From the IMG/VR virus record IMGVR_UViG_3300042296_001032: a DNA stretch of 64,000 nucleotides. One strand, written 5' to 3'. Numbering within the stretch: the stretch's first letter is position 1; each line of letters opens with the position of its first letter. Both the position numbers and the translations under genes were made by a program. The notes beneath the pieces are model-generated. The model was not told the origin of the DNA. It was given only the letters and a program-made list of their open reading frames with translations, and made no database searches. Of the stretch, positions 1 through 64,000 are shown one piece after another. This stretch comes from a virus (taxonomy: Duplodnaviria; Heunggongvirae; Uroviricota; Caudoviricetes).

Positions 1-241
1 TATCCACACAGTAAGAATCAACGTATTGTTCAAACTTTACTAACATACTTTTTAATAACGCAACACCTTCCGCTTCAGTAATCGCTTTGTCATTTAAGGT
101 TACTTTTTTACCGTCAGGGTAAAAAGTTGCTCCATACCCAATTGTTGGGATTTTAGCTGGACATAAATAAGGTTTTGACATAAATCCTTCAAAAGATTTA
201 ATTAAATCAATACCTTTCTCACTTGTTTTTGTAATTTTCAT
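1..241 (-). CDS. Phage lysozyme/endolysin (GH24), 3' end runs off the window
   Basis: Not in the ORF track. Translated by hand from ATG at 241: MKITKTSEKGIDLIKSFEGFMSKPYLCPAKIPTIGYGATFYPDG..., with the GH24 motif FEG-x8-C-x5-TIGYG. Confidence 0.9.
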   Translation of the reverse strand, partial: MKITKTSEKGIDLIKSFEGFMSKPYLCPAKIPTIGYGATFYPDGKKVTLNDKAITEAEGVALLKSMLVKFEQYVDSYCVD

Positions 242-249
242 AATGTTTT

Positions 250-262
250 TATTTATAAATAT
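250..262 (-). promoter_or_regulatory. ATATTTAT motif (putative phage late promoter) upstream of the lysozyme
   Basis: TATTTATAAATA palindrome at 250-261, about 10 nt upstream of the ATG at 241. The same octamer recurs before many genes. Confidence 0.55.
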
Positions 263-311
263 TCTTAGACATAAAAAAAACCCTAACTATATAAAGATGG
301 GGTTTAATAAA

Positions 312-695
312 TTAAATTTTTTTTATTTTAACATTCTCCTCACCGTTTAAGAGGCCTTTAATAAACATTTTACCATGATTTATTTGACCACCTAATTTAA
401 TAGAAGGACCATATTCATAATCAACAGTTAATTTTTTTCCGACTAATCTATTAAATTCTTTTTCAAGACCCCAATTAGGTTTCATACTACTATTAGACAT
501 AAATTCAAACCCACCTTCCTCTGGTTTAAAATAATATAAATCTTCGTTAGGGTTTCTACCTAATTGCCCAATATAAGTTATATCACCATGTGAAGTACTA
601 TATGTTACCTCAACTTTTTCTTCAGCCTCTTCTTTAAGAATTCTTTTGACAATTCTTGTTAAATCTAATTCTGTAAGTCTAATTACTTTTTTCAT
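312..695 (-). CDS. Hypothetical protein with N-terminal RLTExDLxRIVKRILKE motif (putative head-targeted protein)
   Basis: ORF track; ATATTTAT (701-708) lies 5 nt before the ATG. Confidence 0.6.
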   Translation of the reverse strand: MKKVIRLTELDLTRIVKRILKEEAEEKVEVTYSTSHGDITYIGQLGRNPNEDLYYFKPEEGGFEFMSNSSMKPNWGLEKEFNRLVGKKLTVDYEYGPSIKLGGQINHGKMFIKGLLNGEENVKIKKI

Positions 696-714
696 ATTAC
701 ATAAATATGATTAT

Positions 715-744
715 AAATAAAAAAACCCTCTTACTGAGGGTTTT
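715..744 (-). terminator. Rho-independent terminator
   Basis: Inverted repeat AAAACCCTC-ttact-GAGGGTTTT (722-744) followed on the minus strand by a T run. Confidence 0.65.
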
Positions 745-1057
745 CTTCGTTATGATTTGTATTTTTTTCTTTCTGTATTTTAGTAATCATCCATCCCGCG
801 ACCGCAAATTCCGCTGAAGCCCATAATAGAAATTCACCCATACTTAGTTTACTATGTTTTTCCATTAAAAAAAATATCATCCCCCATTGAGCTATAACAA
901 AAGCTACACCAGATTCAATTCTTTTTTTAGAAAAATAAGAATCACTAGCTGAATACATATTCATAACTTCAGTAAAAAACCATTTAATTTTTTCTGCTGC
1001 TACTGAATACCACTTCTTTTTTGTTGGTTCCGTGTTTATTTTTTTTTCATTTGCCAT
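731..1057 (-). CDS. Small membrane protein, putative holin
   Basis: Two hydrophobic segments (GVAFVIAQWGMIFFLM; FLLWASAEFAVAGWMI), charged C-tail, close to the lysozyme. Confidence 0.45.
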   Translation of the reverse strand: MANEKKINTEPTKKKWYSVAAEKIKWFFTEVMNMYSASDSYFSKKRIESGVAFVIAQWGMIFFLMEKHSKLSMGEFLLWASAEFAVAGWMITKIQKEKNTNHNEENPQ

Positions 1058-1062
1058 AGTGA

Positions 1063-2031
1063 TTATTTTTTCATTTGTCTAAATAATGTTTTAAACTTAT
1101 CTTCTTCGTTTTCTTTAACAATGTTTTTAGTGGAAATAGAATCCGATGCTTTATAACCCCACAAATGTTTCATTTTATCAATCGACTCACTAACTACCTT
1201 AGTATTTTTTTCGTGTGTAATAACCGCTTCACCGTCTTCTTCACCTTCCCAAATCAATCTATAATAGTTATTACCGTCAGTAACAGCAAATACTGTCTCA
1301 TCAATCTTAACTCTAGAAGGTAACTTTTCTGTTAATCTAATAACCTGTTCTTTTGATGTTATCTTACTTTTTGTTTTGAATATATTTTCTTCAATAACGT
1401 CAGAGTATTTTTTATCTGATTCAGCAATAGGTTTATCAGTTGTTCTAACTTTTGGTGAGTAGTGGTATTCATCAGGTGTTCCGTATTTGTGTTTTAAATA
1501 CTTTTCTGAATAACCTCTTAATTTTAGATATGTAGAGTCGTTACCGTTTAACTCATCTTGTCTTTTCACGAATTCATCGTGAACAGGTGTTCCTTCATTA
1601 TCATATTTTAGTGCTAACATACCAGGTCCTAAAGCTTCAGTATCATATACATCATAATCTTTTGTTTGGTCATCTTCTCTATTAACCTTTTTAGGTTTAA
1701 AAGCCTCACCAATTTGTGATGGTTCAGAAGTATCTGTCTTTTGGAAGTTTCTCATTCTATCCAAAACCATTTTGTAATACTCTTCAGCATCTTTCACATC
1801 TTCTTTATGTACTTTATTTAATGCTGGTTGTACAGTAGAAGTACCTAATTTAACAACACCACTTTCTTTGTCTTGGATTGACTCCATTGAACCAAATTGG
1901 CCTTTTTCAGCGTCAGAAAGGTTATCACTTTTGTGTTTAACACCAAAAGCAACTTCCATATCCTCAAATCCTTTAGTTTCAAGTAAAGTATTTAAGTTCT
2001 TTTTAACTAGTTTATTAATCTTATTTGACAT
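1063..2031 (-). CDS. Hypothetical protein
   Basis: 322-aa ORF; ATATTTAT at 2047-2054 upstream. Confidence 0.6.
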   Translation of the reverse strand: MSNKINKLVKKNLNTLLETKGFEDMEVAFGVKHKSDNLSDAEKGQFGSMESIQDKESGVVKLGTSTVQPALNKVHKEDVKDAEEYYKMVLDRMRNFQKTDTSEPSQIGEAFKPKKVNREDDQTKDYDVYDTEALGPGMLALKYDNEGTPVHDEFVKRQDELNGNDSTYLKLRGYSEKYLKHKYGTPDEYHYSPKVRTTDKPIAESDKKYSDVIEENIFKTKSKITSKEQVIRLTEKLPSRVKIDETVFAVTDGNNYYRLIWEGEEDGEAVITHEKNTKVVSESIDKMKHLWGYKASDSISTKNIVKENEEDKFKTLFRQMKK

Positions 2032-2056
2032 GTCTATGTTTTTATTATAAATATCT

Positions 2057-3685
2057 TTATTTATTGTTTAGTATCTTTAATTTGATTTTATCTAAGATAA
2101 TATTAAAAGGTAAACCAGTTTCTTTAGAGACTTTTTTAATACTTTCAAAGGTATTATTACTAAGTTCTAAAGGTTTATCTATTGCTCCCTGACTACACCA
2201 TGGTTGGTTATTATATTTAGCACATTTGTCTTTAATCTTAACAAATTTACCTCCTTTTGGGACAAACTTAATTTTATTTATTTCAGTAAATAAAGTGTTT
2301 TCACCTAGAATACCAGTATTATCTAATCTTTGGATGATTTTACCACCTTTCCATATAGGTTTTTTAGATGGTGTCCATTTCCCTTTCTTAGCTGCAAAAG
2401 CAGGACCTACAGGGAAACCACCACCAAATACAGAACCAAATGTTGTTGTTTCTTCTAAATCCTCTTTTTCCTTTTCTTTTTTCTTAGATTCTGAAAGTAA
2501 ATCATTTACAAAATTAGATACCTCTTCTTTCTTGATGGTTCTTGAATAGTGTCTATTACGAAAATGTTCAGCGGGTTCTTCTGATTTTTGGTTTTTTAAA
2601 GTTACCCCTTTTTGTAATGATGTTTTCCAATCATTATTTGGTGGACTAACGTTAAGGTCAAACCCCTTGTCAATTGTAATAACAGATTGTTTATATTTTT
2701 TAGGGTTTTTATAAACGTCTTTTTGAAATTGCGTCATATCACCGTCAATATGAACCTCTAATTGGTCGTCGTCCCAAGTTTCGTTTGTTTTGGCATAAGG
2801 GTCTGTTATAACACCACCATTGTATGTTGGTATTTTTTGCCACCACCAATCTTCTATTTCATTATTATCAGCTTTTCTTTTAGGTGAAGGCCAAGGTGGA
2901 CTCATATCCTCCTTTGTACCCCAACCCAATAAATTAGCTACCACAAAATCTACCGTTGCTGAAATAGCACTTGTGGTAGTTTCTTCTTTCATTAAATCTT
3001 TTACTTTAATGATTTTGTTTTCGTTTGTTTTTTTGGTACCACCTAATGAACCTGTAAATGCATAACCTGATGCACCAGCTAAACCATTTCCTCCACCGGC
3101 TGTCATAGTTTCTTCTAACTCACCCTCTTTTTTATGTTTCTTCCGAAAGTTTTCAAGTTCTTTGTAGTTATATTTTTTAGATTTGTTATCGTAACCACAA
3201 TCATGACATAAGTATGGGTGTTTTTCTTTTGGTTCTATGTCCCAAGAATGGTCACACATTTCACAATCAACCTCTTTTGATAGATTTTTTTCCTCAGATT
3301 CAGATTTTACACCAAGTTTTTTCATTGGTGCTTTAAACTTTTTTGATAGATTTTTTCCTGCTGGAGTTGCCTTACTATTATTTAAAATAGGTTTATCTTC
3401 AGCCTCAAAAACATTAAAATCTACCTGGTCTTTTAAAGATGGTAATAACGTATAAGTGTCTATATTAGGTATAATCCCCATTGTACTCCCGTTGTCCCAC
3501 TTAACATGTAAGGTACCAATGTCATCTATTTTATATATAGTACCTTCTAAATCTTTTTTTACTGCACTTACATCAGGTTTCCATTCAGAATTTTTTTTAG
3601 ATGGATTGTTGGCATCAAATTCACCCATACGGATTCTCATCCCTACTTTAGCTATTGGGTCTCTATTAATTAAATTATATGACAT
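2057..3685 (-). CDS. Multi-module protein: DUF4314-like N-terminus, CxxC..CxxC zinc ribbon, repeated EETxT motifs
   Basis: GTIYKIDDIGTLHVKWDNGSTMGI resembles DUF4314; CEMC...CHDC; LEETMT, KEETTT and LEETTT motifs. Confidence 0.55.
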   Translation of the reverse strand: MSYNLINRDPIAKVGMRIRMGEFDANNPSKKNSEWKPDVSAVKKDLEGTIYKIDDIGTLHVKWDNGSTMGIIPNIDTYTLLPSLKDQVDFNVFEAEDKPILNNSKATPAGKNLSKKFKAPMKKLGVKSESEEKNLSKEVDCEMCDHSWDIEPKEKHPYLCHDCGYDNKSKKYNYKELENFRKKHKKEGELEETMTAGGGNGLAGASGYAFTGSLGGTKKTNENKIIKVKDLMKEETTTSAISATVDFVVANLLGWGTKEDMSPPWPSPKRKADNNEIEDWWWQKIPTYNGGVITDPYAKTNETWDDDQLEVHIDGDMTQFQKDVYKNPKKYKQSVITIDKGFDLNVSPPNNDWKTSLQKGVTLKNQKSEEPAEHFRNRHYSRTIKKEEVSNFVNDLLSESKKKEKEKEDLEETTTFGSVFGGGFPVGPAFAAKKGKWTPSKKPIWKGGKIIQRLDNTGILGENTLFTEINKIKFVPKGGKFVKIKDKCAKYNNQPWCSQGAIDKPLELSNNTFESIKKVSKETGLPFNIILDKIKLKILNNK

Positions 3686-3954
3686 TATATGTTATCTAAT
3701 TTATTAGCCCAAAAACTTCTTCTAGTCCAAAGGGTTTTATAGAATTGTACTAATACTTTTTGTGTGATATCAGCAACTTCTTTTTGGGTTGCTTTATCGT
3801 TTTTAAGTTGTTTTTTAACAATATCCTCTATCTTTGATTTGATGTTGGAACTTTTAAGCATGTCTTCAAACTCGGTCCTTGCTATTTTTTTAATTTCAGC
3901 TTTATCGGCACGAGTTAGTTCTTCCTTAAGGACTTGTTTAATAAGACTTTTCAT
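3685..3954 (-). CDS. Small hypothetical protein (N-terminal LIKQVLKEE motif)
   Basis: ORF track; TAATG overlap with the next gene. Confidence 0.6.
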   Translation of the reverse strand: MKSLIKQVLKEELTRADKAEIKKIARTEFEDMLKSSNIKSKIEDIVKKQLKNDKATQKEVADITQKVLVQFYKTLWTRRSFWANKLDNI

Positions 3955-3956
3955 TA

Positions 3957-4121
3957 TTAATTACGACTTCTTCTTTCTCTAAGTCTATTGAAATTTTCAG
4001 ATAGGTTAGCTTTTCTATTTTTTCTAGCCTCTTCTAACATTTGTTCTTTTTTAACTCTTTTTACGATGTTCTCTAATAGAGTTACGAATTCTTCTTCATT
4101 GTATCTTAATACCTTTGCCAT
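3957..4121 (-). CDS. Small hypothetical protein (start re-called at MAKVLRY)
   Basis: The track start (4187) runs through a terminator and an ATATTTAT site (4158-4165), so the ATG at 4121 is more plausible. Confidence 0.5.
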   Translation of the reverse strand: MAKVLRYNEEEFVTLLENIVKRVKKEQMLEEARKNRKANLSENFNRLRERRSRN

Positions 4122-4176
4122 TTTGTGTTTTTTTAATAATCGATTATTATTTATTAGATAAATATCTTCTGAGCAT

Positions 4177-4206
4177 AAAAAAACCACCTAAATTTTAAGT
4201 GGTTTT
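4177..4206 (-). terminator. Rho-independent terminator after the glutaredoxin
   Basis: AAAACCAC...GTGGTTTT stem with an A run on the left (U tract on the minus strand). Confidence 0.6.
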
Positions 4207-4216
4207 AATTTTTTAA

Positions 4217-4543
4217 TTATTTAATTATAATTTTTCGTTCTAAGAGTCTCGATAAGGTCTTACTAACCAACTCATTAACAGTTTCATATTCTTCCTCTTT
4301 AATCAAATAACCCTCCACTTCAACTTGTGGAACAAAGTCACTACCACCTTTTTCACTTAACATTTTCCACATAACGTCGTTACCATCCATACCGATATTT
4401 TCAAAAACAAGACCTATTTTATCAATCTTACTTTTAAACTCTTCACACGCTGGACAACCATCTAATGCGTAAACAATAACTTTTTTGTGACTGTTTTCTT
4501 GTATTTCTTCTATTAATCTTTTAACCTGTAAATTACTACTCAT
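4217..4543 (-). CDS. Glutaredoxin-like protein
   Basis: VIVYALDGCPAC active site and a later VPQV cis-Pro motif. Confidence 0.8.
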   Translation of the reverse strand: MSSNLQVKRLIEEIQENSHKKVIVYALDGCPACEEFKSKIDKIGLVFENIGMDGNDVMWKMLSEKGGSDFVPQVEVEGYLIKEEEYETVNELVSKTLSRLLERKIIIK

Positions 4544-4548
4544 GACAA

Positions 4549-5355
4549 TTATTTTTTCTTAAAAGTAACAAATCTGTAATAATAATTAAAGCCTATCGTA
4601 CTATTAGTTGTTCCATTAACTATTACTGAATGATTTTTAAAGAACCCACCTATACCTATTGAAAGTGCGTTAGTTGTTGGATTAGCAAATCCTTTTACAT
4701 AACCACCACCTAACATAAGTCCAAAATTACGTGGTTGTGGTACATATGGTGATGTAATGTCTTCAGGTTTAATAGCATTAACCTCCATTTTATCAACCTT
4801 TAACCATTCTGGTCCAATTAATCTACTATTCCATATACCTTTATCTGTTTCAGTTAAAATAATCTGTAAAGGTAATTTACCAAAAGTCCAGTCACCTTTA
4901 TAGAAAGCTGTCTTCTTATGTACTGTACCATCCCAAGAAATAAACCAATCTTTGTCGTTAGGGTATTTTAATTTTAAATCAATTAAATTACTATCACTAG
5001 GATTAATTTTACCAAAACCTTCCGAAACTTGTCCTTCTAGTGTAATCAATGTATTATTAATCATTAAAAGTTTTTCATCACTTTTTTTGATTGTTTTATA
5101 TAAATCTTTATTTTCTTCCTTTAATTGTTTAAGTAAATCTTTTTGGTCGTTGAAATTATTGACAAACTTAGAGTATTGCCCGTCTTTTTCTTTTATTAGT
5201 TTACTGTTTTTAACAATTTCTTTATTTGTTGCTCTAACTTGTTCATACAAGTCTTTTTCCATTTTAGTTTTTTCACATCTACTCATCATAAGTAAAATGA
5301 TTAAAAACATAATACCACCAAATAAAATGGTGTCTTTTAAATTAATACCTTTCAT
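4549..5355 (-). CDS. Membrane-anchored coiled-coil protein, spanin-like candidate
   Basis: N-terminal hydrophobic segment ending SRC, coiled coil, Gly/aromatic beta-rich C-terminus. Confidence 0.4.
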   Translation of the reverse strand: MKGINLKDTILFGGIMFLIILLMMSRCEKTKMEKDLYEQVRATNKEIVKNSKLIKEKDGQYSKFVNNFNDQKDLLKQLKEENKDLYKTIKKSDEKLLMINNTLITLEGQVSEGFGKINPSDSNLIDLKLKYPNDKDWFISWDGTVHKKTAFYKGDWTFGKLPLQIILTETDKGIWNSRLIGPEWLKVDKMEVNAIKPEDITSPYVPQPRNFGLMLGGGYVKGFANPTTNALSIGIGGFFKNHSVIVNGTTNSTIGFNYYYRFVTFKKK

Positions 5356-5357
5356 AA

Positions 5358-5909
5358 TTAAAATCCAAATCCTCCTGTTTCTTTACCTTCTGTACCTGCT
5401 TCTGTGGGTGCAGTTTCTACTGGTGTTTCTTCGGTTGTTTCTTCTGCTGAACCACCCGTTAATCTTGCTGACCATTCATCACTCCATACATCATAATAAC
5501 CTCTAAGTTTTTTAATAACTTCTAAAGTATCATCCGTTAATTGAATTGGTGCTGAAGTACCTCCATCTGTCATTGATTGAATATAACAACCAATTTTTTC
5601 ATCTAGTGAGTAGTTCCATTGAATCTTTTCTCTTACAAGATTTCCTGACCACTCAACGTTTTCTTTATGTACCTTAATTGGGTTAAATTTAACCAATTTA
5701 GATACAGTATCTTTAAACTTATTTTCTTCGTCTCTTTGTTCGTCAGGTTCAACTGTTTGTATATTAGTATTTTCCTCGTACTCTTTTAAAAGTCTTCTAA
5801 AACTAGAGTCTTTTAATGTAGATTTACCTACAGTAGATTCTGTTAGACCAATTTTTTGACCACTTTCTTGTAATTTTCTAATTTTGTCTAAAAATTTTCT
5901 ATCATCCAT
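5358..5909 (-). CDS. Hypothetical protein
   Basis: 183-aa ORF with an acidic Thr/Glu tail. Confidence 0.55.
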   Translation of the reverse strand: MDDRKFLDKIRKLQESGQKIGLTESTVGKSTLKDSSFRRLLKEYEENTNIQTVEPDEQRDEENKFKDTVSKLVKFNPIKVHKENVEWSGNLVREKIQWNYSLDEKIGCYIQSMTDGGTSAPIQLTDDTLEVIKKLRGYYDVWSDEWSARLTGGSAEETTEETPVETAPTEAGTEGKETGGFGF

Positions 5910-5910
5910 T

Positions 5911-6495
5911 TTATTTTATTTTTTCAAATTCAAAAGCCGGACTTACATCCGTTATATCCTTAAAGTAATTACTCCTAAAAGTTATTCCTTTAAATAAATC
6001 TATATTTTCATCATAAACATTATGACCAATAAATTTATTTTTAATATTATAGTTTTCACATAAATGATTTATTAAATAATTAAGGGAATCAAACTGTTTT
6101 TCGGTGTATTTTATCCAATATTTATAGTTCCTCCAATTCTTTTCTAATAAATCACTATTTTTACTATAAGTATGCCCTAACCAGTCAACAAACACGTTCA
6201 TATCGTTTAATTTTACCCAACCTTCGTTAACTAATACTATTGATATATTACATTTATCTTGTTCACAACCTAAAAAATCTGAATAGTATTTTGGGTCGTA
6301 ATGTTTATAAATAGAACCATCCTTATCTATTGAGAAGGTGGCTGTTTTTTTATAACCACCATTTCTCCTATTAATCCATGAATGGTAGTGACGCATATCT
6401 TTTCTACTATTATGACCAACTACTATTTGAGTTTTTTCGTAGGTTTGTTTGTAGTAATTATTTTCACCTAAAAGATATGATATTTCGTTAATCAT
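5911..6495 (-). CDS. Amidase_2 (N-acetylmuramoyl-L-alanine amidase) fold protein, possibly inactive
   Basis: Order of motifs QIVVGH, FSIDKDGSI, ISIVLVN, YTEKQFDSL, IGH, DVSP matches AmpD/T7-lysozyme-type amidases. Confidence 0.65.
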   Translation of the reverse strand: MINEISYLLGENNYYKQTYEKTQIVVGHNSRKDMRHYHSWINRRNGGYKKTATFSIDKDGSIYKHYDPKYYSDFLGCEQDKCNISIVLVNEGWVKLNDMNVFVDWLGHTYSKNSDLLEKNWRNYKYWIKYTEKQFDSLNYLINHLCENYNIKNKFIGHNVYDENIDLFKGITFRSNYFKDITDVSPAFEFEKIK

Positions 6496-7454
6496 TAACC
6501 TAATCTATCGATAGTGTTATTTTTTTTGATTATTCTATTCCAACTTTTAGTTAATTCATCACCCAAAGTTTTTCCAGCTTTAATATCTGTTCCAACTTCA
6601 ACTACTCTAGTGTCTCCTGTCATGGGAATAATTATTTCATCTTCAGGATTTTCTTCTTCAACTAACAATGGTTGTTCATCATCCTCCTCATTAATTTCTT
6701 CTAGTCTATATTCAGAATTAGCTAAAGTGGTAGGTTCAGATGAATCATCCTCTTCTGTTGTTTCAGGTAATTTACTTTCTTCTCTTAATTCCTCAACTTT
6801 TGCCCAAACTTTTTTAACCTCTTTATTAAGAGTCTCATTTATTTCGATTAAAGCCTCTTCCTTTGTAGGTAAATAAACCTCTTCTTGAAACAAGTTTTCA
6901 TCTTCTTTTGGGGAATTGGTTTCTTCAATTTGTACTTGATTTACAGTAATTACCTCTTCATTTGGAGAAATCTCTTCCTTTTTTGGGGAATTAGATTTTT
7001 CATACTTAACAAAGAAATGTAGTGAGGTTAGTGATATAATAGGTAGTAATCCACCCTCTAAAAATGCCAACCATCTTTTCATGGAAACAACATCGGTAGA
7101 ATCTGAACCAATCATATCCCAAAGTGGACCCGTAAGTTCAACCCAAGATTTAAATAAAGAACCGTTTGCGTCAATTTCTTTAAATGAGAAGAATATGTTA
7201 CCAATCATTTGGATTAGTGTAATCAATCCAAACATAAACCAAACCCCACCTTTCATTTTATTTGTTGCTGCGACCAAAGCTGTCATAGCACCTATTTCAA
7301 TAGCGACTGATAAGTAAACTGCCCAACTAAATGGGTTAGTAATATCATACCAAGAAACAACGTGTGAAATAGAAATTCCTGCTACCAATATAATAGGTAA
7401 CAAGAACATACTTCTGTTTGGGTTGTCCTTAACCCAATTAATTATTTTTCTCAT
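6495..7454 (-). CDS. Multi-pass membrane protein with acidic low-complexity C-terminus
   Basis: About four hydrophobic segments in the first 150 aa, Glu-rich tail. Confidence 0.6.
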   Translation of the reverse strand: MRKIINWVKDNPNRSMFLLPIILVAGISISHVVSWYDITNPFSWAVYLSVAIEIGAMTALVAATNKMKGGVWFMFGLITLIQMIGNIFFSFKEIDANGSLFKSWVELTGPLWDMIGSDSTDVVSMKRWLAFLEGGLLPIISLTSLHFFVKYEKSNSPKKEEISPNEEVITVNQVQIEETNSPKEDENLFQEEVYLPTKEEALIEINETLNKEVKKVWAKVEELREESKLPETTEEDDSSEPTTLANSEYRLEEINEEDDEQPLLVEEENPEDEIIIPMTGDTRVVEVGTDIKAGKTLGDELTKSWNRIIKKNNTIDRLG

Positions 7455-7780
7455 TTTTCTAGTTCTTTAATATTTTTTTTCACAACCATATGGAGTTCCA
7501 TTAATTGGTCACCCCTGTCTTTAGAAGAAATATAATTATCATAATTTCTATGGACTCTAATTTTTTCCATTCTAATTACTTCAGAAATATTATTAATAGT
7601 GTCTTTTTGTCCGTTAACAACAGAAGTTAAACTATCAATAACTCTTTCATTTTTAGTTTTAATTTTATCCAACTTTCTTACCTCACCTGATTTAATACAA
7701 GAACGGAAAAAGAAGATAAATAATAATCCCGATAAAATGTAGATTTTATATTTTTTTACAAACTCAATAATTTTTTTCAT
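7451..7780 (-). CDS. Small membrane/lipoprotein-like coiled-coil protein
   Basis: Hydrophobic segment ILSGLLFIFFF followed by RSC, then coiled coil. Confidence 0.45.
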   Translation of the reverse strand: MKKIIEFVKKYKIYILSGLLFIFFFRSCIKSGEVRKLDKIKTKNERVIDSLTSVVNGQKDTINNISEVIRMEKIRVHRNYDNYISSKDRGDQLMELHMVVKKNIKELEK

Positions 7781-7840
7781 AGCCTTTTTATTTTTAATTT
7801 TAATTAATTTTATTTTAAAAGTATATCGTTTAATACTTAT

Positions 7841-7852
7841 ATAAATATTTAT
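7841..7852. promoter_or_regulatory. Palindromic double ATATTTAT site between divergent genes
   Basis: ATAAATATTTAT gives the octamer on both strands; the plus-strand copy is 5 nt before the ATG at 7858. Confidence 0.55.
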
Positions 7853-7857
7853 AAAAT

Positions 7858-8253
7858 ATGAATATTAAATCTTTAATAAAAGAAACTATCTTAAGGGAAG
7901 AAAAATTTCATGAGTTAAGTAGTGAAATTACTTTTACTTTTGACTTATATCATGATACAGGTGGTCATACAGCACAAAGAAAATGGAGACACGGGAGTGG
8001 TGAAAAAATATATGATTATGACATTATTAACCTACTTGAGGATGCTAAAGATGAAATAATTTATAGTATTATAGATAATGAAATAAGACCTAATAGAAGA
8101 TTTATAGTTTCAAGAGAAGGTGGTGATAATTTAAATGTTATTATTAATCCTGAAAAATTAGAAACAAATCATTGGAATCTGGTCACAATCACCGTGATGA
8201 AAAAACCTGATTTTACTGTAAGTGCTGGACAATTACAAATATTTGTTCCATAA
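7858..8253 (+). CDS. Hypothetical protein; only credible plus-strand gene
   Basis: ATG start, own ATATTTAT site, terminator directly after the stop, not overlapped by a minus-strand gene. Confidence 0.7.
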   Translation: MNIKSLIKETILREEKFHELSSEITFTFDLYHDTGGHTAQRKWRHGSGEKIYDYDIINLLEDAKDEIIYSIIDNEIRPNRRFIVSREGGDNLNVIINPEKLETNHWNLVTITVMKKPDFTVSAGQLQIFVP

Positions 8254-8254
8254 T

Positions 8255-8287
8255 AAAAAAAACCACAACATTAATTGTGGTTTTTTT
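8255..8287. terminator. Bidirectional Rho-independent terminator between convergent genes
   Basis: A8-CCACAA...TTGTGG-T7. Confidence 0.8.
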
Positions 8288-8292
8288 ATATT

Positions 8293-8784
8293 TTAATCAT
8301 ACAACCTTATTTCTATTCCTTGTTCATATAAAACATTATTAATGTAATCAACATTGTCCATTGTTACAACAGTAATACTCTCATCACTGCCCCTATACGC
8401 AACAACATCTTTACCACCTCCTGCGGCAGAAAGAGATAGATACCTTTGTACAAACACAACTGTTTTGTCATAAGTAAAAGCACTACTAGAAGGTGTAAAA
8501 GCACTAGTTAATGTCCCATAATATATACCTGCATCGATATACTCCCAAGTTATAACACCTAAAGTATTCTCTAATACCCTAGCTGTCGGAGCAATACCAA
8601 CACCACCCTGATTTAATAAAGCCGTATAAACTTTATAAGGTTGGCTAACTCCTATGTTACTTAAACCAGAACCATCACCATAATATGTTGTGGCTGATAA
8701 AGAATTAGTTACCGTTAAATCTCCACTAATTGTTTGTCCAGATAATAGACCGTCGTTATTATTAATAATGTATTGTGTAGACAT
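8293..8784 (-). CDS. Fibre/virion-associated protein, paralogue of 9600-10022
   Basis: Shared N-terminus (YII.N.D.LLS.Q.I.GDL.VTN..S..T.YGDGSGL). Confidence 0.5.
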   Translation of the reverse strand: MSTQYIINNNDGLLSGQTISGDLTVTNSLSATTYYGDGSGLSNIGVSQPYKVYTALLNQGGVGIAPTARVLENTLGVITWEYIDAGIYYGTLTSAFTPSSSAFTYDKTVVFVQRYLSLSAAGGGKDVVAYRGSDESITVVTMDNVDYINNVLYEQGIEIRLYD

Positions 8785-8807
8785 AATTTTCTTTTTATTA
8801 ATAAATT

Positions 8808-9554
8808 TTATGCTGCTGTTACAGTCAATGCACCACCATTCGATACTGTTACTCTATATCTAGTACCATTAGAAGATTGTAATATTATACCAAAACCAAC
8901 TGATGTCACTTCTAGTTCTGGTACATAAACTGTGTTTGATGTTGACCCTGTAATATTATTACCACCTATAATAGCACTATTTGTAGCTGTATTAGTTAAA
9001 ATATTACTTGTACCACCCAAAACGGCTCCAGCAATAGCATCAACAGTACCAGAATTACAATGAATAAATGAAGATGTATTACTAGCAATAGTAGCAGAAC
9101 CACTCGCGTGTGAGTAATCACCTCCCGCTGTTGTTTGGTATCCTTGTGAATGTGAATAATTTCCCGATGCTATTGTAGTTTTACCTTCAGCGTGTGAAGA
9201 AGTACCTGAAGCTACACTATCCTCCCCTTCAGCGTGTGAAGAAGCACCAGAAGCTATAGTTTGTTCCCCTTCAGCGTGTGCGTTATTTCCTGAAGCTAAA
9301 GTTTGTGAACCCTCAGTGTGTGATGATTGTGTTGTTGCTGAAGTTTGATACCCCTCAGCATGTGAACCAAAATTTCCTGAAGCTAAAGTTTGCCATCCTT
9401 CAGCATGTGAACCAGAACCTGTTGCTGTAACAGAACTTCCTATAGCTGAAGAACTACCACCTGTAGCTACTGATGATGAATATCTAAACGGAACACTTAT
9501 TGATATACTTGGGTCTCCAGCTGAATTTATTGTATTTACATTAATTTGACTCAT
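8808..9554 (-). CDS. Tail fibre/adhesin with YadA-head (Hep_Hag-like) 14-aa repeats
   Basis: Tandem ASGxxSHAEGxxTx repeats, the trimeric autotransporter head beta-roll pattern. Confidence 0.75.
   Translation of the reverse strand: MSQINVNTINSAGDPSISISVPFRYSSSVATGGSSSAIGSSVTATGSGSHAEGWQTLASGNFGSHAEGYQTSATTQSSHTEGSQTLASGNNAHAEGEQTIASGASSHAEGEDSVASGTSSHAEGKTTIASGNYSHSQGYQTTAGGDYSHASGSATIASNTSSFIHCNSGTVDAIAGAVLGGTSNILTNTATNSAIIGGNNITGSTSNTVYVPELEVTSVGFGIILQSSNGTRYRVTVSNGGALTVTAA
9100..9430. repeat. Coding tandem repeat, ~42-nt period
   Basis: Recurrent ccttcagc(g/a)tgtg units encoding SHAEG. Confidence 0.8.
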
Positions 9555-9599
9555 TTTGTTTTTTTTTATTTTATTATTATTTTATTATTATTTTATATA

Positions 9600-10022
9600 T
9601 TAGATTACTGATAATGTTGTTCCAGATGGTACTGTAACAGAAAAACCTGGGTCAACTGTTAAAGGTGTTGGATAAGTTACTGTTGAATTATAAGGTAAAA
9701 CTACATTTTGATTTATAGTTGAGGGTGCCGGTGATGTTACTGTAAACCCTAAATCGGTATAAGTAAGACCAACTACCCCAGCTAACTGAGAACCGTCCCC
9801 AATAAAATAATTGGCGTAAATTGTGTCAGCTGATAAACCACTTGTAAACTCAGTAGGTCCTGTTACAGTACCACCAGTAAAAGAACCACTAACACCAATT
9901 AAACCAGAACCATCACCATAAAAGGTTGCTCCTGATATTATGTTAGTCACTAATAAATCACCCGTTATTATTTGTTCTGATAATAAACTGTCGGCGTTGT
10001 CGATAATATACTTTACACTCAT
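9600..10022 (-). CDS. Fibre/virion-associated protein, paralogue of 8293-8784
   Basis: Shared N-terminus; internal FYGDGSGL / FIGDGSQL repeat; ATATTTAT at 10037-10044 upstream. Confidence 0.5.
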   Translation of the reverse strand: MSVKYIIDNADSLLSEQIITGDLLVTNIISGATFYGDGSGLIGVSGSFTGGTVTGPTEFTSGLSADTIYANYFIGDGSQLAGVVGLTYTDLGFTVTSPAPSTINQNVVLPYNSTVTYPTPLTVDPGFSVTVPSGTTLSVI

Positions 10023-10075
10023 TTACTTTTTTATTAATAAATATGCAAGAATAAAGTATAAAAAAAATTTTATGC

Positions 10076-10155
10076 AAAAAAAAACCACGGTGTTCTGACC
10101 GTGGCTGTTCTTAATGTATTCTGACAATAAGAACATTTAATTTATTTCCTTATCT
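10076..10155 (-). ncRNA. Candidate small RNA with two hairpins sharing a loop motif, ending in a U tract
   Basis: TAnnTTTG promoter at 10162-10169, hairpins at 10106-10135 and 10085-10104, A9 run at 10076-10084. Confidence 0.3.
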
Positions 10156-10161
10156 ATAATA

Positions 10162-10169
10162 CAAATATA
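10162..10169 (-). promoter_or_regulatory. Bacteroidetes-type -7 element (TATATTTG)
   Basis: Matches TAnnTTTG on the minus strand in an intergenic region. Confidence 0.55.
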
Positions 10170-10180
10170 AGGGTATTATT

Positions 10181-10906
10181 TTAATTAGCAATAAATTTAG
10201 GCAAATAATTTTCAATAAATTCTTTCATACCCTCAGTGGCAGGTTTTTCAATATAATTAACATCTCTAAACATACCATCTAGTTCACCTTTAGGAGGGTT
10301 GGGGTCGATGCAAACAACGTCTATCACCCCCATATTAGGGTTATGTAAATCTTTACAAGACCTCAATAGACCAAGTGTATAACTTATAAATAATGTGGTG
10401 CCAATAACTAATAAAACATCACAATTTCTAAGAGCTATTACAGATTCATTTATATTATTGGGGTACTCATTAAACCAAACAATGTGTGGTCTTAATTGTG
10501 AACCGTCTTCATGTTTGTCACCAATATTAGTTGGTTTATAACCAACATCAATAACTTTCTTATGGTTTAAACTACTCTGTGCTTTAGTTAACTCACCATG
10601 TAAATGTAAGATGTTTGTAGAACCCCCACGTTCATGTAAATTATCTACATTTTGTGTGATAACGGTTACCTCATGTTCTTTTTCTAATTCAGCAATAAGT
10701 TTATGTGCCTCATTGGGTTCGACACCAAGTAACTGTTGCCTTCTTTTGTTGTAAAAATCCAATACTCTTTCTCTGTCTTTTCTCCAACCTTCAGGTGTGG
10801 CAACAGCTTCAACATCTTCATTTTCCCATGTACCACCAGCATCTCTGAATGTATCAATACCTGATTCCTTAGAAACTCCTGCCCCTGTAAAAACAACTAT
10901 TTTCAT
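10181..10906 (-). CDS. cobB: NAD-dependent protein deacylase, Sir2/CobB family
   Basis: GAGVSKESGIDTFR, QNVDNLHE, HLHG, RPHIVWF and GTT motifs; FYNKRR (YxxR) of class III sirtuins. Confidence 0.9.
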   Translation of the reverse strand: MKIVVFTGAGVSKESGIDTFRDAGGTWENEDVEAVATPEGWRKDRERVLDFYNKRRQQLLGVEPNEAHKLIAELEKEHEVTVITQNVDNLHERGGSTNILHLHGELTKAQSSLNHKKVIDVGYKPTNIGDKHEDGSQLRPHIVWFNEYPNNINESVIALRNCDVLLVIGTTLFISYTLGLLRSCKDLHNPNMGVIDVVCIDPNPPKGELDGMFRDVNYIEKPATEGMKEFIENYLPKFIAN

Positions 10907-11721
10907 TACTTTTGTACAAATTCAAAAAGATTTTCACTATTATTCTTCAACTTTCTTAAAGCCTTTTCTTTAATCTGACGAATACGTTCTTTTGTAAGAC
11001 CAAACTCATCACCAATTTGTTCAAGAGTTAAAGCACCACCATCAACACCAAAATACATGTCAACAATTTTTCTTTCTCTATCACTTAAAATTGATAAAGT
11101 TTTTTCCAATTCGTTTTTTAAGATTTCATCAGACATAGTGTCCTCGTCAGGTCTAGCAAATGTTAAATCAGGAATTAAGTCCATAATCTCATCACCTTCT
11201 TCATTTATTTTATCATTCAATGAAGTACATGTAGGGTGATTTAGTACAGATAAATCCATCTCACCGTTGATTGGCATTCTTTGATTTTCTTGTTCGAAGA
11301 CAGCAATCTCTTTTTTAATTTTTGATAACTGGTTTGTGATATTAACAGGAAGTCTTACTGTTCTTGAATTTTCACACAAAGATTGTAGAATCGATTGCTT
11401 AACCCACCAAACAGCATAAGAAATAAACCTAAAACCTCTTGTATGGTCAAATTTACCTGCAGCTTTTATCAATCCGTAGTTACCTTCAGAAATCAAATCT
11501 ACCAAAGGAATCCCTTGTCCTTGATATTCTTTAGCTATTGAGATAACAAATCTAAGATTAGCTTTAACCAATTTATCTAATGCCCTTTTGTCCCCCTCAG
11601 CAATTTTTTTAGCTAACTCCAACTCTTCTTCGGGTGTTACCAAATCAATCTTTCTAACCTCTTTTAAATAGTTAGAAATAGAGTCCTCTGTTGTGTCAAT
11701 GTAACGTTTGTATGATACCAT
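10906..11721 (-). CDS. RNA polymerase sigma70 factor, Bacteroidetes primary-sigma-like
   Basis: ANLRFVISIAKEY, LISEGNYGLIKAA, FDHTRGFRFISYAVWW (region 2); LTLEQIG...LTKERIRQIKEKAL (region 4); no region 1.1. Confidence 0.92.
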   Translation of the reverse strand: MVSYKRYIDTTEDSISNYLKEVRKIDLVTPEEELELAKKIAEGDKRALDKLVKANLRFVISIAKEYQGQGIPLVDLISEGNYGLIKAAGKFDHTRGFRFISYAVWWVKQSILQSLCENSRTVRLPVNITNQLSKIKKEIAVFEQENQRMPINGEMDLSVLNHPTCTSLNDKINEEGDEIMDLIPDLTFARPDEDTMSDEILKNELEKTLSILSDRERKIVDMYFGVDGGALTLEQIGDEFGLTKERIRQIKEKALRKLKNNSENLFEFVQK

Positions 11722-11725
11722 ATAT

Positions 11726-12139
11726 TTATTTTGTTTTTTTACCGAATATTAAATCACTGTTTTTAGTTCTAGAACTAACTATTTCTTTTTTGGTTGTCTC
11801 TTTAACTACCTTTTCTTTTGTTTTTTTAGGTTTCTCTACTTTTTTATCTTCAGCCATTTCTTTCTCAATAGCTCTTTTTTTGATGAGGTAGAAATCACCA
11901 TTCAAAGTATAAGGACAATCTTTTAAATTGTTTTTTAATGATTGTAAATAAGCTTTACGTTTATCTAAAGAAACACCTTTTAAGTCGTCTAACTCACTCT
12001 CAATTTTGTCTATTTCATGTGATAACGCGTCAGACCAAAGTCTAACTGAACTAGTTATTAGTTCATTGGGCACATTAGCGCCGTGCCAATCTACCCGTTC
12101 ACCCGTTTTTAATATCTTAGTGTATTTTTCCCTATCCAT
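11726..12139 (-). CDS. Hypothetical protein (start re-called at MDREK)
   Basis: The track's TTG start at 12148 lies inside a TATCTTTG promoter element (12146-12153). Confidence 0.5.
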   Translation of the reverse strand: MDREKYTKILKTGERVDWHGANVPNELITSSVRLWSDALSHEIDKIESELDDLKGVSLDKRKAYLQSLKNNLKDCPYTLNGDFYLIKKRAIEKEMAEDKKVEKPKKTKEKVVKETTKKEIVSSRTKNSDLIFGKKTK

Positions 12140-12157
12140 TAAATACAAAGATAATAA

Positions 12158-12352
12158 TTATTTAATCGATTCCAAATAAAATTTTCTTAAATTTTGACCC
12201 AAGTCGTAATCGTTAGGGTATTTTTTGATTAATTTTTCAATCTCACTGAGAGTAGAAACACAATTATTGTTAACCTCATTTTTGAAAACTACGTCTTTTA
12301 CTTGACGTAATTTATTCATTTCATTTTTTAATTCCTTACTTTCCATATTCAT
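12158..12352 (-). CDS. Small hypothetical protein
   Basis: ORF track; TATATTTG at 12363-12370 upstream. Confidence 0.5.
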   Translation of the reverse strand: MNMESKELKNEMNKLRQVKDVVFKNEVNNNCVSTLSEIEKLIKKYPNDYDLGQNLRKFYLESIK

Positions 12353-12362
12353 AATTTTTTTA

Positions 12363-12370
12363 CAAATATA
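12363..12370 (-). promoter_or_regulatory. Bacteroidetes-type -7 element (TATATTTG)
   Basis: TAnnTTTG match 10 nt upstream of a start codon. Confidence 0.55.
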
Positions 12371-12397
12371 ATGAATACTTTTTTAAAAATCAAAAAA

Positions 12398-12847
12398 TTA
12401 AGAACTTTTTTCTAAAATTTCAATTTCACTCTCTGTCAAACAGCCTCTATCATAGTTGTTTCTACTAAGTTTATCCAAAATATCATCAACATTATTGTAT
12501 TCCTCAACCTCAACCTTTTTCTTACCTTTTCTTCTAGTTTTGACTTTAGGTTCACCTGTAAGTTCGTTTAACGTTTTTTCAATCTCAGGAAACAAACCCT
12601 TTAGATATTTCGTTGGTAGACTTATAGCACTATGTGAGGGGTCAGATATCTCAAACAATAAAAAAGCTGGTATATGAACTAAGTTTTCGTATATCTCTAT
12701 AGTATTATAAACACTATAAAAAGTACCCATAAATATACCGTTACCATCGACATAATTAACACCATCCTCACCGTTAGCTATGTTGTTTAAATCTTCCTCA
12801 ATTCCTTTATAGGAACCTAGGATAACAATCATATATCTTGCATCCAT
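12398..12847 (-). CDS. Hypothetical protein with a DUF6576-like C-terminal motif
   Basis: VDDILDKLSRNNYDRGCLTESEIEIL resembles the VDxILDKISxxGYxSLTxEE motif; ATATTTAT (12862-12869) and TATCTTTG (12877-12884) upstream. Confidence 0.45.
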   Translation of the reverse strand: MDARYMIVILGSYKGIEEDLNNIANGEDGVNYVDGNGIFMGTFYSVYNTIEIYENLVHIPAFLLFEISDPSHSAISLPTKYLKGLFPEIEKTLNELTGEPKVKTRRKGKKKVEVEEYNNVDDILDKLSRNNYDRGCLTESEIEILEKSS

Positions 12848-12892
12848 AACTTCTTTTATTTATAAATATATACCAACAAAGATACTAAAAAA

Positions 12893-15271
12893 TTATTGTA
12901 CCATTAATGATGATATGTTATTTTTCTTTTTAATTGTTATTATTTTAGTCGCCCAATCTTTAACAATTTCATTATGTGTTATAATAAAAATGTTAGGGAA
13001 CATTTCTGAACATTTCTGAAAGAAGTTTCCAACTAACTCTAAATTAGTGTTAGCAACCTTTCCAAAAACCTCATCAAAAACAATTATGTTAGGTTTTGGT
13101 AGACAACTGACTTTTGACATTACACAACGTAAAGCTAATGATGACACTGTTTTTTCAAATCCACTACCTTCATTAATAGGGTATTTGATAGCCTCACCTT
13201 TTTCGTTTTCTTTTACTATTAAAAATTCAACTTCTTTCTTATCGTTAATATCCACTTCTAATTTAAATGATGCCGTATCTACTAGTAATCTATCCAATTC
13301 TGAGTTAATTAAAGGCATAACACTTCTCATTATTATTTTAAGGATACCATTTTTACCAACCATTCTAGCATAAACATCAAAAATTATTTTAATTTCTTCT
13401 TCTGCTTTAATAGTTTTAATGTATTCCTCGTTCTTATTTATCTTTGTTTTATAAGTTTCAATTTCATTAGATAATCTTTCACCTAATTTAATTTTATTAG
13501 TTTTTTCCAATTCTAATCCACTTATTTTAGAATTATAACCTATTATCTGACTCTCCAAATCTTTATTTTTTTGGATATTGTCTAGATTATCTTCATAACG
13601 TTTTTTAAGGTCTAATTTTTCTTTTCTTTCTAATCTTAATTTTTCTAAATCCAATTCTAGTTTAGAAACCGTTAAAGAAGTTCTATCGTATTCCCAAACA
13701 GAAGATTTAATGTTATCTTGTTCTTTAACTAGATTTGTAATCTCAACTAATTTTTCGGATAAAGACAATAAATCACTACCCAAAGTATCTAATAATACTT
13801 TATTTTCCTCAATTTCATCTGAATGGTCTACATCAGCTAAAGGTTGTTTACATAAAGAACAGAACTCACCCTCTTCTAAATTTTTAATTGTTTTTTGAGT
13901 TTCCTTTATTTTAGATTTAGCTCTCTCTACTTCTAAACTAAATCCTCGTTCTTGTTTTACATATTCCTCATGTAAATCTTCATCATAAACTGGTTCTGTC
14001 ATAGAATCAAAAGATTTTTTAGTATCCTCATACTCACTCTTTTTCTTCTTACCGTACAATTCGATTCTATCAATTTCATTATCAATATCTTCGGGTCTTA
14101 AATTAATAACATCAGAATCTATCTCTATTTTTTTACCAATTAAATTTTCTTTTTTGACTGTGGAAGACTCAATATTAAGTTCTAGGGATTTAATTTCTAA
14201 TTCATTTTCTTTAATCGAGTTTTCATTTTCAGAAATTAAACTTTTTAGTTCACCAATCTCAGAATTTAAGTCTGTAATATTGTATTGGTCTGATTTTAAT
14301 CCTTTTGACCAATTAGATTTCATTTCTTTGACAATAGTTTCTTTGTCTTCAATAACTTCTAATCCAATAAATCTAGATAGGATTCGCCCTTTTTCAGTCG
14401 GTTTGGTGTGAATGATGTCCTCAAGATTGTCGGCATCAGCAATAATTGTTAATAAAAAATCATTCACTGAACCAACCGATTTTTTTATAAATTCTTCTGT
14501 TTCTCTTCTTTGTTCACCTTCTAAGTTTTCAATACTACCATCAGGTAAGGTTCTATAGAAAGATAAGTCTGTTCTAGTGGTATACTCATCACCAGTCCTT
14601 TTAGCTTTACGTACAACAGTTCTCTCGATGATATAATCTACACCATCAATAGCAACTTTACCCTTAACAACTACTTCATTTTTATCTTCTCTAAAAAGAT
14701 TAAACATTTTAATTGCGGTACTACCTTTTGTGGTGGTATTAAAGAAAAGGAATAAAAGTAAATCTAAAGCAAGAGTTGTTTTACCACCCATATTTAACGG
14801 GTCTGAAGTAATCACTGTAATACCCTCTAACTCTTTAAAAGAGATTTTATTACCATCACCATAAGAAAGGAAATTAGACCACTCTAACTCCTTTATATAC
14901 CAATTACGATATCTATAATCTGTTTCTCTTTCTTGTGATAATTTTTCGTTTACTTTATCATCTAAACGTAAGAGTCTATCCCAATCAACATCTACTTTAT
15001 TATCAGTAATCCATTGTTTAAATAACTTTCTTTGATAATTAGTATCCATTACATTATCAGCAACGGTCATTTCTACTTCACCATTTTCAGTGAGTACTTT
15101 TTTAGGTTTAAAAATAACCTGTACATTAGGGTTGTTATATTTCTCAGTAAAGTATTTAGCAATTCTTTTTGCACGTTCCTGGGTGTAATTTTCTGGACTA
15201 TCATCCCATATAACTCTGATTTTAGCCTTTTCAGGCACAACAGTTTTAACTTCTTTTACCAAGTTTTCCAT
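12893..15271 (-). CDS. SbcC/Rad50/T4 gp46-like ATPase with N-terminal extension
   Basis: Walker A GGKTT, long coiled coil with CSLC zinc hook, signature SGFEK, Walker B FDEVFG, H-loop IITHN. Confidence 0.9.
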   Translation of the reverse strand: MENLVKEVKTVVPEKAKIRVIWDDSPENYTQERAKRIAKYFTEKYNNPNVQVIFKPKKVLTENGEVEMTVADNVMDTNYQRKLFKQWITDNKVDVDWDRLLRLDDKVNEKLSQERETDYRYRNWYIKELEWSNFLSYGDGNKISFKELEGITVITSDPLNMGGKTTLALDLLLFLFFNTTTKGSTAIKMFNLFREDKNEVVVKGKVAIDGVDYIIERTVVRKAKRTGDEYTTRTDLSFYRTLPDGSIENLEGEQRRETEEFIKKSVGSVNDFLLTIIADADNLEDIIHTKPTEKGRILSRFIGLEVIEDKETIVKEMKSNWSKGLKSDQYNITDLNSEIGELKSLISENENSIKENELEIKSLELNIESSTVKKENLIGKKIEIDSDVINLRPEDIDNEIDRIELYGKKKKSEYEDTKKSFDSMTEPVYDEDLHEEYVKQERGFSLEVERAKSKIKETQKTIKNLEEGEFCSLCKQPLADVDHSDEIEENKVLLDTLGSDLLSLSEKLVEITNLVKEQDNIKSSVWEYDRTSLTVSKLELDLEKLRLERKEKLDLKKRYEDNLDNIQKNKDLESQIIGYNSKISGLELEKTNKIKLGERLSNEIETYKTKINKNEEYIKTIKAEEEIKIIFDVYARMVGKNGILKIIMRSVMPLINSELDRLLVDTASFKLEVDINDKKEVEFLIVKENEKGEAIKYPINEGSGFEKTVSSLALRCVMSKVSCLPKPNIIVFDEVFGKVANTNLELVGNFFQKCSEMFPNIFIITHNEIVKDWATKIITIKKKNNISSLMVQ

Positions 15272-15325
15272 ATTTCTTTAATTTATAAAAATATACTTTA
15301 AATTTTTGATTAAATAAAGACTTGT

Positions 15326-15916
15326 TTACTCTCCATATAAATCAGTATCCCTTTCAGATTTGGATATCCAACTAATAACGTTGCTAGTTGGTGTTTTTGA
15401 ATTTTCTTCTTTTGGTTTTTCTGTTTTAGTTGGTTTATAGTTTCTATTTTTTTCCAACTCTAACTCTATTTTAAGGTTTTCAACTTGTTGTTCTAATTCT
15501 TTAAATTGTTTATCGTTTTTAATTGGCACCTCAACAATTTTTTCTACTATAACCTCTTTAATAACTTCTTTTATTACTTCAACAGGTACTTCCACTCTAT
15601 TTTCAGTAATACCACCAATTTTTTCTACGATTATTTCTTTTATAACCTCAACAGGGACTTCTTTAATTACCTCAACAATCTTCTCTTTTTCGACAATAAC
15701 CTCTTTAATCACCTCTTTTTCTACAATCACTTCCCTGATGATTTCTTTTTCAATAATTTCAGGTTCTTTTTGCCCCATTTTAAAAGGGGTGGCACCATAT
15801 TTTTCAATATTGTAACCTTGTTTTAACATCCTAACCATAAAAGCATTCAAATCGGTTATATCGTTTAATCTACAGTATTCCCATATTTCATCTTTTAAAT
15901 CTTTAGGTAGTTCCAT
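15326..15916 (-). CDS. Hypothetical protein with Val/Ile-Glu-Lys (VPVEVIKE) repeats
   Basis: Tandem EVIVEK / VPVEVIKE repeats in the central region. Confidence 0.6.
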   Translation of the reverse strand: MELPKDLKDEIWEYCRLNDITDLNAFMVRMLKQGYNIEKYGATPFKMGQKEPEIIEKEIIREVIVEKEVIKEVIVEKEKIVEVIKEVPVEVIKEIIVEKIGGITENRVEVPVEVIKEVIKEVIVEKIVEVPIKNDKQFKELEQQVENLKIELELEKNRNYKPTKTEKPKEENSKTPTSNVISWISKSERDTDLYGE

Positions 15917-16506
15917 TAAAATTTGTGTATCAATTTACTATCACCAATAGATTTTGGTTTATTAGATTTTTCATCTGTTCTTGTATTTGAATACCTTTCA
16001 AAATATTGTTCAGGTTGTATAGGGTTATTTATTTGTTCTACGTATTGTGGGTTATACCAATAATCCATATCGATAGTACTATATCTAACTATGTATCTAT
16101 AATCAGGTTCAAAATTTATCGGGTTGAATATCCTAACGGTGTCTATTGTGTATATAAAAACTTCTTTATTACTACTTAAATCTTCCATTATTTTTATAAC
16201 TAAATCATAAAAAGTATTAAAATTTTGAGTACCAACTACTAAAGTTTTTGTTGTTGGTGTGTTAGCTAACTCAGGGTCTACCATCCTTCTTCTAGCTTCA
16301 GGGTGTGGTATTATATTACCTGGTAAATCTAAAACATATACCTTTTCATTTTCAAGATATTCCAAAAGACCAATTATTTGTTCTCTTAAAGTTTCATAGT
16401 TTTCACGAGTAATTTGTTCACCTTGTCTTATGTTATTATCTATGTTATGAAAACTATTTGTGGTTAATTTTACTATTTTTTCTTGTAGGGTTAAATTTCT
16501 ATTCAT
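15916..16506 (-). CDS. Hypothetical protein
   Basis: 196-aa ORF ending KLIHKF. Confidence 0.55.
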   Translation of the reverse strand: MNRNLTLQEKIVKLTTNSFHNIDNNIRQGEQITRENYETLREQIIGLLEYLENEKVYVLDLPGNIIPHPEARRRMVDPELANTPTTKTLVVGTQNFNTFYDLVIKIMEDLSSNKEVFIYTIDTVRIFNPINFEPDYRYIVRYSTIDMDYWYNPQYVEQINNPIQPEQYFERYSNTRTDEKSNKPKSIGDSKLIHKF

Positions 16507-16513
16507 ATTATTA

Positions 16514-16915
16514 TTAATACTCTATCTCTTCCCATGTTCCATTAGTATTTAGTTTATAACTACCATAACATGGTTTATTCCATTCATTAGGTTTTATGAT
16601 ACTTAAAAAGTTTTCATCATTATTATTCTTATAGATATAATAAATCTCACCTAATATAGGTTGAAATGAATATTTGGTGTTGTATAATAACTTGGTTGAC
16701 TCATACTCATTCAGCAACTTATCATACTCTTCCTTTAATTCTTCTAATTTTTTATTAAAATATTTATCAGCCTTTATTGCATCTGATTTATCTATCTGTA
16801 AAATTTCAAACTTTTGAGCACCCACCGTTGTTGGGTAATGCTTTAGGTTAGCATCAAATTTATCTGTCTTTTCATTAAAGACAATATTATCAGGATATTT
16901 TTTATTATTTTCCAA
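16514..16915 (-). CDS. DUF2452-like protein
   Basis: YPTTVGAQKF, coiled coil, then YSFQPILGEIYYIY...FLSIIKPNEW, as recalled for DUF2452. Confidence 0.65.
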   Translation of the reverse strand: MENNKKYPDNIVFNEKTDKFDANLKHYPTTVGAQKFEILQIDKSDAIKADKYFNKKLEELKEEYDKLLNEYESTKLLYNTKYSFQPILGEIYYIYKNNNDENFLSIIKPNEWNKPCYGSYKLNTNGTWEEIEY

Positions 16916-17126
16916 AATTAAAATTTAAATTAGTCATAGTTGGTTCTATATTATATAGACTTAATCTTTCATCACTTATTTTTATTTTTTTAATTTCACC
17001 ACTAAAGTCAATAACCCATTTACCCATTCCTTTACATTTACAAGTAGGTTGTTCTTTACTAACTATAGTACCTATCATAGTATCTGAAAAAGAATTCTCA
17101 TATTTTACTTTATCCCCTATTGTCAT
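16905..17126 (-). CDS. Small hypothetical protein (SH3/KOW-like start)
   Basis: IGDKVKY...GTIVS; overlaps both neighbours. Confidence 0.45.
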   Translation of the reverse strand: MTIGDKVKYENSFSDTMIGTIVSKEQPTCKCKGMGKWVIDFSGEIKKIKISDERLSLYNIEPTMTNLNFNFGK

Positions 17127-17437
17127 AATTTATGTTTTTTAACGTAATTATATGGTGTTAAACCATCTTTTTTAAATTCCACGTAATGTGACTGTAAGTC
17201 TTGAAATAATGTTCTAGGATAAATCCTTCTTACTATTGGGAACACTATAGTATCAAAACCACCAGTGCTAGGTACTTCATCCACTTCATTAATTAACTGT
17301 GATGTCTGACCCTCAAGTAATGAGGCTATATTTATTTTTGTTTCATTATTAGTGTCTAAACAATCTAACAACCCAGAGTCCATCCACTTTTTAATAATTT
17401 CTTCTCTTTGTGTTGTTAATCCTGAAAAATTTGCCAT
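17123..17437 (-). CDS. Mini-protein resembling the N-terminus of a T4 gp23-type major capsid protein
   Basis: EEIIKKW..SGLL..L...IASLLEGQ.SQLINE...FDTIVFPIVRRIY. Confidence 0.6.
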   Translation of the reverse strand: MANFSGLTTQREEIIKKWMDSGLLDCLDTNNETKINIASLLEGQTSQLINEVDEVPSTGGFDTIVFPIVRRIYPRTLFQDLQSHYVEFKKDGLTPYNYVKKHKL

Positions 17438-17442
17438 TTTAT

Positions 17443-17757
17443 TTATAAAAAATAATTATTATCTGTGTTAGTGATACTAATATCCAAGTTAAGATACTGA
17501 GGTACTCTTCTAGGTCTTAATTGTATATCTTGTATAAAACTGTTATCTTCTATCCTCCAATCACCTATTTGGGATTCCATAATCATTGAGTTTATTGAAT
17601 CAGCTACTTGTGGTGAACAAACAATCCAATTGGCAGGTCCCCCTCTATTACTACTTTGAATCTGTCCAGATAATTCATTTAAAAGTCTATTTAACTCCTT
17701 TTCATAATCAAAATCACCAAAATGGTATTTTTTTATATATTTTTTAGGTTTTATCAT
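17443..17757 (-). CDS. Mini-protein with a capsid C-terminal-like motif and a tail-sheath C-terminal-like motif
   Basis: RGGPANWIVCSPQVA (gp23-like); FIQDIQLRPRRVPQYLNLDISIT (sheath-end-like). Confidence 0.45.
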   Translation of the reverse strand: MIKPKKYIKKYHFGDFDYEKELNRLLNELSGQIQSSNRGGPANWIVCSPQVADSINSMIMESQIGDWRIEDNSFIQDIQLRPRRVPQYLNLDISITNTDNNYFL

Positions 17758-18563
17758 ACTAACCTTTCTATTTCATTTTCAATATCCTCTATTGAGCTTA
17801 TTTTAAAAGTATAAAACCCATAATCGGATTCTAAGTTAATATGTTTATGTTTTTTAGTTTCTACATTCCATATAACAAACCCGTGTTTATCTACAGACTC
17901 ACCAAAATCTTGTTGTATCATTGATGAGGGTTGTACGATAGTAGTTCCATGATAATTCATCACTTGGTATAAGTGAATATCACCACAACAAACAAAATCA
18001 CAACCATCAAAAATAGAAATGTCTTGTCCGTCCTCAAATTCAAACCCAACATTTGTCTTTAAACCAATTAAAGGGTCATGATATAAACCAACGTATGTCT
18101 TATCACCAAAGTCCTCTTTGGCCTTTTCTATTTCAGGTCTCTGTGAACCTTCGATATGACCATATAAACACCAAACAATATTCTCATCCTCAAAACATCC
18201 TGTGTGTTTTAAAAACTTAAGTCTATCATCATTCATTGTATCAATAATGGGTGTTAACGCATCCATTCTATCTAAGTTATTGGCTAAGAAATCGTGGTTA
18301 CCCAAAATAACTATGGTATCACAAATGTCACAACAATTTTTAAAGAACCATGTTGTTAAATCTACTAGTTCAGGTGTTAACTGATTCTTAGAGTGTACCA
18401 CATCACCAGCAATAACAATCCTAACCTCTTCTCTGTTAAGGTTGTTTTCTTCCATATGTTCTTTAACTGAATCAAAGAACTTTTGAAATTGTTCACGGTA
18501 TTCATCGTGTCTTTTATAAAGTCTGATGTGTAAATCAGCACAGTGATAGATTATTTTTATCAT
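17754..18563 (-). CDS. SbcD/Mre11/T4 gp47-like metallophosphoesterase nuclease (short form)
   Basis: ADLH, AGDVVH, GNHD, YHD and GDIH motifs. Confidence 0.9.
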   Translation of the reverse strand: MIKIIYHCADLHIRLYKRHDEYREQFQKFFDSVKEHMEENNLNREEVRIVIAGDVVHSKNQLTPELVDLTTWFFKNCCDICDTIVILGNHDFLANNLDRMDALTPIIDTMNDDRLKFLKHTGCFEDENIVWCLYGHIEGSQRPEIEKAKEDFGDKTYVGLYHDPLIGLKTNVGFEFEDGQDISIFDGCDFVCCGDIHLYQVMNYHGTTIVQPSSMIQQDFGESVDKHGFVIWNVETKKHKHINLESDYGFYTFKISSIEDIENEIERLV

Positions 18564-18889
18564 AATTTAAATTTATTAATTTTTTTTATAGGTTTAAAGT
18601 CTTTTAAATCCTCTATTGATAATCCGTGTATATTTAAAAATTGAATTACTGCCTCTGTAAGTAATTCTTTATATTCAGTTTCAACATTAAAATTAGAATG
18701 ATATACGTCATCTGTGAGTTGAACTGAAATTTGTATATTAGTTTTAAAAGTATAATTACTACTTACTCGTGGATGCCTAAATAAAACTCCCCTAACGGGA
18801 GAAAAGTTATCTGGGTTATACATTATAGGTGTAACCGTGAACCCCAAATGACCAAACTCATTTTCAAACCATTGTGAAATTTCATCCAT
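18560..18889 (-). CDS. Small hypothetical protein, paralogue of 18889-19182
   Basis: WFxNxFGHLGF..P; ends PIKKINKFKL. Confidence 0.6.
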   Translation of the reverse strand: MDEISQWFENEFGHLGFTVTPIMYNPDNFSPVRGVLFRHPRVSSNYTFKTNIQISVQLTDDVYHSNFNVETEYKELLTEAVIQFLNIHGLSIEDLKDFKPIKKINKFKL

Positions 18890-19182
18890 TACAATTCAAA
18901 TTGTTTAATTTTTTTTATTGGTATAAAATCACCATCTAATCTATAACCATAAGTTGTTAATAATGTGTCAAATATTAATTTTCTAAGTTCCTTATCACCA
19001 ACAGTAAAATCTAAAACTCTTTCCAAACTTATCCTAACCATCTGTGTTTTATTGTTATTATATAAAACACCAAAATAAAATTTTAAATCTTGTGTGTCTT
19101 GGTAAAGTGGTGATAAATCAAATCCTAAATGTCCGTAATTATCTAAAAACCAATTTTTGAATGTGGTGTATGATAAATTCAT
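18889..19182 (-). CDS. Small hypothetical protein, paralogue of 18560-18889
   Basis: WFxDNYGHLGF..P; ends PIKKIKQFEL. Confidence 0.6.
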   Translation of the reverse strand: MNLSYTTFKNWFLDNYGHLGFDLSPLYQDTQDLKFYFGVLYNNNKTQMVRISLERVLDFTVGDKELRKLIFDTLLTTYGYRLDGDFIPIKKIKQFEL

Positions 19183-19583
19183 TATAATTTATGTTTTGGT
19201 ATATATTTTATTGGGTCCATTTCAGGATTGTCTTTAATCCATTCACAATAGTCTTCAGCAAAAAAACTACATAACTCAGCCTCAGCATCAAAATTTGTTC
19301 CATGTAAATCACTAATAACCTCTCTATTATCAGTTATAAACTGGTCAAATTTTTGTATTAAATTTGGGACATTTTTAATAATTAAACCTGTTTTACAAAT
19401 TCTATATATTATAGGGAATATAGTAGTTATTAAAAAATCACCACTACCAAATAAAGGACCATCACTAATTAATATAGTGGCAGCCTTTTCATAGGTTATA
19501 GCTGTATTACCTTTAAACTCTTCGGTTAACCCATCTAAAAAACCTAAGTTACCCCACTTTTCAATCACTTCCTCCAAATCCAT
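19182..19583 (-). CDS. Mini-protein resembling the N-terminus of a gp23-type major capsid protein
   Basis: EEVIEKWGNLGFLDGL...NTAITYE...TTIFPIIYRI; ends PIKYIPKHKL. Confidence 0.55.
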   Translation of the reverse strand: MDLEEVIEKWGNLGFLDGLTEEFKGNTAITYEKAATILISDGPLFGSGDFLITTIFPIIYRICKTGLIIKNVPNLIQKFDQFITDNREVISDLHGTNFDAEAELCSFFAEDYCEWIKDNPEMDPIKYIPKHKL

Positions 19584-19977
19584 GTTTTTTTATTGGTTTT
19601 AATTGTACCATTTTACCCATTTTTTGGTTAAATAGGTCTATTATATCTTGGTATTTTCCAGTGAAACCTTCTAATTTAGGTGTACCAGCATAATAAGCAC
19701 TTCCGTCAATAAATAAATCTTTTTCTTTTACATAAAAAAACTCATCTACATATTGTTTCATGGTATTCATGGGTGGTAACATCTTATGTGATGTAATTAC
19801 TCTGTTTATACAGTAACCACATTTTTGAAATATCTTTTCTTTTATTAGTTTTCTACTAGCCCCTGTTGGTGAAACCACTAAAGCTGTTTTTCCACCATTT
19901 TCTTCTAAAAAAAGAACTATGTCCTCAACCATCCTAGTTGATTTACCTGTTTGTCTACCACTTACTTCGACGTACAT
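19561..19977 (-). CDS. Truncated P-loop protein resembling a terminase large-subunit ATPase N-terminus
   Basis: GRQTGKS Walker A, ALVVSP strand, YVDEF Walker-B-like; only 138 aa. Confidence 0.5.
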   Translation of the reverse strand: MYVEVSGRQTGKSTRMVEDIVLFLEENGGKTALVVSPTGASRKLIKEKIFQKCGYCINRVITSHKMLPPMNTMKQYVDEFFYVKEKDLFIDGSAYYAGTPKLEGFTGKYQDIIDLFNQKMGKMVQLKPIKKHGFGGSD

Positions 19978-21129
19978 TTATCTCACCATGTCTATATCGT
20001 TATTCTCTATTCTTTCAAGAGTGTAGATTTCCATTTCGTGTCTTAGTTTATTTTCCTCAACAAGTTTCTCGTATCTTTTTTGTGCTTTCCCTTTCCACCA
20101 CTCAATCATATGAGAAAGTTTGTGTTTATGGAAATTTTGTCCTTCAATTAAAGGAATTTCACCACCAGAATTAACATGTTCAATAACATTGTCGTATCCA
20201 AAGTTTGAATAATAATATCTCTTTTTGGTTTTGGCTTTCATATGTGTTTTGGTGAAAGAATGAAACTCATTATAAGCATCGATATCATAATGTTTAAGGT
20301 GATTTTTAAGGACTGATATTGCCTTATTAAACTCTCTCATCTTTGGTCCTGATGGTACAGGGTCTACAGTATTTCCACCCCATTCAGGGTTACCGTATAA
20401 CTCTCTCATTTTAGCTCTAATCGGCCCATAAACTTCTTCTGTTGGGAATAAAAACAAATCTGATTCTGTCATGTCTTGGTAACGGATATATGGTTTTAAA
20501 CCATCGTATTGACTCATACCTTTGATGTCACCATAAAGGGAGGTTGTTTCAAAAAAACAAGTATCGATTTTATCACCATACTTTTCTTTTAACATATTTT
20601 TAATTTCGTGTGAACATGAAATTAAAGCTAATAGTTTACCACCTAAGTAGTTATACCCAAAAGGTTGTACAGGAACAATAATGGCCCCATTAATCATATG
20701 TCTATTAACAGCTGTAGCTCTAATTGTTTCACCAAAGAAATCATTTCTAGGTTTAATAGATAAAACAGGTGAAGCCACACGAATAAACCCAACATATTTG
20801 TTAGTGGTTTTTTCTCTAATACCCATCATGATTTGTCTACCGATTTGTGATTCTAAAGGTAGTGAAGTGATAATCTGTGTAGAAGGATTAAATAAATTAC
20901 CCTCAATCACCTCGATTTCAAATTCCATGTTTTTTGGCTCAACACTATAATCATCAAACATGTTTTTAGTGTATTTATCGTGGTTAATATCCACAATTTT
21001 TTCTTTTTTTCTAGCCAAAAAATAGTCTTGGATTGACTCAAGGTCTCGGTAAAAATTTATAAATCTATCTTTTATTCCAATTGTCTCCTCTAAAGTTAAT
21101 TTAGGTTCGAATTCTATTTTATCACTCAT
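19978..21129 (-). CDS. DUF4338 / DruA-like protein
   Basis: GRQI...YVGFIRVASP...PRN and PVQPFGYNYLGGKLLAL...ETTSLYG motifs. Confidence 0.6.
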   Translation of the reverse strand: MSDKIEFEPKLTLEETIGIKDRFINFYRDLESIQDYFLARKKEKIVDINHDKYTKNMFDDYSVEPKNMEFEIEVIEGNLFNPSTQIITSLPLESQIGRQIMMGIREKTTNKYVGFIRVASPVLSIKPRNDFFGETIRATAVNRHMINGAIIVPVQPFGYNYLGGKLLALISCSHEIKNMLKEKYGDKIDTCFFETTSLYGDIKGMSQYDGLKPYIRYQDMTESDLFLFPTEEVYGPIRAKMRELYGNPEWGGNTVDPVPSGPKMREFNKAISVLKNHLKHYDIDAYNEFHSFTKTHMKAKTKKRYYYSNFGYDNVIEHVNSGGEIPLIEGQNFHKHKLSHMIEWWKGKAQKRYEKLVEENKLRHEMEIYTLERIENNDIDMVR

Positions 21130-21181
21130 ATATCTGTTTATTTAATAAATAATAGACAAAAAATATTAAACACTAAAGACT

Positions 21182-21931
21182 TTATTTTTTATTTTTTTCT
21201 AACCAATAGTCCAAAATTGCTTTGGCATCCCTACCCAAATAGGGCATATTAATTTTTTCAAAGGTATAATCTTTTTGTGGGTTTAAATAAAATATCTGTA
21301 GTTTACCAACTTTTTTTCTTGTTTGCATTTGTATCATGTATGCATATATAGATAGTTGTAGAGCGTATACGTTGTATTGACAATCTGATAAATGTGATAC
21401 TGGTTTATTTAACCATTGATTGTATTTTGATATGTAATTTAGTTCTTTATTTGTTTTAAAGTCCAATATATTAAAATAATCACCACAATCCTCTACAATA
21501 TCCGCTGTTCCACAAATTTTATATTTTTCACTAAATAAAACTGCTTCTGGGTAAACTGTACCAGACATATCATCTACTTCTTGGAATTTACTTATTACCT
21601 CTCTTTCATAATCGTTTTTAGGTATGTATATCCTATCAGCCAATAGGTACCTCTCCAATATTTCATGGACTTCAGTACCATATTCATTTGCCTCACGATT
21701 AATACGTTCCCATTCTACTAATATCTCACCCTTGGTCATACCAACATACTCAGGTTTTTTTACATCATCCGACTGTTGGGATATTGCGTAAGCCACTGAG
21801 TCACTATCGAAATGAGGTTCCAATAATGATAAAATTGTTGTTACTGATTTAAAAACTTCGTTAGTTTCCTTATGATAATATTTATGTTCTATCGGTTCTA
21901 ACCAAACTTGTGTTTCCCATTTATTTGCCAT
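21182..21931 (-). CDS. PD-(D/E)XK nuclease (Cas4/RecB-like exonuclease)
   Basis: SVTTIL, GTEVH, GTADIV, ILDFKT, YALQLSIYA. Confidence 0.85.
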   Translation of the reverse strand: MANKWETQVWLEPIEHKYYHKETNEVFKSVTTILSLLEPHFDSDSVAYAISQQSDDVKKPEYVGMTKGEILVEWERINREANEYGTEVHEILERYLLADRIYIPKNDYEREVISKFQEVDDMSGTVYPEAVLFSEKYKICGTADIVEDCGDYFNILDFKTNKELNYISKYNQWLNKPVSHLSDCQYNVYALQLSIYAYMIQMQTRKKVGKLQIFYLNPQKDYTFEKINMPYLGRDAKAILDYWLEKNKK

Positions 21932-22133
21932 TTATTACTTTATTAATCTCAACATTCTTTTTAGTTGGGCAATTATCACAGTAAGTGATATCCAATATCT
22001 CCCTTATTTCATCAGTTAAACCAAGTAATGCATCAGCATTACCTATATAATTTATAATTCCTTGATAACCCTCAAGTCTAAATCTTTCTAATAAAATTTC
22101 TTTCTTAATAATTCTTTTATTAAATCCCATCAC
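21921..22133 (-). CDS. Small hypothetical protein
   Basis: ORF track; overlaps both neighbours in operon fashion. Confidence 0.45.
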   Translation of the reverse strand: MMGFNKRIIKKEILLERFRLEGYQGIINYIGNADALLGLTDEIREILDITYCDNCPTKKNVEINKVINGK

Positions 22134-23095
22134 AATTCACTTTCTTTAAGAATAATACCACTTTTCATACATTCAATCACACCTTCTCTACCAAAGTCTT
22201 CATGAATTTTGGCTATATCATAACCTTCTTTCATTTTAACAATTCTAATTCTACCAAATAATTTTCCAACATTCAACTTTGCATAATGTTTTTTAGCGTC
22301 TTCCCATGCATCATCATCTAAGAGAATTATTACATTACCGTTTGTTTTATGGAATAAAGAATGCATTAGTTTATCAGAAATTTTTTTACCCAATAGTGGG
22401 ATTGAGTTATGAACTACAATATGGTCAAAAGGTCCTTCAACCAAATAAACATCTGAATCCCAATCTACACAACATTCGTTAAATATTAAAATTTCTTTAT
22501 CCGAATCAGGATTTAAGTACTTTGGTTTTGCATTAACATAAGTTCTTGTTACCCAATAATTTAATTCATTATTAATATCATAAGAAGGAATTACAACCCT
22601 AGAGTCGTACTGTCCCCCACTAACATAACCCATTTTATATCTTTGGATTATTTCTTTTTTAATTTTTCTTTCTTTAGTAAGATAATTCCAAGCTTGTTTA
22701 TATAACAGTGATTTAGGGTTACCTTCTTCAAAACTAATAAATCCTTTTGGTAAGGTTAAGTCTTCGATAACGTTGGCATCTTTTACTTTAGATTTAAAAT
22801 CATCTAAAGTGTAACCAATCATTTTTAGTTTTTTAACTTGTTGTTTGTTAGCAAAACTTCTGAATAATTTTTTAAGACTACCCTTGGTTCCATTAACCTC
22901 ACCACAAGCCCAACAATTATAAACACCCTCAGATAAGTTAACCTCTAAATTACCTTTACCATCACCTTCATATTCACCTTTTTCGGCAGAACAAACAGGA
23001 CAATCAAAACTATATTGTTGTTTAGAAACATTTGTCTTTTTAGGTTTCCCTAAGACATCCAAAATTATACCGTAAATGAGTGAGTTTTCAACCAT
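22130..23095 (-). CDS. DnaG-type DNA primase
   Basis: Zinc finger FDCPVC...YNCWACG; RVVIP; TOPRIM YLVEGPFD and LLDDDA. Confidence 0.88.
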   Translation of the reverse strand: MVENSLIYGIILDVLGKPKKTNVSKQQYSFDCPVCSAEKGEYEGDGKGNLEVNLSEGVYNCWACGEVNGTKGSLKKLFRSFANKQQVKKLKMIGYTLDDFKSKVKDANVIEDLTLPKGFISFEEGNPKSLLYKQAWNYLTKERKIKKEIIQRYKMGYVSGGQYDSRVVIPSYDINNELNYWVTRTYVNAKPKYLNPDSDKEILIFNECCVDWDSDVYLVEGPFDHIVVHNSIPLLGKKISDKLMHSLFHKTNGNVIILLDDDAWEDAKKHYAKLNVGKLFGRIRIVKMKEGYDIAKIHEDFGREGVIECMKSGIILKESEL

Positions 23096-23096
23096 A

Positions 23097-23573
23097 TTAA
23101 ATAATAGGTAAGTTAAGTTCTTCGATTACTGTACCTTCTTGGTCACAAATTATAATACCCAAGTCACTATAAGCCTCTATAAAGTTTTTTTCTTTATGTT
23201 TTTTAAGGTACGTTGATACAGAAACATTTTCCTCTGACAATATTTTTATTGTATAACAATAGTCTTTTAGGAAATTAATGAACTCATCAAAAGTTACGAT
23301 TTCTTCTGAATGTATTTTTTCTAATAATTTTTTAGAACAGTTAGTTCTACCATTACAGTGTTCCTCTGTAACTCTACCTTCTTTGTTAAAGGCTCTTAAA
23401 GAAATAAATTCTTTTTGAAAGAATGTTGTGTTTGTTTCGTCATAGATTGGACTTCTAAAGTGTGAAACGTATTTATGTTTTTTATATTCATCTTTTGTTT
23501 CATAATATAATTTAGAATACATCTTAGCCTCTTCCCATAAACATTCTAATGCTAGTTTTTTATTTTCAGTCAT
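23097..23573 (-). CDS. Hypothetical protein (weak His-Me-finger-like motif)
   Basis: VTEEHCNGR...CYTIKILSEEN; TATATTTG at 23578-23585 upstream. Confidence 0.4.
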   Translation of the reverse strand: MTENKKLALECLWEEAKMYSKLYYETKDEYKKHKYVSHFRSPIYDETNTTFFQKEFISLRAFNKEGRVTEEHCNGRTNCSKKLLEKIHSEEIVTFDEFINFLKDYCYTIKILSEENVSVSTYLKKHKEKNFIEAYSDLGIIICDQEGTVIEELNLPII

Positions 23574-23577
23574 AATA

Positions 23578-23585
23578 CAAATATA
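23578..23585 (-). promoter_or_regulatory. Bacteroidetes-type -7 element (TATATTTG) heading the primase/nuclease operon
   Basis: TAnnTTTG match 4 nt upstream of the ATG at 23573. Confidence 0.5.
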
Positions 23586-23605
23586 GTATATTTTTTCAAT
23601 AAAAC

Positions 23606-23635
23606 AAAAATATCGGTCAAAATTGGCCGATATTT
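23606..23635 (-). terminator. Rho-independent terminator after the RuvC-like gene
   Basis: AAATATCGG...CCGATATTT inverted repeat with an adjacent A run. Confidence 0.6.
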
Positions 23636-23658
23636 AATAATTTTTTATATAATGTGGG

Positions 23659-24291
23659 TTATTTTTTGGTACAATCCCAATGGTTTTCTTTACACATAAA
23701 CCCTCTGACAGCGGCGTAACTATCCGTCATATCAAAATTTTCTTTTTTAAGTTTTTGGTTTCTATCATACTCCCAAACAATTTGTGGTTCCAAATCAGCT
23801 ATTTTTTCCCAAATAATTTGTTTTTTATCAACCTCCCAAGAGAAAGCACCAAATAAAACAGGTGTAGCCCTATCAATATCTTTTTGTTTGTATGGTTCAC
23901 CTTTCTTATTATGTGTTCTTAATTGAACCAATTCAGGGAAGGAGTACCTTCTAGCGTCGTTTGATGATACAAAGTCTGGTATGACATTTAATACCTCTGA
24001 TACTACCTTAGATATCATCCCATTAAACTTAAGTAATGTGGCAACAGTATATACGTTATTACTATTCAATAAAGGTTCTTCAATTATAACTTTCTCAATA
24101 TCAAACTCAATATAACGAGTTATTAATCTTTCAAAAGCATCAACCTTTTTAAACAATTCTTCTAGTTTTGTTTCAGGTTGAGGTTTAATTTTTGGTGTGA
24201 TGTGCGTTAATTCTAACAATTTTCCGTCAGCTTCAAATAAAGCCATACCAATGGTTTTTGTTGACACATCTAGTCCGAGTATTCTTGACAT
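23659..24291 (-). CDS. RuvC-like Holliday junction resolvase
   Basis: ILGLDVS, IIEEP, DMTDSY acidic catalytic pattern. Confidence 0.8.
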   Translation of the reverse strand: MSRILGLDVSTKTIGMALFEADGKLLELTHITPKIKPQPETKLEELFKKVDAFERLITRYIEFDIEKVIIEEPLLNSNNVYTVATLLKFNGMISKVVSEVLNVIPDFVSSNDARRYSFPELVQLRTHNKKGEPYKQKDIDRATPVLFGAFSWEVDKKQIIWEKIADLEPQIVWEYDRNQKLKKENFDMTDSYAAVRGFMCKENHWDCTKK

Positions 24292-24312
24292 TTAAAACAT
24301 TTTTTATTTATA

Positions 24313-25464
24313 TTATGATGGGTATACAGAAGTATTTACTGATGTACCCCATACAGTTCCAATTCCACCATCCAATTTAACACTAAGATTCAATACAACA
24401 TAGTTGTCAGTTTTCTCAATAATACTTGTTGGTGTTCCAATAGCGGTAACTTGTCCAGCTGTATCATATAGACACACTTGTGTTACTTTAACCACTTCCT
24501 CACAATTAGTCTCACCATTAGCAATAGCTTGTTTTCTAGATGGGTTAGTTGTGAATTTTAAAATATCTGGTGAAGCATTAATTCTAACATCTGCTGATAC
24601 ACTACTATCATAGTCTGTAACAACTGTGTAAGAAATATTTGGTGCGAATGTTGCTCTTGTTGTTCCCGTACCTCCTGTTGCTAAAGCAAAATTAAATCCT
24701 TGAACAATCGTTGGGTCCCAAAGAGTAACTATACCACTAATACAATCTACCATACCAGCCGCTAAATGATAACCACTACCATTAAATCTAGCAGTTAATT
24801 TACCGTTTGCGTAAGGATTTGTGACTTTATGTGCCTGACTGAATCCTGAAGTAGACCCTGTAGTTAAACTTGTATAATCATTAAATAAAAATACAATTCC
24901 ACTTTCATAAGTAGGTCCGTTATTACCCCTACCAGTTTCTTGGCCCATACCTGTATCAATAACAGCCTCTTTTAGTGACTCAAATTTTCTAGTATCACCA
25001 ACAGTTTTAGCACAAACACCAGCTGTGTTTCTAGTTAAGATTTCAGGTGTATTATAAAAAGTAAAATAATTAGTTAAAGCGGTTATACCTGATAAAGTAC
25101 TTCCCGTAAAGGATGTCGGTATTACAAGTGCCCCATCTCTACCAATTAAAGCTTGTCTATATGTTTCGTTATTAATTAAACCAACAATAATACCAGTACT
25201 ATTATAAGCTTCATAAAGTTTTTCTAATGAGGTACCTAAATAACCACCATTATTAAAAGATATATTATAGTTATCAGCTATTTCATCTGTGTATAAACCA
25301 AGATTAGCGTAGAAATGTGACCACACATTAGTTGTAAATCCTGAATTTGAAGAAGATGGTACGTATGTCCATTCTATTTCATTACCAGGGATTGCATAAA
25401 AATATGAACTTTCCTCTTCGGTTGTTTTTATGTTAACATTTTCTACAGGTACTAATGAACTCAT
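24313..25464 (-). CDS. Virion structural protein (baseplate/collar family)
   Basis: C-terminal VKVTQVCLYDTAGQVTAIG parallels VHISEVGIYSTGGELVAIG of 27156-29192. Confidence 0.5.
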   Translation of the reverse strand: MSSLVPVENVNIKTTEEESSYFYAIPGNEIEWTYVPSSSNSGFTTNVWSHFYANLGLYTDEIADNYNISFNNGGYLGTSLEKLYEAYNSTGIIVGLINNETYRQALIGRDGALVIPTSFTGSTLSGITALTNYFTFYNTPEILTRNTAGVCAKTVGDTRKFESLKEAVIDTGMGQETGRGNNGPTYESGIVFLFNDYTSLTTGSTSGFSQAHKVTNPYANGKLTARFNGSGYHLAAGMVDCISGIVTLWDPTIVQGFNFALATGGTGTTRATFAPNISYTVVTDYDSSVSADVRINASPDILKFTTNPSRKQAIANGETNCEEVVKVTQVCLYDTAGQVTAIGTPTSIIEKTDNYVVLNLSVKLDGGIGTVWGTSVNTSVYPS

Positions 25465-25475
25465 TAATTTTTTAT

Positions 25476-25778
25476 TTAAATTGTTGTTATTGTTTGAGTG
25501 TTTGTGGTACTATCGTATGAAATAGCTATACCACTATTATTAACTTTTTGAACAGTGAATGAAACGGGTAATAACCTCATTCCATTAAGACCTAAAGGTA
25601 TCACATCTGCTGCTCCTAAATTAATTGTTTGTAACCTATCATTAACTTTATAGTAAAGGTCGACAGAACTTGACGAAAGGAAAGCGTTGTATTCAGCATT
25701 ATTGTTTCCTTCAACTAAGTCATTAAATTTATTCTGATTATTATAATCACTTAAAGTATTGTAATATATCTTTACCAT
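25476..25778 (-). CDS. Small hypothetical protein in the structural block
   Basis: ORF track; TAATG coupling. Confidence 0.5.
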   Translation of the reverse strand: MVKIYYNTLSDYNNQNKFNDLVEGNNNAEYNAFLSSSSVDLYYKVNDRLQTINLGAADVIPLGLNGMRLLPVSFTVQKVNNSGIAISYDSTTNTQTITTI

Positions 25779-26923
25779 TAGTTAACTATTAATATATTGT
25801 TATATCCTAATATTGTTGCATTAGGTTCATAAACGAAGTTTAAACTTACATTACCACCTATAATCGGTAGGTCTCCAGTATCGTTAAGTCTTAGTCTAAG
25901 ATTAATTGGCATCTCCCATTTATCAAATGAAGTTTCTTTAAAATAAAACTCAACATGATTTTTAGCTTTTTCAATCATACCGATAATTAAAGATTGTTCA
26001 TCTGAATTTTGGTACCCCCAAATGGCTTGAGCCATAAAACCATTTAAATCAACTGAATTATATGTTCTAGGTTCTTTTAAATAATAAACATCTTTAGAAC
26101 CATTACTTCCAAGTAATACTGCCGGTCTAATTTCCTTATAACTAGAAGCTGTACCCATTTTGTTAAATGGAATAAAGTTTGTTAAACCATTAACAACGTA
26201 CCCAAATTGTGGGGCGTTAAATGTTAAAAATGAGTTATGACCTTCTAAGTAATTATTACCTTCTATATTAGCACCAAAACCAAATAGTAATCCAGTATAG
26301 AATCTATCAAAAGATTTATCTGATTGGGTTCTAACACCGTTATCAAAACTTATATACTTACTATTAAAGTTTACGTAGTTCTTTTTATCCTCATCACCAA
26401 AGAATTCATATGAAGTAACAAAGTTATTTGTTGTATCTAAATTAGACCAAGCATTAGTCACAAAGTCTTGTTCTTGTTTTACTAAATAAATCCCTTGGAA
26501 TAATTTTAAACTTGTTTCTAGATTTTCTGTATAAGCTGAATAAGTTGTTACATCCGTTAACCAAGCAAAGTATTCGTGTAAGTTTATTGTCATTGTTAGA
26601 TTACTACTAGTGTAATCATTAACACCACAGTCTTGTTTGTAAAAATTAACAACCCATCTCTGTGCAGTCTTTACCATTTCTTGCATTGGTGGTGGTGTGA
26701 CTTGTGCTTCCGTTGGGATAGCGTCAGTACATGATTTTCTTGCTGTAAATAAATTTTTAGAACCTGTTATATTCATTATGTCTTCCAGATTTGGGTCCGT
26801 AGTGACGTAATAAAGTTCATTCATATCAGATAAGCTAAAATACTTAAAACTCTGTTCAGCACCATTAGTCATTACTCTACGTAATCCGTAATTGGTTAAT
26901 TTTAAACTTACATTATTTGCCAT
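25778..26923 (-). CDS. Virion structural protein (baseplate/collar family)
   Basis: N-terminal LKLTNYGLRRVMTNG...FKYFSLSD shared with neighbouring genes. Confidence 0.5.
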   Translation of the reverse strand: MANNVSLKLTNYGLRRVMTNGAEQSFKYFSLSDMNELYYVTTDPNLEDIMNITGSKNLFTARKSCTDAIPTEAQVTPPPMQEMVKTAQRWVVNFYKQDCGVNDYTSSNLTMTINLHEYFAWLTDVTTYSAYTENLETSLKLFQGIYLVKQEQDFVTNAWSNLDTTNNFVTSYEFFGDEDKKNYVNFNSKYISFDNGVRTQSDKSFDRFYTGLLFGFGANIEGNNYLEGHNSFLTFNAPQFGYVVNGLTNFIPFNKMGTASSYKEIRPAVLLGSNGSKDVYYLKEPRTYNSVDLNGFMAQAIWGYQNSDEQSLIIGMIEKAKNHVEFYFKETSFDKWEMPINLRLRLNDTGDLPIIGGNVSLNFVYEPNATILGYNNILIVN

Positions 26924-27156
26924 TATTCTTTTATTTTTACTTTATATCTTGGTTCACTTTTAGTTGTAGAACTTTTATGACTACCCGTTATTTCTAGAAT
27001 ACCTTGTGGTTCAACACATAAATGATATATTACTGTATCATCCGAAAAACTAAAGTATCTAAACGTATCTTTGAACCCATTAGTTAAAAACTTTGTTTTA
27101 CCATATGGAGTTAAGATTAATTTTACTTCATCAATATTGTTATCTAAAAATCCCAT
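26923..27156 (-). CDS. Stand-alone N-terminal module of the same family
   Basis: MGFLDN...LILTPYGKTKFLTNG...FRYFSFSD. Confidence 0.5.
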   Translation of the reverse strand: MGFLDNNIDEVKLILTPYGKTKFLTNGFKDTFRYFSFSDDTVIYHLCVEPQGILEITGSHKSSTTKSEPRYKVKIKE

Positions 27157-29192
27157 TATAAATCAAAAGCTATTTCAATTATAACCGTTGTTGTGTTATT
27201 TTTTTCTATCGGTAGGTTTAGTTTACCAATAGCAACTAATTCACCACCTGTACTATAAATACCAACTTCAGAAATGTGGACATTTTGGCCACTATTAAAC
27301 CACGTTGGGTTTGTTGTTGAGTTAAATAAGGTAGGTGGTACAACAATATTAAATTTAGTTCTCCATTTTCTTGTTGTACCTGCGGAACTAACATTACCGA
27401 AGAAGAAATTTTCGTCACCAAATTGTAGTAAATTTTGTTGTATTGTTGTTGGTACTGTCAAATAGTTGTTCACAATATATTGTGTAGATGCTGACAAATA
27501 CATATTTTTATTAATTGTAAATGTTGTGTTTTCTAAATTTAACGGGTTAATAGTATCACCAACTACTTGGCCATTAATTTGGTTTGTGTAATCCATAATT
27601 ACCCAACCATCAGAAACAGGTTTTTCACCTGAAGAAACTCTTTGTGCGATTAAATATAATTTATCAGCTTCAAATCCAGTTCCACCACTAACCGTCATGT
27701 ACGGTAGTCCCGAAGTCGGGAATGTGATTTGTACGTCTTTTTTAGCGTTATCAGGACATTCTTGTTCAGTTAAAACAACACATGTATAATTTTGTGCGTG
27801 TAAACCTGTTGTATAACCAGAACTACTAGCCAACATGTATGATACATATAAATCTTGTGTTTGGCCAATTAAACCATCTGTAGCCGTAACTAAACCATAT
27901 CCTAAAGTTGGTAAAGTCCAATTCCTATTAGATTTATATGACATTGCTGCCACTAATTCTTGGTCGTCTATTGTCATAACTTGTTGGTCAGGAAAAATCC
28001 TACCAACATAATTAATACCACTACTATCAACTAAATCATAATATCTAACCTCAGTAGAAACACCACTAAAGGTTACGTATTTTTCAACACCAGTACCTGA
28101 GAATGTCTCACCAATCATATCTGCTGTACCCGAACCTGAGAATACTCTACCATGCCACATCAATGTAGGCATATTAAGTATCGGTGATGCTGGTACTGTT
28201 GTATCGATATAAAGTCTTTGTCCGTAAACACTTTCAGATTGGTTGTTACAAGTCTGTACGTTAGTGTAGTGAACTAAAGCAATTGACCTTTCATCTTCAC
28301 AATTACTAGTTATTTCAGAAGTATATCCAAAATATTCTTTTGAACCAACATAACTTTCACTTCCGTATAGATTAAAATTCTCAAAAGTACCAATACCATC
28401 ATCAATACCTGCCATAGGATATGACCATACATTGTTTTGGTTCCATACTGTTCCTGCTGAATATATTCCGTCAGTACTAAAAGTATTTCCTGTTGGGTAA
28501 AATGCTGACCAACAATAATTGGTTCCTGTATAACCAGGGAAGTAAGCAAAATTTCTATCTAAAGTTACGTTTAAAGTATTTGCTGATAATAAACCAGTTT
28601 TATTTTGTACCCTATACCATAAGTAAGGTACAGGTATATTTTGGTCGATAACAGCATCTCTTTGTGTAACACTCAATTCATCATTACTCATTTTAACTAA
28701 CATAAAATCACCAATAGATGGTTCATATGTGTTAGTTCCATAAGTTGCTGATTGTAAGACAGGTATTACGGTTGTTGAACCTGTTAAACCACTTAAAGGA
28801 ACAATCGTATCAGTCTGTAAAACATAATTAGTGGTTGTATAAGCACTATATTCTGTTCCACCTGATGTTATTTCAAAGAAACCCAATTCAGGTGCTTGTG
28901 TTATTGTAACCAACTCTAATGCCGTAACTTGTGTTAGACCTAAAGCCGCTTGGTTAGGTAAACTTGTTAATGTTGGTAACAAAACCGTCTTCATCTCAGG
29001 TTGATTGGCTTTGGCTCTTAAGATATTCTCTAACGTAATATCATATGTTGGCCCCAAAGTTGTGTAATCAATCTCTGAATCACCTAATTTAAAGGTGTTA
29101 AAAGTTAACGCTCCGTTAGCCAATAAATTTCTACCTTTATCTGTAAGTCTTGCACTTACTACAATATTTGAATTTTTATCTATATAACTCAC
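27156..29192 (-). CDS. Virion structural protein, tail-collar/baseplate-fibre family
   Basis: N-terminal ARLTDKGRNLLANG..F..FKLGDSEIDY and C-terminal ISEVGIYSTGGELVAIGKL; ATATTTAT at 29208-29215. Confidence 0.6.
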   Translation of the reverse strand: MSYIDKNSNIVVSARLTDKGRNLLANGALTFNTFKLGDSEIDYTTLGPTYDITLENILRAKANQPEMKTVLLPTLTSLPNQAALGLTQVTALELVTITQAPELGFFEITSGGTEYSAYTTTNYVLQTDTIVPLSGLTGSTTVIPVLQSATYGTNTYEPSIGDFMLVKMSNDELSVTQRDAVIDQNIPVPYLWYRVQNKTGLLSANTLNVTLDRNFAYFPGYTGTNYCWSAFYPTGNTFSTDGIYSAGTVWNQNNVWSYPMAGIDDGIGTFENFNLYGSESYVGSKEYFGYTSEITSNCEDERSIALVHYTNVQTCNNQSESVYGQRLYIDTTVPASPILNMPTLMWHGRVFSGSGTADMIGETFSGTGVEKYVTFSGVSTEVRYYDLVDSSGINYVGRIFPDQQVMTIDDQELVAAMSYKSNRNWTLPTLGYGLVTATDGLIGQTQDLYVSYMLASSSGYTTGLHAQNYTCVVLTEQECPDNAKKDVQITFPTSGLPYMTVSGGTGFEADKLYLIAQRVSSGEKPVSDGWVIMDYTNQINGQVVGDTINPLNLENTTFTINKNMYLSASTQYIVNNYLTVPTTIQQNLLQFGDENFFFGNVSSAGTTRKWRTKFNIVVPPTLFNSTTNPTWFNSGQNVHISEVGIYSTGGELVAIGKLNLPIEKNNTTTVIIEIAFDL

Positions 29193-29228
29193 TTCTTATG
29201 TTTTTTTATAAATATTTAAATTATTATT

Positions 29229-31661
29229 TTATTCAAAAAAATCTTTTTTTAATTTATCCAATGCCGTACTACCAGCCGTTATACCAAAGTAAAAATATAC
29301 CAAATCGTAACGAGAAGCGTAATAAAGGTCAGCGTTCCAATTGTAGGGACAACCAAACAATCTATTAAGTGTTAAATCTAAATAACCCCCACTTGTTGGT
29401 GCTATAACTGGACTTGTGTTGTTACAATGTGAGACTACTGGGTTACCATCCGAACCGTATATTGGCTGGAAGTCTATCCTACAGTAATATTTTAACCAAC
29501 AACCTCCGTGATTTTGTTTTAACTCTTTATCAGCGTATTGTGCATCTAAAAAAGCGTCTGTTGCCCAAATTGAAAGGTTCTTACCCCATTTACCAGGTAA
29601 ATTATTGGGTAAATTATTCATATCATTATTCTGATAAGGAAAAAAATCATTGGGGTCTAGGTAAGTTGTTGGTGATAAAAATGGTATTAGATTTTGTGTT
29701 CTAATTCCATTTTCAACATTAGTAGTCATACAAAATCTAGCACCAGTCGGTTTAAAGAAAGGTTTTAAAACGCTACCAACATTATTAGATAAACTATCTT
29801 TTAACGTATCCAATATTTCTTGACACATTAACATAGAACCAATATTCATAATTCTTGTGTCCGAACCCCATTTACAATAAACAAATTCTTCTGTGTCGTT
29901 AGCACCATTTAATACACCTGGAATTGATTTTGGTGTAATGAATGTACATCTAGTACCTTCTGGCATTTCAGTTCCATTTGCTTGAGCATTAGCCCAAGAA
30001 TTCGGGTTTGTGGCTAGTACATTTGGGTATTGTGTGGTGTTTATGGTGTATTGGATATCCCCTTCCACCATAAAGTAACGGTCAACATTAGCGTTATGAC
30101 CAAAACCACAACAATCATAATCGCCATTATTTTTTGTTCTTACTTGAAATTTTGGTAAGTAACACCCACCATTTAACCATGCATCATAAAAACAAGCTTT
30201 AACTTTTTTTCTCTTAGAAAAGCCTGAAAAAGGTCTTTTTATGAAAACATTATAAGGGACATCAAGGTTTTTGTTACCACCTTCAGATTGTGTATCATCC
30301 TCATCATCCTCATTACTTAACGAAACTGGGGTAATTACAAATTCACCACAATTTTTTAACCCAATAAAGTCAAATCTACCAGATTTCCTTTTCTTTAACT
30401 TTCTTATAAATTGTGTTGTAGTATAAACTTGTTTCCATTCAAAAGTATGAAAATCTGTATTAACATTAATCATTGCATAACTATCAATGTCGTCAGTAAA
30501 TCTAACAGAACTATTTGTACTAGGTGTTATTAAACTAGCTGTTCTAAAAGTTTTTCTACCTTTAAAAGTGGCTGAATTGTCATTAAATTTTAATTTAAAT
30601 CTATATTTACCTTTAGTGGGTACACCTTTGGTTTGGTCTGGTGATTTAACTAAATTACCGAATTCATCTGTTACTACCTTATCATAATACAATGGTAATG
30701 TAAATACATAAACACCGTTTTCATCAATTTCTTTCGAGGGTAATCTTGATATGTTTATGGGGTCACCATCATCATTAACTTCTAATCTTAGAATATCTAC
30801 TTGTCCTGAAGCGGTAATTAACTGTGTTTGGTCTCCCATAAATCTTTTAATTCTACAACTTTTCTTTAAATAATTCTTATCAGAATCGGTAAAGATTGAA
30901 CCCATAAAAATAGCGTTAGCAACTAAATCGTTACCAATATTAAAATCAACTCTAGTAATCCCAAAATTACATCTTTCCTCATCACCCCAAAAAGGAACAA
31001 CTTCAACACCTTTATTTTGTGTTTTAATTTGTGCCAAACTATCTAGGTTAGTAGATTTTTTAAAATTTTTACCATCAAATAAAGAATCAGTGAATCCTTG
31101 TGATTTTAAATCATAAGGTCTAAGGCTTAAAAATCCTATGTCACTTATATCAACATCCATGTGTATTGTTTGTTGTCCAGGTGGAACCCCAAATATGATA
31201 TAATCTCCTGCGTCATTAGTGACTGTTGTATATCTATAATATTTATCAAATATTTCTAAATAAATTTCATTATTTAATAACGTTTCTTTTGTTGGGAAAG
31301 TTCCTACGGCCTGATTAAGACTACAAGTTGACTGTTCTAATAATAAATTATATCTATATCCCTCACCATTAACACTAGTTACTGTTTTATAAGGGTATAA
31401 AGTATTTATTAAATCATTTTTTTGGTCTTCGCTAGTAACAGGTATAAATATAGAAACCTTAGCATTCGGGACACCAAAACCTTCATTAGATATTACACGT
31501 CCAACTACAACACCATAATCAGCACAAAAAGATTCATAAACATCTTGTTGTGTTATTTTTAAACTTAAGATTTCAATAAAATCAAAGTCTTGTTTTAACT
31601 CAAAACTAATATTTTTATCTACACCAGGTGTTGTTCTTATTCTTATACTCTTATTCTCCAT
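29229..31661 (-). CDS. Virion structural protein with a carboxypeptidase-regulatory-like beta-sandwich N-terminus
   Basis: GVVVGRV..NEGFGVPNAKVSIF and VTNDAGDYIIFGVPPG motifs. Confidence 0.55.
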   Translation of the reverse strand: MENKSIRIRTTPGVDKNISFELKQDFDFIEILSLKITQQDVYESFCADYGVVVGRVISNEGFGVPNAKVSIFIPVTSEDQKNDLINTLYPYKTVTSVNGEGYRYNLLLEQSTCSLNQAVGTFPTKETLLNNEIYLEIFDKYYRYTTVTNDAGDYIIFGVPPGQQTIHMDVDISDIGFLSLRPYDLKSQGFTDSLFDGKNFKKSTNLDSLAQIKTQNKGVEVVPFWGDEERCNFGITRVDFNIGNDLVANAIFMGSIFTDSDKNYLKKSCRIKRFMGDQTQLITASGQVDILRLEVNDDGDPINISRLPSKEIDENGVYVFTLPLYYDKVVTDEFGNLVKSPDQTKGVPTKGKYRFKLKFNDNSATFKGRKTFRTASLITPSTNSSVRFTDDIDSYAMINVNTDFHTFEWKQVYTTTQFIRKLKKRKSGRFDFIGLKNCGEFVITPVSLSNEDDEDDTQSEGGNKNLDVPYNVFIKRPFSGFSKRKKVKACFYDAWLNGGCYLPKFQVRTKNNGDYDCCGFGHNANVDRYFMVEGDIQYTINTTQYPNVLATNPNSWANAQANGTEMPEGTRCTFITPKSIPGVLNGANDTEEFVYCKWGSDTRIMNIGSMLMCQEILDTLKDSLSNNVGSVLKPFFKPTGARFCMTTNVENGIRTQNLIPFLSPTTYLDPNDFFPYQNNDMNNLPNNLPGKWGKNLSIWATDAFLDAQYADKELKQNHGGCWLKYYCRIDFQPIYGSDGNPVVSHCNNTSPVIAPTSGGYLDLTLNRLFGCPYNWNADLYYASRYDLVYFYFGITAGSTALDKLKKDFFE

Positions 31662-31663
31662 TA

Positions 31664-33268
31664 TTAATAACTGTTTTTAGCATAGTCAATGTTAACTTTA
31701 AATGATACTGTATCACTTACACTTCTAGTTGTTACCACATTATCAAATAATATATGGTAATTTTTGAAAAAACATATCCTAAGTAAAAATTTTTCACCTA
31801 CATTTGTAGGTAATTGGTCTAATGTTGTAGAATATTCGGATTGTAATCTATCAAATCCATATAATTTGGATTGTACTAAATTTAAAAATTGGGTATCATC
31901 AAAAGTAGTTACTTGTATTAGGAATTTACCATCCTCACTCTTAATAGAAGAATATGATTGTGGGGCTTCCCATAAAATAGTTGGTGTTAATGTTCTATAA
32001 TACCCTAAGTCAAAATACTTAGAACCTAAATCTGTAAAATAAAAAATAGATATAGCATCATTTATTTGTATTTGATTTAAAGGGTTTATTATTAATTTTG
32101 AGTTGTCCGTAGAACTAAGAAAGTACTCAACATTTTCTTGTAGTTTAACCCCGTTAATTACAATTATTAAACTAGACTCACTTCTATTTAGTTTTGTTAA
32201 TAATATTTCTTGTCTGTTTTTTACAGGGTTGTAATTTACTGTTAAACTTGTCACCCCTGATGTAATACCAGTTGTTATAGTATTAACAATTCCCGCATCT
32301 ATATTCAAATAATTTTCATATAAATTAATACTATCAACAGTTACATCTGGATTGTTTAAATAAACAACTTGGATTACATCTTTTGTTGGTTCTATTTCAC
32401 CTGAAATGATTTCAAAATAACCATTACCCAAATTACTTAAATAAACCCAATCTAAATTTTCTGTCAATAAAATACCATTAACAAATACAATAAATTTATT
32501 ATTTAAAGCATATCCACCAATTTTAAACACGGATGTGTAACCTTCTAACAAATTAGGGGTTTCTGTAATTAAGGTAGCGTTTTGTAATATATCAAAAGTA
32601 TTGATTTGACCAATTGTGGGTTTATCAGGATTAACTGTTGTTACAAAATACCAACCATCATCAAATAAAGATTCTTTTGTTTGTGTAGACATATCAAAAG
32701 TGTTTACCTTAAGATTATCTACAAGATTTTGTGTTTGGAATATATTATAATCTTTTATGATATATTCAGCATCAATAACAGGTAATGATGATTTATTTAT
32801 AGTTTCATAAATTGTATTAGCGGTTATTGTTGAATAACCAAAACAATTTGAATATGTTGAATCTATTTTTGTGACGTAATCACGATTTTTGGGTAATTTA
32901 GCTAATTGGAATGTGTGGTAACAAAAATTACCAGTGTATGCACTATACTGTGTATTACCCGTAATTTGGAATACTAAGTCTATTTCATCAACATCAGATA
33001 AGTTATAAACGGCAGTACAAGCTGACGTAGAATAAGAACTACCCGTAGTAAAACCACTACAGTTTATTGTTGTAAATCCTGATGTAGGTTTAGTTGTTCC
33101 ACTTAAATTATATAAAGGATTTAAAAAAGTTTCTTCTAAAAAAGCTAAACTATTACTAATATTGTAAATGTTAGATAAACCCAAAGACCTATCAACATTA
33201 GTTTGTTCTACAGAAGTTAAATTTACTGTAGGGATATCTGTTTTTTTATTTTTACATAATATACACAT
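31664..33268 (-). CDS. Virion structural protein with two VxxNGxxLxE repeats
   Basis: VFVNGILLTENLDW and IVINGVKLQENVEY. Confidence 0.5.
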   Translation of the reverse strand: MCILCKNKKTDIPTVNLTSVEQTNVDRSLGLSNIYNISNSLAFLEETFLNPLYNLSGTTKPTSGFTTINCSGFTTGSSYSTSACTAVYNLSDVDEIDLVFQITGNTQYSAYTGNFCYHTFQLAKLPKNRDYVTKIDSTYSNCFGYSTITANTIYETINKSSLPVIDAEYIIKDYNIFQTQNLVDNLKVNTFDMSTQTKESLFDDGWYFVTTVNPDKPTIGQINTFDILQNATLITETPNLLEGYTSVFKIGGYALNNKFIVFVNGILLTENLDWVYLSNLGNGYFEIISGEIEPTKDVIQVVYLNNPDVTVDSINLYENYLNIDAGIVNTITTGITSGVTSLTVNYNPVKNRQEILLTKLNRSESSLIIVINGVKLQENVEYFLSSTDNSKLIINPLNQIQINDAISIFYFTDLGSKYFDLGYYRTLTPTILWEAPQSYSSIKSEDGKFLIQVTTFDDTQFLNLVQSKLYGFDRLQSEYSTTLDQLPTNVGEKFLLRICFFKNYHILFDNVVTTRSVSDTVSFKVNIDYAKNSY

Positions 33269-35580
33269 TATACAAATACTTCTTTTACTCCACCTCTAAT
33301 TAAGTTATTATAATATTCTTGTTTTTGTTTAAGTAAAGGTTCTAATTGTGGTTGTGTTAATGTAACAACATTTACTACCACGATTCCACCACCCCCTGTC
33401 GGGTCTTGTGTTGTTGAAATTACTACTGTACCATCAGTAATTATAGGTCCGTTAGTTGAATCGTGTGGTGTCCCCGAACTAGTACCAGATAAAACAGTAC
33501 TATCAACATTACTAGTTACAACATCCCCACCATTAAGTGTGAATCCTGTATATGGAACAAAATTAGTGCCATATTCAATAACTGTTATTTCAGATTCAAC
33601 ATATTCAAAATCAAAATCACACACATCAAATTGTGGGCAAATAAATGAATCATTATTACACCATTTTTCACCTGAGACAAATATTGTGGTTGCTGGTACA
33701 AATTGTTCAATCATCCTAACCCAAAAACTTTGGAAAACTTTTTTGTACTCTTCTAATTGTAATAGTGTGGCTGTTTTTACACAATAAGAACCTGTTGATG
33801 CTGTTACTGTTTCTACTATCGTACTTGCAGTAGTGACTCCACTATAACAAGTTCCAGCACTTAAAGTATATCCACTAGGACAATAAGTCTCAGTTTTTGT
33901 ACAATATTCAGTCCCACCTGTAGTTGTTACAAGTGAATACCCATCAGGGCATTTACTATATTCAACACAACAATCACTACACATGTTAAATGTAAGTTCC
34001 ATTTCCTTACTGATAATAACGGAATTACTATGTGGTTCTAATATGTTAGATTGTTCAAAATAATCTGTATATCTCCACGGAATATCTGCATCAGCACTAG
34101 GTGCGAATGTTCTATTCACATAACCATAACCTTGTATTAACCCTACCTGACCCCTATCTCTTATTAAATTATCCTGTGTTGATTCCCCGATATTTTCTAA
34201 ACCTGGGTTATATACCCAAGACCTTTTATTATCAATAACTCTTACTAAATCAAATCCAACACATTTTTTAGTATCAAAAAATAATCTATCTTCTTCTTTA
34301 TAACAATCAATCCTAATATTATCTACTCTAACATCATATTCACAGCAAGGTATTATTCCACCACCGATATTTAACATTAAATTAAAAGTTTCACCAGAAT
34401 TAACAGTAAATCTAGCACTTAAATCAACCCAAGTATTAAAACCGTCTACACTTGAATCAAAGACCCCAAATTGTGAAATTACAACATTCGGGTTATTTGT
34501 TAATAACGACGCAGTTAAAAATTCAGTAAAACAAATTTCTGATGGTTGTGTAAAAAATATTTTAGCTGAAACAACTAAATCATCACAACCATCGGGTTTT
34601 ATTGGTTCACTATTTAAAGTGATGTTGATGGAGTCTGGCCCACCAATAGTTAAATCAGGACTTTTTTCACAGATTCCTAGGATTGGGTTCCAAACTACAT
34701 CAAAACCAACAATTTCTTTAGTACAACAAGACTCATTTAAACTTTCATTAATTTTTGAAATTGTACCGAAAACTTGTTCTACATTAGGTCTGTCAGGTAT
34801 ATTGGCTGGTTGTGTTGTAAAATCACTATATAAACAACCATAATTTGTTAAAGGTATTTTACATAAGTTATGGGTAGAATCCCAATAAACATTAGGTATA
34901 CCAGTAACTTCAGGTGTACAACAATCAGGACTAGTTACACCAATAACAGTATCTTTACTTATTGAAATAGCAATATTTGGTGGACATGAGTTTTTTAATA
35001 CTTTACAAAAACCTGTATTACCTTGTGAAATCCATATAACATCGGAACCAACAATATTCCTGTTACAACATTCTTGTGATAACGGTATTTGATTTCCGTT
35101 TGTGGTGTAAAAAATATCACCCGATAAAGTTATGTATATTTGTGTGGCATCTGGACAAACATTCGAAATTTCTAAAGATGGTAATGTTCCTATTGCACCA
35201 CCTGCTGAAACTCCTGTTGAACCTCCCGTTCCATTATTATCACCAGGAAGCCATCTAGCTGTACAACAACCTTTTGTATAAGTAGGACCTGCTGCTGTAG
35301 TTTCTGAACCTACCACATACGTCCATTGTGCTGCGGTACTATATGAAGTACACATAATATCTCCAGATACAGCTTGTGTACCACCATACACTCTAAGAGT
35401 TGCGGTAGTTGTAGAGTACCCTTGATTTTGATAAGAAGGTGGTAATTGGTTAATAATTTGTGGTCCTGGGATTACATTACCTATCCCTGGTTGGTATGTA
35501 AGTGTACAGGATTGTGTTAGTGGTCCTCCACCTCCCCCTCCTTTTCCACCACCTATTGCTATATTATTATTTTGTCCCAT
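33268..35580 (-). CDS. Cysteine-repeat structural protein
   Basis: Three CC-x4-VG-xx-V-x-W modules; Gly-rich linkers. Confidence 0.55.
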   Translation of the reverse strand: MGQNNNIAIGGGKGGGGGGPLTQSCTLTYQPGIGNVIPGPQIINQLPPSYQNQGYSTTTATLRVYGGTQAVSGDIMCTSYSTAAQWTYVVGSETTAAGPTYTKGCCTARWLPGDNNGTGGSTGVSAGGAIGTLPSLEISNVCPDATQIYITLSGDIFYTTNGNQIPLSQECCNRNIVGSDVIWISQGNTGFCKVLKNSCPPNIAISISKDTVIGVTSPDCCTPEVTGIPNVYWDSTHNLCKIPLTNYGCLYSDFTTQPANIPDRPNVEQVFGTISKINESLNESCCTKEIVGFDVVWNPILGICEKSPDLTIGGPDSINITLNSEPIKPDGCDDLVVSAKIFFTQPSEICFTEFLTASLLTNNPNVVISQFGVFDSSVDGFNTWVDLSARFTVNSGETFNLMLNIGGGIIPCCEYDVRVDNIRIDCYKEEDRLFFDTKKCVGFDLVRVIDNKRSWVYNPGLENIGESTQDNLIRDRGQVGLIQGYGYVNRTFAPSADADIPWRYTDYFEQSNILEPHSNSVIISKEMELTFNMCSDCCVEYSKCPDGYSLVTTTGGTEYCTKTETYCPSGYTLSAGTCYSGVTTASTIVETVTASTGSYCVKTATLLQLEEYKKVFQSFWVRMIEQFVPATTIFVSGEKWCNNDSFICPQFDVCDFDFEYVESEITVIEYGTNFVPYTGFTLNGGDVVTSNVDSTVLSGTSSGTPHDSTNGPIITDGTVVISTTQDPTGGGGIVVVNVVTLTQPQLEPLLKQKQEYYNNLIRGGVKEVFV

Positions 35581-35594
35581 TTATTTTAAATATT

Positions 35595-38500
35595 TTATAA
35601 GTAAGTATTTCCACCAAGAATATATGGATAACATTGTGATGGTTCTACATCTATTCCTGCCGTTATGTTCATACCTACAGTATAACATGATTCATTTGAA
35701 GTATTTATTGTTCTTTTGACTTGGTAACCACACTCTGTTTTTAGTGTGACATCTTGTATATCAACGTCACTAACAACAATACCTGATGAACTTGATGAGT
35801 AGTAAATTGTTTTTACGTCACTAGGGTTAGATATTGTGTAGACTTCCAACTCAATTTTATATGAATAATTGTTTAAACCAATAAAATAGAATCCGTAACC
35901 ATTATTAAAAATATTTGTTAAAGTACCTTGTGTGTTAGGTGTATTAGATAAATTTAATGGTTGTCCAGGTAGTTGTGCTTTAGAAAAATCTATACTTAAA
36001 TCATTTAATGTTTTTTGTATGAAAAGTACTGAATTCCATTTATCAGGTGGTAAATAATTTGCGTCTAATACCGTACTCGGTAAATTTGAATATCCCGATA
36101 AATAATCGTAACCATTTATTATCAATTTCTTAAGTTTGACGTACACTCTTTCATTTAAACCGTAAATACCATAATTACTACCAACATGATATTGTGGGTA
36201 TAATAAGGACATGTAAGTTTCTATTAAAGTATGTCTACAAGAAGTAAATTCAGCAATTTCAGTTTTAACACATTTTTTAGTATTAACATCATAATGATAA
36301 TTTAAATCACCAGTAATTGTTGTATAATTTTTACAACAATTGGCATCTAAAGGAGAACCATCAGAACCCAATACTTCTGTTTGTATAAAAGTATCTGTAC
36401 CTATTAAAACTAAATTATCTAAAAATGTAAAAGTAGTTGGGCAATTTGTTGTGGAAACACTTATAGAAGTGTCAGCTAAATCAAGACAGACTTGATTACC
36501 AAAAGCATCTAAACCAATATAACCACCTTTAGCTTTACAACATTCAAGATTTGATATGTTCTCGTCACTAACACTCATTATAACACAAAAGTCGTTTGGT
36601 ATTAAGTTACAAGAATTACCATTCCATATAACGGGTTGTCCTACAACACTTTCTGTACAACAATCTGGTGTCGATATTCCTGAAACAAGTCCAGTTTGTA
36701 ATATAGTAAAGGTACAGTTACTAGGACTATTACTAACAACACACTCACCATTAATTGATATTGTTACGTCATTACCAACAACGTCTTTTGTACAACATTC
36801 TGCGGATAATAGTTGTGTTGTGCCATTATTGACATAATAAACAACCCCAGTTGGGCTAATTGCTATATTAGTTATATCTGGACATTTAATATTAACAGGA
36901 TTTGCTAATACACAATTAGTACCATCCCACACAACTTGTTGGCCTACCACACTTTGTGTACAACATAACTCACCTAATTTTTGGACTGTCGATGTATTTG
37001 GGTTAGCCGTGTAATTATAATAAACAATGTTATTATTAATTATAATGTCTGAAATATTAGGACAATACACTAAACTAGCTGGACCTAATTGTACTTCACC
37101 AATAGCTCCACCAGTAGCTCCACCACCTGTATTATTATTATTTCTATATCCTCTACAACATCCCTTTTCATATAATAAAGGACTTGTACCAAGTATCGGT
37201 GTCCATTGACTTGTGTAAAAGCTAGCGCACATTTGGTATCCTGACGGAGCAGGTTCACTAGAACTACTAATGATATAACTAAACCCATCAGTATCGTTAT
37301 AAGTGGTTCCAACACCAAGAGTACAACCAAAATTAATCGGACCTCCACCCCCACCGTTACCGTTTGTACCACTTGGAACTTTTAATTGTTTATTTGAATT
37401 TATTAATAAATCATAGTATTCTGTACCACAATAAACATTTGTTGGTGGGCACCAATAACAAACAAAATTAGTATTGTTTGTTTGGATTATTGGGTCGTAA
37501 AATAATTCATCAGCAGTAAATACATCTACAACTGTGTTAGAATTTATGTCCGCTAATATACATCTAGTCCCATCCCAATAAACATCAGTACCCACAACAA
37601 TATTAGTACAACAAGTTTCGTTTTCTACTCCAAAGACTAAACCACTAGGTAAAATAGAAATTTGTCCTTCTGTGGGACATATAGTAGTTATTGTTGACAC
37701 ACTACTAGGTAAATAATAACCACCTATATTAGAACAACATTGTTCAGTTATTTGTGAGGCAACTATTAAATCTTGTTGGTTTGTATTTAGTAAACTATAG
37801 ATATTTGTTAAATCAACAGCTACTGGAGTTAAATCGTTGGCAAATATAATCCCATTATCGTAATATATTAAATCTGTAGGACAAGTTAATTCACAATTAG
37901 ACCCACCATAACTAAATGTTATTCTTAATGAAGCTCCACTATGACCATACGTAACATCACCAACACCACCTGCCATAACTACAGTAGCATTAGATGATAT
38001 TTGATTATTGTCGTTTAGTATTTGTGCGTAATCCCCACCGTAATTTGAAACCCCGTCTTCTATGTCACCATTATTAAAATCTTTAAATAAATTATCTAAA
38101 GTAATAAATGTTGTAGTTCCTGTTGTAGTCCCTTGAAAATCTTCAACGAAACACCTAAACCTATCCAAATACATTTTACCGTAATCGTAAGGCCCAATAT
38201 GTGGGTTATTACCAATTTCGGATAAATTACCACCATTATACCAAAAACCATTCATCTGATAATAAAAAGCATCACCGTCTGCTGGTACTTTTGGAAATCC
38301 GTATTGGTCTATCGGGTATGATATTTCACCAGCGGTTAAACTAGATATAAAATCGTCTACCGGTTGGTCAAAATATTCGGCTAATAAAGTATATACCTTA
38401 TCAGCATTCAATTTATCTTTAGCTATATAAAGATATTCGTCAAGACTAACCACACACTTTTGGATTCCAAAAAGGTTTAAGAAAAATTCCAATACTTTTC

Positions 38501-39929
38501 TATGGCCTTTAGATTTAAATAGCCACCATGCGTTTATAACTAATCTTCTCCATAATTCAAAATCCATTTCTTTAGGTGAAAGGTTTCTTGAGTACCCTGA
38601 AAAAGGTACATTATATGGATTACCATAACCTTCTTCACCAGAATTACCAGGTAAAGTATTATTAAATAGATTATTGTCAAAGAAACTTAATAACACATCT
38701 AACCCTAATTCAGATGCTAAAACTTTAACTAATTCATCTGCGGTATTATCTTTTTTATCGTATGTTACTATTCTTGAAATGGATATCCCATCAATATATT
38801 TTTTAACCTCATCAAATTCTCTACCGTAAATTCTTAAAAGTTTGTTAACTTTTCTACCATAAACGTCTGTGTTATCACCTTCAGTATCAAACTCTATGAT
38901 TGAATCGGAAACAAATCTTCTAGCAATAAGGTCTGTTTTATTTGCATCCATTTGAATTCCTATATCAATCCAATCATTAAGGTAGTTTGTGAATTCAGTT
39001 GAACCATTATCAAGATTATAACCATCACTTGTTGGCCAAGTTAATCTTCTATTACTACTGAATAGTGTACCTGATTCAGTTCTTATAGGTAAATTAACAG
39101 CTATTGTATATTGTGGGGTTATAAGTCTATTTAACATGTTAGACTCAAATTCATTTAAACGGCTGAAGAAATATTTGTTTATTAATTCCTCTTTAGGTCT
39201 AACGTGGTAGACAAAACTACCAAAACCAACACCATTTAAATTAGGCCATGGATTACCATTAACTTGTAGATAAACGTAATTATCTAAACTTGTACTACCA
39301 GTAAAACCTAAAACATAAAAATCACCAAATATATTTGTGACTTGGTAATCCAAAAAGCTATTATTTAAGTCGGATATATCACCGTAATTATTAATATTAA
39401 ATAATGGGTTTTGTGCAAAGACTAAACCAAATTTATTTTTTATTAATGATACGGGTATTTTGAATGTAGAGGTTCCTGATATACTATCATAGTTATAGTT
39501 TAATACAGTATTTCTTGGTATTCTTTCTGGGTCATCGTCTATTAAATTATCGACGTATAAAGAACCTTTCCATTTTAATAAAATTTGTTCGATATTACTT
39601 TTAATGAATTGGAAAAAACTACCAAAATAAACATAACCTTCTAATCTATTAGGGTCTATGTTTAGTGATATTTTTAAACTCTCGTTTGAAAGAACTTGTG
39701 ATTCATCTATAGTTAGATTTAAATCATTTAAAGTATATGCGTCAGAAAAACTACCGGTGTTATAAACCTTACTTAAACTAGCTGAAGCATTTGTTGTAAT
39801 AGCAAAATTGCCTAATGTAAAAAGTGTTACACCATTAGTAAATTGTTGTCCTACTAGGTTTGGTGAAAAGTCACCTTGCCCTTTTTTATATGGTTCCGTT
39901 ATTGAACCAGGTACTACTTTTTTAGACAT
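35595..39929 (-). CDS. Baseplate wedge subunit (P2 gpI/T4 gp7-like core) with cysteine-repeat extension
   Basis: WRRLVINAWWLFKSKGHRKVLEFFL resembles the phage tail protein I motif; about seven Cys repeats in the C-terminal half. Confidence 0.6.
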   Translation of the reverse strand: MSKKVVPGSITEPYKKGQGDFSPNLVGQQFTNGVTLFTLGNFAITTNASASLSKVYNTGSFSDAYTLNDLNLTIDESQVLSNESLKISLNIDPNRLEGYVYFGSFFQFIKSNIEQILLKWKGSLYVDNLIDDDPERIPRNTVLNYNYDSISGTSTFKIPVSLIKNKFGLVFAQNPLFNINNYGDISDLNNSFLDYQVTNIFGDFYVLGFTGSTSLDNYVYLQVNGNPWPNLNGVGFGSFVYHVRPKEELINKYFFSRLNEFESNMLNRLITPQYTIAVNLPIRTESGTLFSSNRRLTWPTSDGYNLDNGSTEFTNYLNDWIDIGIQMDANKTDLIARRFVSDSIIEFDTEGDNTDVYGRKVNKLLRIYGREFDEVKKYIDGISISRIVTYDKKDNTADELVKVLASELGLDVLLSFFDNNLFNNTLPGNSGEEGYGNPYNVPFSGYSRNLSPKEMDFELWRRLVINAWWLFKSKGHRKVLEFFLNLFGIQKCVVSLDEYLYIAKDKLNADKVYTLLAEYFDQPVDDFISSLTAGEISYPIDQYGFPKVPADGDAFYYQMNGFWYNGGNLSEIGNNPHIGPYDYGKMYLDRFRCFVEDFQGTTTGTTTFITLDNLFKDFNNGDIEDGVSNYGGDYAQILNDNNQISSNATVVMAGGVGDVTYGHSGASLRITFSYGGSNCELTCPTDLIYYDNGIIFANDLTPVAVDLTNIYSLLNTNQQDLIVASQITEQCCSNIGGYYLPSSVSTITTICPTEGQISILPSGLVFGVENETCCTNIVVGTDVYWDGTRCILADINSNTVVDVFTADELFYDPIIQTNNTNFVCYWCPPTNVYCGTEYYDLLINSNKQLKVPSGTNGNGGGGGPINFGCTLGVGTTYNDTDGFSYIISSSSEPAPSGYQMCASFYTSQWTPILGTSPLLYEKGCCRGYRNNNNTGGGATGGAIGEVQLGPASLVYCPNISDIIINNNIVYYNYTANPNTSTVQKLGELCCTQSVVGQQVVWDGTNCVLANPVNIKCPDITNIAISPTGVVYYVNNGTTQLLSAECCTKDVVGNDVTISINGECVVSNSPSNCTFTILQTGLVSGISTPDCCTESVVGQPVIWNGNSCNLIPNDFCVIMSVSDENISNLECCKAKGGYIGLDAFGNQVCLDLADTSISVSTTNCPTTFTFLDNLVLIGTDTFIQTEVLGSDGSPLDANCCKNYTTITGDLNYHYDVNTKKCVKTEIAEFTSCRHTLIETYMSLLYPQYHVGSNYGIYGLNERVYVKLKKLIINGYDYLSGYSNLPSTVLDANYLPPDKWNSVLFIQKTLNDLSIDFSKAQLPGQPLNLSNTPNTQGTLTNIFNNGYGFYFIGLNNYSYKIELEVYTISNPSDVKTIYYSSSSSGIVVSDVDIQDVTLKTECGYQVKRTINTSNESCYTVGMNITAGIDVEPSQCYPYILGGNTYL

Positions 39930-39936
39930 TTAATTT

Positions 39937-40839
39937 TTAAATATTTCCTATATTAGTTATCGTGTCAAAATCTTTTGTGTCATCAATCTCATTAACTTCT
40001 TCTCTAATTTCATAAAGTGGTTCACTATTAAATGTATCTTGTACCTCATAAAGATTGTATTGTTTGTAAATTCTATTTTCAAAGTCGTAGATAGTATATT
40101 TACCATCAACAATACTTTTACTTTGATTCCCAAACAAACCATAAGCAAGAGTCTCAACATCATATTCAACCATTTCTAATTCAATTGTTACGGGATTAAA
40201 AAAGGTATTTGTAATAACAACAGCCTGACCAGGTGAACCAATAAAAGGTATTTTATTTGGTGTAACCACTGAAGGTGAAGACGGTGTTAATGTACAAAAC
40301 AATAAATTTGAGTTGTCATTAAATCTATATCTAATAGCTTTTTGTGATGTATTAGATAAATTTTGATTTACTGCTTCAGTTAAATTAGCTGAAGTAACTA
40401 TTCTATATAAATTAGGTATGATTTGATTTGTGTTATCAATATATTCAATTCGATACCCAACCATAGAGTCATTTTGACCCAAAACAGGTGGTAAACTATT
40501 AGTATCAAATACTAAACCTTTAATGTCGGGGTAAGCTGATAAAACACCACAATCCGCTATTGTAACGTAATATTGTTTTGGTCTTATCATTATTGTATAA
40601 AATCCCTTTGACGAAAATAAATTCGAAGGTAGATTTAAATTATATAAACCACTCAATAATGGTTGTACCCCATTAATATTTAATGGGTTATTAAATTGTG
40701 TTAAAAAAGAGTTTGCGTCTAAAACTCTTACAGGTACAGATGGCGGTACGTCTCTACTAGGTGAATAGGTATAAAAAATATCTATATCATCTGCTGATAC
40801 GTTAGCCGGTCTTACCGTTCCATAGTTGCCTGTAGCCAT
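39937..40839 (-). CDS. Hypothetical structural-block protein
   Basis: 300-aa ORF in the operon. Confidence 0.55.
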   Translation of the reverse strand: MATGNYGTVRPANVSADDIDIFYTYSPSRDVPPSVPVRVLDANSFLTQFNNPLNINGVQPLLSGLYNLNLPSNLFSSKGFYTIMIRPKQYYVTIADCGVLSAYPDIKGLVFDTNSLPPVLGQNDSMVGYRIEYIDNTNQIIPNLYRIVTSANLTEAVNQNLSNTSQKAIRYRFNDNSNLLFCTLTPSSPSVVTPNKIPFIGSPGQAVVITNTFFNPVTIELEMVEYDVETLAYGLFGNQSKSIVDGKYTIYDFENRIYKQYNLYEVQDTFNSEPLYEIREEVNEIDDTKDFDTITNIGNI

Positions 40840-40840
40840 G

Positions 40841-41281
40841 TTATTCTATATTAAAAATATTGTAATACCCATTTTTATAATCAGTTAATTGTTCAATTGT
40901 TTCTATTTCTTCCATTCTAAGATGTCTTTCAAAAACAGATATTGACTGTCTTTCAATAAATATCTCTGTTTTAATTTTAGGTGGAAAAGCTATACCCATT
41001 TCTGCTTCTCTTTTTACAACATTAATGTTTTGTTGCGTTAAACCATTAGCTTCAAAAAAATAAACTGTTTGGGTTTTAAAGAAAAGGTCAGAATCTTCAA
41101 ATAAAGGTTTTAATACTGAAGTCTTGTAGTTGATACCATTTATGGTATATTCTACATAAGATAAACTATCACCCTCAGTAACAACTTCTGTAACTCCATT
41201 AATCCCTACTTGATATGGATTATTATCGTCGTATGTCTTAACTAAATTTAATTTTGAGTCTGTAAATCCTGTTATTATCAT
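40841..41281 (-). CDS. Hypothetical structural-block protein
   Basis: 146-aa ORF in the operon. Confidence 0.55.
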   Translation of the reverse strand: MIITGFTDSKLNLVKTYDDNNPYQVGINGVTEVVTEGDSLSYVEYTINGINYKTSVLKPLFEDSDLFFKTQTVYFFEANGLTQQNINVVKREAEMGIAFPPKIKTEIFIERQSISVFERHLRMEEIETIEQLTDYKNGYYNIFNIE

Positions 41282-44181
41282 CCTAAATAAGTTATTCCAT
41301 CACTAGGTCCATTTGAGTCCCCGTTATTACCTGTAAATATGCCAGGTTGTTTATCTTCTGAATTACATTTAAAACAAAAAAGACATTTCATACAATTGTT
41401 GTTGGGACAGTTAGGGTCATTAACAACTCTCCTACATTTAAGGGGTATTTTGGTGCCGCTTAAACAAGTACTGTTAGCTTCTGTAACCCCAATTTCATCA
41501 AACCCTAGTTGTATTGCTTCCGTAACCCCATAATTATTAGTGAAATCAGTGTTAGGTTTATATTGTACAGCCCCACCATGTAATATACCACCAACATATA
41601 AAGCGTCTGTACTAACACCTATTTCAGATGTATCTACTAAAACACCATTTTTGTTTTTTACATCACGACAAAATTTATTTGCTTTAGAGAATGCTAATCC
41701 ATACCCATTATAGGTTGGGTTTTGTGGGTCATAAAAAGGTCCGTAATAAACATCACTGTCTGTTGTTTGCATAGCTATTTTAGTTCCTCTATCTAAAACC
41801 GTTTGTGCTGACCTAGGTGTCATTTGTCCATGACAACTTGAGCACTTACTATTAAAATAAGGTCCTGATGTCGATATATCTAATGAACTACTATAAGATT
41901 TGGCACAACAACCACCTTTAGCATTACTGAATCCATAATTCCATAAATGTGGTACTGTTGTCCCAGTACCAAAAGTAGCTTCTTTCGTTGGATTTGATGT
42001 TGTTAACGTAAAATAAGGTTGTTGTAAAAATATATTACTATTCGACTGGTCTACTAAATTAATATCAATCTCACTTAAATTATTAAATCCACCTAATTGA
42101 CATGTCGGTGAGACATTTGTAAAAGAATATGTAAGATTATTATTTAATGTGTTTATTAAATTTGTGGCAACATAAGCGTAGTTTTTCCAACCACCATGGG
42201 AACTAGGTCCAACTGGTGCGTCACTTTGTTGTACCGTAGTTTTTGTTAATGGATTATCATTTAAAAATTCTGTATTATCTTTAGTTCCAGGTTTTAAAAA
42301 TATATAAGGTGAATCGTATCTAGTTTTACTAAATAAACCAATATCTACTGAACTACTATTTTCTGAATTTATTTTAGGATAACTTTTACTGTATTCAATA
42401 AACCCATCACCGTTTCTATCAAAATAAGAAACATAATTTTCTTTTACTGAACAGGTAAAAGTTAATTCTTTTAATAATTCATTAGGATTACTAAAATAAT
42501 TTAAACTATTATTACTACTATTATCGATTACTGTAGTATTAATTGAATCACCAAAATCATTTAGAACAGTAACTATAGGGTTAGCATAAAATGTACCAAC
42601 AGCTATACCTGTTGTTGATGGTGCCCAAGGAACTATATTACTAGGGTTTTTATATCCCATTAAATAATCTGACCACGTTTTACCTTTAACCTCTACCGAA
42701 CCATTAGATATATAATGAAAAGTTTCACCATTATTTTGTCTGTTACTCGGTGTCCCTAAAAAAGTATTTATTTCTGATATATTTTGTGACCATACAAAAC
42801 TACTCACGTCTGTTGTTGGTGTAGGTGGTGTAGGTGTGGGTGATGACGTACTACCCTTTATTAGTTGTAGTCTTAAATATTTAGCATATTTTTCGTATTC
42901 ACTGATATTTTCATCAGAATTTATGTAAGTAATTTTAACTTTTGTATTAGTATTTGGTTTTAAAATAATATCCCTATAAGGTTTTGTTGTATAATATTTA
43001 GGAATAGTAGTTGTTGATTTTGCTTTCCATATTCTAACTTTATTATCTAACGTATAAGATTCCTTACTTTGATTAAAAGATATATCGTTATCTAAATTTT
43101 GTATTAAAGTATTTCCAGGTAATAATGGCATAAAACCATTACCTTCATCGATTTCTATTTTTACAGAAGCACCATACCAACCACCTTTAGTAAAGTTATT
43201 CTCACCGTCTAATTGATTTATTAACCTTAATGTTAAGGTACAATCTGTTTTTTTAATAAATAATTGTTGTGTATCGTTTAATAAAAGATTATCATTCCAA
43301 GGGCCCCAATCAGTATAAAATGCTAAGCAATTTAATTCATCATAACCACTGTTAGCCGATTTTTTATAATTTTCTACACTATTGTAAGTACAACAAGTAT
43401 TGTCAAAACATGGTGTGTATCCATTAACACCAACTAATGAAACATCATAATTACTCGCACTTGGGTCATTACAAAATTCTACTGGTTGTAGTGTGTCACC
43501 ACCATTAGATGATGTAGTAACACAAGCTTTACCACTACCTAAGACACTTATAACACCGTAATTTTCTGCGGCTGTACATAAACCATTTGTGTAATCACCT
43601 GTCTGTGTGTTAAAATATATTGAAGTAGCTATACTCCAACTACCTAAATATGGTCCCCATATTGCAACAATATCAGTTGTTAAATTAAGGGTTGTTAAAT
43701 TAGTTTCACCTTTACATGTTTGGTTGACTGGGGTTACATCCATACCAGATAAAATTATCTGTTGCCCAACTTGTAAATTTGCTGCGTCTATGTCTGTGGT
43801 TGTTAACCAAATTAAATTACCCTCAGATATTGGTAAAGTGTCTCCTTGTGGCCAAGGATTAAAAACACTCCAATCTCTTATGTCAATACAAATGGGTGTT
43901 GGCGTAGTAGTGGTGTTACCAGAACTACTCGTGTTATGACCTGGATTAGATATTACAAGACCTTCATTCCATATACTACTAAAATCTACTAATTCAAATT
44001 TAGGTTTTCCTTCACCTTTTATATAATGACCAATATTTTTAATATCTTGTTCTAAACCAAATTGTATATAATAAAAATCGGAAATAGGTCGATAGACAAT
44101 GGTATCTTTAATACCATCCCCATCACTATCAATTAATTTAAATGACTTATAATAAGGTATCTTTCTATCATAAAAACTCAT
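41278..44181 (-). CDS. Large virion protein with DxDxDG motifs and a Cys-rich C-terminus
   Basis: DSDGDG, DRNGDG, CNDPSASNY, Thr/Pro linkers, C-terminal CLFCFKC cluster. Confidence 0.55.
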   Translation of the reverse strand: MSFYDRKIPYYKSFKLIDSDGDGIKDTIVYRPISDFYYIQFGLEQDIKNIGHYIKGEGKPKFELVDFSSIWNEGLVISNPGHNTSSSGNTTTTPTPICIDIRDWSVFNPWPQGDTLPISEGNLIWLTTTDIDAANLQVGQQIILSGMDVTPVNQTCKGETNLTTLNLTTDIVAIWGPYLGSWSIATSIYFNTQTGDYTNGLCTAAENYGVISVLGSGKACVTTSSNGGDTLQPVEFCNDPSASNYDVSLVGVNGYTPCFDNTCCTYNSVENYKKSANSGYDELNCLAFYTDWGPWNDNLLLNDTQQLFIKKTDCTLTLRLINQLDGENNFTKGGWYGASVKIEIDEGNGFMPLLPGNTLIQNLDNDISFNQSKESYTLDNKVRIWKAKSTTTIPKYYTTKPYRDIILKPNTNTKVKITYINSDENISEYEKYAKYLRLQLIKGSTSSPTPTPPTPTTDVSSFVWSQNISEINTFLGTPSNRQNNGETFHYISNGSVEVKGKTWSDYLMGYKNPSNIVPWAPSTTGIAVGTFYANPIVTVLNDFGDSINTTVIDNSSNNSLNYFSNPNELLKELTFTCSVKENYVSYFDRNGDGFIEYSKSYPKINSENSSSVDIGLFSKTRYDSPYIFLKPGTKDNTEFLNDNPLTKTTVQQSDAPVGPSSHGGWKNYAYVATNLINTLNNNLTYSFTNVSPTCQLGGFNNLSEIDINLVDQSNSNIFLQQPYFTLTTSNPTKEATFGTGTTVPHLWNYGFSNAKGGCCAKSYSSSLDISTSGPYFNSKCSSCHGQMTPRSAQTVLDRGTKIAMQTTDSDVYYGPFYDPQNPTYNGYGLAFSKANKFCRDVKNKNGVLVDTSEIGVSTDALYVGGILHGGAVQYKPNTDFTNNYGVTEAIQLGFDEIGVTEANSTCLSGTKIPLKCRRVVNDPNCPNNNCMKCLFCFKCNSEDKQPGIFTGNNGDSNGPSDGITYLG

Positions 44182-45173
44182 TATGTACTTAATATAAATT
44201 CTGTCATTGTTATTGTATTTTGTGTGTTTGCACCAATACCTGGTTCTACCCTAAACCAACGATTACCGTTATTAGTAGTAGGGTTTAAAATAGTGATTTG
44301 GCTTGTTTTCCAAGTTTGGTTATTAGCTAAATCACTTACAGTTATTGGTGACGCAATATAAATTGGTACATTAAAAAATCTATGGACTCTACCTGTTTTA
44401 GCGTTAAAAAATCTAGCCTCCATATAAATTTTTTTATTACCCGTACCTGTAATTGGGTTGTCGGACATTAACCAATAAATTTTATTTAAATTAAACGAAG
44501 GCATTGTACTACCATTAGCAGATATATCTTCTGATGACAATAAATTTTGTTTTTTATTATTATTACTGTCATAAAAATATAACCTAAAAAAACTTTTTTT
44601 AAAGTTATTTTTAACACCAATATCTTGTGGTACAAATCCAGCGGTAATATAATTAGGGGTATCATACATACCACTATCCTTATTATAAAATCTAAAATTT
44701 ATAGTTACAGTATTATAATTTTCAGGGATGTATTTAACTTTTTCTCCATCTATAATTGGGTTTATGGCTTTTTTCTTTTCTCTTTCAATAAAATTATCGA
44801 TATCATCAGAATAATCTACAACCTCAAATTTAACATTTATAGGTATGTTAATATTTTTGTAATTATAATCAGGGTTTATTGTATTACCTGAAGAAATTAA
44901 AATACCACCCTCTGATACATCAAAATATCCACCAATATTTTCAATTAATGCTGTTTTTAAATTACTAAAAGAACTTTTGGTAAAATAATTTTTACCGATA
45001 TTTTTAGGTATTTGTAATTGATTGCCAGATTGCCCAGGTTTAATAGCATAAGTAGTTAAATAATCAGTAAACTGTTGTGTACCCGTAACTACGTTGACCA
45101 TCGGTTCTACTGTTCCACCTGTTATTGTGGGGTAATTTAATCTTATTTTATATCTATACGTACTCATTAACAC
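44181..45173 (-). CDS. Hypothetical baseplate-region protein
   Basis: 330-aa ORF in the operon. Confidence 0.55.
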   Translation of the reverse strand: MLMSTYRYKIRLNYPTITGGTVEPMVNVVTGTQQFTDYLTTYAIKPGQSGNQLQIPKNIGKNYFTKSSFSNLKTALIENIGGYFDVSEGGILISSGNTINPDYNYKNINIPINVKFEVVDYSDDIDNFIEREKKKAINPIIDGEKVKYIPENYNTVTINFRFYNKDSGMYDTPNYITAGFVPQDIGVKNNFKKSFFRLYFYDSNNNKKQNLLSSEDISANGSTMPSFNLNKIYWLMSDNPITGTGNKKIYMEARFFNAKTGRVHRFFNVPIYIASPITVSDLANNQTWKTSQITILNPTTNNGNRWFRVEPGIGANTQNTITMTEFILST

Positions 45174-46981
45174 TTAACTGTTGCTGAAGGGTTCACCGTT
45201 AAAGGTTCAATTGTTATTTCTGGTATTTGTCTCCTAACATATATAAATTTATTTAAATATATATAGTTAGCACCATTTAAAAATGGGTAATTAACGCCAT
45301 TGTCACCATTTTCTATATAACCTGGTTCTAGAATATCCCTCCATTCAAGAGAACCATTAGGTCTTAATTCTGAATCACCAGGAATACCAACAACGTTTTG
45401 TCCAACATATGCTGATTCAATAATATTAGAAAATTTCCTAATGTCTAATTTAGAGAAAGGGTCTATATAATAACCTTTTTCGGGTGTGTTATTAGTATTT
45501 AAAGCAAATCTATGTATTATTTTAGAAACTGTTCTTTCTAAAATATCCCCTCTATTATATTCAACAAAGTCACCAAAATACTCACTAGTTTTGGGTATGT
45601 TTTTTTCAATAGTCCCTATACCGCTTGGGTTATTAAGTGATATTGTTTCTATTTTGTTAGAACTATCTGCGTAACTATATTCAAAATCCCAATTAGCGGT
45701 TACATCTGACCAATTAAAATTATTTGCTCCTGCTCTTTTTATTGTACCTAGGTATAGTTGGGTTAATTCACCGTCTTTATGACTGTATATAAACTTAGTA
45801 TTTATGTCTTGTATAAAGGTAAATAACCAAGTATCGTTAGCTATAGCTAATTTATTAATTTTAGTTTTTGGGTAAATGTTAGTACCAAATGAAGTTGCTT
45901 TATTAACTTCGTAATCATTACCTGTTAACAAAGTAAATTTTCTTATATAATAATCTGACGGTATACCATCCATTCTTCTAAATGGTATACTTAAATTATT
46001 AATATTTAACCCAGGTATATTACTTATTTTTAAATCAATAATAAAATTGTATCTATCAATAATTTTTTCAACCCTATATAAACCATTGAGTATAAAAGGT
46101 CCATTTACGGTTCTTATGTCTATGTAATCAGAAACCCTTAAATTATGTGTTAATGCTGAAAAGCTGGGTGATAGGTTACCTGTAGTTACTTTGGTATAAT
46201 TTGCATTAGTAGAGGTTCCACTTAAATCTGTAGATACTACTTTTATAATGTTCTGTGTGTTAAGAAAATTTATGTCGTTATCAGAAACATTTATCACTCT
46301 TTTTAAAATCAATTCATTATCGGGACCAATATATTTAGTTGTTAACCTAAATTTTGTTTCCGAATACTGTCCGTTAACACCTAAAAAATCTACATCATGA
46401 AAACCAGTATAAATACTATTATGTGTGTTACTGTATATGTAACAAAAATCACCCTCAACCAATTTATTTTTTTGTTGGGTCTCCAATAAAACTTGTTCTT
46501 TAGTGCCAGAAGGGTCAGTAGAAATTAAATTTTTTATAGTAATACCTTTATAAGCCTGATTGTCTCCTACTTTAGTGTATTTATCAATTTTACTAGGGTA
46601 CAGTATTTGTAAAACCCAATTATTTGGTATAGGTGGGTTTTGATTAGTTATTACATTACCAGAACCAAAAAGTGGGGTCCAATCAGAATTGTTTGGTCTT
46701 GTTATACCAATAGTTTGTGGGTTAGCCCCTGTTGTAACTGTTGTTGCTGTGTAATTAATTGAATTGTCGGTAATAATGTTTAATCTACCTAGAATTCTAT
46801 ATTTTGTAGAATTGTCTCTTTCATCTTGAAAAACTTGGTCTGCACTAAGGATTGAAATAATTTTATTAAAATTATTTTTTAACGGACTAAGGCTGCTATC
46901 TAAATTTAATTTATAGTTAAAATTAGTGTCAGGGGCCATTTTATATCTAGCCCTACCCAATAGTTGTTCAATTCTTTCCAT
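45167..46981 (-). CDS. Hypothetical baseplate-region protein
   Basis: 604-aa ORF directly downstream of the gp6-like gene. Confidence 0.55.
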   Translation of the reverse strand: MERIEQLLGRARYKMAPDTNFNYKLNLDSSLSPLKNNFNKIISILSADQVFQDERDNSTKYRILGRLNIITDNSINYTATTVTTGANPQTIGITRPNNSDWTPLFGSGNVITNQNPPIPNNWVLQILYPSKIDKYTKVGDNQAYKGITIKNLISTDPSGTKEQVLLETQQKNKLVEGDFCYIYSNTHNSIYTGFHDVDFLGVNGQYSETKFRLTTKYIGPDNELILKRVINVSDNDINFLNTQNIIKVVSTDLSGTSTNANYTKVTTGNLSPSFSALTHNLRVSDYIDIRTVNGPFILNGLYRVEKIIDRYNFIIDLKISNIPGLNINNLSIPFRRMDGIPSDYYIRKFTLLTGNDYEVNKATSFGTNIYPKTKINKLAIANDTWLFTFIQDINTKFIYSHKDGELTQLYLGTIKRAGANNFNWSDVTANWDFEYSYADSSNKIETISLNNPSGIGTIEKNIPKTSEYFGDFVEYNRGDILERTVSKIIHRFALNTNNTPEKGYYIDPFSKLDIRKFSNIIESAYVGQNVVGIPGDSELRPNGSLEWRDILEPGYIENGDNGVNYPFLNGANYIYLNKFIYVRRQIPEITIEPLTVNPSATVKC

Positions 46982-46983
46982 TG

Positions 46984-48855
46984 TTACCCTTCAGTTACAG
47001 TCGAACTTCTCTTAATCCTTACTTTTATATCCCTTTCAGGGAACTTAATTTCAAACATAGAGTCTATATCACCAAATAAAGCGTAATCAGAACCTAAATC
47101 AATTAGTTTACCATTATTAAATGGTATAACACCATTTACTAAAGATTCTGGTATGAAATTTTGTGATGTTTGGTTTAATGAATAAGGAGAACTTATTAAA
47201 TTGTAAGCTCTTATATCAATAACATTTAGTACACCACCAACATTATTAATGTTTTCAACCAATTGAGCGATATAAATATTATCACCCATTTCCCACTTCT
47301 TAACATCAAAATAATTTTTAACACTAGTAATAACGTTATTAATTAATTCTGATTGATTAATCTGTTTATCTATAAATAAGTCTATTTCAAATCCTAGGTT
47401 AACTACTTTACCATCACCAACTAATACGTAATCATTTATCATTCTATAATCTGATAACCAAGTTGCTATATTTTCTTTTAGAGTATTAGTAGATTGGTTT
47501 GTTAACTTACCTGAAGCATCTAAACCTAGTGTATAAATAATTACTTTATTTTGTTCCTCAGCTATTTTATGTCTATAAGGTGAGCCGTATCTACCAGGTA
47601 TTTTAGCTAAAATAGCTTCATAATCTTTAATAGTAACCGCTCTATTTTGTGAGGCAAAATTATACTTTGTATATTGTCTTATTTGGTCAACTGAAGGTAC
47701 CCCAGCTCCACCTATTGCTGGAATTGGGTTATTAACTCTTAACGACCTTATTACCGATTGATTTGTTGGTGTGTTGGGTCCATTTACATTTAAAGTAACA
47801 TTACCAATTGCGTTTATAGCATTAGGTCCTATATTACTACTAGGTCCACCACCAACTCTATATCTAATAAATAAGGTTGTGTTTGGTTTAATTATTTCAC
47901 CTAAAGCTGTAGTATTTATAAAGTCACCTATTTTTATACCAGTTGTAGATATGTTTTGTAATTGTTCATCGTCTGTACTAACACCACTACCAAAAGTTAA
48001 TTTACAGTAATTATTATCAGTAAATTCTCTAACAAATTTTCTTGTTGTGTGAACATACTTACCAGGTTTAACCGCTTCATTATCAGTAGTTCTACTAGTG
48101 TCTTCAATAAAAACTTTATCTTCAGCTAACGAATCCATTTCATACCATCTTAAATCTGGGTCAATGAACTGGTCTATTGTTGGGTTATTACTATAATTTG
48201 TACCTTCAAGATTTATTATACTTTCAATTGAAAGTACGTTTGTATCAGGTAAAAATATTTCAAAGAAAGGTACTGACTCACTTTGTGAGATACTCTTTTT
48301 AAAGATTTTCGTTAAACCATTAATTACTAACTCTCTTTTAACTATAGTATAATTTTGTAATGTACCATTATCATCTATGTTAGGTAGAATTAATCTATTA
48401 GGTGTACCACCTACAGTATAAGGTGAAGAAAAGTCTATATCCTCTAAATTTTCAAATACTTGTCCACCACCTAAAACTTGTGAACCGTATCTAATCGTTG
48501 GTGCGTATCTAATATCCCATGTATCACCGTATACAGGTACTACAACGGAGTAATCTACTAAAGTAATACTAGGTCTTAGACCTGGTACTTTTAACCCCAA
48601 TGTTCTTGCTATAGCTAAAACATTTTTTCTTTCTTGTGCATAATCCAAAAAAGTTTCGTTAAACATTCGGTCTGTGTGATTGGATAACATATCTCCAACA
48701 GCCGCATTTAACTCTAATAACATCATCCCTACTGATGCGTCATTAAAATCAGAAAATACTTCTGGGTAATATAATTTAATGAAATTAACTAGTTCGGTTC
48801 TTACATCAGCGAAGTTCCTCGCAAAATAATTTATTTTTTTACTTTGTGTTGCCAT
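46984..48855 (-). CDS. Baseplate wedge subunit, T4 gp6 / P2 gpJ-like
   Basis: NYFARNFADVRTEL...FSDFNDASVGMMLLEL; YRVGGG; QNRAVTIKDY. Confidence 0.85.
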   Translation of the reverse strand: MATQSKKINYFARNFADVRTELVNFIKLYYPEVFSDFNDASVGMMLLELNAAVGDMLSNHTDRMFNETFLDYAQERKNVLAIARTLGLKVPGLRPSITLVDYSVVVPVYGDTWDIRYAPTIRYGSQVLGGGQVFENLEDIDFSSPYTVGGTPNRLILPNIDDNGTLQNYTIVKRELVINGLTKIFKKSISQSESVPFFEIFLPDTNVLSIESIINLEGTNYSNNPTIDQFIDPDLRWYEMDSLAEDKVFIEDTSRTTDNEAVKPGKYVHTTRKFVREFTDNNYCKLTFGSGVSTDDEQLQNISTTGIKIGDFINTTALGEIIKPNTTLFIRYRVGGGPSSNIGPNAINAIGNVTLNVNGPNTPTNQSVIRSLRVNNPIPAIGGAGVPSVDQIRQYTKYNFASQNRAVTIKDYEAILAKIPGRYGSPYRHKIAEEQNKVIIYTLGLDASGKLTNQSTNTLKENIATWLSDYRMINDYVLVGDGKVVNLGFEIDLFIDKQINQSELINNVITSVKNYFDVKKWEMGDNIYIAQLVENINNVGGVLNVIDIRAYNLISSPYSLNQTSQNFIPESLVNGVIPFNNGKLIDLGSDYALFGDIDSMFEIKFPERDIKVRIKRSSTVTEG

Positions 48856-48867
48856 ATTTTTTTTTAT

Positions 48868-49272
48868 TTAAACTGTGATAGTTACAAAATCTACTTTATT
48901 TAATGCCCCTTCTGTTACAATATAATCTATCCTTACTACCGCGGAATGGTCTCCCTTACCATTGTATTCACTACTATCGGGTCTATCTACAGTTAATGTT
49001 GTTATTGTTAAATTTGGTATGTATTTACTAACTGCGTTTTGAACTTCGTTCCTAATGTCATCTCTAACTTGATTGTCGTTTGGTTCAAATAGAAATTGTT
49101 TTAGATTTGTACCAAAGTCGGGTAGATATAATCTATCCCCTGGTGTTGTTAATAAAAGATGTAATAAATCAGATTTAATAGCATCATAACTATTCTTATT
49201 CATTTTAAGAAAATAGTTTTTCGTATCGTCATCCCTAAATGGGAATGCTATGTTTATAAACCTTTCTGCCAT
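48868..49272 (-). CDS. Baseplate wedge subunit, T4 gp25 / P2 gpW-like
   Basis: IAFPF, LLLTTPGDRLYLPDFGTNLKQFLFEP; ATATTTAT at 49285-49292. Confidence 0.88.
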   Translation of the reverse strand: MAERFINIAFPFRDDDTKNYFLKMNKNSYDAIKSDLLHLLLTTPGDRLYLPDFGTNLKQFLFEPNDNQVRDDIRNEVQNAVSKYIPNLTITTLTVDRPDSSEYNGKGDHSAVVRIDYIVTEGALNKVDFVTITV

Positions 49273-49340
49273 TTCTTTTTATTTATAAATATTCAATTAT
49301 ACAATTTATACCATAAATATGAAATGTAAATTTTAAGCAT

Positions 49341-49365
49341 AAAAAACCCCTCGTGTGAGGGGTTT
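49341..49365 (-). terminator. Rho-independent terminator after the RNR gene
   Basis: AAACCCCTC-gtgt-GAGGGGTTT with an A6 run. Confidence 0.8.
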
Positions 49366-49411
49366 AATTTTTAACCATTACTTTTTATGATGTTATATAA
49401 AGTTATGAATA

Positions 49412-51274
49412 TTACTTCACTTCACATCCTGCTCCACCACTACAAGCCAACTCACCACTAAGGTCAGTATTATCAGAAAGTTCTACTACTTTAGATAAAT
49501 CTATGTTAGATAGAGATTTCATCATTCTATGGTAAGTTTCCTCATCACAATCTTCAAAAGGAGCTTGTTGGTAGGTACCTCCATTATAAGGTAAAACTGA
49601 CAATCCGTTATAGAATTTACGATTAGTCCACATCCATTCACCTGCCAAATCCCAATCTTCATCCTTCAATGAAATTGTTGCTGAAACGTTATGTGTATTT
49701 TGTCCTGTTCTATGTCCAGGTTTAATCCATTCTTGTGATACTTTTTTAACTCTTTCCAAAAGTTCAAAAGGTGACTCATGTCTAAGGATTGAGCCTAGTG
49801 GTGATTTTTGTGGTACAGAAATAACTGCTGTATCGTGTGGTCTAAATACTTCGTCCTCAACTAGTTCAGGGTGGTAGATAGAAAGGTATGTGTAAATAGC
49901 CTCATTTTTACCAACTCTAACTCTTCTAACATAATAATCGTTATGCCAAGCGTGAATACCTGAAGAAGTTCCAAGTGTTAATGATGTTGTACCAGCTGGT
50001 TTAACAGTTGTTGTTCTTGCTGCAGGATTAATATTAATTAAATTAGCTACTCTTTCATTTTCAGCGTTAACCATTTCAGCAGCTTCAGTCATATTATAAC
50101 CCAATACAACACCTGAACCAATTCCTGTCATTGATACCCCGATTAAGGCGTCTTTCTCGGTAGTTCGTTTCCATACATCTCTTAGGTAATGAAAATCTGT
50201 GTAACCAGCTTGTAACGTACCAATAAATGCTGCCGCTTTAACTCTCTCATTCAAGTCTTCTTGTGATTCAATGTTTGATACGTTAACCTCACAAAGATTA
50301 CAGAACTGATAAGGTCTAAGAGCAATTTCACAACAAGGGTTAGTTCCCCAATCTTTGTCGTAAGAAAAATAAATTCCAGGTTCACCAGCTCCAGATAACT
50401 CGACTCTTTTCCACAAATCCATAAAGAATTCTTTAGTGATTTTGTTTCTTAATAGAACTGCTGAGTTATTAGCTCTACCTCTTTGTGGATTAAGTTCCCA
50501 CCAAGGTCCTGATTTACACGAAATCATTTCATCATCGTCAGCTGAAAATAATGAGATAAGTGCTGCTCTTCTGATACCACCAGCTAATACTGCGTCAGCA
50601 ATGTGACATACAATATCATGTGTTTCTAGTGTTGTTAGTTTTTCTCTATCTACCTTAGCATCCAACACTTTTTTAATATTGTGAACACAATCTTTAAGTG
50701 GTTGTGGACCTGGTGCTTTACCACCTGATGTAACCAATAAAGCTCCTTTTGGTCTGATGTCTGAGAAATCAAAGATAGGTGTTGATGAATTAACCCCAAA
50801 ATAAGATTTCATCAAAACTTTGATTGCGTCAGCCCATCCTTCAATTGAATCACTAACTACATATCGTCTAGTTCTGTTTGGGTCTGGTTTTCTAATTTCA
50901 GGTAACTTATCAACGTGGTGTTTTTGTACTGAATAACCTACACCTGTACCCCCTAACAATAAGAACATTGTTTCTGGAAATGCATCAATGTGGTCAATCG
51001 GTAAGAAAGCACAGTTATAAACTCTGTTTGGTGAGATTTCAATTGGTCTCCCCCCAAACTGTAATGAACGCATGGATGGTAAAACTTTACGGTCATAAAC
51101 CATTTTATAAACGGTTTCAATTTCTTCTTTTAAATGAGAATATTTTTTTTGGTGCATTTCTTTGTTTCTTGTCACCAACTCTTCCCAAGTTTCTCTTCTT
51201 TGTTTTTCTGGTAAATACTTAGCGTATTTCATGTAGACAGTAATGTCTGATAGAATCTGATTTGATAATTCCAT
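49412..51274 (-). CDS. nrdJ: Class II (adenosylcobalamin-dependent) monomeric ribonucleotide reductase
   Basis: NCAF, GGTGVGY, GGIRRAALISL, TNPCCEI, TTVKPAGT, C-terminal CxxxxxC; no small subunit or activase gene nearby. Confidence 0.85.
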   Translation of the reverse strand: MELSNQILSDITVYMKYAKYLPEKQRRETWEELVTRNKEMHQKKYSHLKEEIETVYKMVYDRKVLPSMRSLQFGGRPIEISPNRVYNCAFLPIDHIDAFPETMFLLLGGTGVGYSVQKHHVDKLPEIRKPDPNRTRRYVVSDSIEGWADAIKVLMKSYFGVNSSTPIFDFSDIRPKGALLVTSGGKAPGPQPLKDCVHNIKKVLDAKVDREKLTTLETHDIVCHIADAVLAGGIRRAALISLFSADDDEMISCKSGPWWELNPQRGRANNSAVLLRNKITKEFFMDLWKRVELSGAGEPGIYFSYDKDWGTNPCCEIALRPYQFCNLCEVNVSNIESQEDLNERVKAAAFIGTLQAGYTDFHYLRDVWKRTTEKDALIGVSMTGIGSGVVLGYNMTEAAEMVNAENERVANLININPAARTTTVKPAGTTSLTLGTSSGIHAWHNDYYVRRVRVGKNEAIYTYLSIYHPELVEDEVFRPHDTAVISVPQKSPLGSILRHESPFELLERVKKVSQEWIKPGHRTGQNTHNVSATISLKDEDWDLAGEWMWTNRKFYNGLSVLPYNGGTYQQAPFEDCDEETYHRMMKSLSNIDLSKVVELSDNTDLSGELACSGGAGCEVK

Positions 51275-51303
51275 TTTTTAAATTTTTTATAAACTTTTAA
51301 TTA

Positions 51304-52719
51304 TTAATTAATACTTTCTTCAGTATCTTTTTGTTTTTTTCTGAGTTTTGCCATCTTCAATCTTTCACGAACATTCTCATCTTTTCTTTCCTCAACCTTT
51401 CTCTCATAACCTAAGAAAGTGTCTGAAGTTTCTGTATCAATGAATACTCGACCATTATCAAACGTACAATCCTCAAAGATAACACCATCTTTACCGAATC
51501 TAGATTTTAAAACCGCTATCGTTGCTCTATTGTTTTCTTTTTGTGTTAGAGTTCTTGCGATAGACATTATAAAGTGACCAATCTGAGCCTTTTTAATTGA
51601 CCCACCCATTTGGTCCCCTGTTACTACATCAGCTGAGATTGACGCCCTGTTACCTTGAACCGCTGTCCATCCCACCATACCATATTCAGCTAACATGGAT
51701 TCAAAACCTCTCATGACGTTACCCTCACCTGACCATTCATCGTTATATCTTCTTGCCGATTCAACACAGTCAATGTAATCTAATACAATCATGTCAGGTT
51801 TAAACCCAACTGAAATTAAATGTCTTACGTAGGTTTTAAGGTGATTAACCGTAACTCCTTCAGACGAAAACTTTCGAATAACTAAATCGTTTTCTTTACC
51901 ATTTGTTCTTTCTTTAATTACTTCCATGACTCTTTCTTCTTCGTCAGATAGAGAGTTAAGTTCTATCCCACTCCAACAAGCGGCATGTTTTCTTTTGATA
52001 ACATCAGGTATGTCTTCAAAAACAATTTGTAAAACATTATACCCCACATTATATGCGGTATTTGCTATTTTGGTTAGAATTGTTGTTTTACCAACACCAT
52101 AAGGTGCTAGAATAACCCCTAATTCTCCCCGTGATAAACCACCGTCAGTTAATTCGTCGATACCACTTATTCCCGTAGGAACTGGATGTCTAAAATCCTC
52201 TTGTAACACTGTATCCCAACCTTCGGTAATTGATGTCCCATCATCTTTTTCAGCTCCGATGGAAAGAGCTTCTTTCATTATATCTGCACACTCTTCATAC
52301 TTATCAAAATCACCGTCATCAATAATTTTTGATATCTTATCGTTGGCTTTTTTAAGTTCTTGTTGTCTACAGAAATTTAAGGCTTTATCCTGAACAAATT
52401 CCCAATCCTCAACACCTAGATTTCTTATTTCTTTTGTGATTTCAAACACATAATCTTGGGTTATCTTATCCTTAATTTCTACTTTTAGAATAGTTTCTAA
52501 TGTATCCCAAGCAGGAACTTTTTCAAATCTTTCAAAATAATCTTTTATTGTGGCAATAATCAACCTGAAATACTCATTATCAAAATATTTCGCGTGAACA
52601 ATATCGATAATTCTATCTGAGAATTTTTTATTTGCTGGATGTAGAATTTGATTAATAAACTCTGTTTGAAACTTATATCCTAAATAACCTAATGTAACTT
52701 CTTTACTCATACCCAACAT
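51304..52719 (-). CDS. Replicative helicase, DnaB/T4 gp41-like
   Basis: GELGVILAPYGVGKTT, IVLDYID, WTAVQGNR, KSRFG. Confidence 0.9.
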   Translation of the reverse strand: MLGMSKEVTLGYLGYKFQTEFINQILHPANKKFSDRIIDIVHAKYFDNEYFRLIIATIKDYFERFEKVPAWDTLETILKVEIKDKITQDYVFEITKEIRNLGVEDWEFVQDKALNFCRQQELKKANDKISKIIDDGDFDKYEECADIMKEALSIGAEKDDGTSITEGWDTVLQEDFRHPVPTGISGIDELTDGGLSRGELGVILAPYGVGKTTILTKIANTAYNVGYNVLQIVFEDIPDVIKRKHAACWSGIELNSLSDEEERVMEVIKERTNGKENDLVIRKFSSEGVTVNHLKTYVRHLISVGFKPDMIVLDYIDCVESARRYNDEWSGEGNVMRGFESMLAEYGMVGWTAVQGNRASISADVVTGDQMGGSIKKAQIGHFIMSIARTLTQKENNRATIAVLKSRFGKDGVIFEDCTFDNGRVFIDTETSDTFLGYERKVEERKDENVRERLKMAKLRKKQKDTEESIN

Positions 52720-52739
52720 TTATAATAATAAGTATATAT

Positions 52740-53177
52740 TTACAGTGCAATTCCACTATATTCCACACTAAAATTTTCTAAAGAAAATACTTCTTGTATT
52801 TCTTTGATTAAGGCAGGAATAATTTTACGAACATCCACAGAGTATCTTACACGTTGTGGATAAACGTTACCAGAGAACCTCTTTTTAACCACACATTTCT
52901 CATCAATCTTAATTTCAAAATCAAAAATGTCTTCATTATCATAAATGTTTTCAACTAGGATTTCTTCTTTGGTTTGTTCTTTGTAAGGGTTGTAATTTTT
53001 GTACAAGTATTCATAGGTTTTTTCTTTGAGGTCGTCCTCAATAAGTTTTACACAATCATTTACACAATCAGTTAATTCTAAAGAATTTAAAATTTTGTTA
53101 TTAAAATTTTTGATTGCGAAAAATCTTTGACAGATAATGTTCCCATTAATGTACAATACAAATTCAAATTTTTTCAT
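52740..53177 (-). CDS. Hypothetical protein
   Basis: 145-aa ORF; ATGA overlap with the upstream gene. Confidence 0.55.
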   Translation of the reverse strand: MKKFEFVLYINGNIICQRFFAIKNFNNKILNSLELTDCVNDCVKLIEDDLKEKTYEYLYKNYNPYKEQTKEEILVENIYDNEDIFDFEIKIDEKCVVKKRFSGNVYPQRVRYSVDVRKIIPALIKEIQEVFSLENFSVEYSGIAL

Positions 53178-54202
53178 TTTTTTTGGTTTTTAAAGTTTAA
53201 CTTTTCTTTTTTTAATAAATTAATAAATGGTTCCATGAAATTTAGGTAACCGTTTTCACCTCCAGGTATTACATACATTACTCCGTCTTCTATCATCATT
53301 TTTAAAACGTTTTTGTAATCTCTACCTTCGGGGTCTAATGGTAATTCTACTAAATTTCTAATTGATTCTCTAGCCTCTTCAGGTAATAAAGGGTTATTTA
53401 AATCAATTATTTTTTTATTTATTTCATAGAATGGTCCTTTATGGACTCCTCTAGATACACCGTTTAAGATGTTATCTAATGCTTTTAGTGGTGTCGTTCT
53501 TTCTTCTTGTATAAGTTTACTTGATTCGAATATTTCTTCTAATGTTACGTTACGTTCTTTTAGTTGTGGGAAGTGTGTTAAGAGTGTATTTTCAGTTACA
53601 CCATCAATACCCTTAACGTTATCACTTTTACATCCCTCAATCATCTTTATTAACCCAGCATTTGAATAATGGTGTTCAAAGAACCATTGGTAATTACCTA
53701 TACCAACCTCCATTCTTTTATCTGCTAAGAATATTGTAACGTTTTCATTAATCAATTGGCAAAGGTCTCTATCATTAGTGTAAATCATAACCTCCTCCAT
53801 CTTCTTTCTGTTTTGGCAATAGAAAGCTATTAAATCATCTGATTCAACATCGGGATGTTCATATTGTCTAATGAAAAGGTCCTCAGCGTATTGTTTAACT
53901 CTGAGTTTTTGGATTTCGTAATCTTGGTCAAAAAATCTAGGTCTGTTTTCTTTGTATTCAGGATAATAATCTAAACGCAAAGTACCACCTCTTTCACCGT
54001 CCCAAGTGATTACAGCTTTATCAATCTTATGTTCAGAGATTAATTTTCGTAAAGTACTATAAAAAGCAGATATACCACCAATGTGTTTGTCTTTATGGTA
54101 AACGTTCTTAGCTCCGTTATAAGAACGTTTCATAAGAACGTTACCATCGACAATTAGTGTTTTTGTTTTTTTAGGTTTACTCTTAGGAGTTCGTAGACCC
54201 AT
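53174..54202 (-). CDS. 5'-3' exonuclease / T4 RNase H-like (FEN family)
   Basis: LIVDGN, WDG, YKENR, ESDDLIA, NDRDL, SDNVKGI. Confidence 0.88.
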   Translation of the reverse strand: MGLRTPKSKPKKTKTLIVDGNVLMKRSYNGAKNVYHKDKHIGGISAFYSTLRKLISEHKIDKAVITWDGERGGTLRLDYYPEYKENRPRFFDQDYEIQKLRVKQYAEDLFIRQYEHPDVESDDLIAFYCQNRKKMEEVMIYTNDRDLCQLINENVTIFLADKRMEVGIGNYQWFFEHHYSNAGLIKMIEGCKSDNVKGIDGVTENTLLTHFPQLKERNVTLEEIFESSKLIQEERTTPLKALDNILNGVSRGVHKGPFYEINKKIIDLNNPLLPEEARESIRNLVELPLDPEGRDYKNVLKMMIEDGVMYVIPGGENGYLNFMEPFINLLKKEKLNFKNQKK

Positions 54203-54431
54203 CTTCCGAGAATTTAAAAGGTCCTACAATATTTCTTCTATTTAATTCATCTTCGGATTCTTCAAGAACACCTACCTCAAATAATAATTTTTTTTGCATA
54301 TCAGTAATTGTTTCCCCATGTAGTAATTTTTCAACTCCACTTTGGATTGTCCAAAAACAAGTCATTTGGTCACCTGATGATGTCAAAGCTTGTTCGTTAA
54401 GTACTTTCAATACATTATAATTAATTTTCAT
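54183..54431 (-). CDS. Small hypothetical protein
   Basis: Fills the gap between the recA-like and exonuclease genes. Confidence 0.45.
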   Translation of the reverse strand: MKINYNVLKVLNEQALTSSGDQMTCFWTIQSGVEKLLHGETITDMQKKLLFEVGVLEESEDELNRRNIVGPFKFSEDGSTNS

Positions 54432-54443
54432 CTTTGGTATTCT

Positions 54444-55502
54444 TTAAATAAGTCCGTCAATTTCTTCGTTTTCAAAATCGTTTTCAGATTCTTCAATAGC
54501 AAAATCCAAATCGTTTTCATCAACTTCTCCAAGTCCACTTTTAATAAACATGCTAATCCAATAATCAGCGTGTTCATCTTTGTAGTCTTTTTCTGCCTCT
54601 TTAGTATCCTCAATAAAATCATGAGGTGTTACAATTACTTTACCATCCTGATACCCAATTCCATTAACGTGATTTTTAAGGATTGAAATTTTGGAACGAG
54701 TTCCGTAATTAATACTTCTACCGTTTTTAGTAGCTTTCAATTTGTTTGTTCCAGCATTTTTTTGACTACCGAACAAGAAAATTAGAGTACTGTTAAGATA
54801 AATAGCTTCACCACCTTTCATTTTAATTCTTGGTTGACCCATTGGTGAATCAGGTAACTCTACCCAAGGCTGGTTAACAATGACTAAAGTGTTAGTATGC
54901 ATACTAGTTTCTTTTCTAGAACCCGTAATTCTACCATTAAGACCCATACCGATTTTATCAGCTAATACTGAAGCGTTATGCATCTTACCACCCTTACCGT
55001 CAAAAGTCATCTTACATGGAATAGAACCAACTGAATCCCAAAAGAAACAAATGTCTAATGGTTTACCATCTTTTTCCCATTTCTCTTTAGCTTGAGCTTC
55101 AAGAATTTCATTCATGTAATCAGTAATTTGTTCGATATATTCAAAGTCATCTTTAAAAATAAAGAACCCACCCCAATCACCTGGTGCAGTCTCAGTACAA
55201 TCAAACCCCATCAATTGGGCGTGTTTAAAACTCCATTTCTTTTCAGTGATAATAAAGATTGGTAAAATTCCGTTCTTCTGACACCAAATGGCACTCTTAA
55301 TGAGTGCCGTGGTCTTACCTGTATCAGAATGTCCTAAGAATACATTTAAGTGTCCAATAGCGGGACCAGGAACTCCTGTCGCTTGTTGGAACACTTTACC
55401 TAAATCGATAAAAGTATCGGGTTTATATTTGGTTTTCGATGAGAATCTATCTGAAATAGAATCCAAAGAAAACTCTTTTTTTGATATTGTTTTCTTAGCC
55501 AT
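54444..55502 (-). CDS. RecA/UvsX-like recombinase
   Basis: GHSDTGKTT Walker A, FFWDSVG Walker B, IVNQ, GGEAIY..S, KNH. Confidence 0.8.
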   Translation of the reverse strand: MAKKTISKKEFSLDSISDRFSSKTKYKPDTFIDLGKVFQQATGVPGPAIGHLNVFLGHSDTGKTTALIKSAIWCQKNGILPIFIITEKKWSFKHAQLMGFDCTETAPGDWGGFFIFKDDFEYIEQITDYMNEILEAQAKEKWEKDGKPLDICFFWDSVGSIPCKMTFDGKGGKMHNASVLADKIGMGLNGRITGSRKETSMHTNTLVIVNQPWVELPDSPMGQPRIKMKGGEAIYLNSTLIFLFGSQKNAGTNKLKATKNGRSINYGTRSKISILKNHVNGIGYQDGKVIVTPHDFIEDTKEAEKDYKDEHADYWISMFIKSGLGEVDENDLDFAIEESENDFENEEIDGLI

Positions 55503-55512
55503 GTAAATTTAA

Positions 55513-56397
55513 TTAAAACGGTTCTTCTTCATCGTAATCATCATCTTTAGCTGATGATGTTTTTGCTTTTTGTACTGGTGCTGATGGTTGTGTCTTGAAA
55601 GAAGATTCAGTTTCACTGTCATCACCTTTAGCGATAAACTTCTCAAGATTTTTATCCCACATAGGTGTTTCACCATCTGCAATAAGTTGTACATAATCCA
55701 ATGGTTGAGCTTTATAAATCTCTTTCCATGTCAATGTATCACCCATCCATTCTTTAGCGTTTGGAGATTTGGGGTCAGTCAATACTGATGGGTCCTCTGA
55801 CATAATAGAAGTAATCTTAGCATAACCTTTATTATCTTTACCGATAATAATAGTTAAATCTCTACCTTCTCTAGGGTCAGTAATATCACCTTTCTTAGTG
55901 AAAAGAGGGATGATTTTATCTAAGGCACCTTCACCTTTGTAGTTGTGTGGGAATCTCCAAAATTTAATCCCATCTTTTTCGTTAGCTCTATCAATGATTC
56001 TAGCTAAATAGAATTTTTTAGCTGAATACTGAGTTGCCAACTCTTTGTCTGTTTTGTTACCAGTTTCTTTCCATGATTTAAACAAATCATCAGAAACATC
56101 ACAAAGTGGACATTGTTCTCCGTCGTTGTGTTTTCTACAGTAGATTTTTCTCCACTTACCACCGACTTTAACACTGTGCCAATGCCCTTCATCAAAAGGA
56201 GTATCACCGTCTTTATTAACGGGATGAACACCATTCTTAGGTGGCATAATTCTGATAGTAGACTCTCCACTATCATGTCCGTCTTCAAGTCTAACAGCAA
56301 AATATTTACTGAAGTCTTGTTCGTATGAAGTACTCCCTCCACTGTTTCCAGTTTTGTTTTTTTCATACTGTTTCGCAATTGCGTCTAGTACACCCAT
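55513..56397 (-). CDS. Single-stranded DNA-binding protein, T4 gp32-like
   Basis: TIRIMP, H...C..H...CPLC zinc site, DITDPREGRDL, acidic tail. Confidence 0.8.
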   Translation of the reverse strand: MGVLDAIAKQYEKNKTGNSGGSTSYEQDFSKYFAVRLEDGHDSGESTIRIMPPKNGVHPVNKDGDTPFDEGHWHSVKVGGKWRKIYCRKHNDGEQCPLCDVSDDLFKSWKETGNKTDKELATQYSAKKFYLARIIDRANEKDGIKFWRFPHNYKGEGALDKIIPLFTKKGDITDPREGRDLTIIIGKDNKGYAKITSIMSEDPSVLTDPKSPNAKEWMGDTLTWKEIYKAQPLDYVQLIADGETPMWDKNLEKFIAKGDDSETESSFKTQPSAPVQKAKTSSAKDDDYDEEEPF

Positions 56398-56470
56398 GTT
56401 ACTTTTTTTTTAGTTAATTAATAAATTATGTTATGTGTTAATTATAGGTAAAACATTACCATTAGTAAAC

Positions 56471-56497
56471 AAAAAAGAGGTCTTTTAAACCTCTTTT
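56471..56497 (-). terminator. Rho-independent terminator
   Basis: AAAAGAGGT...ACCTCTTTT inverted repeat with an A run. Confidence 0.7.
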
Positions 56498-56521
56498 ATT
56501 TTATTACTTTTTTTTATTTTA

Positions 56522-57466
56522 TTACTTTTTTTTAAAATTTTTCAAAACCTCATCTCTAGTAATTTCTTTACGAGACAGTGATTTTATAACTTCTTCTTTA
56601 TCTTCTTTTGATAAATTCCTGAAAATTGATTCAATTTTACTTTTAGCAATATTTTGTTCTTCTTCACCTTCTTTTAAAACTCTTTTTTTTCGATTGTAAG
56701 ATTCAGGTACAAAAGAATTTTTAACATTCACATCATCAAAATCGTCAATATCTTCTGGTGTTAATTTATATTCAACTTCTTTACCATTAACATTTGATTC
56801 ACCACCAGAAATATCATAATGTTTATTTTGTGCCGCCTTTTCTGACCAATAGTCAGTAAGTTTCAAATTAAATGGATAACTATCTAATGAACGAAGTTCT
56901 AACTTTTCTTCAGGAGTTTTAATATCTTGTTCCAATTTAGAAATTTTAGAAGCTATTGTGTCCATCTTCATTATTTGTGACTCAAGATTAGATAGTTTAT
57001 CAGTTAAAGATTGTAAGAACTGACCATTCTCTTGTCCAACAGTTAAAGCTTGTCTAGCAAATTCTGTTGCTTCGTCAGATTTTTTGATGATGTCTGTAAC
57101 ATCTACTTCTTCAACATCAGAATCTTCATCTTCTAATTCATCAACAGCACTAAATTCATCTGCGGTACCAAACTCATCAGTTTCTTCTTCAGGTTCTTCA
57201 GTTGGTTCTTCCGTACCAAAATCATCAGTCCCTTCGGTATCTTCAGGATTGCCTTCATCACCAAAATCAAAATCAGTGTTTTCTTCTTCAGTACCAGCAT
57301 CTTCTTCAGTATCAGTACCTTCTTCATCGTCATCAGCATAATCACCATATTCATTTATAGAATATGTGTGTCTTCTAACTTCATTTAATTCGTTACCCTT
57401 AGACGGGTTGTAACCAAAAAGTTTTTTAAACCTTTCTAAGTCTTCGTTGATTTTAGTTTTTGCCAT
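56522..57466 (-). CDS. Acidic low-complexity hypothetical protein
   Basis: INEDLERFKKLFGY start, Asp/Glu-rich core, coiled coil. Confidence 0.6.
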   Translation of the reverse strand: MAKTKINEDLERFKKLFGYNPSKGNELNEVRRHTYSINEYGDYADDDEEGTDTEEDAGTEEENTDFDFGDEGNPEDTEGTDDFGTEEPTEEPEEETDEFGTADEFSAVDELEDEDSDVEEVDVTDIIKKSDEATEFARQALTVGQENGQFLQSLTDKLSNLESQIMKMDTIASKISKLEQDIKTPEEKLELRSLDSYPFNLKLTDYWSEKAAQNKHYDISGGESNVNGKEVEYKLTPEDIDDFDDVNVKNSFVPESYNRKKRVLKEGEEEQNIAKSKIESIFRNLSKEDKEEVIKSLSRKEITRDEVLKNFKKK

Positions 57467-57469
57467 TTC

Positions 57470-57658
57470 TTAATATCTTGTATATTCACTAAGTAATTGT
57501 CTTCCATCATTAGTGATAATTTTTTTCTGTTCTCTTTGAACTATTTCTTGTGGGTCTTTAATTAAACATTCCTCACCGTCACAATCATTATCATTATTCT
57601 TTAGGAAGTTATTCAGTTTATCCTGAAGTTGTTTTTCTTTTTTTCTATTATCTTCCAT
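57470..57658 (-). CDS. Small hypothetical protein
   Basis: ORF track; ATATTTAT at 57673-57680. Confidence 0.5.
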   Translation of the reverse strand: MEDNRKKEKQLQDKLNNFLKNNDNDCDGEECLIKDPQEIVQREQKKIITNDGRQLLSEYTRY

Positions 57659-57684
57659 AACCCTTTTTTCTTATAAATATGCTC

Positions 57685-58089
57685 TTATTCAGTAATCTTC
57701 TTCTTTAGTTGTAAAATATCTAATTCATTATTTTTAATTAAAATAATAGAGTTTTCGTATTTTGACCATTCTAAATTATATTCAGAATAGTTTACATTGC
57801 CGGAATTTAGGTTGAATTCTTTTTCGATTAATTTATTTAGAGCATTTATGGTAAAAAATGTTGTACCTTTTTTATGTATTTGTATTGTCTTAGGTAATTC
57901 TTTTCTAATGTCTATTTTTTGGTCGAATTCTAAAAATATTTTATAAGTTAATAATAAATCTTCTGTGTCTGTTTCAAAAACAAAAACTGAATTTTTTTTA
58001 ACACCAAAGGATTTGTATATTTTATATAGGAATTTATCTAGAGATGACGAATTAATAAATGTCGCGACTAATAATATCTTCTTTTGCAT
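57685..58089 (-). CDS. Hypothetical protein
   Basis: 134-aa ORF. Confidence 0.55.
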   Translation of the reverse strand: MQKKILLVATFINSSSLDKFLYKIYKSFGVKKNSVFVFETDTEDLLLTYKIFLEFDQKIDIRKELPKTIQIHKKGTTFFTINALNKLIEKEFNLNSGNVNYSEYNLEWSKYENSIILIKNNELDILQLKKKITE

Positions 58090-58618
58090 TTAAGTACGGG
58101 ATATATTTTATATCGATTTTACCTAAATTTTTAGGTAATTCTTCGTATTTTTTTAATGTTATTAATTCTGTAATTTTATCCTTTAAATCCCAAGAAATAA
58201 AAGACAAAAGACCCATATCTATGTGATGAATTGTTTTACCACAATAAATATAAAGTCTATTCGAATATAAATATCCGTCACATCCCGCAACGTTCTCTTT
58301 TACATAATTTAAATAATCCTTTTCCGTATTAAAATCTAATGGATTTAAATTATTTATTTTGATTTTACTAGTCATATTTTCTAGTGAATCTTCTAAAAAA
58401 GTTTTTAAATGTTCTTCAAAAATTTTTCTCTTTTCTCTAGGTGAAAAAGTCCAGTAAGTAGTATCATTAATTATATGATTTAAAATAGAAGCACCCTTAG
58501 ATTTAGCTAAATCCCAACCAACAATTATCTCAATCAAACCATTATCAAAAGACATGATATCGTTCATATATGGTTTAACCAAATCTATATCGTCTGTTGT
58601 AATTTTAATGATGTTCAT
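58052..58618 (-). CDS. Hypothetical protein
   Basis: 188-aa ORF. Confidence 0.5.
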   Translation of the reverse strand: MNIIKITTDDIDLVKPYMNDIMSFDNGLIEIIVGWDLAKSKGASILNHIINDTTYWTFSPREKRKIFEEHLKTFLEDSLENMTSKIKINNLNPLDFNTEKDYLNYVKENVAGCDGYLYSNRLYIYCGKTIHHIDMGLLSFISWDLKDKITELITLKKYEELPKNLGKIDIKYIPYLNAKEDIISRDIY

Positions 58619-58658
58619 AAAACAATTATACCAAAAAAATAACTAAGAATAAACTATT

Positions 58659-61196
58659 TTAACTCTTATTATCTTTGATTCTTTTCATTTGTTTTTTAAA
58701 CCATTCATCATTACTGTTGTGAGCTTTTGTTTGTGTGTCAAAATAAGGGTCTATTTCATTACTAGAACTATTTAAAGGCCACAATAAAGTCCAACCTAAA
58801 TCTGTATATTGTTTATAATAAGATTTCATTTGACTAAGTGTAGTATTAGAAACACTTCCCCAACCACGAGTACCAGGTAAAATATATAATGTAGCGTTAG
58901 GGAATTTTTTTCTAACCAAATCAGTATATGCTTTAATATCTTTCTTGGTACTATCCTTTGTTGGATACCCGTCATTAGTACCAATACCTACTTGGAAGAA
59001 TGATTCTACACTTGTGTAAACATTACCGTCTCCATTAATTTGTTGTTTTAACCAAGAGAGTGTTTTACCACCACAGTTATAGTATACGTATATATTATTA
59101 CTAGTTAAGTTACCGTAAGTACTAGATTTACTCATACCATTAAGGGTCCCAACACTTGAAGAACCAACAATAGCGTTTTTAGCGTTAGCTAAAGTACCAC
59201 CACCATTAAGACCAAATTTAACAGAACTACTACAATTTTTTGGTTCTGGTGGTTTTCCTGTACCACCCCCACCAGTTGGTGTTTTACCACAACTATCAAA
59301 CACGTTTTGTGCAAAAGCACTTCTTTTTTTCCATTCAGCCTCTGTTTGACAAAATTCACATCTTTCCCATTTTTGAGCAACATATTTTGCTGCTTTATAA
59401 ACTGTATCTTCACTTTTAAATTTTTCAAATTTTTTACCACCTTCTGATACAGTTAACCAATATATTAAATAACCATAATTAATTTCATCTGTTGCTGGTT
59501 TTGTTTTTAAATCAAAACCTTTAGTACTTGCATATTCTATAAAATCATTTTTTAATGTATAGAAAGTCCATTGTGCCCAACCATAACCTTCTTCATCTTC
59601 CCCACCTTTAGAAAATGTAGTTCCATTCCATCCACCAGATTCTGTTATAAGTCCCCTTGGTTTTCTCCCTTTTCTATCTTGTATTCTATCAGGTATTAAA
59701 CCTGATTCAGCAATTAAATTACCAATAATACCAGCGGCCTGTGCATCAGTTATACCCAAATCACCCTTAAGTCTTCCTATAATCTCACAACCTTTAGCGT
59801 TTGTATCAACACTATTAAATACTGAAATATCACCACCACTATAATCACCACTATCAGTAGTACTTCCATTACCATTAGTATTAGTGGTAGTTGTATCAGT
59901 TTGTACTACTTCAACTAAAGCTAAATCAATTAAACTCAAAGCTTCAGTTACAACAGGTACGGTTACTTTGGGTTGTCTCATACCAGTAAATTCAGTAGTA
60001 ATTTTATTATTTGTTATTGTATGGCTAACGGCATTAATTAGATAAGTACCTCTAAACATTGGTACGTTTTCTAATTTAAAATACATTAAAGGTTGTATTG
60101 ACATATTACCCAAACCTGAAACCGTACAATTATAAGCCCTTGTTAAATAAACATCATACATGTTATTACCTTTACCAATTTGTGATGGGTTTGAGCCACT
60201 ATTAGGATTTGTTAAGGCATCTATTATTTGTAAAGATTCTTGTGTTTCTTTAAATTCTGTTTGGTCTAACTCTATTGAGTTAAAATGATTTTGTGCTTCT
60301 TGCCCATATCTAACTTTAAAAACAACTAAACCCTCACCTTCTTTAGTGTATTCAACCGGTAAATCTACTGTATTTGTAATATCAAAAGAGTCATCAACAT
60401 ATTCAAAATTACCACCATTAACACTACAAGTATTACTATTGTCTTTTAAATCAGCTAGAGACCTAGAACTACCCCCAATATGAACACAAACAAATGATGG
60501 TCCTGGATGTACCTTATCTATAAATGTTAATGGTCTAAAAATATCTTTTACTTGTTCATTTGTTAATGATACTGTTGATAAATCAATGTTTGCTGGTAAT
60601 GGCCAAAAATCAAAATTGTTTTTACTTAATAAACTTGTCAATGACTCATATAGTGATTGTGTTGGCCCTTGTCCGTTTTTGGTACTAGCTAAATTAGAAA
60701 GGTATGAAAAGTCTATAACTGCTTTTTTACCCACGTCTTGATTTGCTCTATTAATAAATTTAAAATGTTCATATAACATTCTATCATCTTCTTCACCGTA
60801 ATTATTAAAGAAATAACCAGAAGATTTATTTACACTATCATAAGAATTAGATACCCATTTATCATAAAATGATTTAAATGAACGATATAATGAAAGTTTA
60901 ACATCTGGGTCACTTGACATGTTATCCTCAATAGAGTTATTATTTGTATTTTGTGTAATTGATTCAATAATTTTTTTGGAATTGTCTGTCACCGCTTGAA
61001 TAAACCCATCAACATAAGAACTTAATTCATCCTCAGATATATAAAAATCTTCACCAAAATCTTCGGGGTGAATAGCAGAAAAAACTTTAGGTGAAGAAGA
61101 TATGAGCCTATATTTAGAATCAGTTACAAATAATTCTTCATACAGTTCTTTGTTTTTATCTTTTTTTAATCCTACTAATCTTGTGTTATCACTCAT
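58659..61196 (-). CDS. Baseplate-hub/Tal-like protein, cassette A: tail lysozyme plus SGNH-like domain
   Basis: Hub-like GNMSIQP..YFKL..VPMFRGTYLINAVSHTI; QAAGIIGNLIAESG...GYGWAQWT (phage tail lysozyme); IVGSSS...GG.T...GTNDG. Confidence 0.7.
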   Translation of the reverse strand: MSDNTRLVGLKKDKNKELYEELFVTDSKYRLISSSPKVFSAIHPEDFGEDFYISEDELSSYVDGFIQAVTDNSKKIIESITQNTNNNSIEDNMSSDPDVKLSLYRSFKSFYDKWVSNSYDSVNKSSGYFFNNYGEEDDRMLYEHFKFINRANQDVGKKAVIDFSYLSNLASTKNGQGPTQSLYESLTSLLSKNNFDFWPLPANIDLSTVSLTNEQVKDIFRPLTFIDKVHPGPSFVCVHIGGSSRSLADLKDNSNTCSVNGGNFEYVDDSFDITNTVDLPVEYTKEGEGLVVFKVRYGQEAQNHFNSIELDQTEFKETQESLQIIDALTNPNSGSNPSQIGKGNNMYDVYLTRAYNCTVSGLGNMSIQPLMYFKLENVPMFRGTYLINAVSHTITNNKITTEFTGMRQPKVTVPVVTEALSLIDLALVEVVQTDTTTTNTNGNGSTTDSGDYSGGDISVFNSVDTNAKGCEIIGRLKGDLGITDAQAAGIIGNLIAESGLIPDRIQDRKGRKPRGLITESGGWNGTTFSKGGEDEEGYGWAQWTFYTLKNDFIEYASTKGFDLKTKPATDEINYGYLIYWLTVSEGGKKFEKFKSEDTVYKAAKYVAQKWERCEFCQTEAEWKKRSAFAQNVFDSCGKTPTGGGGTGKPPEPKNCSSSVKFGLNGGGTLANAKNAIVGSSSVGTLNGMSKSSTYGNLTSNNIYVYYNCGGKTLSWLKQQINGDGNVYTSVESFFQVGIGTNDGYPTKDSTKKDIKAYTDLVRKKFPNATLYILPGTRGWGSVSNTTLSQMKSYYKQYTDLGWTLLWPLNSSSNEIDPYFDTQTKAHNSNDEWFKKQMKRIKDNKS
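61153..61196. repeat. 44-nt exact direct repeat, copy 1 (start of cassette A)
   Basis: Identical to 63178-63221 by base-by-base comparison. Confidence 0.9.
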
Positions 61197-61235
61197 ATTA
61201 CTTTATTATTTTTTTAACTAAAACAGATAGTATAA

Positions 61236-63221
61236 TTAAGCTTTTGTATAAGCTAAAAAATATTGTCTTAATTGTTTTTTAGGGTCTTCTAAATAACCAG
61301 TTGCCATTATATTTTTATTATAAATAATTTTTGGTGAAACCCAATTTGCGTATTCTGGGTTTTGGCTTTTTAATGTCGGTATTTGTGAATCTGCTCTGTC
61401 TGAATAGTTTCCAGAAGATATACTACCTATTGAACCTCTAGTAGCTACTCCAATGTAAGATTTTTCGTCAGTACTTTTTTCTATTGTAACTGCCCAACTA
61501 ACAAAATAATTAGTCCAATCTATATTAATTTCTATTTTTGAAACTTTTACTTTAACACCCTTACTATTTATTTCTTTTATTACAGTGTTAACACCTTTTC
61601 CAGCATAAACTCCACCCTGTGTACCAACTTTAACTCTATTACTAAAATTAGCTGGTACTGCTGATTCAGTAAACATATAACCACCAAAATTATCACTTTT
61701 TCTAGTATTAAAAGAGTGTAAGGCGTCTCCACCTAAATCTTTAGCCGTATAACATCCTTTTATGATTACTGGGAAGGACCCATCATTTTTAACACTATTT
61801 AAAGAAGTTGTTACACAATCATCAATTCCACTGAATGTTGTTACTGTAGATTCGTCATAATTATTATCAGTTGTTGTGGTTGTTGTGGTTCCTCCACCTC
61901 CAGTGTTATTTAAATTCGTGTCTCCTTGTACTGTTTCAACTAAAGATAAATCTAATATACTCAAAGCTTCGGTCACAATTGGTACCGTAATTATTGGTTG
62001 TCTTGTTGCTGTAAAAGTTGTTTTAGCGTTATGTGGTACGATTGTGTGTGATACATCTGTAATTAGATAAGTACCTCTAAACATTGGGATATTTTCTAAT
62101 TTAAAAAACATTGTGGGTTGTATTTGCATGTTACCCAAAGTCTCAACCTTACAAGTGTAACCTCTAGTTAAGTTAACATCATATAAATTATTACCCTTAC
62201 CAATTTGTGTTGGGTCCGAACCACTACTTGGGTTTACCAAAGCGTCAATTACCAAAAGTGAATCTTGTGTTTCCCTAAACTCAGCTTGGTCTAACTCCAC
62301 TTTAATAAAGTGGTTTTGGGTTTCTTGTCCGTATCTAACTTTAAAAGCCACAATACCACTTGTTTTATCGTTATTAAAATCTTGGGGGTAAGTGGTTGGG
62401 TCAAATATGTCAAAAGAATCATCTTTATATTCAAAATTAGTTCCGTTAGTACCACAATAAGACCTAGGTATATCTAAACTTCTAGAACTACCACCAATAA
62501 ACATACACACAAATTTAGGGTTTGCTCTCATTTTAGTTAGTGGACCATCAAAAGCTCTAAACATATCTTCTAATTCACTTGTATTTGCGTCTGAATATTT
62601 AATATACCCAGGTAATGGTAAGAAATTAAAATTATTTTTACTTAAAACTCCAGTTATAGATTCGTATAGTGATTGTGTAGGTCCTTGCCCATTTTTGGTA
62701 CTAGCTAAATTAGAAAGGTAAGCAAAATCTATAACAGCCTTTTTACCTATGTCAGTACCACATCTATTAACAAAATTAAAATGTTCGTATAACATTCTTT
62801 CGTCAGTTTTTTCTGCTGAATATGCATTATAAAAATAATTAGATGTTTGTTGTTGGTTATATTCTGAACTAGAAATCCATTTATCGTAAAGAGATTTAAA
62901 TGAGCGATATAAAGAAAGTTTTAGGTCTGTGTCATTTAAAGCAGAATCAGCTATATTATCGTTATTATCTGTATTTTGTGTGATGGAATCAATGATTTTT
63001 TGAGAGTTATCGGTCACCGCTTGAATAAATCCATCAATATAAGAACCTAGTTCATCCTCTGAAATATAAAAATCTTCTCCAAAATCTTCAGGGTGAATTG
63101 CACTAAAAACTTTAGGTGATGAAGAAATTAAACGGTATTTAGAATCAGTTACAAATAATTCTTTGTACAGTTCATCATTTTTATCTTTTTTTAATCCTAC
63201 TAATCTTGTGTTATCACTCAT
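61236..63221 (-). CDS. Baseplate-hub/Tal-like protein, cassette B: unrecognised C-terminal domain
   Basis: First ~430 aa closely parallel cassette A; unrelated after a Gly/Thr linker. Confidence 0.65.
   Translation of the reverse strand: MSDNTRLVGLKKDKNDELYKELFVTDSKYRLISSSPKVFSAIHPEDFGEDFYISEDELGSYIDGFIQAVTDNSQKIIDSITQNTDNNDNIADSALNDTDLKLSLYRSFKSLYDKWISSSEYNQQQTSNYFYNAYSAEKTDERMLYEHFNFVNRCGTDIGKKAVIDFAYLSNLASTKNGQGPTQSLYESITGVLSKNNFNFLPLPGYIKYSDANTSELEDMFRAFDGPLTKMRANPKFVCMFIGGSSRSLDIPRSYCGTNGTNFEYKDDSFDIFDPTTYPQDFNNDKTSGIVAFKVRYGQETQNHFIKVELDQAEFRETQDSLLVIDALVNPSSGSDPTQIGKGNNLYDVNLTRGYTCKVETLGNMQIQPTMFFKLENIPMFRGTYLITDVSHTIVPHNAKTTFTATRQPIITVPIVTEALSILDLSLVETVQGDTNLNNTGGGGTTTTTTTDNNYDESTVTTFSGIDDCVTTSLNSVKNDGSFPVIIKGCYTAKDLGGDALHSFNTRKSDNFGGYMFTESAVPANFSNRVKVGTQGGVYAGKGVNTVIKEINSKGVKVKVSKIEINIDWTNYFVSWAVTIEKSTDEKSYIGVATRGSIGSISSGNYSDRADSQIPTLKSQNPEYANWVSPKIIYNKNIMATGYLEDPKKQLRQYFLAYTKA
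63178..63221. repeat. 44-nt exact direct repeat, copy 2 (start of cassette B)
   Basis: Identical to 61153-61196. Confidence 0.9.
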
Positions 63222-63275
63222 TATTTTTATCTTATTTTTTTAATCCTATTAATTTTTTTTATCACCCATAATATT

Positions 63276-64000
63276 TTATGTACCATCTATTGACCAGTGC
63301 CAAGCCTCACCGTTGTAATTAATAAATCCGTATTTTGAGGCGTTATTAACCAACCAATTAAAACAAACATATTCGTTTGGTTTTTTAGAAGCACCATTTG
63401 CGGCACACCAAGCTGAATCGTGTTTATAACAAATTGTCGACCCATTACAACCAAAATCTATTGCAAATCCACTTTGGTGTCTTGACCTCCCTGGTGTGGC
63501 AGTATCAGGGTCACAATTACCTTTTACATAAACACCTGTTTTATAACACCCATTAGCTTTAGCCGTATTTATTTGGTCTTCCATTGTTCTAAAGTTACTA
63601 CCACAAGTTAATGGTACACCATCCGCTTGTGCGGCATTAACCATATTATTTAAATTTTCCGCCATTTTGACGTTTATAAGTGCACCTTTTACCTTACATA
63701 ACCTAATTTTAAATAATTTACCACCGGTATAAGCGTCACCAACACCACCATCTGTTATACCGTCTATTTTAGGGCATTGTTCATTTGAACTATCTCCATA
63801 AACAGTATCGTCTATGAATATTTGGTTGGCTGGTAATATTGTAGTTGTAGTTGTGGTTCCTCCACCTCCCCCACCAGTGTTACCTAAAGCAGCATCTCCT
63901 TGTAGTGTTTCAGCTAGAGCTAGGTCAATCAAACTCAAAGCTTCTGTTACAATAGGTACGGTGACTATTGGTTGTCTCACACCTTTAAATGTTGTTTCTA
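63276..64000 (-). CDS. C-terminal part of a third hub/Tal-like protein with a peptidase M15 (VanY-like) domain; 5' end outside the window
   Basis: Frame is open to the window edge (ETTFKGVRQP...); SRHQSGFAID (SxHxxGxAxD) and EAWHW motifs. Confidence 0.75.
   Translation of the reverse strand, partial: ETTFKGVRQPIVTVPIVTEALSLIDLALAETLQGDAALGNTGGGGGGTTTTTTILPANQIFIDDTVYGDSSNEQCPKIDGITDGGVGDAYTGGKLFKIRLCKVKGALINVKMAENLNNMVNAAQADGVPLTCGSNFRTMEDQINTAKANGCYKTGVYVKGNCDPDTATPGRSRHQSGFAIDFGCNGSTICYKHDSAWCAANGASKKPNEYVCFNWLVNNASKYGFINYNGEAWHWSIDGT

Follow-up and report, generated by a model that had tools for sequence, protein, structure and literature searches.

Four small open reading frames (ORFs) that flank gp47 in a large uncultured T4-like phage, designated A, B, C and E, are with high confidence genuine, selectively maintained small genes that originate from gp23, the gene for the phage's own major capsid protein, and a fifth, F, is a paralog of E. 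We hold with the same confidence that they arose through partial duplication, in part with internal deletion ("telescoping"), of the lineage's own gp23 gene. The own gp23 (599 aa), which can be aligned to T4 gp23, lies 125 kb from the mini-gene cassette; its lineage comprises at least 598 contigs. In the window, the whole stretch of 64,000 nucleotides that was analyzed, the five ORFs and a sixth, D, lie on the minus strand, overlap tightly and belong to a single operon with gp47 and gp46, in a neighborhood of primase, RuvC-like resolvase and exonuclease genes. A, B, C and D had been described as intact and tightly overlapped in an earlier sequence-only reading, and so they are; E and F were not mentioned there. 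Two further gp23-derived ORFs, X1 and X2, lie outside the window and pass the Pfam PF07068 threshold (29 and 79 bits, respectively); fragments of their type were not found in a complete 380-kb relative. The conserved anchor gene within the cassette is gp47 (nt 17754–18563, minus strand), which encodes an Mre11/SbcD-like nuclease (Pfam Metallophos, 5.7e-9; PHROG SbcD-like, 4.9e-16). Its start overlaps the stop codon of E, and it is 98–99% identical among close relatives, with a dN/dS of 0.05. No close cultured relative was found for the DNA of the phage.

Descent of the small ORFs from gp23

ORF A (nt 17123–17437, 104 aa) is a shorter paralog of C (nt 19182–19583, 133 aa; 38% identity) and carries a copy of the gp23 propeptide and N-arm at nt 17189–17407. 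Residues 11–83 of A are 45% identical to residues 22–94 of the phage's own gp23 (E 1.7e-14; Smith-Waterman z = 25.6, 0 of 300 shuffles). The copy of the propeptide and N-arm in C lies at nt 19383–19574, with residues 4–62 matching gp23 residues 23–83 at 40% identity (BLASTP, E 2.8e-10), and the C family profile matches gp23 with an hhalign probability of 96% (E 4.9e-9). In addition, residues 88–120 of C hold a spine-helix-like piece, 'FDAEAEL', that aligns with gp23 385–403 (z 4.4, 2 of 1000 shuffles). The motifs of the cluster had been assigned in part to the N-terminus and the C-terminal region of gp23-type capsids. Alignment with the own full-length gp23, proposed at the time as a check, bears out the N-terminal assignment for A and C; the C-terminal region is absent from both, C adding the spine-helix-like piece. 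The only cultured-phage homologs of A were capsid proteins of Flavobacterium phages, matched at their N-termini; one unannotated 484-kb uncultured phage record was matched as well.

ORF B (nt 17443–17757, 104 aa) contains a copy of a gp23 A-domain strand (nt ~17587–17700) and a spine-helix-like piece. Its 'RGGPANWIVCS' motif, correctly suspected of resembling a capsid, lies in residues 30–60, which align with gp23 458–480 (z 4.8, 0 of 1000 shuffles). The Smith-Waterman comparison of B with gp23 gives a z of 6.5, and B matches Pfam Gp23 (positions 222–259) at E 0.0012 with 18.8 bits, below the 24.4-bit cut-off. A second gp23-like piece of B is not kept in its orthologs. The end of B had also been likened to that of a tail sheath. 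This origin is rejected: B residues 58–104 give a z of 1.4 against the own 930-aa sheath protein, a score that 32 of 300 shuffles reach, and no match of B to the sheath family (PF04984) was found in Pfam or PHROGs.

ORF E (nt 18560–18889, 109 aa) copies the gp23 C-terminus at nt 18704–18850; its residues 14–62 are 37% identical to gp23 547–595 (E 9e-7; z 13.5). F (nt 18889–19182, 97 aa) is 28% identical to E (E 4e-7) and gives no direct match to gp23 (z −0.4), its gp23 link running only through E. The wider E/F family profile matches gp23 with a probability of 63% (E 7e-5), and the match of a narrow F/E profile is weak (E 0.05).

By local homology, A, C, E and B descend from gp23 directly and F through E. 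The segments that A, C, B and E share with the own gp23, a protein of the HK97-fold family of T4-type gp23 and its vertex paralog gp24 (PF07068; PDB 5vf3, 6uzc and 1yue), are 23–73 residues long and 37–45% identical. Represented among them are the propeptide and N-arm, with the part that aligns to the T4 Gol region, the RGGANF strand of the A domain and the strands of the C-terminus. The small proteins nevertheless differ from gp23 in several ways. They have 97–133 aa instead of 599, each contains a single gp23 segment or two, in some cases not in the native order, and none unites the N-arm, E-loop, P and A domains of a complete HK97 fold in a single chain. Membership in PF07068 is defined by a whole-protein score above the gathering threshold of 24.4 bits; A, C, E and F have no Pfam match and B stays under the threshold. 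They also bear a tail that gp23 does not have, they belong to a recombination operon, and C is predicted to be a helical bundle. That the ORFs are the pieces of one split capsid-like protein was considered and rejected, since the segments occur in duplicate and in a partly altered order, and relatives that retain D and F lack A, B and E.

One precedent for such a capsid fragment is confirmed. The product of T4 gene 61.1 (NP_049649.1, 54 aa, hypothetical), encoded beside the primase gene, is likewise a small replication-region ORF that copies an N-terminal piece of its own gp23, residues 2–38 being 46% identical to T4 gp23 57–93 (E 6e-9). Unlike the cassette proteins, it covers the cleavage-site region only, begins with a CTS-like leader and has no PIKK-type tail; no sequence similarity to A is detectable. 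No description of natural phage capsid-fragment mini-genes was found in the literature searched.

Conservation, selection and the predicted fold of C

Five independent close relatives from different samples (L016–L020) carry the cassette intact, with the gene order unchanged and the lengths nearly so. The dN/dS is significantly below 1 for D (pN/pS 0.17–0.25, p ≤ 0.011), C (0.12–0.43), F (0.38–0.44, p 0.005–0.017), B (0.27–0.39, p 0.004) and A (0.38–0.47, p 0.004–0.014), as against 0.05 for gp47. For most of the small genes dN/dS comes to 0.2–0.5, and among close relatives the mini proteins evolve 5–10 times faster than gp47. E is only weakly constrained (pN/pS 0.33–0.90, mostly not significant; 0.69–0.90 against the window's copy, not significant). 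Sporadic frameshifts, which the sequence-only reading had named as a sign against its view that the ORFs are not debris, do not occur, the family members being free of stops and frameshifts. That view stands on intactness, order and near-constant length; its expectation for dN/dS holds for D, C, F, B and A and is not significantly borne out for E.

Orthologs of F occur in all ten relatives examined (L007–L011 and L016–L020), A, B and E are restricted to the closest clade, and gene content turns over fast between relatives. The C family has 25 homolog clusters of 87–143 aa, nearly all of 128–143, and clustering of the E/F family at 50% identity gives 29 groups, all of 41–115 aa; the members of both are always stand-alone small proteins. 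Residues that C shares with gp23 and that are invariant or nearly so in the family are K9, W10, G14, L19, Y31, E32, F56, P57 and R61, and the E/F family conserves the motif LTPxMYNPxxFxPxRGV. The gp23-like part of the C family is conserved at 0.72, compared with 0.78–0.80 elsewhere in the protein.

C is predicted, with confidence, to be an autonomous helical domain with a disordered tail: the AF2 model is a six-helix bundle (pLDDT 82, pTM 0.77). Comparison of the model with solved structures gave no meaningful match (best Z 6.2, a helical bundle) and none to a capsid, the bundle being unlike any part of the HK97 fold. In BFVD it matched one entry, an uncharacterized 166-aa Myoviridae protein (probability 1.00, TMq 0.64). 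The predicted complex of gp23 with C scored 0.00, which makes no call and is neutral as to binding.

The mini P-loop NTPase and the shared tail

ORF D (nt 19561–19977, 138 aa) encodes a mini P-loop NTPase with the Walker A motif GRQTGKS, the Walker B motif VDEF and an invariant CGxxC. Its 25 homologs (133–149 aa) keep the Walker A and Walker B residues unchanged, R8, G11, K12, C53, C56, D78 and E79 being invariant. D shares with ASCE P-loop proteins a Walker A with an invariant P-loop arginine (RxxGK[ST]), a Walker B VDE and a predicted RecA-like core (AF2, pLDDT 69). It had been likened to a fragment of the terminase ATPase. A piece of the own terminase is ruled out by a z of 0.0 and an hhalign probability of 2.3% against the own TerL, and D matched none of the phage's own ORFs at E < 0.79. 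Judged by its family's sequence matches, D is closer to SF1-helicase AAA_19 (15 of 25 members, best 6.6e-6) than to terminase (Terminase_6N, 3 of 25, best 0.03). It differs from both the SF1 helicases (AAA_19, UvrD-helicase) and the terminase ATPase (PF03237; T4 gp17, PDB 2o0h) in having only 138 aa, with neither a nuclease nor a second helicase domain. The model does not separate the two, as Rep helicase and the T4 gp17 ATPase tie at Z 7.1 (for gp17, rmsd 4.0 over 129 aligned residues), with dozens of helicases at Z 6–7. Foldseek returned nothing for the model at E ≤ 0.001, and the family profile gave only spurious matches to PDB sequences (lipin 0.0018, UvrC 0.54).

A conserved C-terminal tail of the type DFxPxKKIxKFKL is common to D, C/A and E/F. 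It reads TPYNYVKKHKL in A (nt 17126–17155), DPIKYIPKHKL in C (nt 19185–19214), FKPIKKINKFKL in E (nt 18563–18592) and FIPIKKIKQFEL in F (nt 18892–18921), and D carries the tail motif KPIKKH (nt 19582–19602). A tail-like motif is N-terminal in B (KPKKYIKKYHF) and in X2. Within the genome the tail is restricted to cassette-type genes; it is the most conserved part of E/F, and it is predicted to be disordered in both modeled families, C and D. Since D bears the same tail and has no capsid ancestry, the tail, not the capsid, is the common denominator of the cassette. The tail might be a mere by-product of the A-rich translation-initiation region of the next gene. This is rejected as the sole cause because conservation at D-F, P, F/H and L extends over 29 deep clusters, the P, I and L codons vary synonymously, and the motif also occurs at the N-terminus.

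Possible roles of the cassette proteins

The sequence-only reading had proposed as candidate roles decoys for CapRel- or Avs-type sensors, dominant-negative inhibitors of competing phages and assembly modulators. The gp23-derived parts may act by mimicry. The operon would be expressed alongside early/middle recombination genes, and the tail would serve as a short linear motif through which all cassette proteins dock to the same partner. The modules taken from gp23 would mimic conserved gp23 surfaces, namely the propeptide and N-arm, the spine helix and the C-terminal strands, and offer them to the usual binders, be it the chaperonin, the scaffold, the protease, gp23 itself or a host gp23 sensor. 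The binder of gp23 surfaces would thereby be occupied, diverted or blunted. We advance this mechanism tentatively and give it somewhat less than an even chance. It is favored by the homology of A, C, E and B to gp23 far beyond chance, and by the over-representation of gp23 as a donor: it accounts for five of the eight small ORFs that significantly match a larger own protein, and for ~0.85% of the coding capacity. The intact cassette of L016–L020 and the significant pN/pS of five ORFs point the same way, as do the stand-alone C and E/F families with their retained gp23 residues, the predicted autonomous domain of C, the well-conserved tail of E/F and the independent precedent of T4 gp61.1. Rapid gene turnover is usual for arms-race genes, and the turnover between relatives is in agreement with mimicry. 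The N-terminus of T4 gp23 was also reported to direct fused proteins to GroEL (PMC3012670). The microProteins and inhibitory, dominant-negative fragments (PMC10769210) are comparable in that each is a small protein with homology to one section of a larger protein that assembles, a relation found here with the oligomerizing gp23, and their natural reading is competition for native contacts; those known, however, are eukaryotic regulators or engineered fragments.

Several observations argue against mimicry. The gp23-like part of the C family is no better conserved than the rest, F has no gp23 match of its own and the narrow F/E profile is weak, E shows hardly any constraint when compared with the window's copy, the second gp23-like piece of B is lost in orthologs, and D shares the tail without capsid ancestry.

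The Gol peptide of T4 gp23 binds EF-Tu and is the trigger of the e14 Lit protease. The segments 'VFPIVRRIYPRTLFQDL' of A and 'IFPIIYRI...VPNLI' of C contain the stretch aligned to T4 gp23 ~94–110, which we take to overlap the Gol region. Gol, however, belongs to the full-length capsid protein and switches a defense on, whereas the phage here encodes diverged, free-standing copies. The free Gol peptide activates Lit and does not block it, and thus a faithful gp23 mimic could harm the phage.

In a wider form of the mimicry reading, which we consider distinctly unlikely, huge T4-like phages would repeatedly make tail-addressed mimics of conserved capsid surfaces, expressed before the capsid gene, that blind or pre-empt the readers of these surfaces, either a host capsid sensor (Lit/Gol-, CapRel- or Avs-like) or a chaperonin. 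The major capsid protein is one phage molecule read by bacterial immunity. Should phages systematically carry genes for diverged, free-standing versions of its conserved surfaces, this would add a new layer of counter-defense or assembly control and explain what some of the small unannotated genes in large phages do; tail-addressed mimics would be a general, undescribed strategy of counter-defense or host takeover. T4 gene 61.1 offers a testable model and a tractable laboratory entry point, and the conserved disordered tail on unrelated small proteins is a handle on their common partner.

Alternatively, the gp23 pieces may be raw material by ancestry only, with a present job unrelated to the capsid. 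The tail would recruit D, C/A and E/F to a replication/recombination hub, and the small proteins would be accessory factors of the gp46/gp47 module, the sliding clamp being one candidate hub. We regard this as credible, if rather unlikely. It accords with the operon shared with gp47 and gp46 near primase, RuvC-like resolvase and exonuclease genes, with the tail on D, with a tail that is the best conserved part and is N-terminal in B and X2, with the predicted bundle of C, no part of the HK97 fold, and with the lack of special conservation in its gp23-like part. It leaves unexplained why gp23 is the donor of five of the eight fragment-derived small ORFs and why capsid-derived mini-genes recur in another lineage, as T4 61.1. 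For the clamp as hub speak the PIP-box-like I-x-x-F spacing of the tail (by eye only), its basic flanks and its position at either terminus; against it, no clamp gene was found in the 226-kb record with PF02916 and PF09116. If the pieces are only exapted raw material, the case documents the birth of small phage genes from core genes.

It is improbable that the small proteins are virion cargo, loaded into the prohead as internal proteins through the propeptide-like part or the tail and injected at the next infection. The propeptide that A and C copy faces the scaffold core in T4 (PMC3012670), and A has a LINE site, as gp23 has. The tail resembles the MKxLIKKILKE leader on other proteins of the genome, where several ORFs begin with xLIKKILKE, the IKKI core being common to tail and leader, and T4 gp61.1 starts with a CTS-like MKTFKEFIKE. 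Nevertheless, the Glu of A is lost in orthologs (LINE to LVNQ in L017/L018), Asp or another residue stands at the equivalent site in the C family, and the tail, at the C-terminus, lacks a conserved (L/I)xE cleavage site. Neither A, the C family nor the tail shows the terminal targeting peptide of T4-type internal proteins, which ends in such a conserved site; the genes also sit in a replication/recombination operon and not among head genes.

Slowly decaying debris, that is, partial duplicates in a hyperplastic region that are open only as they are short and recent, is very improbable and has for the most part been refuted already in the case of D, C, F, B and A: the pN/pS of E, the restriction of A, B and E to the closest clade and the missing X1/X2-type fragments in the 380-kb relative agree with it, but all ORFs are intact with near-constant length in six genomes, five of the six have a pN/pS significantly below 1, motifs are invariant, the fold of C is confident, and identities of only 37–45% to gp23 and down to 36–45% among family members come without stops or frameshifts in an AT-rich genome.

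The T4-type late promoter TATAAATA is not enriched (34 and 56 sites, with ~51 expected) and has no listed copy in the 60 nt before gp23, and it cannot serve for timing. One copy lies 10 nt before the start of A, probably by chance.

Capsid-derived small ORFs beside gp47

The window corresponds to the reverse strand of bases 108218–172217 in a 226-kb virus record, which is estimated to be 70% complete, has a GC content of ~30% and is phage T4-like; judged by the capsid N-terminus, its closest cultured relatives are Flavobacterium phages. Encoded in the window are gp46 (Rad50-like, 12893–15271), gp47 (Mre11-like, 17754–18563), a primase, a RuvC-like resolvase, a PD-(D/E)XK exonuclease, a sigma factor and a DruA-like protein. 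The gene for the major capsid protein of this phage, gp23 (599 aa), is found ~125 kb away, at genome 27752–29551.

Each small ORF was compared by BLASTP with all ORFs of the genome. ORF A (17123–17437) matches gp23 22–94 through residues 11–83 (45% identity, E 1.7e-14), and C (19182–19583) matches gp23 23–83 through residues 4–62 (40%, E 2.8e-10). E (18560–18889), which the sequence-only reading had not listed, matches gp23 547–595 through residues 14–62 (37%, E 9e-7); F (18889–19182) is its paralog at 28% identity. Smith-Waterman z-scores against gp23 are 25.6 (A), 17.0 (C), 13.5 (E) and 6.5 (B, 17443–17757), with 0/300 shuffles reaching any of them, and a profile of 19 C-family members aligns with gp23 23–88 (hhalign probability 96%, E 4.9e-9). 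The capsid resemblance previously suggested for A, B and C is thus borne out. The RGGPANWIVCS stretch of B aligns with gp23 458–480 (z 4.8, 0/1000 shuffles) and with Pfam Gp23 positions 222–259 below the cut-off. C residues 88–120 (FDAEAELCSFFAEDY) align with the spine-helix stretch gp23 385–403 (z 4.4, 2/1000 shuffles); B 1–36 and E 63–92 also have their best local alignments, though weak ones, in the same 16-residue segment of gp23. Native gp23 order, with large internal deletions, is kept in C and in the two leading pieces of B, and A looks, from its sequence, like a C-type ORF with one more deletion. Since gp23 61–107 aligns with T4 gp23 77–126, A and C include the propeptide and the cleavage region, together with the first half of the stretch that forms the Gol region in T4.

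A second gp23-derived cluster lies outside the window, at genome 185533–186154 (L015:134–755). Its first ORF, X1 (185533–185769, 78 aa), matches gp23 529–585 at 46% identity. The second, X2 (185729–186154, 141 aa), joins gp23 357–417 (59%) to gp23 79–108 (53%), out of native order; X1 and the start of X2 share 41 nt, and the tail-like N-terminus of X2, EPIRKIPKFNF, is read in the +1 frame with respect to X1. No such fragments were found in a complete 380-kb relative. That relative is also without C beside gp47, and a 207-aa ORF elsewhere in it weakly matches gp23 21–96 (24%, E 2.7e-4; G004:C1:349555–349791, L025). A partial-duplicate mini-gene of non-gp23 origin was also seen: a 77-aa ORF at window 26923–27156 (-) duplicates the first 60 residues of the adjoining 381-aa gene, 25778–26923 (-) (38%, E 3e-9).

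Conservation and turnover

In five close relatives from different samples (L016–L020), D, C, F, E, gp47, B, A, G and H are intact, in identical order and of near-equal length. Protein identity to the window copy is 98–100% for gp47 and the DruA-like protein, 94–96% for D (19561–19977), 92–94% for C, 80–95% for F, 88–91% for E, 78–83% for B and 74–89% for A. For gp47 and the DruA-like gene the pN/pS ratio, used as the measure of dN/dS, comes to 0.05; for H, the last cassette gene (16514–16915 (-)), which encodes a strongly constrained DUF2452 protein (E 1.3e-11), it is 0.10–0.12. Ratios are 0.17–0.25 for D, 0.12–0.43 for C, 0.38–0.44 for F, 0.27–0.39 for B and 0.38–0.47 for A, and for each of these five one or more pairs fall significantly under 1 (p 0.0003–0.02). 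In the proposed dN/dS check these five show constraint; E against the window copy does not differ significantly from 1 (0.69–0.90), and between relatives E reaches 0.33 (p 0.044). In five more distant relatives (gp47 81–95% identical), D and F are kept at only 39–61% identity, C is found in three, B is a truncated 62-aa ORF in one, and A and E are absent. Together with the conserved order and intactness, these ratios uphold the earlier view that the ORFs are not debris: by sequence comparison, the cassette minis are selected, fast-evolving accessory genes with rapid turnover rather than pseudogenes.

The C family comprises 25 clusters of 87–143 aa, nearly all 128–143. The model of C is a confident six-helix bundle (pLDDT 82, pTM 0.77) in which helices one to three correspond to the gp23-derived part and the final 13 residues are disordered; it had no convincing solved-fold match and one look-alike in BFVD, an uncharacterised Myoviridae protein. 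A search among 1.84 billion representatives gave 29 E/F clusters at 50% identity; all are 41–115 aa long, and none of the hits is a full-length capsid protein. Their wider alignment combines a conserved N-terminal EIxxWFxxEFGxLGF with the gp23 C-terminal motif LTPxMYNPxxFxPxRGV, and its profile matches gp23 with probability 63% (E 7e-5).

The shared tail and ORF D

D, C/A and E/F, three otherwise unrelated families, end in a common tail, P-[IL]-K-[KEQ]-[IV]-x-[KEQ]-[FLH]-[KE]-L, which is the best-conserved part of the E/F alignment. Its stop codon is usually fused with the ATG of the next gene. A similar motif starts B and X2; within the 226-kb record it is absent from all remaining ORFs. Conservation at D-F, P, F/H and L, combined with synonymous codon variation, argues for a motif acting at the peptide level and would be left unexplained by an initiation region that is A-rich and nothing more. 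A leader, M-x-x-LIKKILKE, which has the IKKI core in common with the tail, opens several ORFs (genome 187855–188283, 210295–210759, 222315–222851 and 215639–217534); the 142-aa ORF at 187855 also duplicates two segments of the 458-aa gene before it.

Two other resemblances proposed from sequence did not survive. The C-terminal part of B is not sheath-like (z 1.4 against the own sheath, genome 79597–82389), and D is not recognisably related to the own terminase large subunit (genome 16741–18594; z 0.0, hhalign probability 2.3%). D nonetheless belongs to a well-defined family of 29 clusters. In an alignment of 25 members of 133–149 aa, R8, G11 and K12 (Walker A) and D78 and E79 (Walker B) are invariant, as is the CGxxC pair; the members also share a DxxAYY strand. 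The predicted structure is a minimal RecA-like core (pLDDT 69), for which VIA-align scores Rep helicase and the T4 gp17 ATPase equally (Z 7.1 each) and many SF1/SF2 helicases at Z 6–7. Pfam finds AAA_19 in 15/25 members (best 6.6e-6), UvrD-helicase in 6/25 and Terminase_6N in 3/25 (best 0.03). The most fitting label for D is a mini P-loop NTPase whose ancestry is uncertain.

The DruA-like gene directly upstream of D, 19978–21129 (-), encodes 383 aa (Pfam DruA, a Druantia defence component, E 5.3e-15; PHROG 19197, E 2.8e-89) and is 99% conserved in the close relatives.

Possible roles of the capsid fragments

Our preferred, tentative reading is that the tail-addressed minis would mimic gp23 surfaces. 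It is suggested by the strikingly disproportionate use of gp23 as donor (the source of 5/8 small ORFs that significantly match a larger own protein, from <1% of coding capacity), the conserved gp23-like residues, the fast gene turnover and the GroEL targeting reported for the N-terminus of gp23 (PMC3012670). A further ground is an independent precedent of the same kind: T4 gp61.1 (L028:4967–5131), a small ORF, copies residues 57–93 of T4 gp23 (E 6e-9). Somewhat less probable is exaptation, in which the tail, carried by D as well, recruited the fragments to an unrelated role, possibly replication-linked. That the minis are virion cargo seems unlikely, and debris, given the constraint on most of them, is very improbable. 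The remaining probability goes to none of these four. The T4 late-promoter word was uninformative in this genome.

We found no description of such natural capsid-fragment genes in the literature. The minis descend from gp23, yet fail the tests of its family for threshold, fold and length; their design recalls that of microProteins and of inhibitory fragments made by engineering (PMC10769210).

Downstream of gp46, a Sir2-like gene at 10181–11721 (-) (PHROG 2162, E 1.4e-41) adjoins a sigma-factor gene (PHROG 351, E 6.4e-63). In a distant relative (L012:5989–9297, gp47 identity 36%), Mre11-like and Rad50-like proteins are apparently fused in a single 1102-aa ORF.

What the first reader, a model, noticed from the sequence alone, without database searches (positions are those of the whole stretch)
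58659..64000. Tandem baseplate-hub cassettes with a constant body and swappable wall-degrading tips
Seen: three consecutive minus-strand genes share a constant segment ending T.F.G/A.RQP..TVP.VTEALS..DL.L.E, then a Gly/Thr linker (about 59820-59900, 61860-61920, 63840-63890), then unrelated tips. The two complete genes begin with the same 44 nt (MSDNTRLVGLKKDKN) and stay closely similar for ~430 aa, with many third-position changes. No small immunity-like ORFs lie between them. Known: the constant C-terminal part resembles the last domain of gp27/gp44/VgrG-type hubs; tip A is a phage tail lysozyme, tip C an M15 peptidase. The layout of an upstream gene followed by constant-plus-variable modules is that of Rhs/CdiA/MafB orphan cassettes. 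Inference: either a recombination reservoir that swaps the enzymatic tail tip for different host envelopes, or co-expressed paralogues forming a mixed hub trimer with several enzymes. The synonymous divergence favours translated products.
Basis: partly seen in the sequence, partly recalled or inferred. Interest (0 to 1): 0.85.

Follow-up and report, generated by a model that had tools for sequence, protein, structure and literature searches.

The report
Split phage tail hub, three enzyme-tipped copies
A large uncultured phage makes three sister versions of the tail-tip "hub" protein, each carrying a different cell-wall-attacking module on a flexible linker; they are the detached end of a giant tail protein that most relatives make in one piece, and the fragment left behind ends in a self-cleaving Hint domain seen only where the gene is split.

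Summary
Three adjacent minus-strand genes (C 642 aa, only partly in the window; B 661 aa; A 845 aa) share a ~432-aa body (67-74% identity), then a Gly/Thr linker, then unrelated tips: a VanY/M15 peptidase (C), an unknown domain (B), and a phage tail lysozyme plus an SGNH-like esterase (A).

Body residues ~140-415 model as gp27/gp44/gpD/VgrG hub domains. In an unbiased search of the PDB the top 29 matches are all tail-tip hubs, though Z is only 5.4-7.5.

New findings:
- **Origin.** Most of about 2,000 related protein clusters carry this body inside one giant tail protein. Here that gene is split. The 1,725-aa upstream gene is the N-terminal part and ends in a Hint domain. Hint occurs in 8 of 10 split relatives checked and in none of 110 fused giants.
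- **Adaptor.** The first ~115 residues evolve in concert within each of 11 genomes, while the hub part is orthologous by position.
- **Tips.** Tips were replaced at the linker at least four times.

All three genes are intact, closely spaced and under purifying selection. They are most likely co-expressed subunits that fit one socket, not silent Rhs-type cassettes. This is a new variant of tail-associated lysins and evolved VgrGs. The scan had not reported it on other DNA.

The parts
58659..61196 (-). Gene A, 845 aa: adaptor + hub body + linker + lysozyme + SGNH-like esterase. It is the last copy of the array.
   Evidence: ORF; translation; falls in the 'last-position' clade of the hub tree.
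59901..61196 (-). Gene A constant body (residues 1-432). The N-terminal adaptor (residues 1-115) is at 60852-61196.
   Evidence: 67-69% identical to the bodies of B and C.
59787..59900 (-). Gene A Thr/Gly/Asn/Ser-rich linker (residues 433-470).
   Evidence: Sequence; homology to the paralogues ends here.
59295..59777 (-). Gene A tip, domain 1: Phage_lysozyme2 (PF18013), residues 474-634.
   Evidence: Pfam E 2.4e-20, 73.6 bits against a cut-off of 28.2.
58662..59249 (-). Gene A tip, domain 2: SGNH/GDSL-hydrolase-like domain, residues 650-845.
   Evidence: ESM Atlas feature score 0.93 and structural TM 0.68-0.70 to GDSL families. No Pfam hit, so this is a lead, not a membership.
61236..63221 (-). 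Gene B, 661 aa: adaptor + hub body + linker + unknown tip. It is the middle copy.
   Evidence: ORF; translation.
62877..63221 (-). Gene B N-terminal adaptor (residues 1-115), predicted helical. This is the region that evolves in concert.
   Evidence: AF2 helices at 16-25, 55-96 and 98-115; within-genome identity 87-100% in the first 60 residues; every genome is monophyletic in the adaptor tree.
61977..62804 (-). Gene B hub domains (residues 140-415) with a gp27/gpD/VgrG-like fold.
   Evidence: VIA Z 5.4-7.5 to 29 hub proteins in an unbiased search; second look; AFDB E down to 6e-7.
61857..61925 (-). Gene B Gly/Thr linker (residues 433-455).
   Evidence: Sequence; homology to the closest orthologues (88% and 83% identical bodies) stops just before it.
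61239..61856 (-). Gene B tip (residues 456-661), unknown fold. Related domains occur in free-standing 405-508 aa proteins.
   Evidence: No Pfam hit. Homologues at 44-64% identity, one of them encoded directly after a fused giant hub gene. Weak ConA-like lectin lead, score 0.84.
63276..64000 (-). Gene C, C-terminal 240 of 642 aa: end of body (63909-63998), Gly/Thr linker (63840-63908), VanY tip. It is the first copy, and its start lies outside the window.
63294..63677 (-). Gene C tip: VanY / peptidase M15 domain. The H-x6-D and E-x-x-H metal and catalytic motifs are present.
   Evidence: Pfam VanY E 3.4e-14. The motifs were read from the translation; their meaning rests on my own knowledge of family M15.
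58052..58618 (-). Conserved 188-aa gene that follows the hub gene or array in both split and fused relatives.
   Evidence: Homologue within 22-500 nt (about 1,600-2,050 nt in L012-L015) after the last body-bearing ORF in 21 of the 37 related loci checked. Synteny.
57685..58089 (-). Conserved 134-aa gene that overlaps the end of the 188-aa gene and keeps the same synteny.

Best explanation
The three genes are intact, co-transcribed paralogues. Each encodes the hub-forming end of a giant tail-tip protein.

Each product has four parts: (i) a ~115-aa helical adaptor, (ii) gp27-like hub domains, (iii) a Gly/Thr linker, and (iv) a different wall-directed module. The modules are a VanY DD-peptidase in C, an unknown and possibly binding domain in B, and a lysozyme plus SGNH-like esterase in A.

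Most relatives make adaptor, hub and tip as one polypeptide with the large protein encoded upstream. In this clade the gene was cut in a flexible linker and the distal part was duplicated.

Inferred steps:
- All copies dock through their near-identical adaptors onto the same partner, the 1,725-aa upstream protein.
- They fill the three hub positions at the tail tip, as mixed trimers or as a mix of virions.
- The tail therefore carries complementary enzymes that open the peptidoglycan during injection.
- The upstream protein's C-terminal Hint domain probably cleaves itself off at its Cys1. This would be Hedgehog-type N-terminal cleavage, which frees the end that was once joined to the hub.

Shown: gene structure, fold, split origin, concerted adaptor evolution, tip replacement, and the association of Hint with the split state.
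For: - **Fold.** The AF2 model built on 86 sequences has pLDDT 70. In a search of 48,161 PDB representatives made without Foldseek, the top 29 rows are all tail-tip hubs, including the pyocin R2 hub, Mu gp44, P1, lambda J, T5 pb3 and eCIS VgrGs. Z is 5.4-7.5 over model residues ~140-415. T4 gp27 scores Z 7.2 in the second look at Foldseek's matches. AFDB hits reach E 6e-7, and named rows include GPD, Vgr, Tip-attachment-J and YqbQ-like.
- **Context.** The array follows a tape-measure-like gene, a 1,457-aa gene, a LysM/gp53-like 104-aa gene and the 1,725-aa gene.
- **Split origin.** 2,025 representative clusters match the body, and most listed hits are 1,300-3,650 aa proteins with the body internal. 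Fused giants align colinearly across the end of the upstream protein and the start of the body.
- **Functional copies.** pN/pS is about 0.17-0.21 over 0.43-0.54. There is no terminator between the genes.
- **Common socket.** The adaptor tree makes every one of 11 genomes monophyletic, at the minimum possible 10 changes, and 0 of 200 shuffles are as low. The hub tree splits by array position with 100% support. Within-genome pN is 0.00-0.09 in codons 1-60, even where pS is 0.5-0.7.
- **Complementary set.** A fused relative carries Lyz2 and VanY on one polypeptide, and a tip-B-like protein is encoded next to it.
- **Hint.** Cys1 and the T/S-x-x-H motif are conserved in the six aligned sequences of one Hint type, and the C-terminal Asn is not. 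Both Hint types also begin with Cys. Hint is present in 8 of 10 split loci checked and in 0 of 110 fused giants.
Against: - Z scores of 5-7.5 are in the range the tool calls common. The case for the fold rests on the uniformity of the hit list and on gene context.
- Body residues 1-140 do not match the first tube-like hub domain, and no Pfam hub model hits.
- Nothing here shows that the proteins are in virions or that they form trimers.
- Relatives with two copies cannot form a 1:1:1 trimer.
- Tip B has no demonstrated activity.
- Hint cleavage is inferred from conserved residues only.
- Two split relatives (L009, L044) lack Hint, so it is not essential for docking.
Confidence: 0.68

Rival explanations
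1. Alternative hubs, one kind per virion. Each particle carries a homotrimer of a single paralogue, so a burst holds three sorts of virion suited to different wall states (bet-hedging).
For: TP901-1 produces a mixed virion population by processing Tal at a Gly-rich motif just before its catalytic domain (PMC11409707). Serratia VgrG1 and VgrG2 do not form heterotrimers under native conditions (PMC4924876). The hub parts of the paralogues have diverged to 55-83% identity, which could disfavour mixed rings.
Against: Near-identical adaptors give the shared partner no means of sorting the copies. A fused relative puts lysozyme and VanY on every protomer, which suggests the activities are needed together.
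Confidence: 0.22
2. Recombination reservoir. Only one copy is used, and the others are stored cassettes that recombine through the constant region to change the tip, as with Rhs/CdiA/MafB orphans.
For: There are gene-conversion tracts between copies: codons 1-40 have pS 0.08-0.29, and one C/B tract has pN 0. Some genomes have pS 0 in the adaptor. Tips were replaced at the linker four times among 11 genomes. A Hint domain, which acts as a releasing peptidase in polymorphic toxins (own knowledge), sits upstream.
Against: All copies are full length, with their own ATG and A-rich leader, and are under purifying selection along the whole body. The upstream gene has no constant region to recombine with. 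Conversion is confined to the 5' end and has not moved tips: positions 1 and 3 keep their tips in four related arrays. There are no immunity genes.
Confidence: 0.05
3. Covalent re-joining. The Hint domain of the upstream protein forms a thioester, and the N-terminus of any of the paralogues resolves it. This would ligate one N-part to alternative C-parts and restore the ancestral giant protein after translation.
For: Hint is found only where the gene is split, exactly at the break, and in two different Hint types. The residues for the first acyl shift are conserved, and the C-terminal Asn is not. The stop codon of the upstream gene overlaps the ATG of the first copy. The adaptors are homogenised.
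Against: There is no conserved nucleophile at residue 2 of the body proteins, which is Ser, Ala or Gly. L009 and L044 lack Hint but keep homogenised adaptors. To my knowledge no natural Hint-mediated ligation of two separately translated proteins has been described.
Confidence: 0.05

Closest known systems
Tail-associated lysins (Tal) of siphophages such as TP901-1 and Tuc2009, and T4 gp27-gp5
   Same: A gp27-type hub domain at the tail tip is followed by peptidoglycan hydrolase domain(s). In TP901-1 Tal a glycine-rich motif precedes the catalytic domain and is a processing site (PMC11409707).
   Different: Here there are 2-3 tandem paralogues, each with a different enzyme. The hub part is the detached end of a giant protein. 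The first ~140 residues are a helical adaptor, not the first hub domain. No Pfam or PHROG model recognises the body.
Evolved VgrG paralogues of type VI secretion, for example V. cholerae VgrG-1/-2/-3 (own knowledge) and Serratia VgrG1/2 (PMC4924876)
   Same: Several hub/spike paralogues in one system share a constant core and carry different C-terminal effector domains, including a wall hydrolase. Mixed and separate trimers are both documented.
   Different: Those are cellular weapons, the paralogues are usually dispersed, and they include the gp5-like spike. This is a virion part, arranged in tandem, with no spike repeat detected and an N-terminal adaptor that evolves in concert.
Multi-tailspike phages with a conserved N-terminal anchor and swapped C-terminal receptor-binding or depolymerase modules (own knowledge)
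   Same: A conserved N-terminal docking module is followed by a horizontally exchanged C-terminal module, with several versions per genome.
   Different: Those are peripheral receptor-binding proteins. Here the principle applies to the central hub and to wall-degrading enzymes.
Polymorphic toxin loci (Rhs, CdiA, MafB) with Hint-type releasing peptidases and orphan cassettes (review PMC4436062, found but not read)
   Same: A large upstream protein, a Hint domain just before the variable part, and an array of constant-plus-variable modules.
   Different: The copies are complete genes rather than 5'-truncated orphans. There are no immunity genes. The constant region is absent from the upstream gene. 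Hint is terminal, with nothing fused downstream.
Hedgehog/Hog-type and bacterial intein-like (BIL) Hint domains (own knowledge)
   Same: Cys1 and T-x-x-H are conserved, and there is no obligatory C-terminal Asn plus +1 nucleophile. This is the pattern of N-terminal cleavage without splicing.
   Different: The location is the C-terminus of a phage tail protein, exactly at a gene-fission point. Two searches of the held full-text library found no description of this.

Membership tests
gp27 / gpD / gp44 / VgrG / Tal baseplate-hub superfamily | Hub-domain fold (the domains after the first tube-like barrel) | tested here: met
   Model residues 140-415 align with hub residues ~120-350 of T4 gp27, Mu gp44, the pyocin R2 hub, P1 and others at Z 5.4-7.5. 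These are the top 29 of 48,161 chains. AFDB E down to 6e-7.
gp27 / gpD / gp44 / VgrG / Tal baseplate-hub superfamily | N-terminal tube-like first hub domain in the same polypeptide | tested here: inconclusive
   Residues 1-140 model as helices at low to medium confidence and match only coiled coils.
gp27 / gpD / gp44 / VgrG / Tal baseplate-hub superfamily | Recognition by curated sequence models (Pfam Phage_GPD and related; PHROG hub families) | tested here: not met
   No Pfam or PHROG hit to the body. No Phage_GPD hit in the record. A profile search against PDB sequences found nothing.
gp27 / gpD / gp44 / VgrG / Tal baseplate-hub superfamily | Encoded in the tail module downstream of the tape measure | tested here: met
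   The order is tape-measure-like 931 aa, 1,457 aa, LysM/gp53-like 104 aa, 1,725 aa, then the array. The same order holds in relatives.
gp27 / gpD / gp44 / VgrG / Tal baseplate-hub superfamily | Trimer around the tail axis | not testable with these tools
   Three bodies exceed the 1,000-residue limit of the complex tool.
Virion-associated peptidoglycan hydrolases | Recognisable wall-hydrolase domain with catalytic motifs | tested here: met
   Tip C: VanY E 3.4e-14, with H-x6-D and E-x-x-H present. Tip A: Phage_lysozyme2 E 2.4e-20. Tip B is not met.
Rhs/CdiA/MafB-type orphan cassette arrays | Main gene contains the constant region; downstream copies are 5'-truncated and lack starts | tested here: not met
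   All three copies start with ATG and are full length. The upstream gene has no body homology.
Rhs/CdiA/MafB-type orphan cassette arrays | Immunity gene after each variable tip | tested here: not met
   The spacers are 54 and 39 nt with no ORF.
Inteins (protein splicing) | Cys/Ser1 and the block B T-x-x-H motif | tested here: met
   Cys1 and the His-Pro of block B are invariant in the six aligned sequences, with T or S at position -3. Pfam Intein_splicing E 1.4e-6 (28.7 bits, below the 35.8 cut-off), Hint E 2.9e-5 (24.2 bits, below the 29.7 cut-off) and AXH (36.9 bits, above its 33 cut-off).
Inteins (protein splicing) | Terminal His-Asn followed by a Cys/Ser/Thr +1 residue of a C-extein | tested here: not met
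   The domain ends the protein, with 0-3 residues after the His-Asn position. The final residues vary (HN, YN, HS, KE). No reading frame joins it to gene C.

The most novel reading that the evidence does not exclude
The terminal Hint domain does more than remove itself. It activates the C-terminus of the upstream tail protein as a thioester, and the docked N-terminus of any body paralogue resolves that thioester. One N-terminal half would then be covalently ligated to two or three alternative C-terminal halves, a natural post-translational form of alternative splicing of a virion protein. The evidence does not exclude this. Hint occurs only at the fission point of split genes, in two unrelated Hint types, with the first-step residues conserved. 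The adaptors of all paralogues are kept identical.
Probability: 0.06. Interest if true: 0.95.

Novelty: new variant of a known kind. Interest (0 to 1): 0.62.

Why it matters
- **A large unannotated hub family.** The body matches about 2,000 clusters at 50% identity. No Pfam or PHROG model covers it, and three tblastn searches of 50,697 GenBank phage records found no match. It belongs to the central tail hub and wall-piercing device of an abundant lineage of large aquatic phages, which earlier notes assign to Bacteroidota; I did not test the host.
- **A natural experiment in modular design.** One gene was cut in a linker and its distal part duplicated. The docking adaptor is kept uniform within each genome, while the enzymatic tips are exchanged. 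This gives defined boundaries for building tail-borne lysins and for predicting which parts carry host specificity.
- **A testable question about Hint.** The strict link between gene fission and a terminal Hint domain asks what autoprocessing does in tail assembly. The candidates are removal of a cap, timing of docking, or ligation.

Tried and rejected
Searches and jobs that gave nothing:
- Pfam and PHROG scans of the body.
- Profile searches of the body against PDB sequences: none with A1 and one chance-level row with A2.
- tblastn of three divergent bodies against 50,697 GenBank phage records: no match.
- The first AF2 model, built on 38 sequences, was too poor (pLDDT 56). It was redone with 86 sequences.
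- Complex prediction with the upstream protein's C-terminal domain plus Hint against the adaptor returned no verdict (score 0.02). It counts neither for nor against binding.
- The Atlas and phmmer on the N-terminus of the upstream protein gave no named family.
- The sigma-70 promoter scan found fewer sites than in shuffled sequence, and no terminator was found within the array.
- No PAAR or Phage_GPD in the record. One sub-threshold Phage_base_V hit lies elsewhere.
- Pfam on eight unassigned tips and two separate tip-like genes found nothing above threshold.

Ideas considered and dropped:
- A frameshift or readthrough joining Hint to gene C. No frame gives a Ser/Thr/Cys after the His-Asn.
- A split intein with the body N-terminus as the C-terminal intein piece. 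The Hint ends in an intein-like C-terminal block, matching Pfam Intein_splicing positions 6-155 of 155, and residue 2 of the bodies is Ser, Ala or Gly.
- An assembly artefact. The same array is present in independent assemblies.
Full report
**1. The observation**

The window is the reverse strand of positions 108218-172217 of a 226,303-nt IMG/VR virus record. Its GC content is about 30%.

- Three minus-strand ORFs fill 58659-64000: gene A (845 aa), gene B (661 aa) and the last 240 codons of gene C.
- A and B are 67% identical over residues 1-434 and show no similarity after that.
- All three genes start with the same 44 nt.
- The spacers between the genes are 54 and 39 nt.
- Nei-Gojobori counts over the body give pS 0.43-0.54 and pN 0.17-0.21, which indicates purifying selection on all three.
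- Pfam assigns Phage_lysozyme2 to tip A and VanY (clan M15) to tip C, and nothing to tip B or to the body. PHROGs also has no family for the body.

One correction is needed. The rest of the record (locus L004) shows that gene C is 642 aa with the same design, not a longer parent gene.

**2. What the constant body is**

The body has many relatives: 75 proteins in the word-indexed search and 2,025 representative clusters at E <= 0.001 in the exhaustive search.

A model built on 38 sequences was poor (pLDDT 56). One built on 86 sequences reached pLDDT 70 and pTM 0.60.

- Foldseek against the PDB gave only weak E-values (from 1.3e-3), but almost all rows were baseplate hubs.
- A VIA second look gave Z 5-7.5 to 43 hub proteins over model residues ~140-415, against hub residues ~120-350. 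T4 gp27 scored Z 7.2 and Mu gp44 Z 6.5.
- The unbiased VIA search of 48,161 PDB representatives put hub proteins in all of the top 29 rows. These include the pyocin R2 hub, eCIS VgrGs, P1, lambda J, T5 pb3 and the GTA hub.
- AlphaFold DB clusters gave E down to 6e-7, with named rows 'late control gene D', 'Vgr family', 'Tip attachment protein J' and 'YqbQ-like'.

The Z values alone are in a range the tool warns is common. The uniform hit list and the gene context make a hub fold for residues ~140-415 the well-supported reading.

The context is a tape-measure-like gene, a 1,457-aa gene with an OmpA-like domain, a 104-aa LysM/gp53-like gene, a 1,725-aa gene, and then the array.

Residues 1-140 are predicted helical and do not match the first hub domain.

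**3. The array is the detached end of a giant protein**

Most family members are proteins of 1,300-3,650 aa. The body sits internally and is followed by a 300-600 aa tip.

The N-terminal part of these giants is homologous to the 1,725-aa gene just upstream of the array. Fused giants align colinearly across the end of that protein and the start of the body. The break therefore falls in a variable, low-complexity linker.

Stand-alone bodies in 2-3 tandem copies occur only in the clade that includes this record. They were seen in 11 genomes or contigs, G000 included: L005, L009, L010, L043-L046 and L048-L050.

The stop codon of the upstream gene overlaps the ATG of gene C.

**4. A Hint domain marks the break**

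The upstream protein ends in a ~155-aa Hint domain. Pfam gives AXH, Intein_splicing and Hint hits at residues ~1570-1723.

- The same domain, or a different Vint-type Hint, ends the upstream protein in 8 of the 10 split loci where that gene's end could be read (G000, L005, L010, L043, L045, L046, L048, L049). It is absent in L009 and L044.
- HMMs of both Hint types hit none of 110 fused giants, nor the ORFs of the fused loci (Pfam on six giants).
- Cys1 and the His-Pro of block B are invariant in the six aligned sequences of the AXH/intein-like type, with Thr or Ser at position -3. The C-terminal His-Asn is not conserved. Only 0-3 residues follow the His-Asn position.

This is the pattern of a Hint that performs the N-S acyl shift and N-terminal cleavage, as in Hedgehog or bacterial intein-like domains (own knowledge). 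It is not the pattern of a splicing intein.

I infer self-removal, which would leave the upstream protein ending at the residue before Cys1. Why this is tied to the split state is unexplained.

**5. Concerted adaptor, orthologous hub**

In every genome the first ~60 residues of the paralogues are 87-100% identical to each other. Across genomes they are only 33-73% identical, even between copies with the same tip. Residues 140-432 are 55-83% identical within a genome. Between the close relatives G000 and L005, this region is more similar in copies at the same position than in paralogues of one genome.

Trees make this explicit.

- The hub part splits with 100% support into a last-position clade, with one copy from each of 11 genomes, and a first-position clade. 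No genome is monophyletic (22 label changes).
- In the tree of residues 1-115 every genome is monophyletic. It needs 10 changes, the minimum possible, and 0 of 200 shuffles are as low.

Within genomes, pN in codons 1-60 is 0.00-0.09. pS ranges from 0 (L043, and one L045 pair) to 0.5-0.7 (L005, L009).

The uniformity therefore comes from episodic gene conversion plus strong constraint. In the window itself, codons 1-40 have pS 0.08-0.29, and a C/B tract has pN 0.

The simplest reading is that all paralogues must fit one genome-specific partner. That partner is most likely the upstream protein to which the body was once fused.

**6. Tips**

- **Tip C** has the M15 metal and catalytic motifs (their meaning rests on my own knowledge).
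- **Tip A** carries PF18013 and a C-terminal SGNH/GDSL-like domain. The Atlas gives a feature score of 0.93 and TM 0.68-0.70. This is a lead, not a membership.
- **Tip B** has no family. A ConA-like lectin lead at 0.84 is weak.

Across relatives the Pfam-assigned tips include VanY, PF18013, Amidase_2, GH24, M74 and M23, and many are unassigned.

Positions 1 and 3 keep their tips across four close arrays, with full-length identity of 66-79%. The middle copy behaves differently. Its body is 88% and 83% identical to the L050 and L049 copies, but homology stops at the end of the body and the tips are unrelated.

Three more pairs of bodies at 78-83% identity have unrelated tips. One control pair is homologous over its full length.

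Tip-B-like domains (44-64% identity) occur in free-standing 405-508 aa proteins. One of these is encoded directly after a fused giant whose single tip carries both PF18013 and VanY.

So the same set of functions is kept at this locus, either on one chain or spread over three.

**7. How it most likely works**

- **Shown:** three intact, constrained, closely spaced genes; a hub fold; origin by fission; a common adaptor; modular tips.
- **Inferred:** the three products are made together and dock through the adaptor on the trimeric upstream protein. They complete the hub at the tip of the tail tube. On contraction they present a peptidase, a glycosidase plus esterase, and an unknown module to the peptidoglycan on flexible linkers.

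Whether a single tail holds a mixed trimer or each tail holds one kind cannot be decided here. Identical adaptors argue for mixing. Both modes have precedents: heterogeneous virions from Tal processing in TP901-1 (PMC11409707) and separate VgrG trimers in Serratia (PMC4924876).

The Rhs-like reservoir reading is unlikely, for the reasons listed under membership.

**8. Comparison and novelty**

It works like tail-associated lysins and like evolved VgrG sets. It shares the anchor-plus-swappable-module logic of multi-tailspike phages.

It fails sequence-model membership of the hub families and lacks a recognisable first hub domain. I therefore file it as a new variant of the hub-lysin kind, not as a member of a curated family.

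Three tblastn searches found no cultured phage in GenBank carrying the domain. Three searches of the held full-text library, which omits most subscription journals, found no description of tandem hub paralogues, of a hub gene split with adaptor homogenisation, or of a Hint domain at such a split.

Earlier notes of this scan on the same genome gave the lineage context (T4-like, probably a Bacteroidota host). They also noted the unknown tip B but not this system.

**9. Limits**

- There are no expression, virion or activity data.
- The structural inference rests on one medium-confidence model.
- The upstream protein could not be folded.
- The complex job gave no verdict.
- The Hint-fission link rests on 10 split loci that are related to each other, so the number of independent events is smaller. 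The two Hint types suggest at least two.

Noticed in passing
L004:7838-13015 (G000:C1:101837-107014, just outside the window): The 1,725-aa protein upstream of the array ends in a ~155-aa Hint domain (Cys1 at residue 1572). Only two residues follow its His-Asn. Its stop codon overlaps the ATG of gene C.
   Followed up: yes
L004:3124-7497: A 1,457-aa protein lies between the tape-measure-like gene and the LysM-like gene. It carries an OmpA-type peptidoglycan-binding domain (residues 834-898, E 8.9e-7), which is unusual for a tail-module protein.
   Followed up: no
window 57685-58618: Overlapping 188-aa and 134-aa genes follow the hub gene or array in both split and fused relatives (21 of 37 related loci for the 188-aa gene). 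Neither has a known family. They may be further tip or assembly parts.
   Followed up: partly
L009:7365-8306, L045:11104-12027, L046:4746-5723: In three relatives one body copy has only a ~50-65 aa stub after the hub and is followed by a separate 307-325 aa gene with no Pfam family. This may be a second round of fission that detached the tip itself.
   Followed up: partly
L051:117-7988 (same contig as L015): A fused 2,623-aa giant hub carries both Phage_lysozyme2 and VanY in one tip. A 508-aa protein with a tip-B-like domain is encoded right after it.
   Followed up: partly
window 48868-56397: A replication cluster (gp32-like SSB 55513-56397, DnaB-like helicase 51304-52719, class II-like RNR 49412-51274) separates the hub module from a gp25-like baseplate wedge gene (48868-49272) and the large ORFs after it.
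   Followed up: partly
window 56522-57466: A 314-aa protein with a long Asp/Glu/Thr-rich acidic stretch in its N-terminal half and no family hit.
   Followed up: no
G000:C1:37840-37929 (L052): A sub-threshold Phage_base_V (spike OB-fold) hit (E 0.003) in a 449-aa ORF. It is a possible separate central spike, far from the hub module.
   Followed up: no
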